Source: Spirochaetia bacterium (lineage in GTDB: Bacteria; Spirochaetota; Spirochaetia; UBA9216). Taken from it: a DNA stretch of 64,000 nt. Positions 1 to 64,000 of the stretch are shown piece after piece. The DNA lies in contig OZ223265.1 of NCBI GenBank assembly GCA_965140585.1, positions 96,001-160,000 of the forward strand, read 5' to 3'. Within the stretch, counting starts at the first letter, position 1. Each line of letters begins with the position of its first letter. The position numbers and the translations under genes were made by a program. Under the pieces are notes generated by a model that had not been told where the DNA came from, did not search any database, and saw only the letters and a program-made list of their open reading frames with translations.

Positions 1-1
1 C

Positions 2-256
2 AGCCGTTAAAAACTTTTCAAACCTGCTCTGATCGGATTCTGATACAGCATTTGAAACTTTGCTCTGTATTCTCTGCCGTATATATTCTCTGGAGACGCT
101 GAATTCATCTCCGACAGTCTGACCGTTTGGATAACGGTTATCGGAGAATCCAAAAAACATGGATACAATACTTATATCTCTTTCAATATTGAGTTCGTCG
201 CGTTTATTATTTTCTGTTTTTAATACAAGCTCATACAGGTAGTTCTGAAAATTCAT
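2..256 (-). CDS. Partial CDS (runs off the left edge) with an N-terminal sigma70 region-4-like HTH
   Basis: Manual translation from ATG at 256: MNFQNYLYELVLKTENNKRDELNIERDISIVSMFFGFSDNRYPNGQTVGDEFSVSREYIRQRIQ... VGDEFSVSREYIRQ resembles the region-4 motif VGxxFxVSRERIRQ. The frame is open to the edge. Confidence 0.6.
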   Translation of the reverse strand, partial: MNFQNYLYELVLKTENNKRDELNIERDISIVSMFFGFSDNRYPNGQTVGDEFSVSREYIRQRIQSKVSNAVSESDQSRFEKFLTA

Positions 257-341
257 GGTCGGTGTTATATCAGTTCTTTCAATTTAAGGGGAATATAATG
301 TCTTTTAAATCAAATTGACAATTTTAGAATTAGTTCATTAT

Positions 342-628
342 ATGAAAAATGAACAACTATTAGTTAGTTTAATACAGACTTTAAACTCAACAATCAATAT
401 ACCGCTTAAGTATTAACCATATTATCTAAAATGGGCAAAAGAGTTTTTAAAATACTGTAATGAAAAAAATATCAATGATTGATTAAAGAATTTCTTACTT
501 TCTCTTATAAAGACTCCGGAACAGTAACAGATCAGAATGTAAGTGCAACCATAATTTATACTCATGTTGCATCAAAAAACAATCTTGGCGTTCAAAGTCC
601 GCTGGATCAACTTAGGGCGTCAAAATAA
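342..628 (+). pseudogene. intI: Integron integrase (IntI-like tyrosine recombinase) remnant with internal deletion and stop codons
   Basis: 533-628 reads QNVSATIIYTHVASKNNLGVQSPLDQLRASK*, matching the IntI C-terminus (TTMIYTHV...GVxSPLD). 342-536, in another frame, reads MKNEQLL...IPLKY*PYYLKWAKEFLKYC...*LKNFLLSL...EQ*QIR with three stops. Confidence 0.75.
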
Positions 629-638
629 CCGAAAACAG

Positions 639-666
639 TAGACAAACGCCATATTTTTTTTATAAT
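639..666 (+). promoter_or_regulatory. Sigma70-type promoter of the N-acetyltransferase gene
   Basis: TAGACA(639-644)-N16-TATAAT(661-666). Confidence 0.5.
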
Positions 667-667
667 A

Positions 668-1603
668 ATGAGTGTGAAGCAGGAAATTATTCGTTTTAAC
701 ATTGAGAGACAGGATAAAACTGACCTGGATGTAAAAGCTTACCTTGCAAGAATAGGCATCATCGAAATTCCCGAACCGACGCTTGAGAACCTCAGGCTGT
801 TGCAGAGCAGTCATCTGCTTCATGTCCCCTTTGAAAACCTGAATATTCATATTTTCAGTCGTCTGTCACAGGATCCCCAGGAGCTGTTTGAGAAGATAGT
901 GCTTCAGAGACGGGGCGGTATATGTTATGAGCTCAACCTGATGTATATGCTCCTGCTTCAGAAAATCGGTTATGATGTAACATATCATGGAGGCCGGGTT
1001 ACAGACGAAGGAACGTTCTTTGACCACACCTTTATAATAGCTAAAATTGACGGAGCCAAATACATTACCGATGTCGGTTTCGGTGATAATTTTATGTATC
1101 CGATGAAATTTGAAGCAGATTTACTTCACAAAGATCCAAAGGGCGATTTCATGATCGACTATGAAGGCGGCGGTTACTATGCTCTATGGAAAAAGACTCC
1201 GGGAAAACCTGTAAAAGGCTATACTTTTACACTTAATATCCGCAAACCGTCGGATTTTACAGAGCGTAGAATCTTCTACACAACTGATCCTTCATCACCT
1301 TTTCATAAAAACCTTATATGTTCCATTGAAAAGAGGGACGGCCGTGTATCATTAAAACAGTCAAAAATAATGATTACCAACGGTTCACAGCGGTCCCAGC
1401 GTAAAATAGATAACTTTCACCATTATATTACACTTTTGTATGATAACTTCGGAATTGTCTTATCGCCGGATGAAAGACGAAAACTAAAAAAAAGCAGATT
1501 TTGGAATAAAAAGTATAATCAGAGAAAAACTCATGCATTGTTAATGGCCAGTTCTATCCAGCAGACCTTCATCAACAAGATGGGAACTCTGCTGGGAGGA
1601 TAA
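668..1603 (+). CDS. Arylamine N-acetyltransferase family protein
   Basis: VPFENL, RGGICYELN (catalytic Cys), DHTFI (His), DVGFG (Asp). The true start may be the GTG at 674. Confidence 0.9.
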   Translation: MSVKQEIIRFNIERQDKTDLDVKAYLARIGIIEIPEPTLENLRLLQSSHLLHVPFENLNIHIFSRLSQDPQELFEKIVLQRRGGICYELNLMYMLLLQKIGYDVTYHGGRVTDEGTFFDHTFIIAKIDGAKYITDVGFGDNFMYPMKFEADLLHKDPKGDFMIDYEGGGYYALWKKTPGKPVKGYTFTLNIRKPSDFTERRIFYTTDPSSPFHKNLICSIEKRDGRVSLKQSKIMITNGSQRSQRKIDNFHHYITLLYDNFGIVLSPDERRKLKKSRFWNKKYNQRKTHALLMASSIQQTFINKMGTLLGG

Positions 1604-1604
1604 A

Positions 1605-2243
1605 ATGTGGTTCGGAACTTCCGCCAACACAGCTGCTGCTGATATTGCAAATCAGGCAGTACGCGACAGTTCTAATTTTGACTGGACATTCATCGCGATA
1701 TTTGCCGTTGTCGTATATATCTATGCAACGGAAATTAAAAATAAAAATTACCGCTCAGTTGCTGCAGGTCTTGCGCTGTACACAGTTCACTGGTTTTATG
1801 AAATCCTTAATGCCATAATTGCACACTTCTCCGGTTATGCGCTGTGGACAGTATCTCCGGAAAGCACAAGTTTCATCCTTTTGATAGGTGTAAGCTGGGA
1901 ACTTTCGATGATGTTCAGTGTCGCAGGTATAGCACTTTCAAAACTGCTTCCTGAAGACAGGTATATGAAAATACTTGGCATAAACAACCGAATAGCTTTT
2001 GCTGTAGGAAATGCTGCTTTTTTCTCAATATTTGAAGTCTTCCTTGCATCTACGCCGGCATTTATATGGGTCTATCCCTGGTGGGGAGCTGTTCCGGTTT
2101 TTATAACTACATATATCCCGTTTTTCCTGGCCTCATTTCTTGTTTTTGATCTGCCCGGAAAAAAACAGAGACGATTTATAATTTCTGCAGCCCTACTTGA
2201 TGCTCTACTGCTCGCAGTCCTTATTCCAGCCGGAATAATTTAG
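1605..2243 (+). CDS. Polytopic membrane protein of unknown function
   Basis: About six hydrophobic segments; starts 1 nt after the NAT stop, with GGGAGG upstream. Confidence 0.75.
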   Translation: MWFGTSANTAAADIANQAVRDSSNFDWTFIAIFAVVVYIYATEIKNKNYRSVAAGLALYTVHWFYEILNAIIAHFSGYALWTVSPESTSFILLIGVSWELSMMFSVAGIALSKLLPEDRYMKILGINNRIAFAVGNAAFFSIFEVFLASTPAFIWVYPWWGAVPVFITTYIPFFLASFLVFDLPGKKQRRFIISAALLDALLLAVLIPAGII

Positions 2244-2270
2244 TGTATTAAATAATCATGTAAATATTAT

Positions 2271-2299
2271 TTGACAAGAACTCTACTCTCCTATATATT
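2271..2299 (+). promoter_or_regulatory. Sigma70-type promoter of the thioredoxin gene
   Basis: TTGACA-N17-TATATT, followed by an AGGAG RBS. Confidence 0.6.
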
Positions 2300-2328
2300 A
2301 TCATTGTTATATATAGGAGTATTTAAAT

Positions 2329-2730
2329 ATGACCGCCATAATTGCTGTAATAGCAGGAATCGCAATTCTTTTTTTCGGATCTCAATATCTTATCGTCCTG
2401 AAAATGAAACTTAAAAAAGGTAAATCTGCACCTGAATTACCAGGCGTTTACGGAAAGGCTGTAAAGAATAAAAAAACATCGCTGTTCTATTTCTACAGCC
2501 CGCAATGCGGAGCATGCAGAACGATGACTCCGCTTGTTGAGCAGTACACAAAAAATAATTCAAGATGTTTTAAGATCGATATTACCAAAGATTCAAAAAC
2601 AGCTTCAGCTTTTGGAATAATGGCTACTCCATCAACTGCAGTAGTAGAGGACGGGATAATACGTGATTTTATTGTTGGACCGAAGCCTCAGTCGGATTTT
2701 GTGGAGCTGCTTGAGCAGACCAGAAGCTGA
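2329..2730 (+). CDS. Membrane-anchored thioredoxin family protein
   Basis: N-terminal hydrophobic helix, FYSPQCGAC (CxxC), GIMATP cis-Pro motif. Confidence 0.85.
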   Translation: MTAIIAVIAGIAILFFGSQYLIVLKMKLKKGKSAPELPGVYGKAVKNKKTSLFYFYSPQCGACRTMTPLVEQYTKNNSRCFKIDITKDSKTASAFGIMATPSTAVVEDGIIRDFIVGPKPQSDFVELLEQTRS

Positions 2731-2793
2731 ATCGGCTCTAATTACATGGCCATCCGTTTTCAGACCCTCGCACCTCTGAGAACATATCCAAAT

Positions 2794-2828
2794 AGAAAGA
2801 GCAGCCCCTTCATAAGGCTGCTCTTTCT
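2794..2828. terminator. Hairpin between the convergent thioredoxin and tyrS genes
   Basis: AGAAAGAGCAGCC-N9-GGCTGCTCTTTCT, perfect 13-bp arms. Confidence 0.7.
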
Positions 2829-2854
2829 CCTTTATATTCATTCCATGTAAATTA

Positions 2855-4099
2855 CTAACCGGCAATCACTCTGAAATATCTTTTCTTTCCTGCTTTCAGC
2901 AGTATCTCACCATCATTAACTGAATCAGCATTGATTACAGCATCAATATCGGTAATCTGAACATCATTGACTCTGGCACCTCCCTGCTGAACAAGTCTTC
3001 TGGCCTCACCCTTTGATGAACAAAGGTCGGTTTTTGCAAAGAGATCCATAATACCGATTCCGGCTTCAAGCTCTGACATCGGAATCGTAACAGAAGGAAT
3101 GGCATCCTTGTCAGCAGCTCCGCCTCCACTTGTAAATGCGGCCTTTGCAGCTTCAAGGGCCTTATCAGCCTCTTCGTCACCATGGATCAGCTTTGTCTGC
3201 TCATAGGCAAGTCTTTCTTTTGCCCTGTTGATATCGGAACCTTCAAGCTTTTCAAGCTCATCAATCTCCTCGATAGGCAGAAATGTGAAGAACTTCAGGA
3301 ACTTGCCAACATCGGCATCTGCCACATTTCTCCAGTACTGAAAAAACTCATATGGGCTGAACATTTTCGGATCGAGGAAAACCGCGCCCTTCTCTGTCTT
3401 GCCCATCTTCTTTCCGTCAGATCTGGTCACAAGCGGAAAAGTGAGTCCAAAGGCCTTAGCCTCTGCGCCTTCAACACGTCTTATAAGCTCCATACCTGAA
3501 ACAATGTTGCCCCACTGATCGTCTCCACCCATCTGCAGAGCACAGCCGTAATCCTGATGAAGCTTCAGGAAGTCGTATGACTGAAGCAGCTGGTAGTTGA
3601 ACTCAATAAAGTTGAGCCCCTTCTCCATCCGCTGCTTGTATGATTCAAAACTGAGCATGCGGTTAACCGAGAAATGGATTCCTATATCCCTGAGAAATTC
3701 AAGGTAGTTAAGAGGGCCAAGCCAGTCATAGTTATTTACCATGATAGCCTTGCCTTCAGAAAAATCTATAATTTTACCAAGCTGATCCTTGATTGATGAG
3801 GAGTTCTGCTGAATCTGCTCGATGGTCAGCATCTTTCTCATGTCTGACTTTCCGGAAGGATCGCCAATCATGGAAGTTCCACCGCCTACAACAGCGATGG
3901 GCCTGTGTCCGGCAGCCTGCAGGTGATGCATGGCAAAAAAGGGAACCATGTGACCTATATGAAGGCTCGGTCCGGTGGGGTCGACACCGACGTAGAGAGA
4001 AATACTCTCTTCAGACATCAATTTTTCAAGGGCGTCAATATCAGTACACTGCTGTATAAAACCCCGTTCTCTAAGTACTTCAAGGCCTGATTTAGCCAT
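2855..4099 (-). CDS. tyrS: Tyrosine--tRNA ligase
   Basis: GVDPTGPSLHIGH (HIGH), QMGGDDQWGN, KKMGKT (KMSKS-like), C-terminal S4-like domain ending GKKRY. Confidence 0.97.
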   Translation of the reverse strand: MAKSGLEVLRERGFIQQCTDIDALEKLMSEESISLYVGVDPTGPSLHIGHMVPFFAMHHLQAAGHRPIAVVGGGTSMIGDPSGKSDMRKMLTIEQIQQNSSSIKDQLGKIIDFSEGKAIMVNNYDWLGPLNYLEFLRDIGIHFSVNRMLSFESYKQRMEKGLNFIEFNYQLLQSYDFLKLHQDYGCALQMGGDDQWGNIVSGMELIRRVEGAEAKAFGLTFPLVTRSDGKKMGKTEKGAVFLDPKMFSPYEFFQYWRNVADADVGKFLKFFTFLPIEEIDELEKLEGSDINRAKERLAYEQTKLIHGDEEADKALEAAKAAFTSGGGAADKDAIPSVTIPMSELEAGIGIMDLFAKTDLCSSKGEARRLVQQGGARVNDVQITDIDAVINADSVNDGEILLKAGKKRYFRVIAG

Positions 4100-4112
4100 A
4101 TTTTTTTTATCC

Positions 4113-5462
4113 TTATACTACGCGTTTGTAATTTTTAATCGCGGCTTTGATAGTCGGTACGAGCTGATCGATTCCGACACGGACCTGCTCCATCGAATCA
4201 CGGTATCTGAGGGTAACTGTCTTGTCTTCCAGAGTGTCGTAGTCAACAGTTACACAGAATGGTGTTCCGATTTCGTCCTGACGCCTGTACCTTCGGCCGA
4301 TGGCGCCGGACTGGTCATAAAACGTGGTGAAATCGTCACGCAGTTCTTCTTCGATACTGCGAGCCAATTCCGCAAGCCCGTCCTTTTTAACAAGAGGGAA
4401 TACACCGACTGTAACAGGAGCAATATTCGGATGAAATCTCATCACTACCCTGCTGTCCGGATTACCCTTCGAGTCTTCACCGAGATCCTCTTCTTCGTAT
4501 GCATCTGACAGAACCATCAGAACACTTCGGGTAAGTCCCGCGGAGGTCTCAATTACATATGGAATATATCTTTCCTTGGTTTCTTCTTCTAAATAGTTAA
4601 TTTCCTTTCCGCAGTATTCACTGTGCCTTGAAAGGTCAAAATCAGTTCTGTTATGAACACCCTCAAGTTCAGAAAAACCGAAGGGGAAATCAAATTCTAT
4701 ATCGTATGCATCTTTCGCGTAATGTGCAAGTTCATCGGGTCCGTGCTGGTGCCACTGAATCTTTGCAGGATTGATACCAAGCTTGTTGACGTAGTAGTTC
4801 CAGCGCTGTTCTTTCCAGTATTCAAACCATTTCTCATCTTCACCGGGCTTAACAAAAAACTGCATCTCCATCTGTTCGAATTCACAGGTTCTGAAGATGA
4901 AATTCTTGGTGGTAATTTCATTTCTGAATGCTTTTCCCACCTGGGCTATACCGAATGGAATCTTTACGCGGCTTGACTGAACAACATTCTTAAAGTTGAC
5001 AAAAATACCCTGAGCTGTTTCCGGTCTCAAATAAACCACTGAACCGGCCTCTGCAACCGGACCCAAATGAGTCTTAAACATGAGATTGAACTCACGGGGC
5101 TCGGTAAATGTGCCCTTATTTCCGCAGACAGGACAGGCGGCTTCAAGGTCTATATGGTCAGCACGAAAGCGGCTTTTACATTCCTTACAGTCTACCATAG
5201 GGTCGGAGAAGTTCTCAACATGTCCTGAAGCTTCCCAGACACGGGGGTGCATCATAATGGCCGCATCAATACCTACGATATTGTCATGCAGCTGGGTCAT
5301 CTCTTTCCACCATACCTTCTGTATGTTTTTCTTGAGTTCTACACCCAGCGGACCGTAATCCCATGCAGAGGAAAGACCTCCGTAGATCTCGCTTGACTGA
5401 TATACAAAACCCCTTCTTTTACACAGGGATACTAATTGATCCATAGTTACGTTATTTGCCAT
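4113..5462 (-). CDS. glyQS: Glycine--tRNA ligase, alpha2 type
   Basis: [46 protein letters not shown]. Confidence 0.96.
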
Positions 5463-5567
5463 GTTTTACACCTTTTCAGTGGATTGTGTTGTTGGAAAAA
5501 CATCCCGTATCTAAGCGGGATAGACAATAAAATATAATAAATTCACCATTATTTCAAGCTGTAAGTA

Positions 5568-7265
5568 TCAGCCGAGGTCTTCCGCCTTCTTGTTGAGTTC
5601 AGCCAGTTTCTTTGAAAAAAGAAGCTGGATACCCCTTTCTTCTATTATTCCCTTCAGCGAACCGTCCTTTGACAGAACAGGGATGTAGTCAACGCTGTAT
5701 TTACGGAAAAGCATCTTGACTTCATCGGCCGGGGTGTCTTCACTGCAGGTAACTACCGAAGGTTTCATAATATCGTGTGCTAGCAGAAAGTCTGAAAGCT
5801 CAGCAGCCATAAAGGTGTTTTTCAGGTCGTCAATGCTGATAACTCCGGCAAGACTGCCGTCGTTCTGGGTTACAGGAAAGCAGAGTGCTTCATTCTCACT
5901 GAAGATATGAAGAATCCGGCTTACCGGAGCTCCCTCAGGTATTGTGGGAAGGTTATGAAACATAAGATCTTTTGCACTGCTCTGCTTAATAAGATCCTCT
6001 TCTGTAATGTTCAGCCCGGTTTCACCTGCTTTATCCACTGCAAACTTTACACTGATGGGTCCGAGCAGCTGAACAACAAATGTAGTCGCTGTAACTACAG
6101 TCACAATCAAATCACCGATTGGGCCGGTAAAGCTGTCCCCGGCTACAATTGAAAGACCGATTGCAACACCGGCCTGGCTCAGCAGACAGAATGGAAGGTA
6201 CTTATAAACAGTTTTCGGAGCCTTGCTGATAAAGGCACCGGTCTTTGCTCCTATAAACTTACCGCCCGTTCTTCCTACAAGAAAAACTCCGGCAAGAACC
6301 GCAACAACAGGCGTTATCGACCATATATTAAGCTTTGCGCCTACCAGCACAAAGAACAGAACGTATATGGGAGGAGAAAACTTCTGTACAAGAGCAAAGG
6401 TTTCACGGCTTTTACGCGGAGCAAAGTTGGTCATAAAGAATCCCATCGACATAGCCGCAAGAATCATATCTATATCAAGGGCAACACAAAGGCCGCTTAA
6501 AAGCATTATAGCTCCAAGCGAGAATGCAAGAATACGCTCCTCGTTTATAAAGCCCCGGATAAGTTTGCTCAGCAGGTATCCCACTGCAGCTCCTACACCG
6601 ATCGACATTACAATCTCTATTACTATAGAAAGGAGCTGTGAAGCCACCGAAATATCGGCACCCGCGGCGACATCAAGAAATCCGGCCGCGATACTTGTGG
6701 CAAAGGCAAAAAGCAGAAGCGCAACAGCATCATCCATGGCTACAATGCCTAAAACAGTGGTTGTGAGAGGGCCCTTGGTCCGATTTTCCCATAGAACATC
6801 TGTTGTTGCGGCCGGAGCTGTGGCTGAAGATATTGCCCCCAGAAGCAGGCCCAGTGAAATGGCTGTCCCCTGATCCTTCGTTATAATCAGAACAGCAGCA
6901 TATACAAGCAGGCCTACAACAATAAAAGCTGTAATCGCCTCAAAAACAAGAATATATGCGAACTGCTTACCCCGCTGCTTCAGCACCGAAATCTTCAATT
7001 CACCGCCGATTGAAAAACCAATCAGCGAAAGCGCAACAGTACTTACCGGAGCCATCTTTGTAACCATATCGGGACCGATAAACTTAAGCCCCGACTGCCC
7101 AAGAATTACACCGATAACTATGTAGCCTACAACCTGGGGAATCTTTATTTTCTGAAACAGTCTGCCGCCCAAAGCTCCTCCGAAGAGAACGATTCCAAGG
7201 AACAGAACCATATTTACATGAGTAGTTGAAACTGTATTGAATATACCGGAGAAAAAATCAGCCAT
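5568..7265 (-). CDS. Cation:proton antiporter with a C-terminal CBS pair
   Basis: Many TM helices, ATAPAAT, AMDDA, FFVLVGA, SQAGVAIGL, then two CBS-like repeats. Start moved to MADFF at 7265, which overlaps the upstream stop. Confidence 0.88.
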   Translation of the reverse strand: MADFFSGIFNTVSTTHVNMVLFLGIVLFGGALGGRLFQKIKIPQVVGYIVIGVILGQSGLKFIGPDMVTKMAPVSTVALSLIGFSIGGELKISVLKQRGKQFAYILVFEAITAFIVVGLLVYAAVLIITKDQGTAISLGLLLGAISSATAPAATTDVLWENRTKGPLTTTVLGIVAMDDAVALLLFAFATSIAAGFLDVAAGADISVASQLLSIVIEIVMSIGVGAAVGYLLSKLIRGFINEERILAFSLGAIMLLSGLCVALDIDMILAAMSMGFFMTNFAPRKSRETFALVQKFSPPIYVLFFVLVGAKLNIWSITPVVAVLAGVFLVGRTGGKFIGAKTGAFISKAPKTVYKYLPFCLLSQAGVAIGLSIVAGDSFTGPIGDLIVTVVTATTFVVQLLGPISVKFAVDKAGETGLNITEEDLIKQSSAKDLMFHNLPTIPEGAPVSRILHIFSENEALCFPVTQNDGSLAGVISIDDLKNTFMAAELSDFLLAHDIMKPSVVTCSEDTPADEVKMLFRKYSVDYIPVLSKDGSLKGIIEERGIQLLFSKKLAELNKKAEDLG

Positions 7266-7743
7266 CTGCGTTTTCCCCGACTGAATCACCGTTACCTGAA
7301 TTTAAAAGCAGGCTGCATATTTCATCACCATCAACGGCTTTCAGAAGCGCTTCCTTGACACCTGGCGCCTTAAGACGTCCGACAATCATTGAAAGCAGCC
7401 TGATATGCTCCTTGTGCTGATCCTTTCCGACAATAATCATCACTACAATTTTAACGGATTCCCCATCCATTGATTCATAGTCGGAAATACCTGCCGGCTG
7501 AACGCCGATCAGGATAACTGGCTTGCTTATACCCGCAAACCGGACATGAGGTATTGCTATGCCTAGCCCTATACCGGTACTCATCAGCTGTTCACGGTAG
7601 AAAAGCTCCTTCTTGAGCAGTTCGGTATCTATTTTGCGCTTATATTCACCGAGTCTGTCGGCAAGTTCAATTATTGCCTCAGTCTTGGTCTTCTCTTTCA
7701 GTACACAGGAACATTCCCTGTCGAGTATATTATTAAGATCCAT
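7258..7743 (-). CDS. PTS EIIA (Fru/Ntr-type) domain protein
   Basis: REQLMSTGIGLGIAIPH (phospho-His motif), HIRLLS. Confidence 0.9.
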   Translation of the reverse strand: MDLNNILDRECSCVLKEKTKTEAIIELADRLGEYKRKIDTELLKKELFYREQLMSTGIGLGIAIPHVRFAGISKPVILIGVQPAGISDYESMDGESVKIVVMIIVGKDQHKEHIRLLSMIVGRLKAPGVKEALLKAVDGDEICSLLLNSGNGDSVGENADG

Positions 7744-7945
7744 TAGATTCTCCTACGATATAGCTTAATAAGAGAGCCCCTTTGCTGTCAAGTCCCCTAT
7801 AGTCCATTATAGTCTGTTGTTTAATATTATATGCTTACAGTCTGCCCGCCAGATAATCTACTTTATTTAATCATTGATGATTCTCTCTGCTTTATCTATC
7901 CTGATTAAATTTTAAAAATCTCAAATTAATAAATGTATGAGCAAT

Positions 7946-7982
7946 AAAAAAGCTGAATGCAAAAGTAATAATGCATTCAGCT
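7946..7982 (-). terminator. Intrinsic terminator after gltX
   Basis: AGCTGAATGCA...TGCATTCAGCT stem with an A-run on its left (U-tract on the minus strand). Confidence 0.65.
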
Positions 7983-8009
7983 GAATTTGAGTTGATTGTT
8001 CTCTATGGT

Positions 8010-9473
8010 TTAGAGTTTATTTATCGCCAGATCAATCCTGCCAAGAGCCGTATCAAGACCAAGCAGCCTGATAGATGCAAAAAGAGGCGGCGACACCCGG
8101 CTTCCGGTAACTGCAACACGCAAAGGAGCAAGCAGATCCCCCAGCTTGTAGCTGCTTTCCTCGGAAAGAGACTTAAAAGCTTCTTCAAGCTGTTCATCAT
8201 CAAGCTCTCCAACCTTCTCTATAAGCGGACGACCAAGCTGTAGAATCTCTTTTGTAGATGCGGCATCCTGCTTTTTAGGGATAAGCTCCTCAGCTTCGTA
8301 GCCTGAAATGTCCTGAAAAAGGAAGGCAGTCATCGGAACAATGTCGGAAAGAAGCTTCAGCCTCTCCTTAACAATCGGAATAAGCCCATTAATCAGCTCA
8401 CTCTGCCCGGGTGCAGGCGGATTCTCCAGGCATCCCGCTTCAGCGAGGTAGGGGATAATCTTTGCTTTAAGCTCATCATCGCTCAGTTTTCTTATGTACT
8501 GACCGTTAAACCAGTCGAGTTTCTTGTAGTCGAACACCCCGGGAGCCTTGTTCAGCTTGGTAATTGTAAAAAGCTCTTCAAGCTCTTCTTTTGTGAAGAA
8601 CTCACGTGAGTCGTCATAGGACCAGCCTATAAGCGATACATAGTTGATGATTGCCTCCGGCAGGTAACCCTGTGCAATAAAATCACGAAGACTTGTTGAA
8701 CCATGACGCTTCGACAGTTTCTGTCCATCCTTTCCCATAACCATCGGAAGATGGCAGTAAAGCGGCGGCTCCCATTCAAACGCCTTGTATAAAAGTATGT
8801 GAAGCGGTCCTGAGGGAAGCCACTCCTGAGCACGCAGGATGTGAGTAATATTCATATGATGATCATCAATGATATTTGCCAGATGATATGTAGGAAAACC
8901 ATCCGACTTCAACAGTACCGGATCTGGGTTGATATCACGGGTTTTACGCTTAACATCTCCCAGAAGCTCATCATGGAATACAACCATTCCATCCAGAGGT
9001 ATTTTAAAACGTATTACAGGTTTTATCCCCTGTTTCTCATACTCCGCTCGCTGCTCGGCGGTGAGGTCGCGACAGTGCCTGTCATAGCCCTGCTGGGATT
9101 TTTTATCCTTCTGCTGCTCTTCTCGAAGCTTATCAAGTCTTTCAGGTGTGCAGTAGCAGTAGTAGGCCTTCCCCTCTGCAACAAGTTTCTCGGCATATTC
9201 CTTGTACATTTCAAAGCGCTCACTCTGCACATAGGGTCCGCAATCTCCGCCTTTGTCCGGGCCTTCATCCCACTCAATTCCGAGCCACTTGAAAGTATCA
9301 TACAGGTCCTGAAGCGATTCGTCGCTGTAGCGGACCTGATCGGTATCCTCTATTCTGAGTATGAATTTACCGCCCTCGCTGCGGGCGAAAAAATAGTTAA
9401 AAAGTGCTGTTCTAACACCGCCGATATGCTGAAGCCCGGTCGGTGAAGGTGCGTATCTGACTCTTACACTCAT
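8010..9473 (-). CDS. gltX: Glutamate--tRNA ligase
   Basis: RYAPSPTGLQHIGG, LRIEDTD, KLSKR. Confidence 0.97.
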   Translation of the reverse strand: MSVRVRYAPSPTGLQHIGGVRTALFNYFFARSEGGKFILRIEDTDQVRYSDESLQDLYDTFKWLGIEWDEGPDKGGDCGPYVQSERFEMYKEYAEKLVAEGKAYYCYCTPERLDKLREEQQKDKKSQQGYDRHCRDLTAEQRAEYEKQGIKPVIRFKIPLDGMVVFHDELLGDVKRKTRDINPDPVLLKSDGFPTYHLANIIDDHHMNITHILRAQEWLPSGPLHILLYKAFEWEPPLYCHLPMVMGKDGQKLSKRHGSTSLRDFIAQGYLPEAIINYVSLIGWSYDDSREFFTKEELEELFTITKLNKAPGVFDYKKLDWFNGQYIRKLSDDELKAKIIPYLAEAGCLENPPAPGQSELINGLIPIVKERLKLLSDIVPMTAFLFQDISGYEAEELIPKKQDAASTKEILQLGRPLIEKVGELDDEQLEEAFKSLSEESSYKLGDLLAPLRVAVTGSRVSPPLFASIRLLGLDTALGRIDLAINKL

Positions 9474-9507
9474 AAAAAATCCTGCCTTGGTTTCTATTAT
9501 CCGTATT

Positions 9508-10728
9508 TTACTTTTCCTGACGATATCCCGACAGAAAATCTGTCATCTCTGCAGCAGCCCTTTCAAGTTCCTTCACGACCGGAAGAAAAACCAGCCTGAA
9601 ATGATCCGGTTTTTTCCAGTTAAAACCGGTTCCCTGAACAAGAAGAATGTGTTTACTTCTCAGAAAATCAAGAACAAACTGCATATCATCAGTAATATTA
9701 AATTTCTCAGTATCAATTTTGGGGAAGCAGTATAGCGCCCCTTTGGGTTTCACACAACTGATCCCCGGGATTTCATTAAATAGCTTCCAGGCTGCGTTGC
9801 GCTGCTCATAAAGCCGGCCGCCCGGAACAATAAGTTCGGTTATACTCTGGTAACCGCCCAGGCTGGTCTGAACTGCAAACTGGGCCGGAACATTCGCGCA
9901 TAACCTCATATTTGAGAGGATGTTAAGCCCTTCAATATAGTCAGCCGCAATCCGCTTGTTTCCGCTTAAGATCATCCACCCTGCCCTGAATCCCGGAGCA
10001 CGGTAGACCTTAGACAGCCCACCGAAAGTAATAAAAAATACATCATCAGCCAGTGAGGCCGGAGATATGTAAAAATCCTGATCGTAGATGATCTTGTCGT
10101 AGATCTCATCAGAAAAAATGATAAGCTCATGCTTTCTGGCAAGTTCTATCATCTGCTCAAGAATCTCCGGCGGATAGACCGCTCCGGTTGGATTATTCGG
10201 ACTGATTATAACCATTGCCACTGTACTGTCGGTGATCTTCGATTCCATATCGGCAATATCCGGATACCAGTCCGATTCTTCATCACAGAGGTAGTGAACG
10301 GCTTTACCTCCCGACAGAGTGACGGATGCGGTCCAAAGCGGGTAATCAGGCATTGGAACAAGGACTTCATCCCCATTATTTAAAAGACCGTTCATCGTCA
10401 TTGAGATGAGCTCGGACACGCCGTTTCCAAGATAGATATCATCGACATCAACACCCTGAATCCGCTTCTGCTGACAGTTGTGCATTACCGCCTTCCGTGC
10501 AGCGAAAATACCCTTTGAATCAGAGTACCCCTCTGCGTCACGAAGATTCATTATCATGTCACGAACAACTTCATCAGGGGTAAACAGCCCGAAGGGTGCG
10601 GTATTACCGATATTCAGTTTAAGAATGTTAGCGCCTTCAGCCTGAAGTCTTTCGGCCTCAGCCATGATAGGCCCTCTGATGTCGTAGCACACGTTGTCAA
10701 GCTTTGCTGATTTACTGAACTTTCTCAT
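9508..10728 (-). CDS. alaA: PLP-dependent alanine transaminase (AlaA/AlaT type)
   Basis: YDIRGP, KLNIGN, GNGVSELI, PNNPTG, DEIY, GLSKVYRAPGFRAGW. Confidence 0.9.
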   Translation of the reverse strand: MRKFSKSAKLDNVCYDIRGPIMAEAERLQAEGANILKLNIGNTAPFGLFTPDEVVRDMIMNLRDAEGYSDSKGIFAARKAVMHNCQQKRIQGVDVDDIYLGNGVSELISMTMNGLLNNGDEVLVPMPDYPLWTASVTLSGGKAVHYLCDEESDWYPDIADMESKITDSTVAMVIISPNNPTGAVYPPEILEQMIELARKHELIIFSDEIYDKIIYDQDFYISPASLADDVFFITFGGLSKVYRAPGFRAGWMILSGNKRIAADYIEGLNILSNMRLCANVPAQFAVQTSLGGYQSITELIVPGGRLYEQRNAAWKLFNEIPGISCVKPKGALYCFPKIDTEKFNITDDMQFVLDFLRSKHILLVQGTGFNWKKPDHFRLVFLPVVKELERAAAEMTDFLSGYRQEK

Positions 10729-10729
10729 T

Positions 10730-11515
10730 TTATTCTTTGTACATCCATTTTAAAGCATCATTTATTATGCTCCGCAGAAAGAGAATCTGAATATTCTCTT
10801 TTTCTCTTTCAATATGCTTTGCAAAGTCCCCGGCATTCATTGCACTGCCGAGTTTATCTTTTTCCGCTGCAAACTGCACAGAATCAAGTTCATTTTCAAA
10901 GGTTGATGCAAGATACAGCGATACAAGTCTCAGGACAGGATCCTCGGATAAAAACAGGCCTGAAATGATTTCAAGAGCCTCTGTACGCTCGCCAAGCTGC
11001 AGAAGTGCAAAACCAAGATCCCACTTAAGCCAGCCGCTGTTTTTTCCTTTGACATCAGTGTATCTGCTGTAGAATGTCTTCATTGCAGCGGCATCCTGCC
11101 CCAACAGATAGGGAATGCCAAGCTGAACAGCCCATTTGTCGTCTTTTCCGGCATCTAAAAGAGGTTGTTCAAGTTTTTTGAGATCTTCAAGAGATGACGT
11201 TGCAATACAAGTACTGACGTATAGTTTGATGTACAGTCCCAAAAAACGCTTTTTAACAAGCAGCTTGTCTTCAAGATAGCTTTTAAGTGCTGGCCAGTTC
11301 TCGGTTTCCAGGTAATCAAGAAGCTTCCGGTTCATAAAATAAATGATGTTTATGGCGACAAGCAGGACAAAAAAGATCACAGCCAGGTACCAGCTGTCCT
11401 TCCAGAAAACACTTCCGAAATCGCTTCCAAGCATTATTCCCGGCAGCAGAAATATGAGCAGAAATGAAAAAACAATCAGAATATTAAACGAAATAAAAAT
11501 TATCTTAAATTTCAC
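10730..11515 (-). CDS. Hypothetical membrane protein (two N-terminal TM segments, helical soluble domain)
   Basis: Hydrophobic N-terminus, GTG start with an AGGAG RBS, abuts alaA. Confidence 0.75.
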   Translation of the reverse strand: MKFKIIFISFNILIVFSFLLIFLLPGIMLGSDFGSVFWKDSWYLAVIFFVLLVAINIIYFMNRKLLDYLETENWPALKSYLEDKLLVKKRFLGLYIKLYVSTCIATSSLEDLKKLEQPLLDAGKDDKWAVQLGIPYLLGQDAAAMKTFYSRYTDVKGKNSGWLKWDLGFALLQLGERTEALEIISGLFLSEDPVLRLVSLYLASTFENELDSVQFAAEKDKLGSAMNAGDFAKHIEREKENIQILFLRSIINDALKWMYKE

Positions 11516-11634
11516 CTTAAAAACTCCTATAATAAAAAGAAGGGGTACTTTCTGCTCTTTTGTAAAAAATTTACTATAATATTATCAGTAAAGATATTAC
11601 TTTAATATTATAATGGGGTCAACGAGGAATAACA

Positions 11635-12789
11635 ATGAATGAGATATCAATCGGCAACCTGCCTGAAAGGGCATTCACTTCGGAACCAATCTTTCTGGAC
11701 AAGAATTATATACTTCTCAGTCCCGAAACTCCTCTCATTCCCTCGCTGAAAAGAAGACTTGAAGAATGGGGCTTTGCCGCAGTTTACGCAGACATTGAAC
11801 CCGAGTTTACAGAACTTTCAATAAATGAAGAAACAGAAGGTCTCCTTCTTAAAAAGGCAGCTGCAGAATCTGAAGAGGAAAATGAAGCAGTTGTATTCTA
11901 CAGGGAACTGACACAGTTCATGATGTCAATGTTCAATGTTGAAGATCGTAAAGACCCTAAACTTGTCCCGGTAACTGATAAGGTTAAAAAGCTTATAGCC
12001 ATGATGAAAACCCACAAGGAATTTCTTCTTAATCTTGCAGATTTCGGCGATACCGAGGGAGATTACAGTGTTTCCCAGAGTGTGAAAACGGCGATCCTTG
12101 CAATTGCCATGTCTGAAACCCTCAGGTTTCCGGCACACAAGCAGATGGATCTTGGAGTTTCAGCGCTTATGCATCGTATAGGTGTAATGCAGATACCACG
12201 GGAACTCTTCTTTGCTGACCGGGCACTCACCCCCGAAGAAAGAAAAAATATCTCACTGTTTCCGGTTTTAGGATACCGGACACTCAAAGCTGCAGAATTT
12301 CCCCTGCCAATCATCCTTGCGGTTCTTGAGCATCGTGAAAATATTGACGGCTCCGGCTATCCGCGTGGCCTGACAGGCGATAAAATAAGCCTCTATGGTA
12401 AAATCCTGGCTGTCGCCAGTTCCTACTGTGCTGCAGTTTCCAAAAGACCTTTCAGAGAAAACATGGACGGTCATTCCGGAATCATTGATCTGCTTAAAGA
12501 CCGAGGAACCAAGTATGATGAAAAAATACTCAGGGTGCTGCTGCTTACCCTTACGGTCTACCCTATCGGAACCTATGTACGCATGAGCGACGGTTCCATC
12601 GGTATTGTTTACCAGACCAATTCAGAAGAACCCAAATTCCCGGTACTCAAGATGCTCTTTGACGCCAACAGCAGGCTGTATGCCGAAATGCCGATACTTC
12701 ACACCAGTGCGGCCGATGAGGTACAGATAAAGAGAGCCCTGACAAAGGATGAAGTTGAATCTCTCAGACTTGATATTGAAAAAAAATAA
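11635..12789 (+). CDS. HD-GYP domain protein with degenerate metal ligands
   Basis: HRENIDGSGYPRGL retains GYP; the HD dyad reads MHRIG. Confidence 0.85.
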   Translation: MNEISIGNLPERAFTSEPIFLDKNYILLSPETPLIPSLKRRLEEWGFAAVYADIEPEFTELSINEETEGLLLKKAAAESEEENEAVVFYRELTQFMMSMFNVEDRKDPKLVPVTDKVKKLIAMMKTHKEFLLNLADFGDTEGDYSVSQSVKTAILAIAMSETLRFPAHKQMDLGVSALMHRIGVMQIPRELFFADRALTPEERKNISLFPVLGYRTLKAAEFPLPIILAVLEHRENIDGSGYPRGLTGDKISLYGKILAVASSYCAAVSKRPFRENMDGHSGIIDLLKDRGTKYDEKILRVLLLTLTVYPIGTYVRMSDGSIGIVYQTNSEEPKFPVLKMLFDANSRLYAEMPILHTSAADEVQIKRALTKDEVESLRLDIEKK

Positions 12790-12810
12790 CAGGCAGTTTT
12801 CAAATCTATA

Positions 12811-12839
12811 TTGACGATATGCCTGATTTTAATTAGCCT
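12811..12839 (+). promoter_or_regulatory. Candidate sigma70 promoter of the 12891 gene pair
   Basis: TTGACG-N17-TAGCCT. Confidence 0.45.
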
Positions 12840-12890
12840 GTATCTCCGAATTAACGGTAAAACGATAATCAACCAATTACGAGGTCTCTG

Positions 12891-13883
12891 TTGTTGAACA
12901 CCACTATAAATGATGTTATGGCAGAAATAATCGCTCCTGCAACTTCTGAACTGACAGATCCTGAGATTTTGATAATCAGAGATGCGTTTGAAGCGGTAAC
13001 TAACGGAATGCATAATCCGGAAGCCCTTCAGGCTCTTGATTCAGATGTTGCACGTGATGATCTGATGCCATGGAAATATATAATTCATGCTATCCAGTCT
13101 TTCTATGATCGGGATTTTCCCGAAATGGAATCCTACCTTAGCATGGTCGATGATAAAGCTCCTCCTGCACAGCTTAAATCGCTGCTGTTTCATATGTCGG
13201 GGCTTAAGGCTTTTGAACATGAACCATGCTACCGTGAGGAATCTCTGCTTAAAAAAATTACCCGTGAAAGCAGCTACATTTCAAATGTTTCATTAAAACT
13301 CAGGAAAGCTCTTCAGCAGAATGCAGAAGTATTCGCAGAAACCGCCTCCCTGATAATAAAAGAGCTTAAATCACAGAACTTTGAAGCATCAAGAAAGCTG
13401 GCTCTGTGGAGCTTTCGTGAATGTCTTGCACGAGAAATAGATGAGGAACCGCTTGCCGATAATATACTGATGATATTCGGCCAGGCGGAAGGGCTCAGGC
13501 TGATTGCCCTCGGCCTGCTTGAAGAGGATCCGGGTTCATCATTGATCTGTTTCATGCGCTCGCTTGTTAATCGGCTCTCAGAGCGGAATATAACCTCTGA
13601 AGAAACACAGGCATTCCTTGATGTGCTCTGTTCTCTTGCCAATCACTGCAGCACTGATGATTCTGTTATCAGTGAAATTAGCGAGCTGGTCAGACTGCTC
13701 GAATCTGAAATCAGAATCAATTTCAGCATTAGCACAGCCGCTGAATCAGATTCTGCCGTCGAATTGCTTGTCCAAATACGGGAAGCCTTTGATACAGATG
13801 AGCTATATGACTACAGCATCTGTAAACCGGAAGCAGAGAGTCCTGTACAGACAAGGGCTCCGGTTCAGCTGGAATTATTCTGA
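12891..13883 (+). CDS. Hypothetical helical protein ending in QLELF
   Basis: 330-aa ORF; GAGGT RBS 5 nt before the TTG; no recognisable catalytic motif. Confidence 0.75.
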   Translation: MLNTTINDVMAEIIAPATSELTDPEILIIRDAFEAVTNGMHNPEALQALDSDVARDDLMPWKYIIHAIQSFYDRDFPEMESYLSMVDDKAPPAQLKSLLFHMSGLKAFEHEPCYREESLLKKITRESSYISNVSLKLRKALQQNAEVFAETASLIIKELKSQNFEASRKLALWSFRECLAREIDEEPLADNILMIFGQAEGLRLIALGLLEEDPGSSLICFMRSLVNRLSERNITSEETQAFLDVLCSLANHCSTDDSVISEISELVRLLESEIRINFSISTAAESDSAVELLVQIREAFDTDELYDYSICKPEAESPVQTRAPVQLELF

Positions 13884-13891
13884 GGTTAGCA

Positions 13892-14095
13892 ATGAAATAC
13901 ACTAATTTGGATTATGCAGATCTTTTAGACATACACAGAAATCCGGAAGCCAACGCAGGCAGTACAATTCTAAAAGTGCTTTCTCCGGGGCTGCTTGAAA
14001 AACCGGAAGACCTTGAGAAAATGGTATCAGCAAAATACCGTTATACCGGACCGGGAAAATGGTACCGAGTGATAAGGGAAAAATACACAGAATAA
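13892..14095 (+). CDS. Small hypothetical protein (67 aa)
   Basis: GAGGT RBS overlapping the upstream stop; fills the intergenic gap. Confidence 0.6.
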   Translation: MKYTNLDYADLLDIHRNPEANAGSTILKVLSPGLLEKPEDLEKMVSAKYRYTGPGKWYRVIREKYTE

Positions 14096-14139
14096 AATAT
14101 CATTTGAGTTTCAGCTGAATTTGTCCAATAATTAACATT

Positions 14140-15798
14140 ATGAAAGAACTTAATGTTATCCTGCCGGATAAATCCGAAATAAAGGCTGCAGCCGGGACAG
14201 ACTTTTATACACTTTTAAAAGATCACGAAATGCTTGGCAGCGGAGATGAAACTGTTACAGCCGTCCTCGTAAACAACGAGCTTCAAAGCCTGGCCTCTGC
14301 ACTTGTCACAGACTCTGAACTTACCCCTGTTCTGATAAAATCAAACTCCGGAGCGAGAGTTTACCGGAAAACTCTCACTGCGCTTGTCTCAATGGTCTGC
14401 GAACAGCTGTATCCTGATAAAAGGCTTATAATTGGACATTCTCTAAGTACTGGATATTTCTGCTACTTCGATAATGAAACCCAGGTTACAGAAAAACAGC
14501 TGCTGGATATCGAAAGAGAAATGAACAAGCTCATTGAGCAGAACCTGTACATCATTCCGGAACTTATGAACTATCAGGTTGCAGAAAAACTTTTCAGCGG
14601 AAATGAATCAAAGCGCCTGCTTCTTAAATACAAGAACGACGCAGTTCTGCCAGTAATCCGCATTGGAGACTGGGTGGATCTGTCATTTGAACCGCTAATG
14701 CCTCTGACCGGAATGCTTACAACATTTGAAATAATGAGCAATCAGCCAGGCTTTGTACTTCGCTTCCCGCACGCAGGGGCCCCGGGCTGCATCGACACAT
14801 TTGAGGACAATCCCCTGCTCCGTGATATTTACACTGAATACAAAGCCTGGGGAAAGATACTAAATGTGGACAGTGCAGGTAAGTTAAACAGTATTGCAGG
14901 GACAAAGGATGTGCAGCAGTTTATCTGGGTAGCCGAAGCCCTGCATGAGAAAAAGCTTTCGCAGATTGCAGATCAGATAAATGAAAAGCGTGAAGATCTG
15001 CGTGTTGTTCTTATTGCCGGACCTTCATCCTCCGGAAAAACAACATTTACCAAAAAGCTGGCTATTCACCTGAAGGTGCTCGGCTTCAATCCCCTTTTGA
15101 TATCGCTTGATGATTACTACGTTCCGAGGGAACAGACTCCCCGTGACGAAAACGGCGACTACGACTTCGAAGCCCTTGAAGCAATCGATATCAAACTGCT
15201 CAACGATGATCTGCTCTCATTATTCGCCGGGAAGGAAACTGAAATTCCGACCTTTAATTTCAAGACTGGTGAGCGCGAATACAAAGACCACAAAATTCAG
15301 ATGGAGCACAGAAATATTCTGCTTATCGAAGGTATTCACGGCCTGAATGACAGGCTTACCGAACGTATTCCCGCAAGGCAGAAATTCAAAATTTACATCT
15401 CTGCACTGACTCAGCTTAATATTGATGATAACAACCGGATTGCCACTACCGACAACCGGCTTCTCAGGCGTATAGTCAGAGATTCTCAGTTCAGGGGTTA
15501 CGATGCTCTTAAAACACTGGGAATGTGGGGTTCGGTAAGACGGGGTGAAAAGAAGAATATCTTTCCATTTCAGAACAACGCTGATGCAGTTTTCAATTCA
15601 GCCCTTGATTATGAACTGCCGGTTCTTAAAAACCTTGCTATTCCGGTTCTCAAGGCAGTTAAACCCATGAACCGCGAATATGCGGAAGCTGTAAGACTAA
15701 TTTCATTTCTGGATAACTTTATTACAATACAGCCTAAATATGTACCGATGAACTCAATACTCAGAGAGTTCATCGGCGATTCAGGTTTTAAATACTGA
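14140..15798 (+). CDS. Nucleoside kinase family protein (ThrRS-like N-terminal domains fused to a uridine-kinase-like P-loop domain)
   Basis: TGS-like N-terminus, IAGPSSSGKTT, SLDDYY, IEGIHGLN, TDNRLLRRIVRD, SILREFIG. Confidence 0.88.
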   Translation: MKELNVILPDKSEIKAAAGTDFYTLLKDHEMLGSGDETVTAVLVNNELQSLASALVTDSELTPVLIKSNSGARVYRKTLTALVSMVCEQLYPDKRLIIGHSLSTGYFCYFDNETQVTEKQLLDIEREMNKLIEQNLYIIPELMNYQVAEKLFSGNESKRLLLKYKNDAVLPVIRIGDWVDLSFEPLMPLTGMLTTFEIMSNQPGFVLRFPHAGAPGCIDTFEDNPLLRDIYTEYKAWGKILNVDSAGKLNSIAGTKDVQQFIWVAEALHEKKLSQIADQINEKREDLRVVLIAGPSSSGKTTFTKKLAIHLKVLGFNPLLISLDDYYVPREQTPRDENGDYDFEALEAIDIKLLNDDLLSLFAGKETEIPTFNFKTGEREYKDHKIQMEHRNILLIEGIHGLNDRLTERIPARQKFKIYISALTQLNIDDNNRIATTDNRLLRRIVRDSQFRGYDALKTLGMWGSVRRGEKKNIFPFQNNADAVFNSALDYELPVLKNLAIPVLKAVKPMNREYAEAVRLISFLDNFITIQPKYVPMNSILREFIGDSGFKY

Positions 15799-15802
15799 GA
15801 TG

Positions 15803-15827
15803 AGAGCAGGAGACTATCCCCTGCTCT
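15803..15827. terminator. Hairpin between convergent genes
   Basis: AGAGCAGG-N9-CCTGCTCT. Confidence 0.5.
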
Positions 15828-15832
15828 ATCTG

Positions 15833-16582
15833 CTAATCCCAGGTATCATCTTCACTATCGTGCTGTTTTATTGATCCCAGTCCGTCTTTTTCAACATCCA
15901 GACGTCTTACATCACCGGAATATTCCAGTCGTCCAAGACCGCTGATGCGTCCGGCAAGTGTTCCTCCGTCCATATTGATTTCAACATTTCCGGCGCCGTC
16001 AAGGGTGACATCAGCATTCACAATATCACAGCGTTTAAGATCAACGTTCACAGCACCTTCAGATACAAGGTTAAGATTTTCAATTCTAGAATCTTCGCCG
16101 TGAACATTGGCAGCACCTGCAACAACAACATTCAGCTCATCCAGTTCGTAGCCTTCAAAGTTAGCATTGGCTATTCCTTCTACATCAAGAAGTTTCAGAT
16201 CAGGCATATGGATAGTCATGGAAATGCCTGAGTTGGTGTTGTACGGCGGCTTGATAGCCAGAAGAAGTTCATCACCAGATTTTTCAACCCTGCTCTCCTG
16301 TTCATCTTTTTCACTGAAATAGCCGCTTACTGAAAACTCATCATCCTTAATAATAAGAACATCCCAGGCGCCTTCCATTTTAATACTGTCAAAACCGTCA
16401 ATATCAAAAACCTTCTCAGTCTTATCTGTATCCTGATGAAAACTGAACTTTCCGCCTGAGTTTTCAGTCTCTTCAATAACCAGGTATTCTTTTACTATTC
16501 CCCGCAGCGATATCATAAATATCAGCATTACAACAAGCAGCGCAGCTGCAAGAATTAAAATATACTTATTGGAGTTTTTCAT
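15833..16582 (-). CDS. Membrane-anchored DUF2807/GIN-like beta-solenoid protein
   Basis: N-terminal TM; repeated xxGAxNV motifs (GIANA, GAANV, GAVNV, GAGNV, GLGRLEYSG). Confidence 0.75.
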   Translation of the reverse strand: MKNSNKYILILAAALLVVMLIFMISLRGIVKEYLVIEETENSGGKFSFHQDTDKTEKVFDIDGFDSIKMEGAWDVLIIKDDEFSVSGYFSEKDEQESRVEKSGDELLLAIKPPYNTNSGISMTIHMPDLKLLDVEGIANANFEGYELDELNVVVAGAANVHGEDSRIENLNLVSEGAVNVDLKRCDIVNADVTLDGAGNVEINMDGGTLAGRISGLGRLEYSGDVRRLDVEKDGLGSIKQHDSEDDTWD

Positions 16583-16953
16583 TCCGCATCCTCCTGAAGT
16601 TTGTAATCTTCAAACATCACCTTTAATTCATCAAAATCTATCTTCAGCATCTTCAATATTCTGAAAAAATACGGAAGTTCATTCTTTATAAAATCATCCT
16701 TTTTCATTTTTGCAATCAGCTCCCTGGAGTTTTCTCCAACAAAATATCCGATACCCCGTTTATTGAAAATAATTTCTTCATCCTGCAGGTACGAATATGC
16801 CCTCATCACCGTATTTGGATTAACCTCAATCTCAATAGCCATCTCACGTACTGACGGAATACGGTCTTCTTCTTTCCAGCTTCCATTCATAATATTTTCA
16901 CAGATATAATCTGCTATCTGAACATATATCGCTTTCTTTTCCTTAAACTCCAT
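16579..16953 (-). CDS. GntR family regulator, YtrA subfamily
   Basis: IYVQIAD, RIPSVREMA, VNPNTVMRAY, KRGIGYFV; short C-terminal domain. Confidence 0.92.
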   Translation of the reverse strand: MEFKEKKAIYVQIADYICENIMNGSWKEEDRIPSVREMAIEIEVNPNTVMRAYSYLQDEEIIFNKRGIGYFVGENSRELIAKMKKDDFIKNELPYFFRILKMLKIDFDELKVMFEDYKLQEDAE

Positions 16954-17743
16954 CTGAAACCTCCAGTTCTCTAAGTTTCAGCCATGAGCCGAACCAGCAA
17001 ACCGGAGCGAGAAGTCCGAAGTACAGGATTTTTGAGAACAGTGCAAGACTTCCAATAAGTGATTCAAGTCTTGCCGAGTCAAAACCATCAGCCATGGTTA
17101 TATTGAAATCAAAATGACCGCGCATAAGAATCCAGAAATAATCATTAAAAACCAGCCAGCCTACAAGTGACCCCAGTATGGATATTGATATTGAAATCAC
17201 AGCAATCGCAAGTACAGTTTTTATCAGGTTATGGCTCTTAAACCATGCTGCACCGAGCACAAATACTGACTGAATAATTATGTAATGTCCCATAAGTTTC
17301 CAGATAAAGGGATCAAACGGGTTAAACATTGGAAAAGGCTCACCCAGAATAACCCTGACAACAAGAAGTGAGAGCAGGCTGAAAAGGAAATAAAGAACCA
17401 GTGTCAGCAGCAGAAACACAACTGTATGCATGAGAAGCCTTGAAAGGAACTTTTCAAGGGTTGACGCCGGAAGCATCAACCACTCATGGTTTTTAAGTTT
17501 CTTATGTGATTCCCTGAAGGCCGAGGCTGTCGCAATTATCCCAACAACAAAGATCAGGTTAGCCATGAACCCCCTGTGCATTGAGGGATCAAGAGTCTCG
17601 GTTTTTGCACCGATTATTTCCGCCAGAAGATAAAAACCGAAAAACGCACCAATTGTAATAAGATAAACCTTCCAGTTTTTACTGATGTCCTTTTTTATAA
17701 GCCAGTAAATTCTTACCGGATTTAAATAATTATCGAGTGTCAT
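16943..17743 (-). CDS. ABC transporter permease
   Basis: About six TM helices, LMLPASTLEKF motif; coupled to the ABC ATPase. Confidence 0.8.
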   Translation of the reverse strand: MTLDNYLNPVRIYWLIKKDISKNWKVYLITIGAFFGFYLLAEIIGAKTETLDPSMHRGFMANLIFVVGIIATASAFRESHKKLKNHEWLMLPASTLEKFLSRLLMHTVVFLLLTLVLYFLFSLLSLLVVRVILGEPFPMFNPFDPFIWKLMGHYIIIQSVFVLGAAWFKSHNLIKTVLAIAVISISISILGSLVGWLVFNDYFWILMRGHFDFNITMADGFDSARLESLIGSLALFSKILYFGLLAPVCWFGSWLKLRELEVSDGV

Positions 17744-18579
17744 TTTGCACCTCCACCAATAATTGTCTCAAGTGAATCACTGCAGCTGATCACCATATTA
17801 AACAGAAACTCAAGATCAAATTCCCTTCCGCTGCCTTCACCGGATTTAACAGCACAAAGCCATCCTCCAAGTACTTTTTCTGAATATACCGCCTCACCTT
17901 CACCGGGCTGTTTATCAGTCAGTACAAGATCAAGTGAGGAGGTGACATCTTCCATAGTGTGATTAAAGATAATCTTACCATCTTCAACTATAACAATAGG
18001 ATCTATCAGATTTTCCATATCACGTACCTGATGAGTTGAAACCAGAATCAGTCTCTCATCAGATGCCCCTGCAGCAACAAGCCGTCGGAACTGGCTCTTC
18101 GAAGGGATATCAAGCCCATTAGTCGGCTCATCCAGAAGCAGGATGCTTGACCAGGTTGCCAGGCCGAATGCAATCATGAATTTCTTTTTCTGCCCGTATG
18201 ACATAGTGCTTAGTTTCTGCGATGCAGATACTTCAAACTCAGCAGCGCACTCATTAAAAAACTCCCTGCTGAATCTCGGGTAAAAGGGTGAGTATGATTC
18301 TATATACCTGTCACCGGACATTGCCGGGAGATCGAATTCTTCTGGCAGGTAATAAATCTCTGAAAGCATCATAGGACTCCGCTTTCCGGAATCATATCCG
18401 GCAGCCATGCATTCTCCGCCGTGTCTGAAAAGTTCCCCGGCAATCAGTTTAAGCAGACTGGATTTACCGGCGCCGTTTTTGCCAAGAAGGCCGTAGAGTC
18501 CGGGTTCCAGTTCAAGGTTCAAACCGGAAAACAGCTTTTTCTTTTCATAGGAAAAGGAAAGGTCTCTGATTTGTATCAT
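17740..18579 (-). CDS. ABC transporter ATP-binding protein
   Basis: GKNGAGKS, MSYGQKKK, LLLDEPTNGLD, STH. Confidence 0.95.
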   Translation of the reverse strand: MIQIRDLSFSYEKKKLFSGLNLELEPGLYGLLGKNGAGKSSLLKLIAGELFRHGGECMAAGYDSGKRSPMMLSEIYYLPEEFDLPAMSGDRYIESYSPFYPRFSREFFNECAAEFEVSASQKLSTMSYGQKKKFMIAFGLATWSSILLLDEPTNGLDIPSKSQFRRLVAAGASDERLILVSTHQVRDMENLIDPIVIVEDGKIIFNHTMEDVTSSLDLVLTDKQPGEGEAVYSEKVLGGWLCAVKSGEGSGREFDLEFLFNMVISCSDSLETIIGGGAK

Positions 18580-18589
18580 TACATACTCC

Positions 18590-18623
18590 TTATTAGTGTA
18601 CTATATCTCTATTACACTAATAA
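18590..18623. promoter_or_regulatory. YtrA-type operator
   Basis: Perfect inverted repeat TTATTAGTGTA-N12-TACACTAATAA between a minus-strand TTGACA-N17-TACGTT promoter and the RBS. Confidence 0.8.
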
Positions 18624-18687
18624 CGTATATCATCCATTGAAGTTTGTCAACAAATTTCGAAACATATTTGGTAATTTATAAAAGAAT

Positions 18688-19413
18688 TTACTTAAAAAGA
18701 TTCCAGCAGCCTTTAAGGGAATCCGACTGTAAAGATTTTTCAAGAAGCTTCAGAAAGGTTTTTCTGGGTATTTCTTCTGCACCAAGCGACTCAAGATGAG
18801 GTGTTTTAACCTGGCAGTCTATTGCTTTAAAACCTGCTTCCTGAAGTTTCAAAACGAGGCTTATAAACCCGGCCTTTGAAGCATCAGAGACCCTTGCAAA
18901 CATCGATTCACCGAAAAACATGGATCCGATTGAAACACCGTAAAGCCCTCCTACAGGCTCTTCCGGGCACTCACCTGCCGTTGACAGGAATACTTCCACA
19001 GAATGCGCCCAACCAAGCCTGTGAAGCTCTGTATAGGCTTCAATCATCTCAGGGTGAATCCAGGTGCCATCCTCATGGCTTCGTTTTATCGAGGAGCAGG
19101 AGTTAATCACTTTTTCAAAGCAGGTATCGCTTTTTACAATAAACTTACACGAGTCAAGTGTACGCTTCATACGTTTTGAGATATGCAGTCGGTCTGTATA
19201 AAGAATGAATCGAGGATCAGGATTCCACCAAAGAATTTCATTACCTTCTCCATACCAGGGAAAAGCCCCCTGGCTGTAGGCTGAAAGAAGCATCCCCGGA
19301 GACAAATTACCTCCTGCAGCAATTATCCCCTCCCTGATAGAACGCTGAGGTTTGGGAAATTCAAGGAATTCTGATTCAGTCAGATAAGGAAAATCGTTAT
19401 CGGCACTGCTCAT
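18688..19413 (-). CDS. aat: Leucyl/phenylalanyl-tRNA--protein transferase
   Basis: GGNLSP, AYSQGAFPW, WWNPDPR, HSVEV, GGLYGV, FFGESMF, DASK, IDCQ. Confidence 0.96.
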   Translation of the reverse strand: MSSADNDFPYLTESEFLEFPKPQRSIREGIIAAGGNLSPGMLLSAYSQGAFPWYGEGNEILWWNPDPRFILYTDRLHISKRMKRTLDSCKFIVKSDTCFEKVINSCSSIKRSHEDGTWIHPEMIEAYTELHRLGWAHSVEVFLSTAGECPEEPVGGLYGVSIGSMFFGESMFARVSDASKAGFISLVLKLQEAGFKAIDCQVKTPHLESLGAEEIPRKTFLKLLEKSLQSDSLKGCWNLFK

Positions 19414-21692
19414 AGAACATTGATGGATATTTTTCCGTTGCTAAAGTCAGCCTCGGCTTTTCCACCGTTAACAAGACTTCCAAACAGGACTTCATCGACA
19501 AAGAAAGATTTAATTTCATCCTGAATAAGTCTTGAGATATTCCTGGCACCAAATTCAACCGAATAGCCTTTTTCTGCAAGATGCGCCCTGCATGCAGCAC
19601 TGACTGTCAACCCCACATTCCGGGAAGCAAGCTGATCGATAAAAAGCCCAAGTTCCTTATCAACAATTTTAAGAATAACTTCCTGTGGCAGCCTGTTGAA
19701 GGCTATAACAGCATCAAGTCTGTTTCGGAACTCCGGTGGAAATATCCGATCAACAGCATCATTTATTGCGCTTCCGTTTATCTCACGTTCCCCGAATCCT
19801 ATCATCGGCCGTCCAAGGTCGCGGGCACCGGCATTTGATGTCATTATTATAATAACATTTCTAAAATCAGCCTTCTTTCCGTTGTTATCGGTTAGGGTCG
19901 CATAATCCATTATCTGTAGCATCACATTATAAATGTCCTGATGAGCTTTCTCCATTTCATCAAGCAGCAGAACACAGTGCGGAGTCCGTCTGATTGTGTC
20001 TGTAAGCTGTCCGCCCTCTTCAAATCCAACATATCCGGGAGGCGAACCGATAAGTCTTGCAACTGTATGCTTTTCCTGATACTCACTCATATCAAAGCGG
20101 TGCAGGGGTACCGCAAGCGCATCTGCGAGACACTTTGCAGTTTCTGTCTTACCGACTCCGGTTGGTCCTGCAAACAGAAATGAAGCGACCGGTTTATCAG
20201 GACTGCCGAATCCGGCTCTGCCACGTTTCACAGCCTTTGCTACTGCTGCAACGGCCTCCTGTTGTCCGTAGATGTTGGTAGTAAGTTCGTTTTCAAGTTC
20301 CTTAAGTTTTACGGCTTCACTTGAACTTACACTCTGCTCAGGAACACCGGCAATGCGTGAAACTATCTTTTCAACTTCAGAAGATGTGACCTTATGCGGA
20401 GAATTGTAATGAACCCTCATATATGCAGCTGCTTCATCTATCACATCAATTGCAGAATCAGGATGAAAGCGGTCATTTATAAACTGATGAGAAAGCTCAA
20501 CAGCTGATTTCAAAGCATCTTCGGTATAGCTGACACCATGATGTTCTTCAAATCCCCGCTGAAGCCCCCGCAGGATATCCAGAGTTTCTTCAGGACTGGT
20601 CTCAGGCACATCGATTTTCTGAAAACGTCTAAGAAGAGCCCGCTCTTTTTCAAAGAACTTTCTATACTCTTCATGCGTTGTGGAACCGATACAGCGAATC
20701 CTGCCTGATGCCAGGACGGGCTTCAGAATATTGGCAGCATCCATGGTTCCGCCGGAGACTGCGCCTGCACCTATAATAGTGTGAATTTCATCTATAAAAA
20801 GTATTACCTTTTCAATATTTTCAAGCTCGGAAATAATTGCCTTAAGCCTTTCTTCAAAATCTCCCCGGAATCTTGTTCCGGCAACAACGCTCCCCATATC
20901 CAACGAGAAAACCCTGTAATCTTTCAGGAACTCGGGACAACTATCAGAAACAACCTGCAGCGCAACTCCTTCAGCTAAAGCAGTCTTCCCGGTACCGGGG
21001 TCTCCGACAAGCAGGGGATTATTCTTGTAACGGCGGCACAGAACCTCGGAAAGCCGTTCAAGCAGCTGAACACGTCCGATAAGAGGCTGTACTTTGCCGG
21101 AGGCCGCATCGTCTGTAAGATCCCGCGCATAGGTTTCAAGGAAAGATTTTTTGGCTTTTCCGGTTTCACTTTTTTTCTGATTATCTGTTTCTGCTGAATG
21201 TCTAAGAGGCTCAGAACCATGCTTTTCCGGTTCAAGCTCTGCTGTGTCAAACAGCAAATCTTCATCGTCCTCATAAATTCCATGCGAGATTGTATCCAGA
21301 AGATTGAACCTGTTAAGCCCGGCCTTCTTAAGGTAGTATGAACCGAAAGATTTCTCCTCATCAAAGATGGAGACTAGAATATCGCCTAGATCAAGCATCT
21401 TCTTCTGTGAATCCTCGGTGTGCATCACTGCTCGCTCAATTACATCCTGAAAGCCGACTGTCTGAATGGGCTCACTGCCGTCAGCCACAGGTATATTGAA
21501 TTTGAGATGCTCTTCAAGTTCAAGACGTAGCTCATCCGGCTCAAGACCGCAGCCGCTGATAATTTTACGTGTAAAATCAAAATATAAAGATGCGTATAGT
21601 ATGTGTTCAGGTGTTATATATTCGTGCTTGCGTTCTCTGGCATCAAGATATGCCGCGTTTAGCATACCCTGAACGTCTTCACTGATTTCCAT
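19410..21692 (-). CDS. clpA: ATP-dependent Clp protease ATPase subunit ClpA
   Basis: HEYITPEH N-domain, two AAA+ modules (GDPGTGKT, GPTGVGKT), IGF loop; follows clpS. Confidence 0.95.
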   Translation of the reverse strand: MEISEDVQGMLNAAYLDARERKHEYITPEHILYASLYFDFTRKIISGCGLEPDELRLELEEHLKFNIPVADGSEPIQTVGFQDVIERAVMHTEDSQKKMLDLGDILVSIFDEEKSFGSYYLKKAGLNRFNLLDTISHGIYEDDEDLLFDTAELEPEKHGSEPLRHSAETDNQKKSETGKAKKSFLETYARDLTDDAASGKVQPLIGRVQLLERLSEVLCRRYKNNPLLVGDPGTGKTALAEGVALQVVSDSCPEFLKDYRVFSLDMGSVVAGTRFRGDFEERLKAIISELENIEKVILFIDEIHTIIGAGAVSGGTMDAANILKPVLASGRIRCIGSTTHEEYRKFFEKERALLRRFQKIDVPETSPEETLDILRGLQRGFEEHHGVSYTEDALKSAVELSHQFINDRFHPDSAIDVIDEAAAYMRVHYNSPHKVTSSEVEKIVSRIAGVPEQSVSSSEAVKLKELENELTTNIYGQQEAVAAVAKAVKRGRAGFGSPDKPVASFLFAGPTGVGKTETAKCLADALAVPLHRFDMSEYQEKHTVARLIGSPPGYVGFEEGGQLTDTIRRTPHCVLLLDEMEKAHQDIYNVMLQIMDYATLTDNNGKKADFRNVIIIMTSNAGARDLGRPMIGFGEREINGSAINDAVDRIFPPEFRNRLDAVIAFNRLPQEVILKIVDKELGLFIDQLASRNVGLTVSAACRAHLAEKGYSVEFGARNISRLIQDEIKSFFVDEVLFGSLVNGGKAEADFSNGKISINVL

Positions 21693-22003
21693 TAAGCCCT
21701 CTCAATTGTACAGCGCAGCGGGTATTCATCATGTTTTGCCATGCCTTTAACCTGCTCTATCTTGGTAGCCGCTATATCATAGATGTAAACTCCGGCTATC
21801 CCTTTTCCTTTCTTATGGACTTCTAACATAATTTTTGTAGCTTCTGCCGGGTTTTTATGGAAGATCTTTCTAAGAACCTCTACAACAAAATCCATCGGGG
21901 TATAGTGATCATTTAAAAGAATAACCTTATACATATCCGGTGAATCCAGTTTAATACCGGACTCGGTTGCCAGACTGGTGCCTGTATCGTGATCTTCCGT
22001 CAT
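21692..22003 (-). CDS. clpS: Clp protease adaptor ClpS
   Basis: YKVILLNDHYTPMDFVV, MLEVHKKG, YPLRCTIE. Confidence 0.96.
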   Translation of the reverse strand: MTEDHDTGTSLATESGIKLDSPDMYKVILLNDHYTPMDFVVEVLRKIFHKNPAEATKIMLEVHKKGKGIAGVYIYDIAATKIEQVKGMAKHDEYPLRCTIERA

Positions 22004-22117
22004 ATATTATAAATAATATCGCAAATCGAAACAATTTCATATAATTTTCCGAATATATCAGATTAAATTCTGCTAATTTGAACCCACAAAAGTTCCATTG
22101 TATTACACATTTAAAAA

Positions 22118-22146
22118 TGGACATAAGTTTGGATACCCCATATAAT
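22118..22146 (+). promoter_or_regulatory. Sigma70 promoter of the carboxyltransferase gene
   Basis: TGGACA-N17-TATAAT. Confidence 0.65.
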
Positions 22147-22191
22147 AAGCAAAGTTTTGCACAGCAATGATTATTAAATAAGGAAGGGAAA

Positions 22192-23877
22192 ATGAAAAAG
22201 AGAGTAAAATTCATGGTTACCGCTTTTCGTGACGGATTCCAGTCCGCCTACGGTGCCAGAGTTTTCACAAAGGATTTTCTACCGGCGGTAGAAGCCTGCG
22301 TTGATGCCGGAATGGATCATTTCGAAGCCGGCGGAGGGGCAAGGTTTCAGTCTCTGTACTTCTACTGCAATGAAGATGCCTTTGATATGATGGATGCGTT
22401 CAGAGCTGCTGCAGGTCCTGATGCAAACCTCCAGACTCTTGCGAGGGGCGTCAATGTAGTAGGTCTTGATTCGCAGCCGAGGGATATCATAAAACTGCAC
22501 GCTCAGCTGTTTAAAAAGCATGGTATTACTACTATCAGAAACTTTGATGCACTCAATGATGTAAATAACCTCATTGACAGCGGAAAGGCTATCCACGAAG
22601 CGGGACTTAAACATGAGGTATGTGTCACGCTCATGGAACTTCCTCCGGGAGCTACCGGAGCCCACACTTCAGATTTTTACATTAATACTTTAAAAGGTAT
22701 TCTGGATGCCGGAATTCCTTACGATTCTGTATGTTTCAAGGATGCCTCCGGAACAGCGGTACCAAGCAAAGTATATGATACTATTAAAAAGGCAAGAGCG
22801 CTTCTGGGGCCTGATACAAACATAGTATTTCATTCTCATGAAACAGCTGGAATCAGTGTAACAGGATACAAGGCGGCACTTGAGGCAGGTGCAGACCAGA
22901 TTGACCTTTCTCTCTCTCCGGTCAGCGGAGGAACCTGCCAGCCTGATGTTATAACAATGTGGCATGCTCTTCGCGGCACCGACTTTGATCTTGGAGTGGA
23001 TATCAACAAGGTTATTAAAGCCGAAGATGTGTTCAAAGACTGCATGAAAGACTATTTCAAGCCGCCTGAGTCAGAAAAGGTTGAACCGATAATTCCATTT
23101 TCACCAATGCCCGGCGGAGCACTCACTGCCAATACACAGATGATGAGAGACAACAACTGCCTAGATAAATTCGGTGAGGTTATACTTGCCATGAAAGAAG
23201 TTGTTGAAAAAGGCGGTTTCGGAACATCAGTCACCCCGGTATCCCAGTTTTACTTTCAGCAGGCCTTCAGCAATGTTATGTTCGGCCCATGGAAAAAAGT
23301 AGCTGACGGATACGGTAAAATGGTACTTGGATACTTCGGGAAAACCCCGGTAGAACCCGATCCGGAAATTAAAAAACTCTGCCAGGAAAAACTTGGACTT
23401 GAACCGACAGACAGAAAGGTTGTAGATATCAATGATGAAGATTCATCAAAGGGAATTGCAGCCGCAACAAAACTGCTTGAGGATGCCAGCCTCCCTGTAA
23501 ATGATGAGAACATTTTTATCGCTGCTGCATGTAAAGAAAAAGGTATAACCTTTCTTAAAGGTGAAGCAAGTACAATGGTCAGAAAAAACACCCAACATGA
23601 GGCGGCACAGCCGGCTGTACAGGCAAAACCGGCAGCCGCAAAAACTGCCCCAAAAGCAGCAGGCGGTAGCAGTATAGTAGCCAGGGTTCCCGGTACTATA
23701 TCAAGAATTTATAAGAAAGCAGGAGACCCTGTTGCATACGGTGAACCAATAATGGTTTATAAGGCAGATAACTTTGAAGTTGAGATACCTTCTAATGTGA
23801 CCGGAACTGTTAAATCTATTGATGTCGCTATCGGAGCCGCAGTAGCCGGCAACAGTCTAGTTGCAACTATAGGCTGA
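22192..23877 (+). CDS. Pyruvate carboxylase subunit B / oxaloacetate decarboxylase alpha-like carboxyltransferase
   Basis: RDGFQS, GGGARF, RNFDALND, FKDASG, HSHET, PGGAL, SVTPVSQ, Ala/Pro linker, then a biotinyl/lipoyl-like domain. Confidence 0.9.
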   Translation: MKKRVKFMVTAFRDGFQSAYGARVFTKDFLPAVEACVDAGMDHFEAGGGARFQSLYFYCNEDAFDMMDAFRAAAGPDANLQTLARGVNVVGLDSQPRDIIKLHAQLFKKHGITTIRNFDALNDVNNLIDSGKAIHEAGLKHEVCVTLMELPPGATGAHTSDFYINTLKGILDAGIPYDSVCFKDASGTAVPSKVYDTIKKARALLGPDTNIVFHSHETAGISVTGYKAALEAGADQIDLSLSPVSGGTCQPDVITMWHALRGTDFDLGVDINKVIKAEDVFKDCMKDYFKPPESEKVEPIIPFSPMPGGALTANTQMMRDNNCLDKFGEVILAMKEVVEKGGFGTSVTPVSQFYFQQAFSNVMFGPWKKVADGYGKMVLGYFGKTPVEPDPEIKKLCQEKLGLEPTDRKVVDINDEDSSKGIAAATKLLEDASLPVNDENIFIAAACKEKGITFLKGEASTMVRKNTQHEAAQPAVQAKPAAAKTAPKAAGGSSIVARVPGTISRIYKKAGDPVAYGEPIMVYKADNFEVEIPSNVTGTVKSIDVAIGAAVAGNSLVATIG

Positions 23878-23890
23878 TACTGAAAAATCT

Positions 23891-23930
23891 AATAAAAAAA
23901 CGCTGCATCTATTTGCAGCGTTTTTTTATT
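23891..23930. terminator. Bidirectional intrinsic terminator
   Basis: AATAAAAAAACGCTGCA-tctatt-TGCAGCGTTTTTTTATT. Confidence 0.9.
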
Positions 23931-23997
23931 ACTAACTGATTCTATTTATCAGAAATAATTTCAAAACTAACCGTGTTATGAAGAAAGCTCATCCTTT

Positions 23998-25494
23998 TCA
24001 GATTAAATCATTTATCTCAGTGAGCAGCTTCTCAGAATCTCTTCTAAACAGATAAACGACATCAAGAGAACCTACAATTTCAGAGGCCGGCTTCACAGCT
24101 TTCATAAACAGGCTGGAAGATATGTATTCGGCTACCCTTTCTTCAGTCGCAATTGCATCAATATTATTCCAGATTAGATGAACCATCCCCTGGATATCAT
24201 TATCAAATTCTACTGGTTCAGCTCCGAGATTAGCAACAATACCGCCAGTAAATGAACCCCGCTGAACACCTACCCGCCTTCCTTTAAAATAATCAGAAGA
24301 GTGGCTGCCGCCTTCTATATTGTAAAATCGCACATTGAACTTTTCATAAGGAATTGAAGCGATCACCGGTTCATTGTCAAAGAAGGTATTAGGCCATCCA
24401 ACATTGAGAAGCATATCAAGTCTGCCGTCCAGAAGCATGGGATACAGTTCACCCCACTGTCCCCCGTAAAAATATGACTGATAACGTCCTTTCTGAAGAA
24501 GACCTTTCAGATGAGCGACACTGATCCCTGCAGCCTCCCCTCCTGATATATGAGTCCATGGCGGATAAGCGATGTCATGTCCAATCCTGATAAGACTTTC
24601 TGTCTCAGAGGTTCCGGCTCCTGATGCATTATCTACATCACCAAGTTCGCCGAGTAGAGTTGAAATCGACTTACCAGCTTCCTGATATACTTTAACTACT
24701 TCGCCGATAAAGGGTGCGTTCTTCTCTGTAAAGACCCCGGTCTGGTGTATAGTCTCAAGTGAATCAAGCAGTGATGAAGTACTCATTGCCTGTTCTTCAA
24801 CAAGCCTGTTGATTGAACCGATTTCATGGTCAATACTCTCCAGCTCGCCGGCAGATTCAGAAAGCCTTGTGTTTGTGGAGCTGATACTATCCAGGACCTG
24901 CTGCTGGTTAGCTCCGTATTCCCGCATGAAGTCTTCTGCATCGTTAATTCTTCCGTTAACTTCTTTAATAACATCAATAATTTCATCAGTATTCACCCGG
25001 CTACGGTCGGCAAGCTTACGAATTTCTTTGGCAACGACCTGAAATCCCTTCCCCTGGGCTCCGGCTCTTGCAGCCTCTATTGCAGCATTAAGAGCAAGCA
25101 GATTAGTAAGTTCGGAAATATCTTCAATTACATCAATTCTGTCTGCAATAGTCTTGATTGATTGATCAAGTGATTCAAACATCTCGACAAGCCGTTTATA
25201 TCCGGAGTCGAGTTTTCCAACAGAATCAGCCGCGGAATTCATTGCAGAAATATTGCTCTGTGATGTTTCAATATTACGCTGAATAGATCCGGAAGATCTG
25301 TTGACAAGCTTAACAACATCACCAGCATTTTCATTTACACTCTTTAAGTTGCTGTTAGCTGAGTCAATAAGCTTTTGAATGGACGAACTTGATTTCAGGT
25401 ATTCTTCCTGAAACATCATAATGATATTAAAAATCTGGTCTGATTCAATAAAGTTACTCTTAAGGCTGTTTGAAATTCCGGATAAATCTTTCAT
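23998..25494 (-). CDS. Soluble methyl-accepting chemotaxis protein with a C-terminal family-3 solute-binding domain
   Basis: [33 protein letters not shown]; no TM; C-terminal [20 protein letters not shown] motifs. Confidence 0.88.
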
Positions 25495-25611
25495 AGCTAA
25501 ACCGCGCTCTCCAAAGTGGGATATTTAACAACATTTATCAATCTGCAACCTTCAAAGAGTAAGTCTACCTATTATAAAACCCTAAGTCAACTTTTTTAAT
25601 AATCTGAATAC

Positions 25612-25640
25612 AAAAAGGCTGCCTGCAATTCAGGCAGCCT
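25612..25640 (-). terminator. Intrinsic terminator after pckG
   Basis: AGGCTGCCTG-caatt-CAGGCAGCCT with an A-run on its left. Confidence 0.8.
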
Positions 25641-25652
25641 GCTGTTATTTAA

Positions 25653-27641
25653 TCACGAGATCTTCGCACAGTACTTTTTCGCTACGGCATCAGTAAGCTG
25701 TGTCACGGAAACTACTGTACCAAAAGACTCTTTCAGAGAAGAAAGACCTTCTCTCTGTTCTGCATATACAGAGAATATCTTTTCCGGCACTCCTTCCTCC
25801 TTGCGGAAAGCATCTTCCTGCAGGTTTAGCCTTGCAATAATGTTATCTACATAAAAGGAAAACTGCCGGTCATACAGATCCTTGGAATATGATTTTCCTA
25901 TCCCGGCAAAAAGCTGTTTAAGATCTTCGTAATACGGAATATATCCGATAGGGGTCTCTATCGCTTCAACGTCTCCGTTAGCCCGCAGTTCAAGCCAGCC
26001 AAGCCATACCTTCACATCTTTCTTTTCCCCGAGAAGCTTTTTACCCACCCCACCACGGGCTCCTTCTGTCAGAAAATAGTTCAGTCCGGCCATAATAGGT
26101 TTATTTTTAAGCTTCGGACTGTTAAAAAAACGGAATTGGGCATTCATATAATCGCCCAGAGCTCCGGGAATGAAAGGCGCATTGGCCCAGGGTTGTCTTC
26201 TCACCCCTGATGCTCCAACCTCTGTTGCTGTTGCAGCTGAAACAATTGAAGCTCCTATAGCAACTCCGGCATCCATTGTCTTGGCGACCCAGACAGGTGG
26301 CATGGTATCTGCATCTCGCCCTGAATATGTAACAACCTGAACGTGAACCCCCTCAGGACTATCAGCAGCCTCCCTGTTATAATTATCAATAGAATCACAG
26401 ACCAGCGTACATCTTGAATTAGGATGCGACATAGGAACAGGTTTTCCGTTTTTATCTGTTTTGCCCTCAAACCATTCACCCTGAAAGTTCTCTCCTTTTG
26501 AAGGTACCGGTTCTCCATCACCGTTCCATCTGGGCTTGTTGTTTTCGTCTACAAGCACATTTGAAAAAATTACCGTTGTACCTTCCTGCCTCAACCTCTT
26601 CATAAGGAAGGGGTCTCCGGCCTGGTTGACGTCTTCAAGTATGCCGAATATCCCAGTCTCGGGATTAATGGCACGGAGGGTTCCGTTTTCTTCATTTATC
26701 CACATCTGAGCAAGATCATCACCTATGAAATCAGTGCCGACCATTGCAGTTGTGGTCTTTCCGCATCCTGACGGAGCTGCTCCGGCAAAGTAGGTCTTTC
26801 GACCTCCGGGACCGGTCATACCGGTTATAAACATGTGCTCTGACAATTCTTCTTCAATTTTAAAATATGTTGCCCTGTCTACAGCAAATCTGTGATTGCC
26901 CTTCTTTAAAAGCAAAGTATTCCCTGCATAAGTACAGAAAGTTGAGTAACAGGTCTGCCAGCTTCTATCCATATAGATTCTGGCTTTCGGTACATCTTCA
27001 GATCTATTTGTCCCCTGGCTATGAATATTGGTAAAAAAAGTACCGCAGCGTTCTGCTTCAGCATCAAAATCTTTATATACATTCCTGTATAGAAGCTCAC
27101 CTGAAGTCTGAACATAGGTAGAGGATGTTATCATTAAAGCAGGAATGGAAGCTTTAGCTCCTACCGGCCCTCTATTTAGAAAGGCTACATACATAGTAAG
27201 TCCCTTCATAATCCCTTTCATATACTCTCTTACATAATTATTCGCATCAATCCGTGATTCTTTCTTAGCAATCGAGCTGATATCTTCATCCTCATTAACG
27301 ATGTAAAATGTCTGGTCCACAAGACGCCCCTGATCTTCAGGAAGATCAAAATGTATTGTATGTCCCTTGATCTCAAGTTTCTTCTCTTCACCTGTCTTCA
27401 GACTCTGCTCTTTAACATATACAGCATCGTCTTTTGAATCACTTATAACAAAAACAGAATCAGGTTCACACATTGAAATTGCATTTGCAATCTTAAGTAG
27501 AGCATCAGCGTTACTGATTTTATCCAGTTTTGCAAGATTTGAAGCATCCATATTTAATTTGAAAACAGACTTTGCAGTTTCAAGATTATGAATTCCGCCC
27601 ACATCAGAAAGGATATCAATCCCCTCCCTCATTTTTAACAT
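25653..27641 (-). CDS. pckG: Phosphoenolpyruvate carboxykinase (GTP)
   Basis: YAGNTLLLKK, EHMFI, PSGCGKTT, IGDDLA, INPETGIFG, HPNSR. Confidence 0.93.
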   Translation of the reverse strand: MLKMREGIDILSDVGGIHNLETAKSVFKLNMDASNLAKLDKISNADALLKIANAISMCEPDSVFVISDSKDDAVYVKEQSLKTGEEKKLEIKGHTIHFDLPEDQGRLVDQTFYIVNEDEDISSIAKKESRIDANNYVREYMKGIMKGLTMYVAFLNRGPVGAKASIPALMITSSTYVQTSGELLYRNVYKDFDAEAERCGTFFTNIHSQGTNRSEDVPKARIYMDRSWQTCYSTFCTYAGNTLLLKKGNHRFAVDRATYFKIEEELSEHMFITGMTGPGGRKTYFAGAAPSGCGKTTTAMVGTDFIGDDLAQMWINEENGTLRAINPETGIFGILEDVNQAGDPFLMKRLRQEGTTVIFSNVLVDENNKPRWNGDGEPVPSKGENFQGEWFEGKTDKNGKPVPMSHPNSRCTLVCDSIDNYNREAADSPEGVHVQVVTYSGRDADTMPPVWVAKTMDAGVAIGASIVSAATATEVGASGVRRQPWANAPFIPGALGDYMNAQFRFFNSPKLKNKPIMAGLNYFLTEGARGGVGKKLLGEKKDVKVWLGWLELRANGDVEAIETPIGYIPYYEDLKQLFAGIGKSYSKDLYDRQFSFYVDNIIARLNLQEDAFRKEEGVPEKIFSVYAEQREGLSSLKESFGTVVSVTQLTDAVAKKYCAKIS

Positions 27642-27831
27642 AATCAGACCCCTTTCATAGAATTGTTTATAGTCAATATTTCACACAATACACTTATGTT
27701 TAGTCTAATTTAGAGTTAACAGATCAGTCAAGCAATTTCTAAACATATTTACACATATTCAGACATAAGTTCAATAAAAGAGATGAGATTGAAATTTTTC
27801 GGTGAATATTTACAGAATTACAGTTTTTGGT

Positions 27832-28680
27832 TCAGGGCTGAACTTCAAATTGGGGCGGCAAAACACTGGTTTCATGAAGATTATTATAAAACCAGGTCTC
27901 CATAGCACTCATCCGCCTGTAAAAGGCATCATAGGGATCGATAAATACTTTAACAAGTTCATCATTCTGCAGGACAGCTCCACAGTAGCCATAAATGAGT
28001 ATACAATCAGAGCACGGAATCACAATAAGAGAAACCTTCATCTCAAGGGCATAAACGACTTTAAACAATATCCCCAGATTCTCCTCATTGGTAAGCGTTA
28101 TCATTAATTCATCGCCTGCAGGCTGATAATCCAGCCTGTAAGTACTCTTGCCCATAGAATTTTCCTGCATAAAAAGATAAACCGAATCATCAAAGGGAAC
28201 TGCCACAGGCTCCGGATCCTCAATCCTGGTACGACTGTCAGGGCTGCTTATTCTGTAGGCTTTTTTAAAAAGAGTATCGTATTTTTTCCTCGTGGCTGAA
28301 TAATACTGAACACCCTCAAAAGTACTTACCTTTCTTGAAAGATTGTAGAGCTCGCGTGATGTATCCCTGCCCGGAGTCATCTCTGCCGGATACTGGACCT
28401 TGAAAAAAGCTTCAACAGTGATTTCAGGAGCAAGTTCTGAATGCAGACTCTTTATTCTACTGCTGAGTACTGAATCAGGCAGATATAAAAGACCATCCCC
28501 TTCTTCATCAAACCTGTAAACCTGCCCTTCCCGCTCAAGAACCGACGCTGCATCTTCCGGTAGACCGTAAATAATGCTGTTTGAATCAGTCATGCCGTAA
28601 TCGGCCCAGACGTTCGGCACGGTAAAAAAAACTGTGAAAAAAATAAATATGCTGAATATATTTCTGAAGTCTACTTTCAT
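27832..28680 (-). CDS. Exported protein (DUF6675-like)
   Basis: Signal peptide ending VWA-D, STFEGVQYYSATRK. Start moved to MKVDF, giving an ATGA overlap with the upstream gene. Confidence 0.65.
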   Translation of the reverse strand: MKVDFRNIFSIFIFFTVFFTVPNVWADYGMTDSNSIIYGLPEDAASVLEREGQVYRFDEEGDGLLYLPDSVLSSRIKSLHSELAPEITVEAFFKVQYPAEMTPGRDTSRELYNLSRKVSTFEGVQYYSATRKKYDTLFKKAYRISSPDSRTRIEDPEPVAVPFDDSVYLFMQENSMGKSTYRLDYQPAGDELMITLTNEENLGILFKVVYALEMKVSLIVIPCSDCILIYGYCGAVLQNDELVKVFIDPYDAFYRRMSAMETWFYNNLHETSVLPPQFEVQP

Positions 28681-29015
28681 TTGAATTTCCACCTTAGCCA
28701 TGGTCTGAATTTAATTACATATCCGCATTCTTTCGGCAGAAATCCTGCAAAAAGAGCATGAAAAATTGTCATAGGTATGCAGGTAGAACAGTCTTTAAAC
28801 CTGCTGTTGTAAACCAGACACTGCCCCGTCTCAATATTAAAGAATCTGCAGGTCCTTGAGAAATCTATGAAGTACTTTCGGTTTACCGACAGTCTGCCTT
28901 TCGGGAATTCAGATTCGGATTTGTAAAAAGATTTGGGGTATTTTTCACAGCAGCACTGACCGCAGCCGTTACAGTACGACTCCCAGCGCCGTTTAAACTT
29001 GCCTGGCATTATCAA
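28677..29015 (-). CDS. YkgJ/YcgN-like cysteine-cluster protein
   Basis: WESYCNGCGQCC, C...CLVYNSRF...C, FLPKECGY. Confidence 0.8.
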   Translation of the reverse strand: MIMPGKFKRRWESYCNGCGQCCCEKYPKSFYKSESEFPKGRLSVNRKYFIDFSRTCRFFNIETGQCLVYNSRFKDCSTCIPMTIFHALFAGFLPKECGYVIKFRPWLRWKFK

Positions 29016-31084
29016 ATTTCCGGTTTATAATATCCTGATTTTTCTCTTCCGCTACGGTTGAAAAGAAAGGCCTCAACCTCAATGGGAATGTAATCATCCG
29101 GAGAGACATTAATAAACATCGACCTGAAACCAAGAGTATAACTTCCATCAGGTTTGCCGTTTATCATCTCGACAAGACCTCTCAGACCTTCAGGACGGTA
29201 AAGATAAATTATTTCCCCACCGGTTTGCTCACACAGATATTGATATCCGGCATCAGGTTCTGTCTTGTTATTCAATGTTATACAGTAAAAACTGATTCCG
29301 TTATTCAGCATATAATCAGCAAGCTCGATAGGATGAAACTGCTCAAATGTATAGTTCGAAGAACCTCCGTCAGTAATATAGACAATCGACCTGCGTCCCC
29401 GGCCGGGAATCAACTCAGAAACAGCATGCCTGAGCCCTAGATCGAATCTGGCATCAGAAGAATAAATCTCAGACTTAGCCACGGAATCAAGCAGATTCCT
29501 CACACCTTCACCCGGATTATTCTCTGTTGCCGGATTGCTTCCTGAAGATATAAGCCGCAGTGAAGCCTGGCCTTCAACCGTGTCATAGAGAGAGCTGACA
29601 GCTTTTACTGAATCATCTACATATGCGGACATTGACTCTCTGCAGTCAAGAAGTACGGCAATATTCGATCTGCTGACAGTGTTCCCGCTGAAAAGAAGAT
29701 TTACATCCGAAGCCTGATAGTTATTATCAGTTAATACAAAATTGTTGGGAAGAAGACCTACAAATGGGACACCCAGTCGATCCTGAACCCTAATATCTAC
29801 AGTTATTTCAGGAAAACGTGAAGAGTCAACCCTGTCAATCTGAACAAAAAGGCCTGAATAAAGGTTTGCCATTTCAGTTAGGACAGTCACAGCATTGCGA
29901 TCAAAGTCAGCGGTAAGAAGATTATTATTTGAATCAACTACAGCCTTCATAACCTTATCACCTTCACCTTCCAGTTCTGAGACCATTGTGACCATACCGG
30001 TTTCGGTGTTCAGATTCATTATTCTGGTTGAATCGGCAACAAAGAGATTATCCGGTGATTTAATCGACAAGCCTTCAGGCTTGTTAAATTTACCCTGAGC
30101 AAGTACTGAAATATAGTTTCCGCTTTGGTCGAATACTGTTACCGAACCGTTTCTGGCATCAGCCACATATACAAAACCGCTGCTGCAGGCAATGCCGGTA
30201 GGATAGCCGAGACCTTTAAAATTATAGGTTTTTGTACCAAAATCAAGTATGTAATTCCCATCGGAATCGAATTTAACAACACGGCGGTTTCCGGAATCGG
30301 TAACATAAAGATAGCCCTTTTCATCGAAAGCCATAAACTGAGGACCAAGAAGCTGCCCTTCACCACGGCCTGTTTCACCGAAACGGATTAATTCCCTGCC
30401 GGAAACCGTACAGCGGGTAATTCGATCCCCATTGAACTCACTGACATACACAAGACCGTTATCGCCAATCAAAACGTCAAATGGATGGTTAAAACCTTCA
30501 AGACCTCCGTTTAGACGTCCGGTAACTGCAGCGTTAGAATTAAATCTGAGAATTTCATTTGTTCCATATGATGAAAGAAAAAAGCCGCCGTTTTTATCGG
30601 GATAGATCGAGGAGGGTCTTTTAAAAAGGCTGTAATCCGGAAGATCACCGCTAAGGTTCAGAGCGTTAAGATATCGTCCGGAGGGGGCAAACGAGCCTTC
30701 TATACCGGTTTTCTGCTCAAGAATATCAAGACGGTTCAAAAGAATGGAATCAGCTTTCCCAGCCGATGAAAGAGTGCTCCATATATTTAAAGCTTCATCA
30801 GTAAATCCGGATCTGTACCAGGACAGACCCAGCCACTGCTGATAATCCGCATTCTCAGGTTTATATGTCAGCGCCCTTTCAAAAGCACGCGCAGCTTCGG
30901 CAAAAATCCCTCTGTGGTAGGCCTTTACCCCCCACTTGAATTCTTCCGAAGCGCTGAGCTGATCAAGATCAATTTTATCCTGTGAGTAAATATTCTGACC
31001 GATTAAAAAAATAGAAAAAATCAGAAGAAATAGAAATCTGCAGCTGCTTGATAATCCGGTTTTTTTCACAGGAAAAGTATACAC
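29012..31084 (-). CDS. Exported TPR + NHL-repeat + vWA-like protein (BB0236/FlcD-like collar-protein candidate)
   Basis: Signal peptide, TPR pair, NHL repeats (LYVTDSGNRRVVKFD, VYVADARN), C-terminal vWA-like fold. Confidence 0.8.
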   Translation of the reverse strand: MYTFPVKKTGLSSSCRFLFLLIFSIFLIGQNIYSQDKIDLDQLSASEEFKWGVKAYHRGIFAEAARAFERALTYKPENADYQQWLGLSWYRSGFTDEALNIWSTLSSAGKADSILLNRLDILEQKTGIEGSFAPSGRYLNALNLSGDLPDYSLFKRPSSIYPDKNGGFFLSSYGTNEILRFNSNAAVTGRLNGGLEGFNHPFDVLIGDNGLVYVSEFNGDRITRCTVSGRELIRFGETGRGEGQLLGPQFMAFDEKGYLYVTDSGNRRVVKFDSDGNYILDFGTKTYNFKGLGYPTGIACSSGFVYVADARNGSVTVFDQSGNYISVLAQGKFNKPEGLSIKSPDNLFVADSTRIMNLNTETGMVTMVSELEGEGDKVMKAVVDSNNNLLTADFDRNAVTVLTEMANLYSGLFVQIDRVDSSRFPEITVDIRVQDRLGVPFVGLLPNNFVLTDNNYQASDVNLLFSGNTVSRSNIAVLLDCRESMSAYVDDSVKAVSSLYDTVEGQASLRLISSGSNPATENNPGEGVRNLLDSVAKSEIYSSDARFDLGLRHAVSELIPGRGRRSIVYITDGGSSNYTFEQFHPIELADYMLNNGISFYCITLNNKTEPDAGYQYLCEQTGGEIIYLYRPEGLRGLVEMINGKPDGSYTLGFRSMFINVSPDDYIPIEVEAFLFNRSGREKSGYYKPEI

Positions 31085-31087
31085 CTG

Positions 31088-31258
31088 TTATGCAAATATA
31101 TCTACCTTCCTCTCCTGACGGTTTACAGGCAGATCACTTCTGATCCCCAGAAATAGAATGGTTTTAATATCATCGGCTGCTACAACTTCTTTACTGTTTC
31201 TTAAAGTCTCAGGAGGTCTGACATATGTACTTATAGAACTTTCTACACGCATTATCAT
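31088..31258 (-). CDS. Small protein (56 aa) absent from the ORF track
   Basis: MIMRVESSISTYVRPPETLRNSKEVVAADDIKTILFLGIRSDLPVNRQERKVDIFA*; GGAG upstream; stop lies 3 nt from the next start. Confidence 0.65.
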   Translation of the reverse strand: MIMRVESSISTYVRPPETLRNSKEVVAADDIKTILFLGIRSDLPVNRQERKVDIFA

Positions 31259-31308
31259 GTCTCCACACTTAAATTTTCGACAATTTAATGCATGTGATAA
31301 GTAAAATT

Positions 31309-32004
31309 TTACCTCGCTCTGAGCTTTTTTTTCCGTTCTATATCATCAAGAACTGTACGCAAATGAGCCGAAATTGTTTTATTGCTGCCGGCCAGTTCAA
31401 AAGCCCGCTTTAGATAATGTCTGGCCTCGTCATTCTTTCCCGCTCTGTAAAAAGCCCAGCCCAGTGAATCGAGATACGCAGGATTATCAGGGTTGAGCTT
31501 TACAGCCTTTTTACAGTATTCAACAGCTTGATCGATATTCATTTTTTTGTCAGCAAGAATATAGCCCAGTGAATTAATAGCATTGGCGTTTGTGCTGTCG
31601 AGCTTTATTGCCTTATTCAGGCAGTCTATAGCTTTTTCATGCTTACCGGCTTCAAAATAAATAAAGCTGTAGTTTGCATAAACCTGGGGAGACTCGAAAC
31701 CTTCATCAAGAAGTTTCTTTAACTCAAATTCAGCCAGTTTTATACGTCCGGTGACAGTATAAATATAGCTTAATATCATCCTGCTTTGATATATCCTGAG
31801 AATATTGTCATGATTATTTACTACAGACTCAAGGTACAACAGGGCTTCATCCCAGTCTTCAATCTTTGCATAGCATAAGCCTAGGTAGTAGGATAAATCC
31901 GGAATATCAAGCGGAGTTTCGCTTACTTTTAAAAACGATGAGACAGCCTGACGGTACTTCTGATTTTTATATAACTGCTTGCCTTCCTGAAAATGATCCG
32001 CCAT
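31309..32004 (-). CDS. Tetratricopeptide repeat protein
   Basis: YYLGLCY, NSLGYILA, PDNPAYLDSLGWAFY. Confidence 0.9.
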   Translation of the reverse strand: MADHFQEGKQLYKNQKYRQAVSSFLKVSETPLDIPDLSYYLGLCYAKIEDWDEALLYLESVVNNHDNILRIYQSRMILSYIYTVTGRIKLAEFELKKLLDEGFESPQVYANYSFIYFEAGKHEKAIDCLNKAIKLDSTNANAINSLGYILADKKMNIDQAVEYCKKAVKLNPDNPAYLDSLGWAFYRAGKNDEARHYLKRAFELAGSNKTISAHLRTVLDDIERKKKLRAR

Positions 32005-32007
32005 AAA

Positions 32008-32742
32008 CTATTTAAAATCCGCCTTTAGATAAGCTTCCTCTTCTGAGCGGTTCTGGGGATGCAGAAAAACCGGAGATATTGAGATATAGCCATTTGCAAC
32101 GGCATCGGCATCTGTTCCGGGTTCTGTGGTCTTATCAAGATCTCCTTTAAGAAAAAAATATGAACCGCCTCTGGGCGCGTCAAATCGCATCAGACTGTCA
32201 CGGTAATTTCTTCTGGAAGGGCTGGTAACCTTTACTCCGCTGTAGGGCGTACTCTGGTTTGGACCGTTAATATTAATAAAATGATCGGGATGCCATAGCT
32301 TTGTTATCAGTTCCAGGTTTCCAGCAACAAAATCAGCCAGGCCCTTGAAATAAAACGGCTCAAAAAAAGTATCAACAGAAACGGCTATACCGGGTATTCC
32401 CATTAATGCAGCCTGTCTGGCAGCGGCAGCAGTACCTGAAAAAATCAGATCGGTCCCCAGATTTGCGCCTAAATTTATACCAGAGACCACTATATCCGGC
32501 TTGACAGGTATGGCTCCAAGTGATGAGTACATCACACAGTCTGCCGGACTTCCGTCACAGGCAAATTCTCTTTCCCCATGCGGTTCAAAGCAAACCGGTT
32601 TTCTGAATGTTATGGAATGAGACTGGCCGCTCTGTTCTTTATCAGGAGCAACGACCCAGACTTCATGCTCTGCAAAGGCATCTTTCAGGGCTTTCAGCCC
32701 CGGACTTTTAATACCATCGTCATTTGTAATAAGTATACGCAT
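32008..32742 (-). CDS. surE: 5'/3'-nucleotidase SurE
   Basis: ILITNDDG, VVAP, SGQSHS, GSPADCV, SGINLGANLG, SGT. Confidence 0.96.
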   Translation of the reverse strand: MRILITNDDGIKSPGLKALKDAFAEHEVWVVAPDKEQSGQSHSITFRKPVCFEPHGEREFACDGSPADCVMYSSLGAIPVKPDIVVSGINLGANLGTDLIFSGTAAAARQAALMGIPGIAVSVDTFFEPFYFKGLADFVAGNLELITKLWHPDHFININGPNQSTPYSGVKVTSPSRRNYRDSLMRFDAPRGGSYFFLKGDLDKTTEPGTDADAVANGYISISPVFLHPQNRSEEEAYLKADFK

Positions 32743-32749
32743 TATTTCC

Positions 32750-33910
32750 TCAATCGCCGGGAAATAGAATCTTTACGCCTCCGGAAGGTTCGCATACAAA
32801 GATCTCCGGCGTGAATCCGAATATATGCTCATATTCTTGCAGTCTTTCAATGTAATTGTCAAGGAGTCTTGTTTCAAGAAGTGTAACAGTACAGCCGCCG
32901 AATCCGCCCCCGGTCATTCTGGAACCAAGGACCCCTTCCATTTCCTGGGAGCGTTTTACCAGCCAGTCAATTTCAGGGCAGGAAACTTCATAATTATCTC
33001 TCAGGCTCTCGTGTGATCGGTTCATCATACGCCCGAAAATATCATAACTTCCTGAGATTATTGTATCTTTAGCTTCAATGGCACGCTGGGTTTCTCCGAT
33101 CACATGCGTGCATATCCGCCTGATACCTTCAGGCAGAAGCCCAAGACCGCCGGTAATATCCTCCATCGAGTAGTCGCGAAGGCTTTTACCGGGCTTTTTT
33201 CTGTTCAGGTAATCAACACATTCAACACATTGCTGTTTTCTTTCCTGAAGCTCCGCTTCACGGACTGAATCGGTACCCGGAACATTTGAATTAATTATTA
33301 CAAAACTCAAATCAGGCATTTTCAGAGGCAGATATTCAAAATCAAGGGTACGCAGGTCAAGATAAACAGCCTTACCGCTCTTTGATATCGTAGAAATAAA
33401 CTGATCTGTCAGCTCAGTATTCCGTCCGATAAAGGTTGATTCGGAATAGGAAGCGGCCTGTATAAGCTGGCTGTCGGACAATTCCAGTTTAAACAGCTTG
33501 CTTACAGCAGCAGCAAATGCAACTTCCATCGCAGCCGATGCTCCCAGACCGATACCGGGTATAATATCTCCTGAGATCGTTACATCGAGGCCTTTAACAG
33601 GGTAACCCATATTCACAAGCTCAAAAAGCACACCCTTCGGGTAATTCGCCCAGCGGTCTTCTCTTTTATATTTAAGGTTGGGAATAGTTGTACGTTTTCT
33701 TTCTTCTGTATCGGAAAGATAAAACCTCAGAGAGTTGTCTTTACGGGGAGAAACCGCGACAATAGTGCTGCGGTTGATGGCAATTTGAATAACACAGCCC
33801 TCATTGTAATCTGTGTGCTCACCCATCAAATTCAGTATGCCGGGAGCCGAAGCTATAACAGCAGGCTTTGAGTTGTATTCTTTAGTATGGGCGGCAATTA
33901 TTCTGTCCAT
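32750..33910 (-). CDS. galK: Galactokinase
   Basis: NLMGEHTDYN, PGIGLGASAA, SHESLRDNYEVSCPE, RMTGGGFGGC. Confidence 0.9.
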   Translation of the reverse strand: MDRIIAAHTKEYNSKPAVIASAPGILNLMGEHTDYNEGCVIQIAINRSTIVAVSPRKDNSLRFYLSDTEERKRTTIPNLKYKREDRWANYPKGVLFELVNMGYPVKGLDVTISGDIIPGIGLGASAAMEVAFAAAVSKLFKLELSDSQLIQAASYSESTFIGRNTELTDQFISTISKSGKAVYLDLRTLDFEYLPLKMPDLSFVIINSNVPGTDSVREAELQERKQQCVECVDYLNRKKPGKSLRDYSMEDITGGLGLLPEGIRRICTHVIGETQRAIEAKDTIISGSYDIFGRMMNRSHESLRDNYEVSCPEIDWLVKRSQEMEGVLGSRMTGGGFGGCTVTLLETRLLDNYIERLQEYEHIFGFTPEIFVCEPSGGVKILFPGD

Positions 33911-33918
33911 CCAGCTTT

Positions 33919-33947
33919 ATATTAAAAGAAATAGCAAATATTTGCAA
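33919..33947 (-). promoter_or_regulatory. Sigma70 promoter of galK
   Basis: Minus strand TTGCAA-N17-TAATAT, ending 8 nt before the ATG. Confidence 0.55.
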
Positions 33948-34023
33948 ATAAATTAATTAAAAAAGCCTGATTAGAAATGTTTAACACAGATGAGAATAAT
34001 TAAGAATTATTTTGATTATCAGC

Positions 34024-34056
34024 AAAAAAAGGGCTGACTTTTTATCAGTCAGCCCT
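34024..34056 (-). terminator. Intrinsic terminator after rpmE
   Basis: AGGGCTGACT-N7-AGTCAGCCCT with an A-run on its left. Confidence 0.85.
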
Positions 34057-34076
34057 GAAATTCATAATAAAATGAC

Positions 34077-34286
34077 TTATTTTTCAGTCTTAATACCGTA
34101 TTTTCTGTTGAATCTTTCAACACGGCCGGCGGTATCAACAAGCTTCTGCTTTCCAGTAAAGAAAGGATGGCACTGAGAACAAATTTCCACTTCAATATCT
34201 TTAACTGTGGCTCTTGTGTTGATCACATTACCGCATGCACATTTAATCTCTGTCATTTCATAGTTAGGATGAATGTCTTTTTTCAT
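34077..34286 (-). CDS. rpmE: 50S ribosomal protein L31, Zn-binding type
   Basis: [29 protein letters not shown]; GGAGG RBS supports the start at 34286. Confidence 0.97.
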
Positions 34287-34312
34287 TTCACGGACCTCCA
34301 TATTGCCTTCGT

Positions 34313-36025
34313 CTATATATCTGAACTTACACCTGTAGTGTTCATTGATCTAAGGAAAGCCTCATTATTCTTGGTTTTTCGCATTTTGTCAATTAACAGC
34401 TCGGTAATTTCGATATCATCCATCGGATTTATTACCTTCCTGAGTACCCAGAGTTTACTCAGTTCCTCTTCCAGAAGTAGAAGATCTTCCTTTCTCGTTC
34501 CCGACTTCTTGATATTGATAGCAGGATAAAGACGTCTGTCCGACATCCTTCGGTCTAGGTTAATCTCCATATTACCGGTACCCTTGAATTCCTCAAAGAT
34601 AACTTCATCCATCCTGCTTCCTGTATCAATAAGTGCAGTTGCAACAATGGTAAGGCTTCCGCCTTGCTCCACGTTTCTTGCAGCACCAAAGAATCTTTTC
34701 GGTTTGTGGAGTGCATTTGAGTCAACACCGCCCGATAGAATCTTTCCTGATGTAGGAACAGTCTGGTTATATGCTCTTGCAAGCCTTGTAATAGAGTCAA
34801 GAAGGATAACTACATCCTTTTTATGCTCTACAAGCCTTTTGGCCTTTTCAAGGACCATCTCGGCTACCTGAACATGTCTTGTAGCCTGTTCATCGAAGGT
34901 TGAGGCAATAACCTCGCCTTTAACATTACGTCTCATATCTGTAACTTCCTCAGGCCTCTCATCGATGAGCAGGACCATCAGAAATACTTCAGGATGATTG
35001 GTAGTAATAGCATTAGCTATCTGCTGAAGCAGAACGGTTTTACCGGTTCTTGGCGGAGAAACTATAAGACCGCGCTGTCCTTTACCGATCGGACAGAACA
35101 GGTTTATCATTCTGGTAGCCATACCTTCAGTTTTTGTCTCCATATTGAGCCTGACTTCAGGATAGAGAGGAGTTAAATTATCGAAGGGTATTCTTGTTTG
35201 AGCCTCAACAGGATCGTTAAAGTTAACCTTTTCAACCCTGAGCATCGCAAAGAAACGCTCGCCTTCCTTCGGAGGCCTTATCTGTCCGCCGACCGTATCA
35301 CCTGTTCTAAGATTAAATAGACGTATCTGAGACGGTGATATATATATATCATCTGAACCTGGAAGATAAGAGTTCTGAGGAGACCTCAGGAATCCATACC
35401 CGTCAGGAAGTATTTCAAGTGAACCGTAGGCATGAATCTGACCGCCGCCGACTGTGTGAGCCTTGAGCACAGAGAAAATAATTTCCTGCTTTTTCATGGA
35501 CATCAGCTCTTCGCTGGTAATCTGATAGGATATTGCCAGATCCCTCAGTTCCCTCATATTCATGTTTGTAAGGTCATTTATACTCAGCTTCTCACCATCG
35601 CCGAGCGGTTCATCATTACTATTCTTGGTTCTTACATAACTTTTTCTGTTTTTGCGATCTACCGGTCGTCTTGAACCAATATTCTCTGGAGCCTCTCTCT
35701 TTACAGACTCCTTTTTTTCTGTATCTGTATCTGTATCACAGTCAGCAGAATCATCAGCCTTAACTATCTCGACCCTCACCTTTTTCTTCTTGACAGCTCT
35801 TTTTTTAGGAGCATCAGACTCCTGGATGGGTGATTCTGTAGACCCAGTTTCTGCCTCAGCTTCAGTATTTTCCCCTTTTTTAGCTGTTTCGGTCACAGCT
35901 TCAGTGCCTGATGCAGTCTCTGCTCCTGACTCAACAAGATTGAGCTCCTGTTGGTTTTCTTCTGAAGCACCGGCTTCTGTATCAATAACTTCGACAGCAG
36001 CCTGCTTCTTTCGAATTATCGCCAT
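34313..36025 (-). CDS. rho: Transcription termination factor Rho with an N-terminal extension
   Basis: [60 protein letters not shown]. Confidence 0.98.
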
Positions 36026-36170
36026 AAAATCTCCAGTAAGATTATTTTCTATACGAATTGTTCTATAGTATTATTTTAAAAACCATGCGGGTAATCGAAA
36101 AAAGAATTTTACGATGCCTACAATATAGTTATTCAACAAAGGGCTGTCAAGTATTAAAATACCAAAGGTT

Positions 36171-36584
36171 TCAGACGTTCTGTACGATTTCTTTGAGTTT
36201 TTCAACCCTGGCTGAAAAGACATCAACAGATTCAGGGTTCCTGATCATGCTGCATTTCCCCTCAAACTTTACTCCGTCGGAGATTTTCAGCCGTGAAGTT
36301 TTAAGATTGCCTTTAACCTTGCCTTCAGCTAGTATTTCAATTCTTTCCTCAGCAGTAATATCGCCATTGACAGTCCCGCTGATAATTACCGTTTTAGCCT
36401 TGATGTCAGCGGTAACCGTTGCATCAGTGTCTATATACAGGATGCTTTCGGATTCAATCTCACCATTAAATTTTCCATTTATCTTTAAAGGTTTGCTGAA
36501 TCTGAGTATTCCGTTAAAATCAGTTCCGTTCTTTAATACTGTATTTACTTTATCAAATCTGTAAAATTCTGCTTTTCTGTTCAT
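36171..36584 (-). CDS. Bactofilin (polymer-forming cytoskeletal protein)
   Basis: TVLKNGTDFNG, INGKFNG, ISGTVNGDI, GVKFEGKC. Start moved to MNRKAE at 36584. Confidence 0.88.
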   Translation of the reverse strand: MNRKAEFYRFDKVNTVLKNGTDFNGILRFSKPLKINGKFNGEIESESILYIDTDATVTADIKAKTVIISGTVNGDITAEERIEILAEGKVKGNLKTSRLKISDGVKFEGKCSMIRNPESVDVFSARVEKLKEIVQNV

Positions 36585-36601
36585 ATCTTCCGGCTGTTTA
36601 G

Positions 36602-36823
36602 TTATTTTGTAGTCATCACAAATACCCCATCCCAGTCCTCGGGCGGAGGAGATGTGATATAGTGTTTGCATCTGGCAAGATAAACTTTAGAGGGACCATC
36701 CTCTTTATCAATCTGTAGTGCTTTTAAAAAATAGTCCTTTGCTTTTTCAAAGTCCATAAGTTTATAACATTTTCTTCCTTCAGAAAAAAGTAATAATACC
36801 TGTTTTTTTTCTTCTGTAATCAA
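36602..36823 (-). CDS. Small TPR-like protein
   Basis: FEKAKDYFLKAL, DGPSKVYLARC, PPPEDWDGVF. Confidence 0.75.
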   Translation of the reverse strand: MITEEKKQVLLLFSEGRKCYKLMDFEKAKDYFLKALQIDKEDGPSKVYLARCKHYITSPPPEDWDGVFVMTTK

Positions 36824-37557
36824 ACCGGGTCCTCTTTATTAAAATCCTCTTCGCCCAGAGCGCGAAAATGCCTGCTGAATTTCTCTTCAAGATCCTTCAT
36901 CGACTGACCACTGAAAAAGCTGTCGGAATTTTCTTCAAATTCATTTATTTCATCTTCAAGAGCATCAACAGCAGCAATCACTTCCCTGCTCTCACTCTTA
37001 ATTTTCTCTATAATATTTTTTACTGCATTACCGTCGTTCAGATCAAGCTCGGTACATTCAGTTGCAAGCTCCTGCATGGGCTTTTTCAGATGAACCGTGA
37101 AATACTTCAGTGATTCATTAAGAGACTCAAGGACTGAAAGCCTTTTCTCCCGGGCAATAACCTGCCTGGACAGCTCCCTGGTCTTCAATACTGCACGAAT
37201 CCTGGCCAAAACTTCTGAGAAGTTAAAAGGTTCTGTAATATAGTCTTCTACACCAAGCTCAAACCCCTCAACCTTATCTTTAACACTATCCATTGCCGAC
37301 AGCATTATGATAGGAATATCACGATATTCAGCATATTCATCGCTGGTTTTCAGAAGGCTGGTCACCTTCCACCCTGAAAGACCGGGCATAATATTATCAA
37401 GGATAACAAGATCGGGCTCAAAAGTTTTAACTTTCTCAAGAGTCTCATACCCGTCAGAAGCCTTCGCAACATCAAAACCAAGGCGGCTTAACGTTACATC
37501 AAAAAACTCTAAATTTACGGGTTCATCATCTGCAATAAGTATTCTAGTTTTTTCCAT
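36820..37557 (-). CDS. Response regulator (receiver domain plus helical C-terminus)
   Basis: ILIADDE, DLVILDNIMPGLSG, PIIMLSA, DYITEPF. Confidence 0.9.
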   Translation of the reverse strand: MEKTRILIADDEPVNLEFFDVTLSRLGFDVAKASDGYETLEKVKTFEPDLVILDNIMPGLSGWKVTSLLKTSDEYAEYRDIPIIMLSAMDSVKDKVEGFELGVEDYITEPFNFSEVLARIRAVLKTRELSRQVIAREKRLSVLESLNESLKYFTVHLKKPMQELATECTELDLNDGNAVKNIIEKIKSESREVIAAVDALEDEINEFEENSDSFFSGQSMKDLEEKFSRHFRALGEEDFNKEDPV

Positions 37558-37577
37558 CTAAATTAATAATGATACAC

Positions 37578-39209
37578 TTATTGATGATTGTCAAATCTAT
37601 TTTGCAGAGCATACCGTCTAATTCGGAATACCGTACCTGCAAGAAGTGCAGTTATAGTTAGAATCACAGTCAGAACTGCAAACCAATCGCCCCAGGCCAG
37701 ATAGAGGGTGTTAAGCTCATCAAAAACAGGGACCGAGGCTATCATATAATTCTCCTCGAAAGGTCTGATGATATTGGTTATTTCCCCGTCCGGTTCAATT
37801 GTACATGTAATCCCGGCATTGGTTCCACGCACGACAGTTCTACGGGTCTCAACAGCCCTGAAAACGGCCATAGCCATATGCTGCATTTCTGCAGGAATAG
37901 AACCCGACCACGAATCATTAGTCAGATTGACTATCATCTGAGCACCGTTATTAACAAACTCTCTTGAAAGGTATCCGAAGACATCCTCAAAACAGATAGG
38001 TGTACTGAATTTAACTCCGGCAGCATCGAAAACAGTATATTCCGTTCCTTTCTTCCAGAAATGAAAATCATGGTCCCTCAAGGCCTGATAAAATCTGGGC
38101 ATCTGTTTCTGATATGGAAAATTCTCAGTAAAGGGCACTAAATGAGTTTTTCTGTATGTAGCCTGAAGATCTCCGTCATAAAGAAGAACTGCGTTATAAT
38201 CAACCCTCTTCAAATCACCATTTTCATCGGGTTCCAACTGCCCGTCATCGTTGCCTATGACGTAAGGAATATCCTGTGTAGCAAAAAATTCCTTGAGCTC
38301 TTTTACAAGTCTGTACTTTTCAGGTTCTGTTCGATATCGGCTATGGTAATCAATCCCCGGAACAAAAGCAGTTTCAGACCAGACCATCATCTCAATTGAA
38401 GGATCTTCCGCAAGAGCCTTCTTACTGAGTTCTATCATCTTGTTCATATTGTTTTCGTAGGTTTTAACACCGCCCTTCCAGGTGTCTGCATTATGCTGCA
38501 CAAAACCAAGTTTTATCTGACGGGAGTCTGAAAAATCTTTCGGAGTAAAAAGCCCGAAAATCAGGACAGCAATAAAAAGTGCTGCGTATGCATAGATAAA
38601 AACTCGCTGTTTTTTAACATTACTTACAAATTCACCGAAACCGTCTCTCAAAGCATTTCCCAGAAATACTGAAGGCAGAACAACCATAAGGGAAACAAAC
38701 CAAAAACCGGTTATTGATGAAATCTGTATAAACGGTCTGAATAGATACTGTGAATATCCGAGATTTCCATAGGGATATCCGAGAAATCCAAGTGTTCTGA
38801 AATATTCATATGCAAGCCAGACGCCGGCCTGAACAATAAAACCCCATTTTGGAAATAATGTACCTGCAAGCTTAAGAACCGGAAACAGAACGAGAAAATA
38901 TGCGGCATATATGACCGGAACTATGACTATTGCAAGCGGATGGAAGGTGGACAGCCAGTAATTGAACAGGACATAGCAGATATACCCGTAAAATATTCCG
39001 TAAAAAACGGTGCGCATCCACCCTGCATTATGAATAACTATAAATATGGGGGTTAAACAAATAAAAGCAACAGGGAAAAACCCCCATTCATTAAGAAGGT
39101 TGGGAAACGATAATGCGAAAAGAACCGCAGAAAATACTAAAAGCCCGATCTCCTTCAGAAGAACCGGTATCGAGAGCTTTTTTTCTGCCGTCAATGTCAA
39201 ATCATTCAT
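37578..39209 (-). CDS. lnt: Apolipoprotein N-acyltransferase
   Basis: Multiple TMs, WSETA, YRKTHLVPFTE, ICFED, NLTNDSW, RAVE. Confidence 0.95.
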   Translation of the reverse strand: MNDLTLTAEKKLSIPVLLKEIGLLVFSAVLFALSFPNLLNEWGFFPVAFICLTPIFIVIHNAGWMRTVFYGIFYGYICYVLFNYWLSTFHPLAIVIVPVIYAAYFLVLFPVLKLAGTLFPKWGFIVQAGVWLAYEYFRTLGFLGYPYGNLGYSQYLFRPFIQISSITGFWFVSLMVVLPSVFLGNALRDGFGEFVSNVKKQRVFIYAYAALFIAVLIFGLFTPKDFSDSRQIKLGFVQHNADTWKGGVKTYENNMNKMIELSKKALAEDPSIEMMVWSETAFVPGIDYHSRYRTEPEKYRLVKELKEFFATQDIPYVIGNDDGQLEPDENGDLKRVDYNAVLLYDGDLQATYRKTHLVPFTENFPYQKQMPRFYQALRDHDFHFWKKGTEYTVFDAAGVKFSTPICFEDVFGYLSREFVNNGAQMIVNLTNDSWSGSIPAEMQHMAMAVFRAVETRRTVVRGTNAGITCTIEPDGEITNIIRPFEENYMIASVPVFDELNTLYLAWGDWFAVLTVILTITALLAGTVFRIRRYALQNRFDNHQ

Positions 39210-39513
39210 TTCTAAGAGGCCAGGCCAGAGTCTTCAGTTCTTTACCGGGTCTGAAAACAGCTACACCATGAGCTTTTACCGGAACAATTTCCCCGGTTTT
39301 AGGGTTTCTGGCCTTCTCACGGCCTTTTCTTGTACGGATTTCAAAAGTACCGAAACCACGAAGTTCGACTATTTTATCCTCTTCAAGAGCATTTTTCAGT
39401 TCATCGAACATGGCATCAATTACCGCATGAACATCCTTACGGTTCAACTCTACCCTTTCATGAATATTTTCGATTATTTCAGCTTTTGTGAGTTTGATTT
39501 GGCTCACAAGCAA
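39202..39513 (-). CDS. HU/IHF family DNA-binding protein (Hbb-like)
   Basis: LTKAEI, VELRGFGTF, ARNPKTGE, FRPGKELK. Confidence 0.95.
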   Translation of the reverse strand: MLVSQIKLTKAEIIENIHERVELNRKDVHAVIDAMFDELKNALEEDKIVELRGFGTFEIRTRKGREKARNPKTGEIVPVKAHGVAVFRPGKELKTLAWPLRNE

Positions 39514-39544
39514 TCCCCTGTTATTAAAATCTTCGTTTTGCGAA

Positions 39545-39814
39545 TTATTCCGCAGCGATTGAATTCAGAAGCTTATGCATTCTGGATTTCTTTCTTGCAA
39601 CCATATTCTTATGGTAAATACCCTTTCCTGCAGCAGTATCCATGAGCTTTGTCATCTCAAGAAATTTTGCTTCTGCTGCCGGTTTATCACCTGATTTTAC
39701 TGCAAGAATGAAGTTTTTTGTAACAGTTCTTACGGTGCTTTTAGCAACCCTGTTTTTCATTCTTCTTTTTTCACTTTGTCTATAGCGTTTTGCCGCTGAA
39801 TCTTTTCCTGGCAA
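39545..39814 (-). CDS. rpsT: 30S ribosomal protein S20
   Basis: SAAKRYRQSEKRR, DTAAGKGIYHKN, ARKKSR. Confidence 0.96.
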   Translation of the reverse strand: MPGKDSAAKRYRQSEKRRMKNRVAKSTVRTVTKNFILAVKSGDKPAAEAKFLEMTKLMDTAAGKGIYHKNMVARKKSRMHKLLNSIAAE

Positions 39815-39932
39815 TTTAATCCTCCGATAATTTCTATATCTAACGGTGTGATAAATTAGCAGATAAATCCTTTATAGTCAAGTATATATCTTTGATTATA
39901 CTAAGCGGATATCTGCTTAAAAACACGATAAT

Positions 39933-39971
39933 AAAATAAAAAGGCTGTCATTCAGTATAATGAAGACAGCC
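39933..39971 (-). terminator. Intrinsic terminator after the small Zn-ribbon ORF
   Basis: GGCTGTC...GACAGCC stem with an A-rich run on its left. Confidence 0.6.
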
Positions 39972-39995
39972 CCGGCTAAATACAGTTAAAAGTGA

Positions 39996-40166
39996 TTATT
40001 TGAAGTCGCTGGGTCTTCTTTCTCTTCTGCTGCATTTTTCACATACTGCGACATTTTTGAGTTTACCATTCTGGAAAACTGCTCTCATCTTAACATCTCC
40101 ACCACATGGACATGTGTGTTTATGTGTACCAGAGCCAACACGCGCATTCTTACTGACCTGTGCCAT
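39996..40166 (-). CDS. Small basic Zn-ribbon protein (56 aa) absent from the ORF track
   Basis: MAQVSKNARVGSGTHKHTCPCGGDVKMRAVFQNGKLKNVAVCEKCSRRERRPSDFK*; TAAGGAG RBS; followed by its own terminator. Confidence 0.8.
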   Translation of the reverse strand: MAQVSKNARVGSGTHKHTCPCGGDVKMRAVFQNGKLKNVAVCEKCSRRERRPSDFK

Positions 40167-40232
40167 TTGATACTCCTTATGTAATTTTATGCCTGTTCCG
40201 AAGCTTTAATCTAACAAAAAACTTTATGAAAG

Positions 40233-41093
40233 TCAATCTTCAAGACTGCCTGTAAATTCCCATGGACCGTTTTCTGCTTTTCTGGCAAATTTATCTGCCG
40301 GAACTTCAGCTTTTCGTCCGTCATCACCATATAATGTTATTTTCATTGACTGAATATTCACTTCTGTCACCTTAAAAACTGTTTTACCAATTATAATTTT
40401 GTTTCCTTCAGATGGAAGCTTTCTTTTTTCTTCTTTATAAAAATCATATTCATATGACAGACAGCATAAAAGCCTTCCGCAAGGGCCGGAGATTTTCATT
40501 GAATTAAGCGAAAGATTCTGCTCTTTAGCCATTTTAATAGATACAGACTGAAGCCTGTCGGTAATATTATGACAGCAGTACTGCCTTCCGCAAACAGCTA
40601 CTCCACCAAGAACCCTGGACTCATCCCTCACACCAATCTGTCGAAGCTCTATCCGCATCTTGAATATTGAAACAAGATCTTTTACAAGCTCTCTAAAATC
40701 AACACGGGCATCAGCTGTAAAAAAGAACAGAATCTTGGATTCCTCAGGAAGATAGTGCGCAGAGACAAGCTTCATATCAAGGCTATGCGCTAAAACCTTT
40801 TCACGGCATATCTTAACAGCCTCTTTTTCCTTGGCCAGATTGGCCTCATACTGTGACATGTCATCTTCAGTAGCTATCCTGATAAAGTTCTGAAATTCAC
40901 CCTCATGCTTCTCTTCGGGTCTGCATTTCAGCTGCCCCATCACTTTGGCAATATCTTTGCCGTAACGGCTGCTAATAACTGAAAAACTACCGTTTTCCAG
41001 TTCCTGCCCCACCTCACAAAGATGAGTCTCGCTTGAATGCAGCATTTTAAATCTATAAATATGTTTAACAGCTGTTGAACTGTTACCTTCCAT
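40233..41093 (-). CDS. ricT: PSP1-domain protein (RicT/YaaT family)
   Basis: RVDFRELVK, RIELRQIGVRDE, CGRQYCC, KMAKEQNL, GPCGRLLCCL. Confidence 0.9.
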   Translation of the reverse strand: MEGNSSTAVKHIYRFKMLHSSETHLCEVGQELENGSFSVISSRYGKDIAKVMGQLKCRPEEKHEGEFQNFIRIATEDDMSQYEANLAKEKEAVKICREKVLAHSLDMKLVSAHYLPEESKILFFFTADARVDFRELVKDLVSIFKMRIELRQIGVRDESRVLGGVAVCGRQYCCHNITDRLQSVSIKMAKEQNLSLNSMKISGPCGRLLCCLSYEYDFYKEEKRKLPSEGNKIIIGKTVFKVTEVNIQSMKITLYGDDGRKAEVPADKFARKAENGPWEFTGSLED

Positions 41094-41106
41094 AATAAAA
41101 GTACTC

Positions 41107-41604
41107 CTATCTGGTCATGTCTATTAACAGACCATTTATCTCTTCAACCTTGGCAAGAAGATCCAGCTGTTTAAGTTGATTCTGAAGTATTCCACTTGCA
41201 AGTTTTTCAAGTTTATCATCAATCACACGAATAAGGGTATACCTTTTCTGCTTATTAGCTGGTTTATATTTACTGAATTTGACACCATCAATTGATTCAA
41301 CAGAAAGTGACTGCTGTGTAATATAATGGATAAAGTTTCTAACTGATTTTTTATAGGCCATAACAGCAGACAATGACATTTCTTCAAGAAGCCGTTCCCC
41401 ATTCTGATGCACATCATCAAGAAGGTCTTCAAGATCTGCATCTTCATCGAATCCCTCAACCCCCTTAACTGCATTTGCAGTTAAAGTTTCAGACTCAACC
41501 AGACTCTTAAAAACAAGGGGAGATTCCTTTCCTTTCTTTACCTTATTATTACCGCTGCCTTTACTTGATAGTGAGCCCCCGGAAGGGAAATCTATCTTTT
41601 CCAT
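41107..41604 (-). CDS. YaaR/DUF327 family protein
   Basis: GERL, YKKSVRNF, IDDKLEKLA, EEINGLLID. Confidence 0.85.
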   Translation of the reverse strand: MEKIDFPSGGSLSSKGSGNNKVKKGKESPLVFKSLVESETLTANAVKGVEGFDEDADLEDLLDDVHQNGERLLEEMSLSAVMAYKKSVRNFIHYITQQSLSVESIDGVKFSKYKPANKQKRYTLIRVIDDKLEKLASGILQNQLKQLDLLAKVEEINGLLIDMTR

Positions 41605-42041
41605 GAAGAAACTGGTTCTAGCCCTTTCAGCTTCTCAGCATAGCTTTTAAAAAACTTGCCTTCATCAGAATTGCCGTCAGCATGGTCAGAGTTGTCGTTT
41701 TGAAGTATCTTGCAGTTACCGTCAAAAATTACCCCGTCTTCAACAATAAAACGAGGCGTTGAGACATTTCCTATAAGCATACCGGTTGAAAGAATAATAA
41801 CCTTTTCTGTTGCAGTTATATTTCCCTTAAGCACGCCGCCTATAACAATAGTACCGGCATCAATGACGGCTTCCGCCCTGCCGGTTTTTCCTATAAGAAC
41901 CTTGCCATCAGTCTTCACAGTGCCTGAAAAATCTCCGTCGACGCGAAGCAGACCGTTCAGAGACAACTCGCCTTTAAAAACGGTACCCTCCCCTATCAGG
42001 GAATTAATGAATGTTCCTTCTTCCGAAAGATAATTACTCAT
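41592..42041 (-). CDS. Bactofilin
   Basis: NSLIGEGTVFKG, LRVDG, GGVLKGNI, EDGVIFDGNC. Confidence 0.9.
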   Translation of the reverse strand: MSNYLSEEGTFINSLIGEGTVFKGELSLNGLLRVDGDFSGTVKTDGKVLIGKTGRAEAVIDAGTIVIGGVLKGNITATEKVIILSTGMLIGNVSTPRFIVEDGVIFDGNCKILQNDNSDHADGNSDEGKFFKSYAEKLKGLEPVSSWKR

Positions 42042-42079
42042 CTTAGAATCCTTAAATGCAAAAAATCCGGAGTCCGGTT

Positions 42080-43093
42080 CTACCTCTTTCTGACGTTAAG
42101 AAATTTTTCAGGGTCAACAACCTGCGAACCTATCCTTACCTCAAAATGCAGATGAGGTCCGGTTGACAATCCTGTGCTTCCCATAGCTCCAATTACCTGG
42201 CCCTGGGTTACAACATCTCCTTCATTGACGTAAACATCATTAAGATGCGCATATTTCGTCAGAAAGCCGTAATTATGTCTGATAACAATGTAGTTTCCGA
42301 ATCCTAGAGGTTCATACTTTTTTTCTACAATCTTGCCGTTTGCCGCAGCAAGAATAGGCTTTCCAAAGCCGTACCCGATATCAATCCCCTTATGCAGGTA
42401 CCATTGATGGGTAAACGGGTGTTCCGCCGGACCAAAATAATTGGTAATTCTGCCGTCTCCACCTTCAACAGGCCAAAGTGTAGGCATTTCAACCAGAAGA
42501 TCACCCTGAGAGATAATTAAATCTGTAATCTTGCTGAATGACTCTACTGAATCCTGAAGATAAGCGGATAGATTTTTCAGTTCACTGATTTCCCTGATAA
42601 CTCCTGCTTCAGTTTCACTGGCAGAAATAAGGGAGGCAAAATCACCGTCGGCAACACTGGCCTTAAGTTCTTTTTCATTATCAATATTTAGAATATCCAT
42701 AGCCTTATCAAGGGCCACTTCAAAACTTCTGGACGATTTTTTAAGATCGGAAACCTGATCCATCAGAAGGTCTAGATTTGATTCCGCAGAATCAAGATCC
42801 TCGGTACGTTCAGCAAGCTGGTGAACTATTCCGGACATTCTGGTAGTGTATACAAAGAAAGAGGAAATTACACCTACAGTTATTACAAAAATGAATACAA
42901 GTGCAAAAACAGAGATTCTGAAATTTACAACCTTCTTCTCCGAATGAGGAATGAGCATGATGGTAATTTTCTGTTTTCCGCCGTTTAGAAAGCTGTGAAC
43001 TGCGGAAGAAATCGTTACTCCGATCTTCCTGAATATACGTCCAGCATTCTCAACGAACCTGTTTTCGAACTTCTTATAGCGCTCAGCTGACAA
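42080..43093 (-). CDS. M23 family metallopeptidase (TM + coiled coil + M23)
   Basis: HKGID, YAHL, GSTGLSTGPHLHFE. Start moved to the TTG at 43093 behind a GAGGAG RBS. Confidence 0.92.
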   Translation of the reverse strand: MSAERYKKFENRFVENAGRIFRKIGVTISSAVHSFLNGGKQKITIMLIPHSEKKVVNFRISVFALVFIFVITVGVISSFFVYTTRMSGIVHQLAERTEDLDSAESNLDLLMDQVSDLKKSSRSFEVALDKAMDILNIDNEKELKASVADGDFASLISASETEAGVIREISELKNLSAYLQDSVESFSKITDLIISQGDLLVEMPTLWPVEGGDGRITNYFGPAEHPFTHQWYLHKGIDIGYGFGKPILAAANGKIVEKKYEPLGFGNYIVIRHNYGFLTKYAHLNDVYVNEGDVVTQGQVIGAMGSTGLSTGPHLHFEVRIGSQVVDPEKFLNVRKR

Positions 43094-43174
43094 AACCGTT
43101 CTCCTCTGGGTATTATATTTTAATTTTCGGATACTAGCAAGATAATAAGTATAAAAACATTTATTAAATAAATG

Positions 43175-43203
43175 TTGACGACGAATGGTGAACGTGGTAG
43201 TTT
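43175..43203 (+). promoter_or_regulatory. Sigma70 promoter of tatD-dusB
   Basis: TTGACG-N17-TAGTTT with an extended -10 TG. Confidence 0.55.
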
Positions 43204-43260
43204 TAACTGTATCAATGTAATTATAGACCAAATAAACCACTTTTTTAAATAGGAAATACT

Positions 43261-44034
43261 ATGAAGCTTTTTGATACTCACGCGCATATAGGGCTTATCA
43301 ATGAAGACCCTATCGAGCAGTTAATTATTTGCCAGGAAGCACGTCAATCAGACGTAAAACATATTGTCAGTATCTGTAACAGCCTTGGAGATTTTGATTA
43401 TGTTTATCCCAATCTTGAGACTGCGACACACATATATCACAGTATAGGTGTATCTCCTTCTGAGGTTCAGAACCCGGGCTCTGACTGGGAAATGAAAATA
43501 ATAGAAGGGACCTCACTTCCAAGAGTTGTCGCTGTAGGTGAGATCGGTCTCGATTATTACCGAAAATTCGGAAACAGGGATTCACAGGTTGAACTTTTTA
43601 TTCGCCAGCTGGAACTTGCGGAAAAACTTGATAAACCGGTAATTATCCATAATAGGGAAGCCGGTGAAGATGTACTGAGTATTCTGAGCGAAAAACTCCC
43701 TTCAAGAGGAGGCATACTCCACTGCTACTCTGAAGACTGGAACTACGCACAGAGAGCCCTCGAACTCAACCTGTACATATCTTTCGCAGGAAATGTAACC
43801 TATAGAAATGCAAGAAATCTACATGATACTGCCAGGAACATGCCTCTCGACCGCATGCTAATAGAATCAGAAAGCCCCTTCATGGTTCCTTCTCTCTATC
43901 GCGGCAAAAGAAATAAACCAGCTTATCTGCATGCTACTGCGGAATTTCTTGCTGATTTACGCGGCATGTCTATAGAAGAATTCAGTGATATCATCTATGA
44001 AAATTCAATGAATTTCTTCGGCATCTCCGACTGA
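43261..44034 (+). CDS. tatD: TatD family hydrolase
   Basis: FDTHAH, VGEIGLDYY, IIHNREA, LHCYS. Confidence 0.92.
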   Translation: MKLFDTHAHIGLINEDPIEQLIICQEARQSDVKHIVSICNSLGDFDYVYPNLETATHIYHSIGVSPSEVQNPGSDWEMKIIEGTSLPRVVAVGEIGLDYYRKFGNRDSQVELFIRQLELAEKLDKPVIIHNREAGEDVLSILSEKLPSRGGILHCYSEDWNYAQRALELNLYISFAGNVTYRNARNLHDTARNMPLDRMLIESESPFMVPSLYRGKRNKPAYLHATAEFLADLRGMSIEEFSDIIYENSMNFFGISD

Positions 44035-44050
44035 GAGAATAACACTTTCG

Positions 44051-45037
44051 ATGAACAGTTTATATCATGAAATAGAATTGCCCGGAATTACGATTCCGGG
44101 CAATATTTTTTTAGCACCCATTGCCGGGTTTTCAGATGCTCCTTTCCGGAGCGTATCAGTCATGCACGGTGCGGATATGTGCTTTACCGAAATGGTTTCC
44201 TGCGATGGAATCATCCGTGACGGTGAGAAAACCATAGCCTTGATGAAACCGGCTGAAAATGAAAAGTTCCTTGCCATCCAGGTTTTTACCTCTGATCCGA
44301 AAATTGCAAAAGAATCAATGAAGACTGTACTTGAATACAACCCGTCTGTAATTGATTTAAACTGCGGCTGCCCGGTACCTAAAGTAATTAAAAACGGTGC
44401 AGGTTCTGCACTTATGAAAGACCCAGTACGTCTCGGCGAAGTTGTAAAGGCTATGAATGAAGGAATTGCAGAGGCAGGTAAAAATATACCGGTTTCAGTA
44501 AAAATCAGGTCCGGATGGGATTCAGGCAGCCTGAATTTTCTTAAAGCCGCGGAAACCGCAGTAGATTCAGGAGCCTCGATGGTAAGCCTTCACCCGAGGA
44601 CCCGGGTTCAGGGCTATTCAGGAAAGGCCGACTGGACACTGATAAAGGAATTAAAAAAAAACATAACTGTTCCGGTAATCGGATCAGGAGATCTTTTCAG
44701 TTCTGAAGATGCATACAATATGATTTCTTCAACCGCCTGCGACGGCGTAATGTTTTCCAGGGGCTCACTCGGTAACCCCTGGATATTCAGCATGACCAGA
44801 GCACTCCTTAAAACGGGGACAGAATCCCCTCCTCCACAGGAAGATGAAAAAATAAATACAGCACTTAGACATCTTGAACTTGCGGTTCAACTTCACGGAG
44901 AACAGCGAGCATGCAGGGAAATGAAAAAACATCTGTGTTCATACACAAAGGGAACCTCCGGAGCTGCTTCACTGCGTAATAAGATTGTTCATGCCTCATC
45001 TTTTGAAGAATACAAATCAATACTGACTTTAAATTGA
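44051..45037 (+). CDS. dusB: tRNA-dihydrouridine synthase
   Basis: LAPIAG, TEMV, IDLNCGCP, GAGSALM, VKIRSGW, HPRT. Confidence 0.92.
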   Translation: MNSLYHEIELPGITIPGNIFLAPIAGFSDAPFRSVSVMHGADMCFTEMVSCDGIIRDGEKTIALMKPAENEKFLAIQVFTSDPKIAKESMKTVLEYNPSVIDLNCGCPVPKVIKNGAGSALMKDPVRLGEVVKAMNEGIAEAGKNIPVSVKIRSGWDSGSLNFLKAAETAVDSGASMVSLHPRTRVQGYSGKADWTLIKELKKNITVPVIGSGDLFSSEDAYNMISSTACDGVMFSRGSLGNPWIFSMTRALLKTGTESPPPQEDEKINTALRHLELAVQLHGEQRACREMKKHLCSYTKGTSGAASLRNKIVHASSFEEYKSILTLN

Positions 45038-45142
45038 TAAATGAATCAGGACTGCGGCTTTAAGATGATAATCATAGATTTAATGTCCTGAATTTTCAGG
45101 CCATAGTCTTTACAAGGTTTTTCAGTTCTGGTAGCTTTCATT

Positions 45143-46522
45143 GTGGACGATAAAACTGACAGCCTTGGCCATTTCTGCGGAGTGGCCGGTTTTTACTCAA
45201 AAAAAGCAGTTAACATTCCGGAAATGCTGTTCTACAGTCTCTTCTCGCTTCAACACAGAGGTCAGGAGAGTACCGGTATTTCATATCGAAAAGACGGTCA
45301 TACAGTCACCTATAAGGATCTTGGGATGGTTTCAACCGTTCTATCAAGATACCTTCAGGTTCAGAAGCTGACCACCGCAGGCATAGGACATGTCCGCTAC
45401 TCAACAAGAGGCGGCAACAGGCTCGAAAATGCCCAGCCCATAAACGTTGAATGCAATAAAGGTGAAATAGCGCTTGCACATAATGGAAATATCTCCAATG
45501 CCGCTGATATTCACAAAGCACTGCGTGCAGAGGGCTCAATATTCCAGACAACCAGTGATACCGAGCTTATCCTGCACCTTACTGCAAGAAGCCGGAAAAC
45601 AAACTTCTATGATGCCCTTGTGGAAACACTCGAACAGCTTGAAGGAGCATACAGCATGGTAATGCTGCATAATGACAGCTTCATAGCCGTGCGTGATCCG
45701 AACGGGTTCAGACCTCTTTATATAGGCGAAAAAGATGGACTGATTGCAGTTGCAAGCGAAACCTGTGCATTGGAAACCCTTAACGTAACCGAATACAGAC
45801 AGGTTGAACCCGGCGAGATGATCATCGCAGATGATTCCGGCGTCAGAAGTATTTTTCTGGGTAAAACAGCTCCGAAAAGTCAGTGCATATTCGAACTTAT
45901 TTATTTTGCACGCCCGGATTCAAAAGTTTTTGATGAATCTGTTCATGGAATGCGAAAGAAAATGGGAGCGGCATTGGCAGAATGCGATCCGGTCAAAGGC
46001 GACATTGTAATACCGGTACCCGATTCAGGAAACAACGCTGCCATTGGCTACGCTAAAGCCTCCGGGATCCCCTTTGATCACGGCCTGACAAGAAACCACT
46101 ATGCAGGACGCTCATTTATTATGCCGACAACCGCCCAGCGTGAGCTTGCAGTAAGGATGAAACTTCATCCGATTCGTGAAACCATTAAAGGAAAGAAAAT
46201 AATTCTCATTGACGATTCACTTGTTCGAGGCACAACCAGCAAGATTCTTGTTCAGCTTCTGAAGGAAGCCGGTGCTGCTGAAGTACACCTTAGACTCTCG
46301 TCACCCGAGCTCAAATGGCCATGCTATTTTGGAATCGATATTCCTACACGTGAAGAACTTATCTCAAACAGCATGACTCCCGAGCAGATAGCAGAGCACA
46401 TTGGTGCTGATTCGGTAATGTTCCTTCCAATTGAAAAACTAAAAGAATGCGTAGGCAGCAGCAGTGATTACTGTTATGCATGCTTCTGCGGAGAATATCC
46501 GGTTCAGATACCGGAAAAATAG
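45143..46522 (+). CDS. purF: Amidophosphoribosyltransferase
   Basis: 11-aa propeptide then CGVAG, LQHRGQE, GHVRYST, AHNGN, PVPDSG, DDSLVRGTT, Fe-S cysteines. Confidence 0.97.
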   Translation: MDDKTDSLGHFCGVAGFYSKKAVNIPEMLFYSLFSLQHRGQESTGISYRKDGHTVTYKDLGMVSTVLSRYLQVQKLTTAGIGHVRYSTRGGNRLENAQPINVECNKGEIALAHNGNISNAADIHKALRAEGSIFQTTSDTELILHLTARSRKTNFYDALVETLEQLEGAYSMVMLHNDSFIAVRDPNGFRPLYIGEKDGLIAVASETCALETLNVTEYRQVEPGEMIIADDSGVRSIFLGKTAPKSQCIFELIYFARPDSKVFDESVHGMRKKMGAALAECDPVKGDIVIPVPDSGNNAAIGYAKASGIPFDHGLTRNHYAGRSFIMPTTAQRELAVRMKLHPIRETIKGKKIILIDDSLVRGTTSKILVQLLKEAGAAEVHLRLSSPELKWPCYFGIDIPTREELISNSMTPEQIAEHIGADSVMFLPIEKLKECVGSSSDYCYACFCGEYPVQIPEK

Positions 46523-46533
46523 GAGATATTAAC

Positions 46534-47496
46534 TTGGGTATCAAATCATATTCTGAAGCCGGCGTAGATATTGAAAAGGGCGACAGGTTCGCCGAATACA
46601 TTTCCGGACTCAAGTCCAGTGCTGTATCCGGAGCAATCGGAGGCTTTGCCGGCGGAATCGAACTTGATATGAGCGGATTTAAGAATCCAGTAATGCTCTC
46701 GTCAACAGACGGCGTAGGCACCAAACTGCTGGTTGCACAGAAACTGAAGAAATTCGATACAATAGGAATCGATCTTACAGCAATGTGCGTGAACGATCTT
46801 GCAGTTTGTGGCGCATGGCCGCTGACCTTTCTGGACTATATAGGCTGCGGAAGCCTTAATGAAGACATTATGAAAGAGGTTATCTCCGGCATCGTTGACG
46901 GCTGCGAGCAGGCTGAATGTATATTAAGCGGCGGCGAAACAGCTGAAATGCCTGACATGTATCAGGGCGATGACTTCGATCTCGCCGGCTTCTGTGTAGG
47001 ACTTGTCGAGAAATCAGAAATGCTTCCCAGAATCAATAAGGTTAAAGCCGGAGACATCATTTACGGACTCCCCTCTTCAGGGATTCATTCAAACGGACTC
47101 TCACTCGCAAGAAAAATAATACCAGATACAGATGAGAAGCTTATGAAACTGCTTCTGGAACCGACGGTTATCTACGTTAAAGCACTCAAGACCATTATTG
47201 GAAGCGGATGCGTTGATGCAGCCGCCCATATTACAGGCGGAGGCTTGACCGGAAACCTGATCAGAGTACTACCTAAAAATGTGAAACCTAAATTCAACTA
47301 CAGCTGGCCGGTTCCGGAAATCTTTGAAGCTATAAGTTCCATCGGAAAGATAGAAGACGCTGAGATGCGGAAAGTTTTCAACATGGGAGTTGGAATTGCA
47401 TTCACTGCAGCTCCGGACTGTGCTGACAAACTGAAAAAAACTGCATCAGAAGCCGGAATTAAGCTTTTGGAAATCGGTAAAATTATAAATGGCTAA
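46534..47496 (+). CDS. purM: AIR synthetase
   Basis: AGVDI, TDGVGTK, AMCVND, GGETAEMP, HSNG, HITGGG, FNMG. TTG start at 46534 behind AGGAG. Confidence 0.96.
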   Translation: MGIKSYSEAGVDIEKGDRFAEYISGLKSSAVSGAIGGFAGGIELDMSGFKNPVMLSSTDGVGTKLLVAQKLKKFDTIGIDLTAMCVNDLAVCGAWPLTFLDYIGCGSLNEDIMKEVISGIVDGCEQAECILSGGETAEMPDMYQGDDFDLAGFCVGLVEKSEMLPRINKVKAGDIIYGLPSSGIHSNGLSLARKIIPDTDEKLMKLLLEPTVIYVKALKTIIGSGCVDAAAHITGGGLTGNLIRVLPKNVKPKFNYSWPVPEIFEAISSIGKIEDAEMRKVFNMGVGIAFTAAPDCADKLKKTASEAGIKLLEIGKIING

Positions 47497-48049
47497 CCTT
47501 GCAATACTTGCCTCGGGAAACGGCTCAAACTTCGAGGCTATAGCTGAATCACTCGCAGACAGCGACCATAAAACTGTCTGCATGATCTGCGACAGAAAGG
47601 ATGCAGGCGTATTCAAAAGAGCCGAAAGGCTTGGTGTAGAGGGAATCTATATTCCTTATTACAGAAGAAATAGAGAAGCAGCTGAAACAGACATGATTAT
47701 GGAGCTTAAAGAGAGAAAAACCGACCTTATAGCTCTGGCAGGTTTTATGAGGCTTCTTACTCCAGTTCTGATTGACAGCTATCCTGGCCGGATTATCAAT
47801 ATCCACCCTTCACTTCTCCCGAAATATCCCGGGACTCATGGCATTCTTGATAGTTTTGAGTCCGGAGACAGTGAACTCGGGATCACAATTCACCGGGTTG
47901 ACTATGGTCTTGACACTGGCCCCGTAATTGTGCAAAAGTCTTTTAATAGAAGCGGAGAGGAATCATTAGATGAGATCGAGTCAAAGATCCACGAACTCGA
48001 ACACCTCTTCTACCCGGCAGTTCTGCGGGAATTGCTGGACTCTGTATAA
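47489..48049 (+). CDS. purN: Phosphoribosylglycinamide formyltransferase
   Basis: ASGNGSN, LAGFMR, NIHPSLLP, DTGP. Confidence 0.96.
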   Translation: MANLAILASGNGSNFEAIAESLADSDHKTVCMICDRKDAGVFKRAERLGVEGIYIPYYRRNREAAETDMIMELKERKTDLIALAGFMRLLTPVLIDSYPGRIINIHPSLLPKYPGTHGILDSFESGDSELGITIHRVDYGLDTGPVIVQKSFNRSGEESLDEIESKIHELEHLFYPAVLRELLDSV

Positions 48050-48095
48050 AACAAAATAACTAAAATCGGATCGATCGCACCACAGGAGGTTTTTT

Positions 48096-49355
48096 TTGAA
48101 AGTTCTAATTCTTGGATCAGGAGCCAGAGAACACGCAATTACCTGGAAATATTCCAACAGCAAGAGAATTTGCGGACTATTTATAGCTCCGGGAAACGCC
48201 GGTACTAATGAACTTGGAATGAATCTTCCGGATGTTGACCCGGAAAATGCCGAATCGGTAATACAGGCCTGCCGTGAAAATGATATTTCACATGTATTTG
48301 TTGGCCCGGAAGCCCCTCTGGCTGCCGGCATTGTTGACGAACTTGAAAAAGCAGGTATACCCGCTATCGGCCCTCACAAAGCAGCTTCAAAGCTTGAATC
48401 CAGTAAGATCTTTTCAAAGGATTTCATGAAATCCAACAAGATCCCGACTGCAGATGCAAAATCATTCAGTAACAGTGATAAATTCGAAAAATATATTAAA
48501 TCACTCAAGGGTCCTGCTGTTATCAAAAAAGACGGGCTTGCTTCCGGTAAAGGTGTTTTGGTTTCAGCAGATCATGAGGAGCTGATTGCCTTCGGTAAAG
48601 ATGTACTTGTGGGAGATATTCTTCTTGTAGAGGAATGCCTTGAAGGTTATGAGGTCTCAATATTTGCCCTGACTGACGGCAAAAATTACAAACTTCTACC
48701 CGTCTGCGCTGATTTTAAGCGTGCAGGTAACAATGATACCGGCCCCAACACCGGAGGTATGGGTGCTATCTGTCCAGTACCAATCATCAACTCTTCAATG
48801 CTTAAAGATATTGAAGAAAAAATTGTTGTACCAACCTTCAAGGGAATGGAAAAAGAAAAATTAAGCTATAAGGGAGTTCTTTACTTCGGTCTTATGATCA
48901 CTGAAAAGGGTCCCATGCTTCTTGAATATAACGTAAGATTCGGAGATCCTGAAACTCAGGTTCTGCTGCCGCTAATTGACTCAGATTTTGGAAATATTGC
49001 CGACGCCATTCTCAACGGATGGCTTGATGAATACAATATCAGGATTTCAAACAACTCCGCACTTGGAGTGGTTGTTGCCAGCGGCGGTTATCCTGGAGAT
49101 TACGAAACAGGAAAGCAGGTTAACCCTATCCCAAGCTATCCGGAAAAGGATGCACTTGTTTTTCATGCATCAACGACTGAAGATGAAAACGGTAAAGTTC
49201 TAACAGGCGGAGGAAGATGCTTCACATGTGTGGGCATCAGCAGTAACATTATCAAGGCAAATGCCAGGGCATACGAAGCTGTAAAGGGTGTTTCCTTTGA
49301 AGGTTCCTGGTACCGTAAAGACATAGGCAAGAAATTCTTTACCAACGATCAGTAA
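48096..49355 (+). CDS. purD: Phosphoribosylamine--glycine ligase
   Basis: GSGAREHA, GPEAPL, DGLASGKGV, GPNTGGMG, RFGDPE. Confidence 0.97.
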   Translation: MKVLILGSGAREHAITWKYSNSKRICGLFIAPGNAGTNELGMNLPDVDPENAESVIQACRENDISHVFVGPEAPLAAGIVDELEKAGIPAIGPHKAASKLESSKIFSKDFMKSNKIPTADAKSFSNSDKFEKYIKSLKGPAVIKKDGLASGKGVLVSADHEELIAFGKDVLVGDILLVEECLEGYEVSIFALTDGKNYKLLPVCADFKRAGNNDTGPNTGGMGAICPVPIINSSMLKDIEEKIVVPTFKGMEKEKLSYKGVLYFGLMITEKGPMLLEYNVRFGDPETQVLLPLIDSDFGNIADAILNGWLDEYNIRISNNSALGVVVASGGYPGDYETGKQVNPIPSYPEKDALVFHASTTEDENGKVLTGGGRCFTCVGISSNIIKANARAYEAVKGVSFEGSWYRKDIGKKFFTNDQ

Positions 49356-49369
49356 TCAGGAGTTTAGCA

Positions 49370-49768
49370 ATGAAAGATCTTTTATTCATAATAGGTTCAG
49401 AATCAGATAAATCTCAGATTGAACACGGCACTGCACTTGCAGAAGAAAAGGGACTCAGTTACGATTTGGTTGTATACTCTGCCCACAGGAATCTTCCTGA
49501 ACTCACAGCCTTTCTCGAAAAAGAAGAAGAAAATTACAGGGTAATAATAACTGCTGCCGGTCTTTCGGCTGCACTTCCCGGTGTTGTTGCCGCTATGGTA
49601 AAAAAACCTGTAATAGGTATTCCCCTTGTTTCAGGCGAGCTGTCCGGCATCGATGCCCTTCTTTCCATACTCCAGCTGCCCAAGGGAATTCCCTGTGCAA
49701 CAATGGGAATCGGCAAACAGGGAGTTTTAAACTCGGTGCATCTGGCAGAGAGAATGATTAACTGTTAA
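49370..49768 (+). CDS. purE: PurE family AIR carboxylase/mutase (short form)
   Basis: GSESD, SAHR, AGLSAALPG, PVIGIP, DALLSILQLPKG. Confidence 0.9.
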   Translation: MKDLLFIIGSESDKSQIEHGTALAEEKGLSYDLVVYSAHRNLPELTAFLEKEEENYRVIITAAGLSAALPGVVAAMVKKPVIGIPLVSGELSGIDALLSILQLPKGIPCATMGIGKQGVLNSVHLAERMINC

Positions 49769-49790
49769 TTTTATTTTGAATGATATCACA

Positions 49791-49832
49791 GGCTGACCGC
49801 ATATAATTTCGGGTCAGCTTTTTTTATTTTTT
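49791..49832 (+). terminator. Intrinsic terminator after the pur operon
   Basis: GCTGACC...GGTCAGC followed by a long T-run. Confidence 0.75.
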
Positions 49833-49851
49833 TACGATAAAAAATATCCGG

Positions 49852-50625
49852 TTAAGCCTGCTGCCTTCGGACCTCATACATAATAATTCCGGCTGCCACT
49901 GAAACATTCAGTGAATCAATATTACCTGAGGCTGGAATACTCACCAGAGCATCACATTTGTCAGCACAGAGTCGTGATATGCCCTTGCCTTCGCTGCCCA
50001 TAACTATAGCAACTCTGCCCTTGAAATCAGTTTTATTGATGCTCTGAGTTGCCATATCCGCACCGTACACCCAAAAGCCGTGTTCTTTGAGGTAATCTAT
50101 AGATCGGGAAAGGTTTGTAACTACACTGACAGGAACATAATTAACCGCTCCGGCCGAAGTTTTCGCAACGGTATCTGTTTCCGAAACTGAACGTCTGGCT
50201 GGAATAACAACAAGATCGGCACTGAACTGATCGGCACTTCTGAGAATAGCACCATAATTATGAGGATCAGTGATACCGTCGAGAATTAAAATCAGTGCAT
50301 TATCTGATGCGATACGGTCAACGACATCTTCAAAAAGCTGCTCAACTCCACCATGCCTGCCGGACTTACCCTCTGAACGGCCCTTTCCAAAGGAAGCAGT
50401 TTCACCGGCAGAGGTGTAAAGTTCAAGTACGACCCCTCTGTTATCTTCACCGAAACGCCTGTTCATATCAGCTGGAGAGAGGTTTTCAACTCTTATTCTA
50501 CTTCCTGCATTATTGATAATATTATTTATTCGGCTGTTTTTTCTAGAAATATAAAGGACGCCTTTGTTTTTTCCTGATCGGACCGCTTCCTCTATCCCAT
50601 GCAGGCCTGTAATAACTCTTTCCAA
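49852..50625 (-). CDS. rlmB: 23S rRNA (G2251-2'-O)-methyltransferase
   Basis: LDGITDPHNYGAILRSA, KTSAGA, MGSEGKG, SLNVSVAAG. Confidence 0.92.
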   Translation of the reverse strand: MERVITGLHGIEEAVRSGKNKGVLYISRKNSRINNIINNAGSRIRVENLSPADMNRRFGEDNRGVVLELYTSAGETASFGKGRSEGKSGRHGGVEQLFEDVVDRIASDNALILILDGITDPHNYGAILRSADQFSADLVVIPARRSVSETDTVAKTSAGAVNYVPVSVVTNLSRSIDYLKEHGFWVYGADMATQSINKTDFKGRVAIVMGSEGKGISRLCADKCDALVSIPASGNIDSLNVSVAAGIIMYEVRRQQA

Positions 50626-50627
50626 TC

Positions 50628-51050
50628 CTATTCCTCTACAAAGTCTTTCTTCACATCAACCACACCATCAAAGTCGGTATCTTTTTCATATCGCTGGATA
50701 TAAATACCATCAAGATATACCCAGATATCAACCTTGCCGTCATAGTTTGAATCTATTTCTCTCCGGGTCATCTTACCGCCGCTGTAAAAATAGAAATCAT
50801 CCATTTCGCCATCAGAATTGAAATCCATTTCCTCATAAATCTTTTTCTGATTTTCATCATAGCTGACCATATAATCAACAAGCCCGTTATAGTCCCGATC
50901 AATCTTTACTGACGATATTATTCCGGACTCACTTTCAACCCACTTGTCGGTAATACCGTCATTATTAAGGTCATCTTCCATGACAGAGGCGAAGCCGTTG
51001 AACACCGAAAAAAGCAGCATAACTGCAGTAAGAAAAGAAATTGTTTTCAT
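50628..51050 (-). CDS. Exported acidic protein with repeated DxNxDG motifs
   Basis: Signal peptide; DLNNDG, DRDYNG, DFNSDG, DSNYDG, DTDFDG. Confidence 0.8.
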   Translation of the reverse strand: MKTISFLTAVMLLFSVFNGFASVMEDDLNNDGITDKWVESESGIISSVKIDRDYNGLVDYMVSYDENQKKIYEEMDFNSDGEMDDFYFYSGGKMTRREIDSNYDGKVDIWVYLDGIYIQRYEKDTDFDGVVDVKKDFVEE

Positions 51051-51096
51051 CCTACAATTATCGGCTTATCGGCTTATTATCGTTACTTTGATTGTC

Positions 51097-52221
51097 TTAT
51101 AAATCTGAAAGTGCTATCGGCTCTGGACTTGAATCTTCTCCCTGAACAGATGCAAACTGTTTCAGAAGATCCTTTGCCTGCGAACCGAGCTTGGCAGGGG
51201 TTTGTACAATTATTTTTATATACATGTCACCCTTCCTACTTTTATTCTGAACGTAGGGTATACCTTCATTCTTAAGTCTGAGCATTTTACCAGTCTGTGT
51301 TCCTGCAGGAATTTTTAGTTTTATTCTCTTTTCTTCAAGATTTTTAACAAAAACTTCAGCGCCAAGAGCTGCCTGAGTAAAGGTAATGGGAAGCGCACAG
51401 TAAACGTTGTTTGCATCCCTCTCAAAATACTTATGCGGCTTTATCTTAATATACACATAGAGGTCTCCTGTTCTGCCGCCGTTAGGAGCCGCATCACCCT
51501 GACCTGGAATTGATATCCTTTTGCCGTTTTCAATTCCCGCCGGGATTGTAACCTTTATTTTCTGAGTCTTTCTTGAAAGTCCGCTTCCGTGACAGGCAGT
51601 ACAGGGATTTTCAATAATATGCCCTTCACCGCCGCAGGTATGACATGGAGAAGCGATAGAAAAGAAACCGGAATTTCTCCGGACCTGACCGGTACCACCG
51701 CATGTTGGACAGACCTTTCTGCCGGTTCCTGCTGCCGCACCTGAACCGCTGCAGGTCTTACAGGCAACATCCCTTGTATAACTGATTTCGACATTTGTAC
51801 CGAATACAGCATCCTTGAAAGATATTTCGAGATTATACCTGAGATCAGAGCCCCTGGGTACACCACCTCCGCCGCTGCGGCTTCTGCCGCCTCCGCCGAA
51901 GAAGGAATCAAATATACCGCCCATTCCGCCGAAAATGTCTTCAAAATCATGAAAAACTGTCGAGTAGTCATGACCGCCTCCGGGACTGTTAACCCCGTCA
52001 ACACCGGCAAACCCGAACTGGTCATAAGCTGCCTTTTTCTTGTCATCACTCAGAACTTCATAAGCTTCGGTCGCTTCTTTGAATTTCTCTTCAGCTTCTG
52101 CATTTCCTGCATTTTTATCAGGATGAAACTGTATTGCAAGTTTTCTGTATGCCTTTTTAATTTCATCTTTACTTGAGCTCTTGTCTACTCCAAGAACCTC
52201 ATAATAATCTCTCTTTGCCAA
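51097..52221 (-). CDS. dnaJ: Chaperone DnaJ
   Basis: HPD J-domain, G/F region, four CxxCxGxG repeats. Confidence 0.98.
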
Positions 52222-52269
52222 ATTACTAACCCTGTACTGATGCTGATTGTTCTAGCTCATATTGCAGTA

Positions 52270-52301
52270 AAGCGCAAATCCCCGAAACGGGGATTGCGCT
52301 T
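52270..52301 (-). terminator. Stable hairpin between dnaK and dnaJ
   Basis: AAGCGCAAATCCCCG-aaa-CGGGGATTGCGCTT. Confidence 0.6.
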
Positions 52302-52335
52302 GATATTTGAATATATAGTTTCTGATGTAAAATTA

Positions 52336-54270
52336 TTATTTACTATCCTCATCATCTACAACTTCAAAATCTACATCATCTACACTGCCGCTCTTGGGAG
52401 CTTCATCCTGCGCCTGCTGAGCACCTGCTTCTGCACCCGGGGCAGCTTCACCCTGCTGTGCCTGAGCACCTGCAGCTTTATAAATCTCTTCAGCAAGTTT
52501 GTGTGATGCAGTTTTAAGGGCTTCAACCTTTTCCTTCATCTGCTCCACATCACCGGCTGAAAGAGCAGCTTTCAGCTCTTCAAGTGCTTTTTCAATATTA
52601 GCCTTATCTTCATCTGTTACCTTGTCACCGTAATCCTTCAGTGATTTTTCTGTTGAATAAACAAGTGTCTCAGCTTCATTTTTGACTTCAGCTTTTTCTT
52701 TCTCTTTCTTGTCTGCTTCTGCATTCAGCTCAGCATCCTTAACCATTTTCTCAATTTCAGCCTCTGAGAGTCCTGATGAAGATTCAATTCTAATCTTCTG
52801 CTCTTTACCGGTTCCAAGATCCTTTGCAGATACGTGTACAATACCGTTTGCATCAATATCAAAGGCAACTTCAATCTGAGGAACGCCTCTTGGAGCTGAC
52901 GGAATACCTACCAGGTCAAACTTACCGAGAGTTCTATTCTGTGCAGCCATTTCACGCTCACCCTGAAGTACGTGTATTGATACTGCGGTCTGATTATCTG
53001 CTGCTGTTGAGAAAATCTGACTCTTTCTTGTAGGAATAGTAGTATTCCTTTCAATCAGCTTTGTTGAGACTCCGCCAAGAGTTTCAATACCAAGTGAAAG
53101 CGGAGTAACATCAAGAAGAAGAACATCTTTAACATCACCGCCGAGAATACCGCCCTGAATTGCAGCACCCATTGCTACAACTTCATCAGGATTAACTCCC
53201 CTGTTAGGTTCTTTACCGAAAATCTGTTTAACCATTTCCTGAACAGCAGGGATACGTGTAGAACCGCCTACAAGGATAACCTCATCAATTTCAGAAGCTG
53301 AAAGACCTGCATCCTTGATTGCATTAATACACGGCTGCTTTGTCCTTTCAACAAGCGATAAAGTCATCTGATCAAACTGTGCTCTGGACAGGTTGTACTG
53401 AAGGTGCTTGGGACCTGATGCATCCGCTGTAATGAACGGAAGGTTGATATCTGTACTCTGTCTTGAAGAGAGCTCAATTTTAGCCTTCTCGGCTGCCTCT
53501 TTAAGCCTCTGAAGCGCCATTTTATCCTTTGAAAGGTCAATAGACTGATCTTTTTTGAAAGAATCAATAAGCCAGTCAATAACTGCCTGGTCGAAGTTAT
53601 CACCGCCAAGATGTGTATCACCGTTGGTTGATTTAACTTCAAAAACACCGTCACCGAGTTCAAGAATTGAAATATCAAAAGTACCGCCGCCAAGGTCGTA
53701 TACTGCTATTTTCTCATCTTTGGTTTCACGCCCGAGTCCGTATGCAAGTGAAGCTGCAGTTGGTTCGTTAACAATCCTCTTAACCTCAAGACCTGCAATC
53801 TTACCGGCATCCTTTGTAGCCTGTCTCTGTGCATCATTAAAATATGCTGGAACAGTAATAACTGCTTCACTTACAGTTTCACCAAGGTAGTCTTCAGCTG
53901 TTTTCTTCATCTTCTGAAGAATTGCAGCAGAAATCTCAGGCGGTGAATAATGTTTACCTCTTGAGTCAACACGGATTTCACCGCTTGAACCTTCAACAAG
54001 ATTGTAAGGAATCATTTTAACTTCAGAGGGGACCTCTGAATATTTCCTTCCCATAAACCGTTTGATAGAGTAAATAGTATTTTCAGGGTTTGTAACCATC
54101 TGGTTTTTAGCCGGCTGACCAACGAGTCTTTCTTCCTTATCGGTGAAAGCTACAATAGAGGGGGTTGTCCTCTGACCTTCTGAGTTCTGAATTACTACAG
54201 GCTCACCGCCTTCCATTACTGCAACACATGAATTAGTTGTTCCAAGGTCTATTCCGATTATTCTTCCCAT
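52336..54270 (-). CDS. dnaK: Chaperone DnaK
   Basis: [34 protein letters not shown]. Confidence 0.99.
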
Positions 54271-54298
54271 ATTATTATCTCCTTTTTAGGTGCTTTTC

Positions 54299-54961
54299 TT
54301 ATTCAGTTTGTTTTTCAACAGGTTTACTAACCTTAACTTTAGCATGCCGTACAACACGGTCATGAAGGGTGTATCCTTTCATATAATCTTCAAGAACAGT
54401 CTGAGTATCATAATCACCGTTCTCTTCCATCATAAGAGCTTCATGCCTTTCCGGATTGAACTCTTCACCGGCACTGTCGAAGCGTTTCAGGCCCCAGTTC
54501 GATTCAAGCATTCCAACCATCTGTTTTTCAATGATTTCAATACCGCTGTACAGTTTTTCAAAATCTTCAGATTCTTTACCTGACTGCAAAGCCCTCTCAA
54601 AATCATCAATAACAGAGATTAGATCAATCAGAAGCTGCGAATTAGCATAACGAATTGAATCTTCCTTATCCCGGATCATTCTCTTGCGAAAATTATCAAA
54701 ATCAGCCTGCTTTCGCAGATACTGGTCTTTTAACTCCGCAAGATCAGCATCCAGCTTCTCATTAGCAGCTTTCAGCTCTTCTAATTCCTTATCATGCTTC
54801 TTTTTTGATTTAGAAGCGCTTTTCTTCTCATCACCAGACTTTACTTCTTCTGATGCTGTTTCCGGCCCCTCAGTACCGGCCGTAGTCACATCCGCATCGG
54901 CTGCAGTATTTTCTTCTTTTACCTCTTTTTCAGCCTCTGCCTGTTCACTCTTTTCCGCCAT
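54299..54961 (-). CDS. grpE: Nucleotide exchange factor GrpE
   Basis: ADFDNFRKR, DDFERAL, FNPERHEA, KGYTLHDRVVRHAKV. Confidence 0.96.
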   Translation of the reverse strand: MAEKSEQAEAEKEVKEENTAADADVTTAGTEGPETASEEVKSGDEKKSASKSKKKHDKELEELKAANEKLDADLAELKDQYLRKQADFDNFRKRMIRDKEDSIRYANSQLLIDLISVIDDFERALQSGKESEDFEKLYSGIEIIEKQMVGMLESNWGLKRFDSAGEEFNPERHEALMMEENGDYDTQTVLEDYMKGYTLHDRVVRHAKVKVSKPVEKQTE

Positions 54962-55072
54962 ATATATCCTCTAACCGTACATATAGAGAACCCCTGTCAG
55001 TTTCTGATAGAGATTCTCATTAAATTAGCAAATCCTTGTCTATAAAATAATAATACCGTATGTAGGCGTCAA

Positions 55073-58000
55073 CTATTTTTTGGGCTGAAGTTCAAGAATG
55101 AGTTCAACTTCTCCCCTGGCAAGCTTGGTAGAACGTGCAATCTGCTCTACTGTCCAGCCCTGATGTGCAAGTTTTATAACTACATCCCTGATTTCCATGG
55201 GAGGAGCCCCACCTCCGCGTGTTTTTGAAGCAGAATCCTTCACAAGAGTGCCCAGAAGCCTTACCTGATCCTGAGCCTGCTTGTTTACATCCTCAAGCCT
55301 TGTCTCTATTCCGGCAAGCCATTCGCGGGCCTTCTGCATTCGATCCATCCTGTCTTCAAGATCGGAAATAACAGTATCTATACCTTCAATCTGCTCTATG
55401 GCAGTATCTATCTGTTTCTTGTTCTTTGATAGGAAATCAATTCTCCGGGTAAGTTCATCGAGTCTTGATGACATAGGCGAACTCTTTTCCTGGATAACGC
55501 TTATCAGATGGTCCAGCTCATTAAGCTGTTTGAAGCTTCTGTCAACACCGTCGATAGTTGAATCAACGATAGATTCTTTCTTCTTGAGTCGCTCATAACG
55601 GCCTTCAACCTCTGACTGCAGACCATCAAGTTCCCTCAGTTTTGCCTGTATAAGCTGCAGCGAATCATCGGCAGTAGTAACCTGTGCAAGTTTTGAGTCA
55701 ACCGACTGACTTATTGAAAGGAGCTTTGTAAAATCTTCATCAAGCTCTTCAATTTTACGCTTATCAGCTGCAAATTTGGCCATTTTTGCTGATATATCAT
55801 CAGCCTGTTTTTTAATAAGTGCAAATTTCTTCTCAGCTTCTCTTATTTCCTGAGCTTGGTTGGTCACACGGAGGATTTCATCCTTCAGAGCATCAATACC
55901 ACCCTCAAGAGATTCCTTCATTGAATCAGCACGCTCAAAGATTTTTGTCTGTGCAATAAAACTTTTCTGCTGTTTATCAATTTCGGAAACAGTAAAGGAC
56001 AGTTCTTTTGTCTGTTCATCTATCTTTTCATACATCCGCTTGGTTGCAAGGGTAAAATTCTCACTTATTTCAGAAGATCTCTCCTCAAAAGTTCTCATCT
56101 GCTGCTCAAGTTCATTCTGAAATTCACGGCTGCGTTTCTGAATGTCCGTTGAAACATTATCAAACTCATCTCTTTGAGTCGAAAGGGCCTCGCGGATTTC
56201 AGATATCCGTTCAGATGATTCAGAACGCATACCGGCATACTGCTCGAGAATACCGTTCTCGATATCCTGAATCTGCCGCAACAGCCTGGACTGCCACAAC
56301 TCAAGTTCTGCCTTCCGGGCTTCGACAGACTCGCTGAGTTTTTCTGTTTCGGCAGACATAGCCGCTTCAACACTGCTTAAATTCTCCTCAGCTTCCCGTC
56401 TTACACGGTTCATGCCTTCATTAAGTGAATCGCGGACCTTGTCCATTTCGGCGGCGATAAGCTCTTCAGATTCTCTTCTGCCGCTTTCCATCTGATTCTG
56501 GATATCAGCCTTTGAACGCTCAACAAGCTCGTCCACAGATCCCATCTTTGCGCTGATGGTATCCGCGTATTCTAAAAGCTGATGTTCATAGCCCCTGAAC
56601 CGTTCTGCAGTACTCTCACGAAGACCGGCAACTCCGGCAGCAAGCTCTTCAACATACTCGGCTTCCATAGATGAGCGTGCGGCAGAATGTTCCTGTGCAA
56701 GAGTTTCCAGCTTTTCATTAATAGACTCCTGCCATTCTGTAAACTGTGTGGTCATCTGGCTGCTGCGCTGACGCAGATCATCAAAAAAGCCGTCTTCAAA
56801 TTCTCGCAGACCGGCTGAAACATTATCGTAGGCACGGGTCTTGAGCTCGTTTATCTCCTGTTCAAGAGCATTTATAACTTCTCTGGTCTGAGCAACCTGA
56901 TCTTTAATTTCACGCTCACTGCCGCTCCAGAAAGATTCCATCTGCCGTTGTATGCCGGTAAAGTTCTCATTTACCGCATCAACAGATTTATCAACCATCA
57001 GCTTGAGGTTCTGTTCAAGGGTATCAATATCAGAGGTAACATCCTCAATCCTGGAAAGTTTATAGGCTAGAGATTCCTCAAAATCAGTAAGCTGCTTTTC
57101 CTTCTCCCCTACGAGAGATATGAGCTCATCCATCCTGCCGTTGAATTTACTGCTTAATTCTGTACTGCGGTCATCAACTGAAGCAAGAAATCCCGTTCTG
57201 ACCTCTTCCAGTCTGCTATCCAGCGACTTCCGGTAGGAAGCTGCTGTATTTTCAATACTCTGGGCCATCTTCTCATAACGGGAATTTACCTCGTCCGACA
57301 TATCCTGATCTTTGGCAAGAAGTTCCTGAATCTGAGCCTCAATTTCAGTTTTAAATGAATTGAACTGCTGTGAAGCAGCCTCAGCGCCGTCATCAAACTC
57401 TTTCTTAAGTTTAGCCTTCCAGACTGCAATCTGAGACTGACCTTCTCCAAATGAAGATTCAATATGATTCTTGTATACAACAGTTTCTTTTTTTATAGAC
57501 TCAAGAGAAGCAGTAATATCTTTTCTTGCATCATTTGCCTTGGAATCGATATAGGTTTTAAGACTGATAAATACATCATCTTCGAGCTTCTTGGCTTTTT
57601 CTGCAGCGTCCTTGAGGTTTTTCTGGTACTCTTCTTCAAGAGTATTAACATTATCCTTAAAATCAACAAGTTTATTATTCAGCAGCTCTCCAATCTGATC
57701 GATGTGAGTCCTGAATTTCTGTTCGGAAGCTTCCAGCTGATGATTGATATCACTTTTCTTTTTGTCGGCCGATTCGATATACCCTTCCAGAGTAGTAGAG
57801 AAGTCATGCATTATGGTTTTTACCTGTTCATCCGTGTCGGAAAGGACTTTGTCAAGCTTCATATCAACCTGACTCATCACCTCTTCTGCGGCATTATCCC
57901 GTCGGTTCTCAAGATCAGTCATATAAGCACTGAATTCATCAACACGATCCGAACTGCGGTCAACATTGTCCATAATAGAGGAAATTTGACGCTCCACTCC

Positions 58001-58522
58001 TGCCATTACTTCAATTCGAAGCTGTTCCAGAGATTTTTCATTTTCCACTGCGAATTTACTGTTCAGTTCAGGTATATTTTTTTCAAGCTGACTGACCCGA
58101 ATCTGAGCGTCTTTCAGCCTTTTTCCTACCTTATCAACAAATTCAGACTCCTGATGAAGCCGCTGCAGGTTTTCATCCACCTTTCCGGTCATTCCGATCA
58201 GCTGGTTGAGAACCTTGTCGTATTCATTAATTCTGTTATTTATTTCGTCGATTGTACGGGCCTTATCACTGAAACCGTCTTCAACAGCCTTGATTCGTTT
58301 AAGCACTTCCTTTCCGGCTTTCTGATGAACATCTATCTCTATTGCAAGGTTTTTCATATCCTGAGTTTTTGAATCCACAAAGGAATCGAGATCTGAAGTA
58401 ACCTTTTCAGCATATCTTCTAATCTTATCAAGAGATCTGTTATTTCTGTCGAATTGCCTGTAAAGCGCAAGTATAGTCAATACTATAAGTATTGTGATTA
58501 TGTTACCGATTGAGAATAACAT
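55073..58522 (-). CDS. Membrane-anchored long coiled-coil protein (SpiroCoCo-like) with a C-terminal HTH
   Basis: N-terminal TM then RQFDRNNRSLDKIRRY, about 1000 aa of coiled coil, C-terminal QGWTVEQIARSTKLARGEVELILE. Confidence 0.85.
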   Translation of the reverse strand: MLFSIGNIITILIVLTILALYRQFDRNNRSLDKIRRYAEKVTSDLDSFVDSKTQDMKNLAIEIDVHQKAGKEVLKRIKAVEDGFSDKARTIDEINNRINEYDKVLNQLIGMTGKVDENLQRLHQESEFVDKVGKRLKDAQIRVSQLEKNIPELNSKFAVENEKSLEQLRIEVMAGVERQISSIMDNVDRSSDRVDEFSAYMTDLENRRDNAAEEVMSQVDMKLDKVLSDTDEQVKTIMHDFSTTLEGYIESADKKKSDINHQLEASEQKFRTHIDQIGELLNNKLVDFKDNVNTLEEEYQKNLKDAAEKAKKLEDDVFISLKTYIDSKANDARKDITASLESIKKETVVYKNHIESSFGEGQSQIAVWKAKLKKEFDDGAEAASQQFNSFKTEIEAQIQELLAKDQDMSDEVNSRYEKMAQSIENTAASYRKSLDSRLEEVRTGFLASVDDRSTELSSKFNGRMDELISLVGEKEKQLTDFEESLAYKLSRIEDVTSDIDTLEQNLKLMVDKSVDAVNENFTGIQRQMESFWSGSEREIKDQVAQTREVINALEQEINELKTRAYDNVSAGLREFEDGFFDDLRQRSSQMTTQFTEWQESINEKLETLAQEHSAARSSMEAEYVEELAAGVAGLRESTAERFRGYEHQLLEYADTISAKMGSVDELVERSKADIQNQMESGRRESEELIAAEMDKVRDSLNEGMNRVRREAEENLSSVEAAMSAETEKLSESVEARKAELELWQSRLLRQIQDIENGILEQYAGMRSESSERISEIREALSTQRDEFDNVSTDIQKRSREFQNELEQQMRTFEERSSEISENFTLATKRMYEKIDEQTKELSFTVSEIDKQQKSFIAQTKIFERADSMKESLEGGIDALKDEILRVTNQAQEIREAEKKFALIKKQADDISAKMAKFAADKRKIEELDEDFTKLLSISQSVDSKLAQVTTADDSLQLIQAKLRELDGLQSEVEGRYERLKKKESIVDSTIDGVDRSFKQLNELDHLISVIQEKSSPMSSRLDELTRRIDFLSKNKKQIDTAIEQIEGIDTVISDLEDRMDRMQKAREWLAGIETRLEDVNKQAQDQVRLLGTLVKDSASKTRGGGAPPMEIRDVVIKLAHQGWTVEQIARSTKLARGEVELILELQPKK

Positions 58523-58585
58523 AGCCCCCCCAGTTTTTTGCTATATTTCTCTATTTTTTAATCTTCTACCAGTTTAGCATTATTG

Positions 58586-59248
58586 TCAACGTTTTTCCAG
58601 CCGGCACAGGTATTGATATAGTTCGCTGTATCTCCCGAAAGTTATATCAGCAATAGAGTTATCTTTCTTTTTCAAACTGAAATGTGCTGTCTTCATCCCA
58701 ACCGCTGCGGCACCTTCAACATCCTTGCTGTATGAGTTTCCGACATAAAGAATTTCTTCCGGTTTTACACCCAGCCTCTCTGCCAGAAGAAGAAAGGATT
58801 CGGGATGAGGCTTCAGGTAGCCGGTTTCCTCTGAAGTAAATTCACAGTCCCAGTAACCGTCAAGCCCGAGATATTTAAGCTTATTCTGAACCGGAAAATC
58901 AGAGAGTGCACCAAGGCCCAGACCAAGCTCCTTAATTTTTTCAAGAGTCTGTCTAACACCCTTAACAGGTCTTATGCATTTGAAGGTCTCTTCCCAGTCT
59001 TTGTAAAGGCGCTTCTCAATCATTGCTTCAACTCGATCTTCAGGTATTCCCATCGAAGCGGAGATTAGCGATGTCTGAACCTTCCGGAAATCATCAATCG
59101 GTCTGATATTCCTGATTTCTTTGCGGGCCTTACTGAAGTGAGAGACAAGTACAGGGTGCTTGATAAATGACGGTGTGCTGCATATATACATCATCATATT
59201 TCGATACAGAGTACCGTCTATGTCGAATCCGACTGCTTTAATTTCCAT
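58586..59248 (-). CDS. HAD superfamily hydrolase
   Basis: FDIDGTLY, LSD, KP, YVGNSYSKD. Confidence 0.9.
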   Translation of the reverse strand: MEIKAVGFDIDGTLYRNMMMYICSTPSFIKHPVLVSHFSKARKEIRNIRPIDDFRKVQTSLISASMGIPEDRVEAMIEKRLYKDWEETFKCIRPVKGVRQTLEKIKELGLGLGALSDFPVQNKLKYLGLDGYWDCEFTSEETGYLKPHPESFLLLAERLGVKPEEILYVGNSYSKDVEGAAAVGMKTAHFSLKKKDNSIADITFGRYSELYQYLCRLEKR

Positions 59249-59258
59249 GGGGCTTATT

Positions 59259-60278
59259 CTACTTTGTTTCTATAACATATGTAAGAGTTGCACGAACTTT
59301 TTCTTCAGAGGATTGCCCTCTGGCAGGCTCAAACTGCCACTTTCGCAAAGCTGCCTGTACGGCAGAATCCAATATAGAGTTACCTGAGGGTTGTAGTATT
59401 TGAAAGCTGCTTGTATAACCCTCTGCATTAACCAGGAAAGTGATTCTAAGAGTATATTTAGGTGTGCCGGCGGTTTTAATATCTTCAGGAATTTCAGGCT
59501 GAGCCCTTGGTTCTATTACCTTCCGCTGTATCGAAGGATCATCAAAAATGATCAGTGCAGGCCCATTATTAGTCATAGCAGGGGCACTTCCGACAGCTCC
59601 CGTTGAATTCGATACAGACTCAGAATTGGAGGATGAATTCGTATTCTGACTACTCAGCCTTTCATCAAGATTTGCCAGGACATCTGAACCGAGTATGGAA
59701 GTCTCAGAAGGTACGTTCTCTGCCGACTGAAGAGTTGTCTGCGATTCAACCGGGACATCAGAATACTCTACATAGCTACCTGCTCCTCCGGCTGCAGCTG
59801 TATTACTTTCCGGGGTTGTTGCAGGAACTGAGTCGGATCCGCTGCCCCAAATCCTGCTTAAATCCACGTTTCCTGAAGAGTTTGTTCGTGACTGAATTGA
59901 TGAAATAATATCCTCATCAGCACTTGAGGCAGTATAAGTCCGGGATTCGGTTGTACTCTTTGCCGGAGAAGTTCTCTGAACCGGAACCGGCTGCGGTTCC
60001 GGCGCGACAGTCTTTTCAGGAGGAAGAGCCTCTGCCTGATTCACCTGTTCTGCCTCGGAGGGACTCTGCTGAGGGGCAGTCTCCTCAAGATTTTTCTGTT
60101 CAGGCTCTGCCGGCTTATCCTTAACCGGAAGCTGCTCAAGGCTCACCTCAAGCGGACCATATTCTCTGGGAGGAGTAAAATCAAGGGTATTCATACCGAT
60201 GAGTACAAATGCTGCTGCATGAATAAGCAGCGCAGCACTTACGCTTGTAAGCATCCGTTTATTTTCAGCTGTCATCAC
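59259..60278 (-). CDS. tonB: TonB family energy transducer
   Basis: TM with SAALLIH, Pro/Ser-rich linker, C-terminal SGNSILDSAVQAALRKWQFEPA. Confidence 0.82.
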   Translation of the reverse strand: MMTAENKRMLTSVSAALLIHAAAFVLIGMNTLDFTPPREYGPLEVSLEQLPVKDKPAEPEQKNLEETAPQQSPSEAEQVNQAEALPPEKTVAPEPQPVPVQRTSPAKSTTESRTYTASSADEDIISSIQSRTNSSGNVDLSRIWGSGSDSVPATTPESNTAAAGGAGSYVEYSDVPVESQTTLQSAENVPSETSILGSDVLANLDERLSSQNTNSSSNSESVSNSTGAVGSAPAMTNNGPALIIFDDPSIQRKVIEPRAQPEIPEDIKTAGTPKYTLRITFLVNAEGYTSSFQILQPSGNSILDSAVQAALRKWQFEPARGQSSEEKVRATLTYVIETK

Positions 60279-60691
60279 TGCGATTCCTGCGGTGTCCTCA
60301 TCTTAAGATTAATTCCGTTAAAACCGTACATTCTTAGCGAATCAAGGACATTTACAAGCAGTTCATAGGATACGGTTTCATCCCCCTCTATTACAACTGC
60401 ACTAAGGTCACTCTTCTGTTCTTCAGTAACTTCAGATAAAGCTGTTCTCAATCCTGTCAGGTTATAAACATCCTTGTTGAGGTATATTTCATTTTCTGAA
60501 ACGACAGAAACCACCATTCTGGTCATGGTAACCGATTCGGCGGTTGATGATTCGGGAAGATTGATTGATATTCCGGGCGTCTGCAGAAAAGTGCTTGAAA
60601 CCATAAAGAAGATTACAAGCTGAAATACCACATCAATCATAGGCACAAGATCAGCCTTGACTGAGGGACTCAGACGTCTTCTAAAATGCAT
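60275..60691 (-). CDS. exbD: Biopolymer transport protein ExbD
   Basis: LVPMIDVVFQLVIFFMV, INLP, IEGD. Confidence 0.92.
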   Translation of the reverse strand: MHFRRRLSPSVKADLVPMIDVVFQLVIFFMVSSTFLQTPGISINLPESSTAESVTMTRMVVSVVSENEIYLNKDVYNLTGLRTALSEVTEEQKSDLSAVVIEGDETVSYELLVNVLDSLRMYGFNGINLKMRTPQESQ

Positions 60692-61298
60692 TATCTTTTC
60701 CTTTCAGCAGAAGCACCAGTTCATTTACACTGTTTTCCATCCTGAGAATGATATTATTCACCCTGTTAACCAGATGGTTGTAAAAAACCGTTGCCGGAAT
60801 TGATACGATTAGTCCTGCTGCCGTTGTAAACAGAGCCTCTGAGATCCCCGAAGCAAGCATTGAAAAATCTCCAAGGGCTCCGACAGAGCCGAGCAGACCG
60901 AAGGCCTTGATATTTCCGGTAACGGTTCCCAGAAGACCCAGCAGCGGCGCAATATGCGCGATAGTTCCGAGTGCTGAAAGATATTTTTCGAGCCTTGGAA
61001 CTTCCATATTGGCAGCACCCATAATCGATTCTTTAATCTCTGACTGCGAATAATGTCTGTGCTCGATACCGACCTTCATAAGGTTGGCAACCGGGGAGGG
61101 ATCACTTTCACAAATAGCAATAGCCTCATAAAAATGATTCTGTTCGAGAGCTCCCCGGAGATTGGCTATAACCTTCTCTTCATCACTTTTAATTCTTCTG
61201 AAAAACAGAAGTCTTTCTATTATAATAACAGCGGCAATTACGGAAAGGATCAGAATAACAATCATCACCGGGCCGCCCTTTTCAATCAGAACAAACAT
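60681..61298 (-). CDS. exbB: MotA/TolQ/ExbB proton channel protein
   Basis: GGPVM, APLLGLLGTVTG, GISEALFTTAAGL. Confidence 0.92.
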   Translation of the reverse strand: MFVLIEKGGPVMIVILILSVIAAVIIIERLLFFRRIKSDEEKVIANLRGALEQNHFYEAIAICESDPSPVANLMKVGIEHRHYSQSEIKESIMGAANMEVPRLEKYLSALGTIAHIAPLLGLLGTVTGNIKAFGLLGSVGALGDFSMLASGISEALFTTAAGLIVSIPATVFYNHLVNRVNNIILRMENSVNELVLLLKGKDNAF

Positions 61299-61312
61299 AT
61301 TTCCTCCAGATA

Positions 61313-62993
61313 TTATAGTGAAATTTTTAATTTAAGCAGTGCAGAAGCACCCTTTGCTTCAAATGTATTCCAGGAAAGCCTTGCGCTGTCAAAGAGATTT
61401 CCCGCGATATCATCAAAACCGGCAGACAGGAGAACACCTTCTGTAAGCCTCAGATAACCTTCAAGAGACAGTTCCGGCATCCAGTTTGTTTCATACCAGC
61501 TTTGAGATTCATCATATATTGAAACTCCTGCGGTAAAGGAAAGCCCTTTATCGGAATTATCATCTTCAAGATCAAAACCAGCGGTTATCATATGTCTGGG
61601 TTTGTACGGATCAACATCATTTAAAAGCTGTGCAGCCCATGCTGATTCAAAAAGCAGATTATCGGACATCCTCCAGTTCATCTCCAGATTGAGATCAAGC
61701 AGTGTAAGATCGGCGGTGGTTATTGAATTAAACCCGCTGATACTGCTGCTTCCGGGATACGGCGAATTTTTAAGCATCTCAAAACCGGCAGAAGCGCCCG
61801 CTGTCAGATTTCCGGTCAGTTTCCAGCGTAAACCGGCATCTGCAAACCAGCCGGTAGTAATGGGCAGCTCCCCGATCATTATGTCACTCAGCGGCCCTGA
61901 TGCAAAAGGATATTCGGTGCTGAACTCTGCGTAATTAAGTGTCTCAGCCCTGTATCCGCCGCCTGCACTGTACTCAAGAAAATCACCGCCAAGCCCGTCG
62001 ACACTTAGATAGAAAGGCCAGTATGAGTCGGTAAAATCGTGAAGCAGATAATCAAGCCCGCCTTTTATACTTATTACATCACCAAAATCAGAACCAAAGT
62101 CCAGAGTAACGCTGAAATCCTGAACAACAGGAAGATCCGCGCCCGATAACATATCAGACTCGGAAGTTCCGGTAATATTATACTCAAGGCCCAGCTCGGA
62201 CCATATTGAATTATTTCCTACCCTAAGCCCTACAGAAGGATCAATTAGATAAACTCCGTAATCAAGCGGTGATGTTCCATTTAGGAAAAGACCGGCATAA
62301 GAACTATCCAGACGCCCTTCAAGCCTTAGCCAGTCAATAATTCTATATTCCGCCGTACTGCTGAGTTCCGGAACACGCTGTGTCATAGAGTAATAATCTG
62401 CATTTCCCTGAAGGCCGGTCTCAGTTTCAGTATACTGGAAATATCCATACAGATCAGTTTTACCCTCAGCATATTCAATTTCGGCCTCAATAAGTTCCTG
62501 ACGGTAGGAATATCCCTGTCCGGGAGAATGGCCCCAGGTGCCATCATACCCGTCATGAAAATATCTAAGCATAAAATTAGGCTGATCGCCTATCTTATAA
62601 AGAGTAATATCTCCTGTGACATCGAGAGCAGAACCAAAACCAATCATTCCCTCACTGAAAAAACGAAACCGGTTCAGAATCGGCAGGCTTGACTCCTGAA
62701 AAGGAATCCGGAGAACCTGTTACAGCAAATGCTTCATACGGCAATTCAATATCATCAAGCTGCGGTAGAGGCGTATCAAGTGAAGAATAATAGACTTCAT
62801 CTTCATCCGGAATAACAGCATTAATATTTTCTACGCTGAGATCTTCTATTTCAAGATACATGGGAGGAAGAATTATATCAGTACTCTCAGGTTCAGCCGG
62901 TCCTGACTGAAAATCGCTTTCCCGCTCCTGAGAATAAACTGAGCCGGCGATGAAGAATATTGTTAAACATAAAAGCAGTAACCTGTTGTTCAT
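61313..62993 (-). pseudogene. Outer-membrane beta-barrel-like protein split by a 1-nt frameshift (fragments 62652-62993 and 61313-62647)
   Basis: The 5' fragment has the signal peptide. Removing one T from the T6 run joins ...VSFF to SEGMIGFG.... The 3' fragment has alternating beta-strand patterns and ends LLKLKISL. Confidence 0.7.
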
Positions 62994-62994
62994 T

Positions 62995-63999
62995 CTAGTT
63001 GCCTCCAAGAAGCTTGTCAGCTTCATCAGCCCATTCTGATTCTTCATAATGAAGTTTCAGCTGCCGCACAAGAGCCTGGGCGTCGCTTCTGCTTCCGGCC
63101 AGCAGGGCTGCTTCAGCCGCCCTGTATAAAGAGCGTGCAGAGAAGTCAAGATCTTCAGGATTTGTACCCGCTGCCTCGGTAAAGGCTGCAGCAGCTTCGG
63201 CAGGTCTGTTCTGTCTGAAGTAATAATCACCAAGGTAGTAGTCAGCCAGAGCTGCAGAGACAGGATCTTCAGCCTTCATCTCTTTCACCTGATTCAGCAT
63301 CGAAATTACAGGTTTCATGTCACCGCCGCCTCTGGAAATATGCAGGGCTGCAAGCTCTATCATCGCTTCACGGCCCTCTGCACTATCCGCACCGCCTTCA
63401 CGGGTAATTATAACATTCAGCTCCGCCTCCCGGTCTGAAAGACCGTCCAGCAGAAACCTTATCTTTTCAGACATTGCCGCAGATTCCGAAGCTCTGTCGG
63501 TACCCGGGTATTCAAGCCTGCATCTTTCATACATATCAAGAGCAGAAGAATAATCACCTGAATTGGTAAAAACTTCAGCTGTTTTCATCATTGCTGAAGA
63601 GCGGAATCCCGATTCAGGATAGTCATTTATCAGTTTTTCCCAGAGCAGAACAGCACCGAAAGATTCATCATTTTTCATCGATGACATACCGCCCCAGTAC
63701 AGTGCAGCATCCATCATTCTGCTTTCAGGGTAGCTTCTTCGGAAATCATAGAATGCATCAACAGCCTTTTTAAAACTGTCGGCAGCATAATAAATCTCAC
63801 CCCTGCGGTACATTCCCTCTTCAGCAAGCTGTCCGCCATATTTCTGATACAGAGTCAAATAGTCTTTTGCCGCCTGTTCAGTTTCATTCCCAATCGCAGC
63901 CAGCGCCGCCTTCTCAAATAAAGCGTCATCAGAAAGCATACCGGCTGTATCAGAGTTTGCTATCTCCGCAAAAATAGTACTTGCTTCACGATAGCGGCC
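62995..63999 (-). CDS. Tetratricopeptide repeat protein, partial (5' end beyond the window)
   Basis: BamD/YbgF-like TPRs (YPESRMMDAALYW, YPESGFRSSA); the frame is open to the right edge. Confidence 0.85.
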   Translation of the reverse strand, partial: GRYREASTIFAEIANSDTAGMLSDDALFEKAALAAIGNETEQAAKDYLTLYQKYGGQLAEEGMYRRGEIYYAADSFKKAVDAFYDFRRSYPESRMMDAALYWGGMSSMKNDESFGAVLLWEKLINDYPESGFRSSAMMKTAEVFTNSGDYSSALDMYERCRLEYPGTDRASESAAMSEKIRFLLDGLSDREAELNVIITREGGADSAEGREAMIELAALHISRGGGDMKPVISMLNQVKEMKAEDPVSAALADYYLGDYYFRQNRPAEAAAAFTEAAGTNPEDLDFSARSLYRAAEAALLAGSRSDAQALVRQLKLHYEESEWADEADKLLGGN

Positions 64000-64000
64000 A

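Follow-up and report, generated by a model that had tools for sequence, protein, structure and literature searches.

A remnant of an integron integrase gene beside tyrS and glyS in a Spirochaetia genome, the probable scar of an ancestral integron site

Features of the locus

We analysed a stretch of 64,000 nucleotides (the window) from the genome of a Spirochaetia bacterium, assembly GCA_965140585.1, contig OZ223265.1, positions 96,001 to 160,000. Bare coordinates are those of the window; coordinates with a handle are those of whole contigs, the contig of the window being C2. The genome itself is denoted G000, and related genomes are denoted by other G numbers. The left end of the window contains the following features.

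2..256, minus strand: 5' end of a 510-aa open reading frame (ORF) confined to its own genus, no family match
257..341: spacer separating the intI start from the divergent 510-codon ORF, the expected place of attI and the first cassette
342..533, plus strand: intI pseudogene, N-terminal piece; ATG at 342, about 64 codons, three in-frame stops
528..540: junction of the N- and C-terminal pieces; frame shift, about 325 codons absent
536..628, plus strand: intI pseudogene, C-terminal piece; last 27 codons (NVSATIIYTHVASKNNLGVQSPLDQL), 4 extra codons, TAA at 626-628
668-1603: N-acetyltransferase gene; Pfam Acetyltransf_2, E 4e-52
1605..2243, plus strand: membrane-protein gene, 212 aa; homologue downstream of the intact intI of G006, 75% amino acid identity
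2329..2730, plus strand: thioredoxin-like gene; homologue 1.6 kb downstream of the intI of G007, 80% amino acid identity
2855-4099, minus strand: tyrS, part of the block anchoring synteny with G007 and G006
4113-5462, minus strand: glycine-tRNA ligase gene glyS, part of the same anchoring block

The two intI pieces, together called the scar below, lie in the intergenic stretch 257-667. This stretch is bounded by the N-acetyltransferase gene and by the 510-codon ORF, which starts at 256 on the minus strand and is the left neighbour of the locus in both species of the genus. The frame of the ATG at 342 reads MKNEQLLVSLIQTLNSTINIPLKY*PYYLKWAKEFLKYCNEKNIND*LKNFLLSLIKTPEQ*QIRM, where asterisks are stops: TAA at 414-416, TGA at 480-482 and TAA at 525-527. 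Positions 533-613 encode QNVSATIIYTHVASKNNLGVQSPLDQL, within an ORF at 479-628; the frame of position 302, which reads ...DQNVSATIIYTHVASKNNLGVQSPLDQLRASK*, belongs to the same ORF. The catalytic tyrosine motif IYTHV is at 551-565 in the C-terminal piece, together with the tail specific for IntI. On re-reading of the frames, the strings and coordinates of both pieces in the first-pass annotation of this DNA were found to be correct, including its ATG-initiated upstream segment with three stops. The first 1 kb has a G+C content of 35.7%, compared with about 36-48% (mostly 40-47%) over the remainder of the window.

Two further elements were observed close by. A near-consensus sigma-70-like promoter (TAGACA, a spacer of 16 nt, TATAAT; 11 matches of 12) occupies 639-666, just 3' of the stop of the scar and just 5' of the acetyltransferase ATG (668); the count of sigma-70-like sites in the region is not above that in shuffled sequences. 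The thioredoxin-like gene and tyrS, which are convergent, are separated by a GC-rich hairpin at 2790-2832 (AGAAAGAGCAGCC...GGCTGCTCTTTCT) that probably serves as a terminator in both directions.

The C-terminal piece

Only two of 18,950 NCBIfam models match the ORF 479-628 at E<=10, and both describe integron integrases: TIGR02249, aligned over positions 289-315 of its 315 (23.3 bits, E 3.6e-5), and NF011946 (E 0.0028). In a scan of the own genome the C-terminal piece scores 19.8 bits against TIGR02249. Neither score reaches the curated cut-off of this model, 265 bits. As judged from its sequence, the locus derives from an IntI gene yet encodes no IntI. Neither piece is matched by any Xer or phage-integrase model of NCBIfam or Pfam at E<=10, and the Pfam search with the C-terminal piece gave no match. 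For annotators, the 49-codon open frame 479-628 is no gene.

A profile of the IntI proteins of this clade (418 positions) was made from seven sequences, two of the own genus and five from further genomes of the family. All six frames of the own genome (4.85 Mb) were cut into 97,040 overlapping windows, X standing for stops, and searched with this profile. The C-terminal piece scores 30.4 bits (E 1.2e-6, genome-wide) and aligns with positions 392-418. Its alignment thus extends to the last position both of the clade profile (418) and of TIGR02249 (315). In the intact IntI of the same genome, encoded on contig C6, the XerC and XerD models end at residue 407-408 of 419, whereas the integron models reach residue 418. 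Since the XerC and XerD models end about 11 residues sooner, the tail past the tyrosine motif is the part specific for IntI, and this part is present in the remnant. The first-pass annotation had read IYTHV followed by GVxSPLD as the C-terminus of IntI. This reading agrees with the matches to TIGR02249 and NF011946, with the tail running to the model end, and the profile search against integron integrases and other recombinases gave integron integrases as the best families, XerC and XerD not matching at E<=10.

Direct comparisons are in line with the profiles. In tblastn against window positions 1-1000, residues 394-419 of the own intact IntI align with 536-613 (17 of 26 identical, E 3e-8), and the DNA of the piece resembles the 3' ends of the intI genes of C6 and G007. 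In the region of the tail KNxLGVxSPLD the identity to the IntIs of the clade is 17-18 of 26, and much lower to the other recombinases of the genome (12 of 26 for a 365-aa protein encoded on contig C9). Whether the IntI of G007 or that of C6 is the nearer kin of the scar was considered, but the piece is too short to decide, the identity of 17-18 of 26 being the same for both and having no resolving power. Among the PDB sequences listed for the piece, the sole recombinase is IntI4 of Vibrio cholerae (VchIntIA, 2a3v), aligned by its last 26 residues at a non-significant E of 1.5.

The N-terminal piece

The N-terminal piece corresponds to a clade-specific N-terminal extension of IntI, approximately residues 1-73 of the 419-aa intact copy, where the extension comprises about 100 residues before the core. 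Its pattern YY-x-W...EDWQ is complete in five of the seven IntIs of the clade. In the IntI of G007 the extension is visible on reading through one stop, and the IntI of G002 has a different N-terminus. The extension with this pattern is also found in IntIs of Desulfatitalea, an Aminicenantes MAG and a Deltaproteobacteria MAG. In pairwise comparison with the Desulfatitalea N-termini 18 of 55 residues are identical, the alignment continuing through EQ*QI of the scar against EQWQV.

In tblastn, residues 18-50 of the own intact IntI align with 381-479 (12 of 33 identical, E 0.001 in the 1-kb search space), and both matches of this protein within positions 1-1000 are colinear and on one strand. Against the full clade profile the N-terminal piece scores 15.3 bits (E 0.049, positions 10-65). 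A second profile, made for the extension from five of the seven clade IntIs, gives it 23.8 bits and a genome-wide E of 2.1e-4. At E<=10 the scan with this second profile returned, besides the N-terminal piece, just the intact intI and one match at E 0.55. With the two sequences of the own genus removed from the profile, the E-value of the N-terminal piece is 0.045-0.11, and it is still the sole non-self match. Both pieces are the top non-self matches to the clade IntI profiles across the 4.85-Mb genome. No public family model (NCBIfam, Pfam, E<=10) recognises the N-terminal piece.

One codon, that of the tryptophan in EDWQ, is a stop both in the scar (TAA at 525-527) and in the intI of G007 (TAG at L034:266-268). 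This could be either an inherited shared stop or a coincidence at a mutable TGG codon.

The junction and the missing interior

The two pieces are colinear, on the same strand and 3 bases apart. The alignment of the N-terminal piece ends at about 533 (EQ*QI), and a DNA profile of intI 3' ends aligns with 537-614. The junction is bounded by 528-540, within which the exact base is not fixable, as both source regions fit about equally; a microhomology (CAGAT) is one candidate origin of the junction. Positions 66-391, approximately, of the 418 in the clade profile (about 325 codons, or 1 kb) have no counterpart in 257-667. The catalytic residues of tyrosine recombinases are Arg, Lys, His, Arg, His/Trp and Tyr. 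All catalytic segments other than the tyrosine motif are absent from the scar. So is the additional domain specific for IntI, which falls within the deleted interior; this domain, situated between conserved patches, is used as a criterion for IntI (PMC2426708).

Two candidate extensions of the C-terminal piece were rejected. Positions 461-511, read in its frame (KKYQ*LIKEFLTFSYKD), were considered as a leftover of the core N-terminal domain (profile positions 122-149), but score 4.0 bits at E 130. An upstream extension to TVTD did not stand either: in ungapped protein and DNA comparisons there is no similarity left of about 530. The first-pass annotation had most of one intI gene deleted and the pieces meeting near 528-538. 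Both points are borne out, as the remnant consists of two ends of one gene with the interior gone, and the junction lies within 528-540.

The locus in related genomes

In G001, a genome of the same genus, the flanks of the locus are 88-91% identical in DNA. Between them only a degraded C-terminal piece is found, IIYIHAAG*KRLGI*R*QEQL, 78% identical and with stops. That G001 has the piece in a still more decayed form indicates that the wreck arose before the two species separated and that no selection acts on it. The N-terminal piece is absent from G001. In its place an unrelated ORF of 250 codons, on the other strand, abuts the C-terminal piece at nearly the same base. Left of the C-terminal piece, one lineage at least has thus undergone a change. 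Alignment to the DNA profile of intI 3' ends begins at profile position 166 in G001 and at 164 in the own genome, and the 5' limit of the C-terminal piece is probably also older than the species split; the alignment envelope in G001 permits about 20 further bases upstream.

The 250-codon ORF of G001 (L013:3818-4570, contig C4) has a start resembling a signal peptide; it belongs to no Pfam family, and G000 contains no homologue. It was considered as a cassette and rejected: it has no family, and the region G001:C4:1880001-1899000 contains no attC (best E 0.71, about 5 kb off).

These observations bear on the possibility that the two pieces have separate histories, the C-terminal piece being the sole ancestral leftover and the N-terminal piece having been set beside it by a later rearrangement. 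The nearly equal 5' limits (166 and 164), with different sequence to the left in G001, make this limit look older than its present neighbour. However, the N-terminal piece has the strand and order expected within one gene and lies 3 bases away, which would be a striking coincidence on separate arrival; it has no other copy in the genome except in the intact gene; and the further 20 bases possible in the G001 alignment mean that the two limits may in fact differ. We consider separate histories unlikely, and prefer to regard the pieces as the two ends of a single gene.

Outside the genus, an integrase gene was found at the same place. G007, which belongs to another genus of the same family and is assembled as one contig, contains intI at C1:4525065-4526315 on the plus strand (392 bits). 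Its core is uninterrupted, and the extension has TAG at Trp-68; the core integrase could start downstream of this codon. Directly upstream of the gene, at 4446702-4524339, there is an array of at least 32 attC sites (32 at E<=1e-3), every one of them on the minus strand. Downstream are homologues of the thioredoxin-like gene (80% amino acid identity), tyrS (85%) and glyS (90%). G006, of the same genus as G007, has on contig C30 an uninterrupted intI followed by the membrane-protein homologue (75%), tyrS and glyS in the order and orientation of the window, and then by six more window ORFs, located beyond glyS in the window, with their order and orientation kept; the array side is past the contig end.

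The linkage is not universal. In G004 (contig C45, L094:6568-7828) intI is read in two overlapping frames, covering query residues 1-308 and 298-419, and is apparently split by a frameshift; four attC sites were observed upstream of it. No window gene was found in the 4.2 kb downstream of this intI. In G005, of a third genus, the window genes of the first 12 kb are absent from 14 kb downstream of intI. Thus intI is linked to window genes in two of the four relatives outside the genus (G007 and G006, with G004 and G005 lacking the linkage; G010 is left out of this count, its contig being too short), and since G007 and G006 belong to one genus they are not independent. On the left flank, only one stretch of 550 bases out of 16.3 kb has a match (in G004) among five genomes of the family.

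The first-pass annotation had pointed to the tyrS flank of relatives as the place to look for an intact gene, and intI is indeed present there in G007, with an attC array, and in G006. A best match to XerC or XerD, or relatives without intI and attC at this locus, had been named as findings that would speak against an integron integrase; neither was observed. The presence of intI at the same locus upstream of tyrS and glyS in relatives identifies the fragment as a scar at an ancestral integron site.

Similar short matches were seen elsewhere. In several genomes of other phyla (loci L084-L089; Caldilineaceae, Desulfobacteraceae, Prolixibacteraceae and others) the match to IntI is confined to its final 22-40 residues. 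Some of these may be similar C-terminal leftovers, or divergent recombinases.

The working integron of the same genome

The first-pass annotation had left a dead integron. This does not hold for the genome, as a complete integron of usual layout is located on another contig, at C6:916643-966453. The intact intI (C6:916643-917902, minus strand, 419 aa) scores 374.7-377.9 bits against TIGR02249, above the cut-off of 265. On its 5' side 28 attC sites of about 136 nt extend along the plus strand over 46 kb (919946-966453).

The 15.7 kb on the 3' side of this intI are colinear with the intI flank of G001 at 85% identity. The same block is colinear with G007:3458274-3473641, about 1.05 Mb from the G007 integron, and the collinearity with G007 stops 40 bases or less from the stop codon of the C6 intI. 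The far flank of the C6 array has no similarity to the continuation of the conserved block in G007, and the new site is therefore not a clean insertion.

A maximum-likelihood tree was constructed from the last 315 residues of the seven IntIs of the family and 14 outgroups, with no rows dropped and three outgroups flagged as long-branched. The pair from the own genus and the three IntIs of its sister genus form sister groups (support 99/95); the family clade including G005 has support 95/93, and G002 falls outside. This placement puts the working intI of the own genus in one vertical lineage of the family and argues against a foreign import. The working intI of the genus is, on this phylogeny, a vertical descendant of the family intI at a new address.

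G000 and G007, although of different genera, share the sequence subtypes of their attC sites, with near identity inside each subtype, even though their IntIs are only 49% identical.

Another recombinase was observed near attC sites. The 365-aa protein encoded at C9:487086-487910 matches TIGR02249 positions 2-180 and 235-315 (96 and 99 bits), with no match to the model positions in between. Its counterpart in the second species is at G001:C4:1138286-1139110, with attC at 1142610-1149382. In both species the gene is within 3.5-8 kb of attC (C9:478768-478901 in the own genome), and its product may be a second, non-canonical recombinase associated with attC.

Search for attC sites and the origin of the neighbouring genes

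The attC sites of Spirochaetes have been modelled by Ghaly et al. 2021 (PMC8352920). We constructed an attC profile from 12 sites of the C6 array and applied it to the whole genome with filters off at E<=10. There are 39 matches: 28 in the C6 array, five at C2:31261-35243 on the minus strand (three of them strong), one strong match at C9:478768-478901, and five weak ones elsewhere (E 0.065-9.3). In this genome-wide nhmmer search no attC was found in C2:80001-160000 at E<=10, and a separate nhmmer search of C2:80001-98000 at E<=1 gave none either. A covariance model of 26 attC sites from two genera was run with filters off over C2:80001-98000 and all of the window. At E<=10 there are 14 matches; the highest-scoring one (15 bits, E 0.13) is inside the membrane-protein gene, and none is an attC; as a control, nine held-out attC sites from G001, G004 and the C2 cluster score 78-156 bits. 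Two weak matches at 2781-2842, one per strand (E 1.4 and 3.4), correspond to the GC-rich hairpin described above and were rejected. The spacer 257-341 contains nothing resembling attC or the sequences upstream of intI, and Rfam has no match in window positions 1-6000 at E<=1.

The small cluster at C2:31261-35243, with three strong and two weak attC on the minus strand, is located 61 kb left of the window start and has no intI nearby; an ORF for a 402-aa tyrosine recombinase is found beside it, at about C2:29.9-30.3 kb. We considered this CALIN as the old array of the scar. Its orientation fits, but it is 61 kb away, there are no attC sites in between, and G001 has no counterpart near its locus.

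Cassettes of this clade are positioned 5' of intI; the genes at 668-2730 (acetyltransferase, membrane protein, thioredoxin) are positioned 3' of it. Since homologues of the thioredoxin and membrane-protein genes are found downstream of the intI genes of relatives, they represent a conserved flank and not cassettes.

The first-pass annotation had suggested that the neighbouring genes are former cassettes, fixed when the integrase of an integron still in place had died. The left neighbours are indeed specific for the genus and have no family assignment, and the C2 cluster to the left has the expected orientation. On the other hand, neither the profile nor the covariance model found attC in C2:80001-160000, where controls score far higher; the left neighbour is as long as 510 codons, and the flanking genes are on both strands; the genes to the right are on the non-cassette side, two of them being shared with relatives that have intI; and near the locus in G001 there is no cluster of attC sites. 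This explanation is thus very improbable, and the suggestion of fixed former cassettes is not supported.

Discussion

An origin of the pieces from a Xer-type or phage-type tyrosine recombinase, or as chance look-alikes, is hardly credible: the YTH motif region is common to all tyrosine recombinases and the match to the IntI4 structure sequence (E 1.5) is non-significant alone, but Xer and phage-integrase models give no match at E<=10, the KNxLGVxSPLD tail is much closer to the clade IntIs than to the C9 recombinase, the N-terminal piece matches an extension seen in IntIs only, and the similarity to intI 3' ends extends to DNA.

The preferred reading is that 342-628 is a non-functional remnant of intI, its ends joined after the loss of about 1 kb, at an ancestral integron site. 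We hold this to be very probable. The interior of the gene, that is, the core-binding and catalytic body, would have been lost, and the ends joined near 528-540. The remnant would make no recombinase and have no attI or attC partner, and would be neutral, decaying DNA.

The scar is an object of a known kind, an intI pseudogene, and dead intI genes are common. Nearly one third of genomic intI genes are described as inactivated by stops, frameshifts or major indels, Xanthomonas being the classic example (Nemergut 2008, PMC2426708). The scar is similar to the chromosomal pseudogenes described there in its stops and large deletion, its conserved position and the working copy in relatives. It differs in that it keeps only about 90 of about 420 codons, has no array, and shares the genome with a working integron elsewhere. 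The same paper describes an IntI clade that is about 120 aa longer through a shared gene fusion; the extension of the present clade may correspond to these long forms. The intact IntI of G000 aligns with residues 15-319 of the V. cholerae IntI4 (2a3v) at E 1.6e-64. Of this protein the scar retains the counterpart of the last 26 residues and lacks all else, and the clade IntIs carry the N-terminal extension of about 100 residues, which IntI4 does not have.

A further published parallel is in Treponema. In T. phagedenis attC sites and cassettes are present at the syntenic site without intI (Wu, Doak and Ye 2013, PMC3607928). The authors call this the first case of integron loss; among spirochaetes they then saw integrons in Treponema only, with intI and cassettes in the same direction. 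In both cases a spirochaete integron is gone from its ancestral site and is recognised by synteny and leftovers. The scar is a mirror image of the Treponema case, as it keeps the ends of the integrase gene and has lost the attC sites, and unlike the Treponema integrons those of the present clade have the usual divergent layout of intI and cassettes.

A literature search found no paper on relocation of a chromosomal integron leaving a scar; supplements were outside its scope, and this is no proof of absence. To our knowledge, published evidence on gain, loss and movement of chromosomal integrons is sparse.

On the preferred reading, the common ancestor of the own and the sister genus would have had its integron at this site, the working intI and array of the own genus now being elsewhere. 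As both ends of the gene are still at the old site, a simple cut-and-paste transfer would not suffice, and two copies must at some time have coexisted. A second copy of intI might have arisen alongside this one by duplication or duplicative rearrangement, after which the old copy would have decayed by deletions and its array would have been lost or emptied. Upstream, 86 bp separate the old ATG from the start of the genus-specific ORF, which suggests one or more further events that removed the old array and attI. Moreover, the different left neighbour at nearly the same base in G001 means that a single ancestral deletion would have to be complemented by a second event ending near there.

It is quite possible, and we put it forward tentatively, that a sedentary integron has changed its address within this Spirochaetia family, the old platform having been gutted and a scar of 290 bp being its sole trace. 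The integron of the ancestor would have stood beside tyrS and glyS, and the second copy of intI (1.26 kb, now with the 46-kb array) would have been established at an unrelated conserved block. The old cassettes might even have been re-collected by the new platform, which is conceivable given the near identity of attC types between the two genera. If the address change is true, the stop at the shared tryptophan codon (TAG in G007, TAA in the scar) would have been inherited and would tie the scar to a gene of the G007 type.

The value of the scar is that of a positional fossil of the old site of the integron. Taken together with the intI of the sister genus and the integron on C6, it would be evidence that replacement or relocation of a large chromosomal integron can occur inside one lineage.
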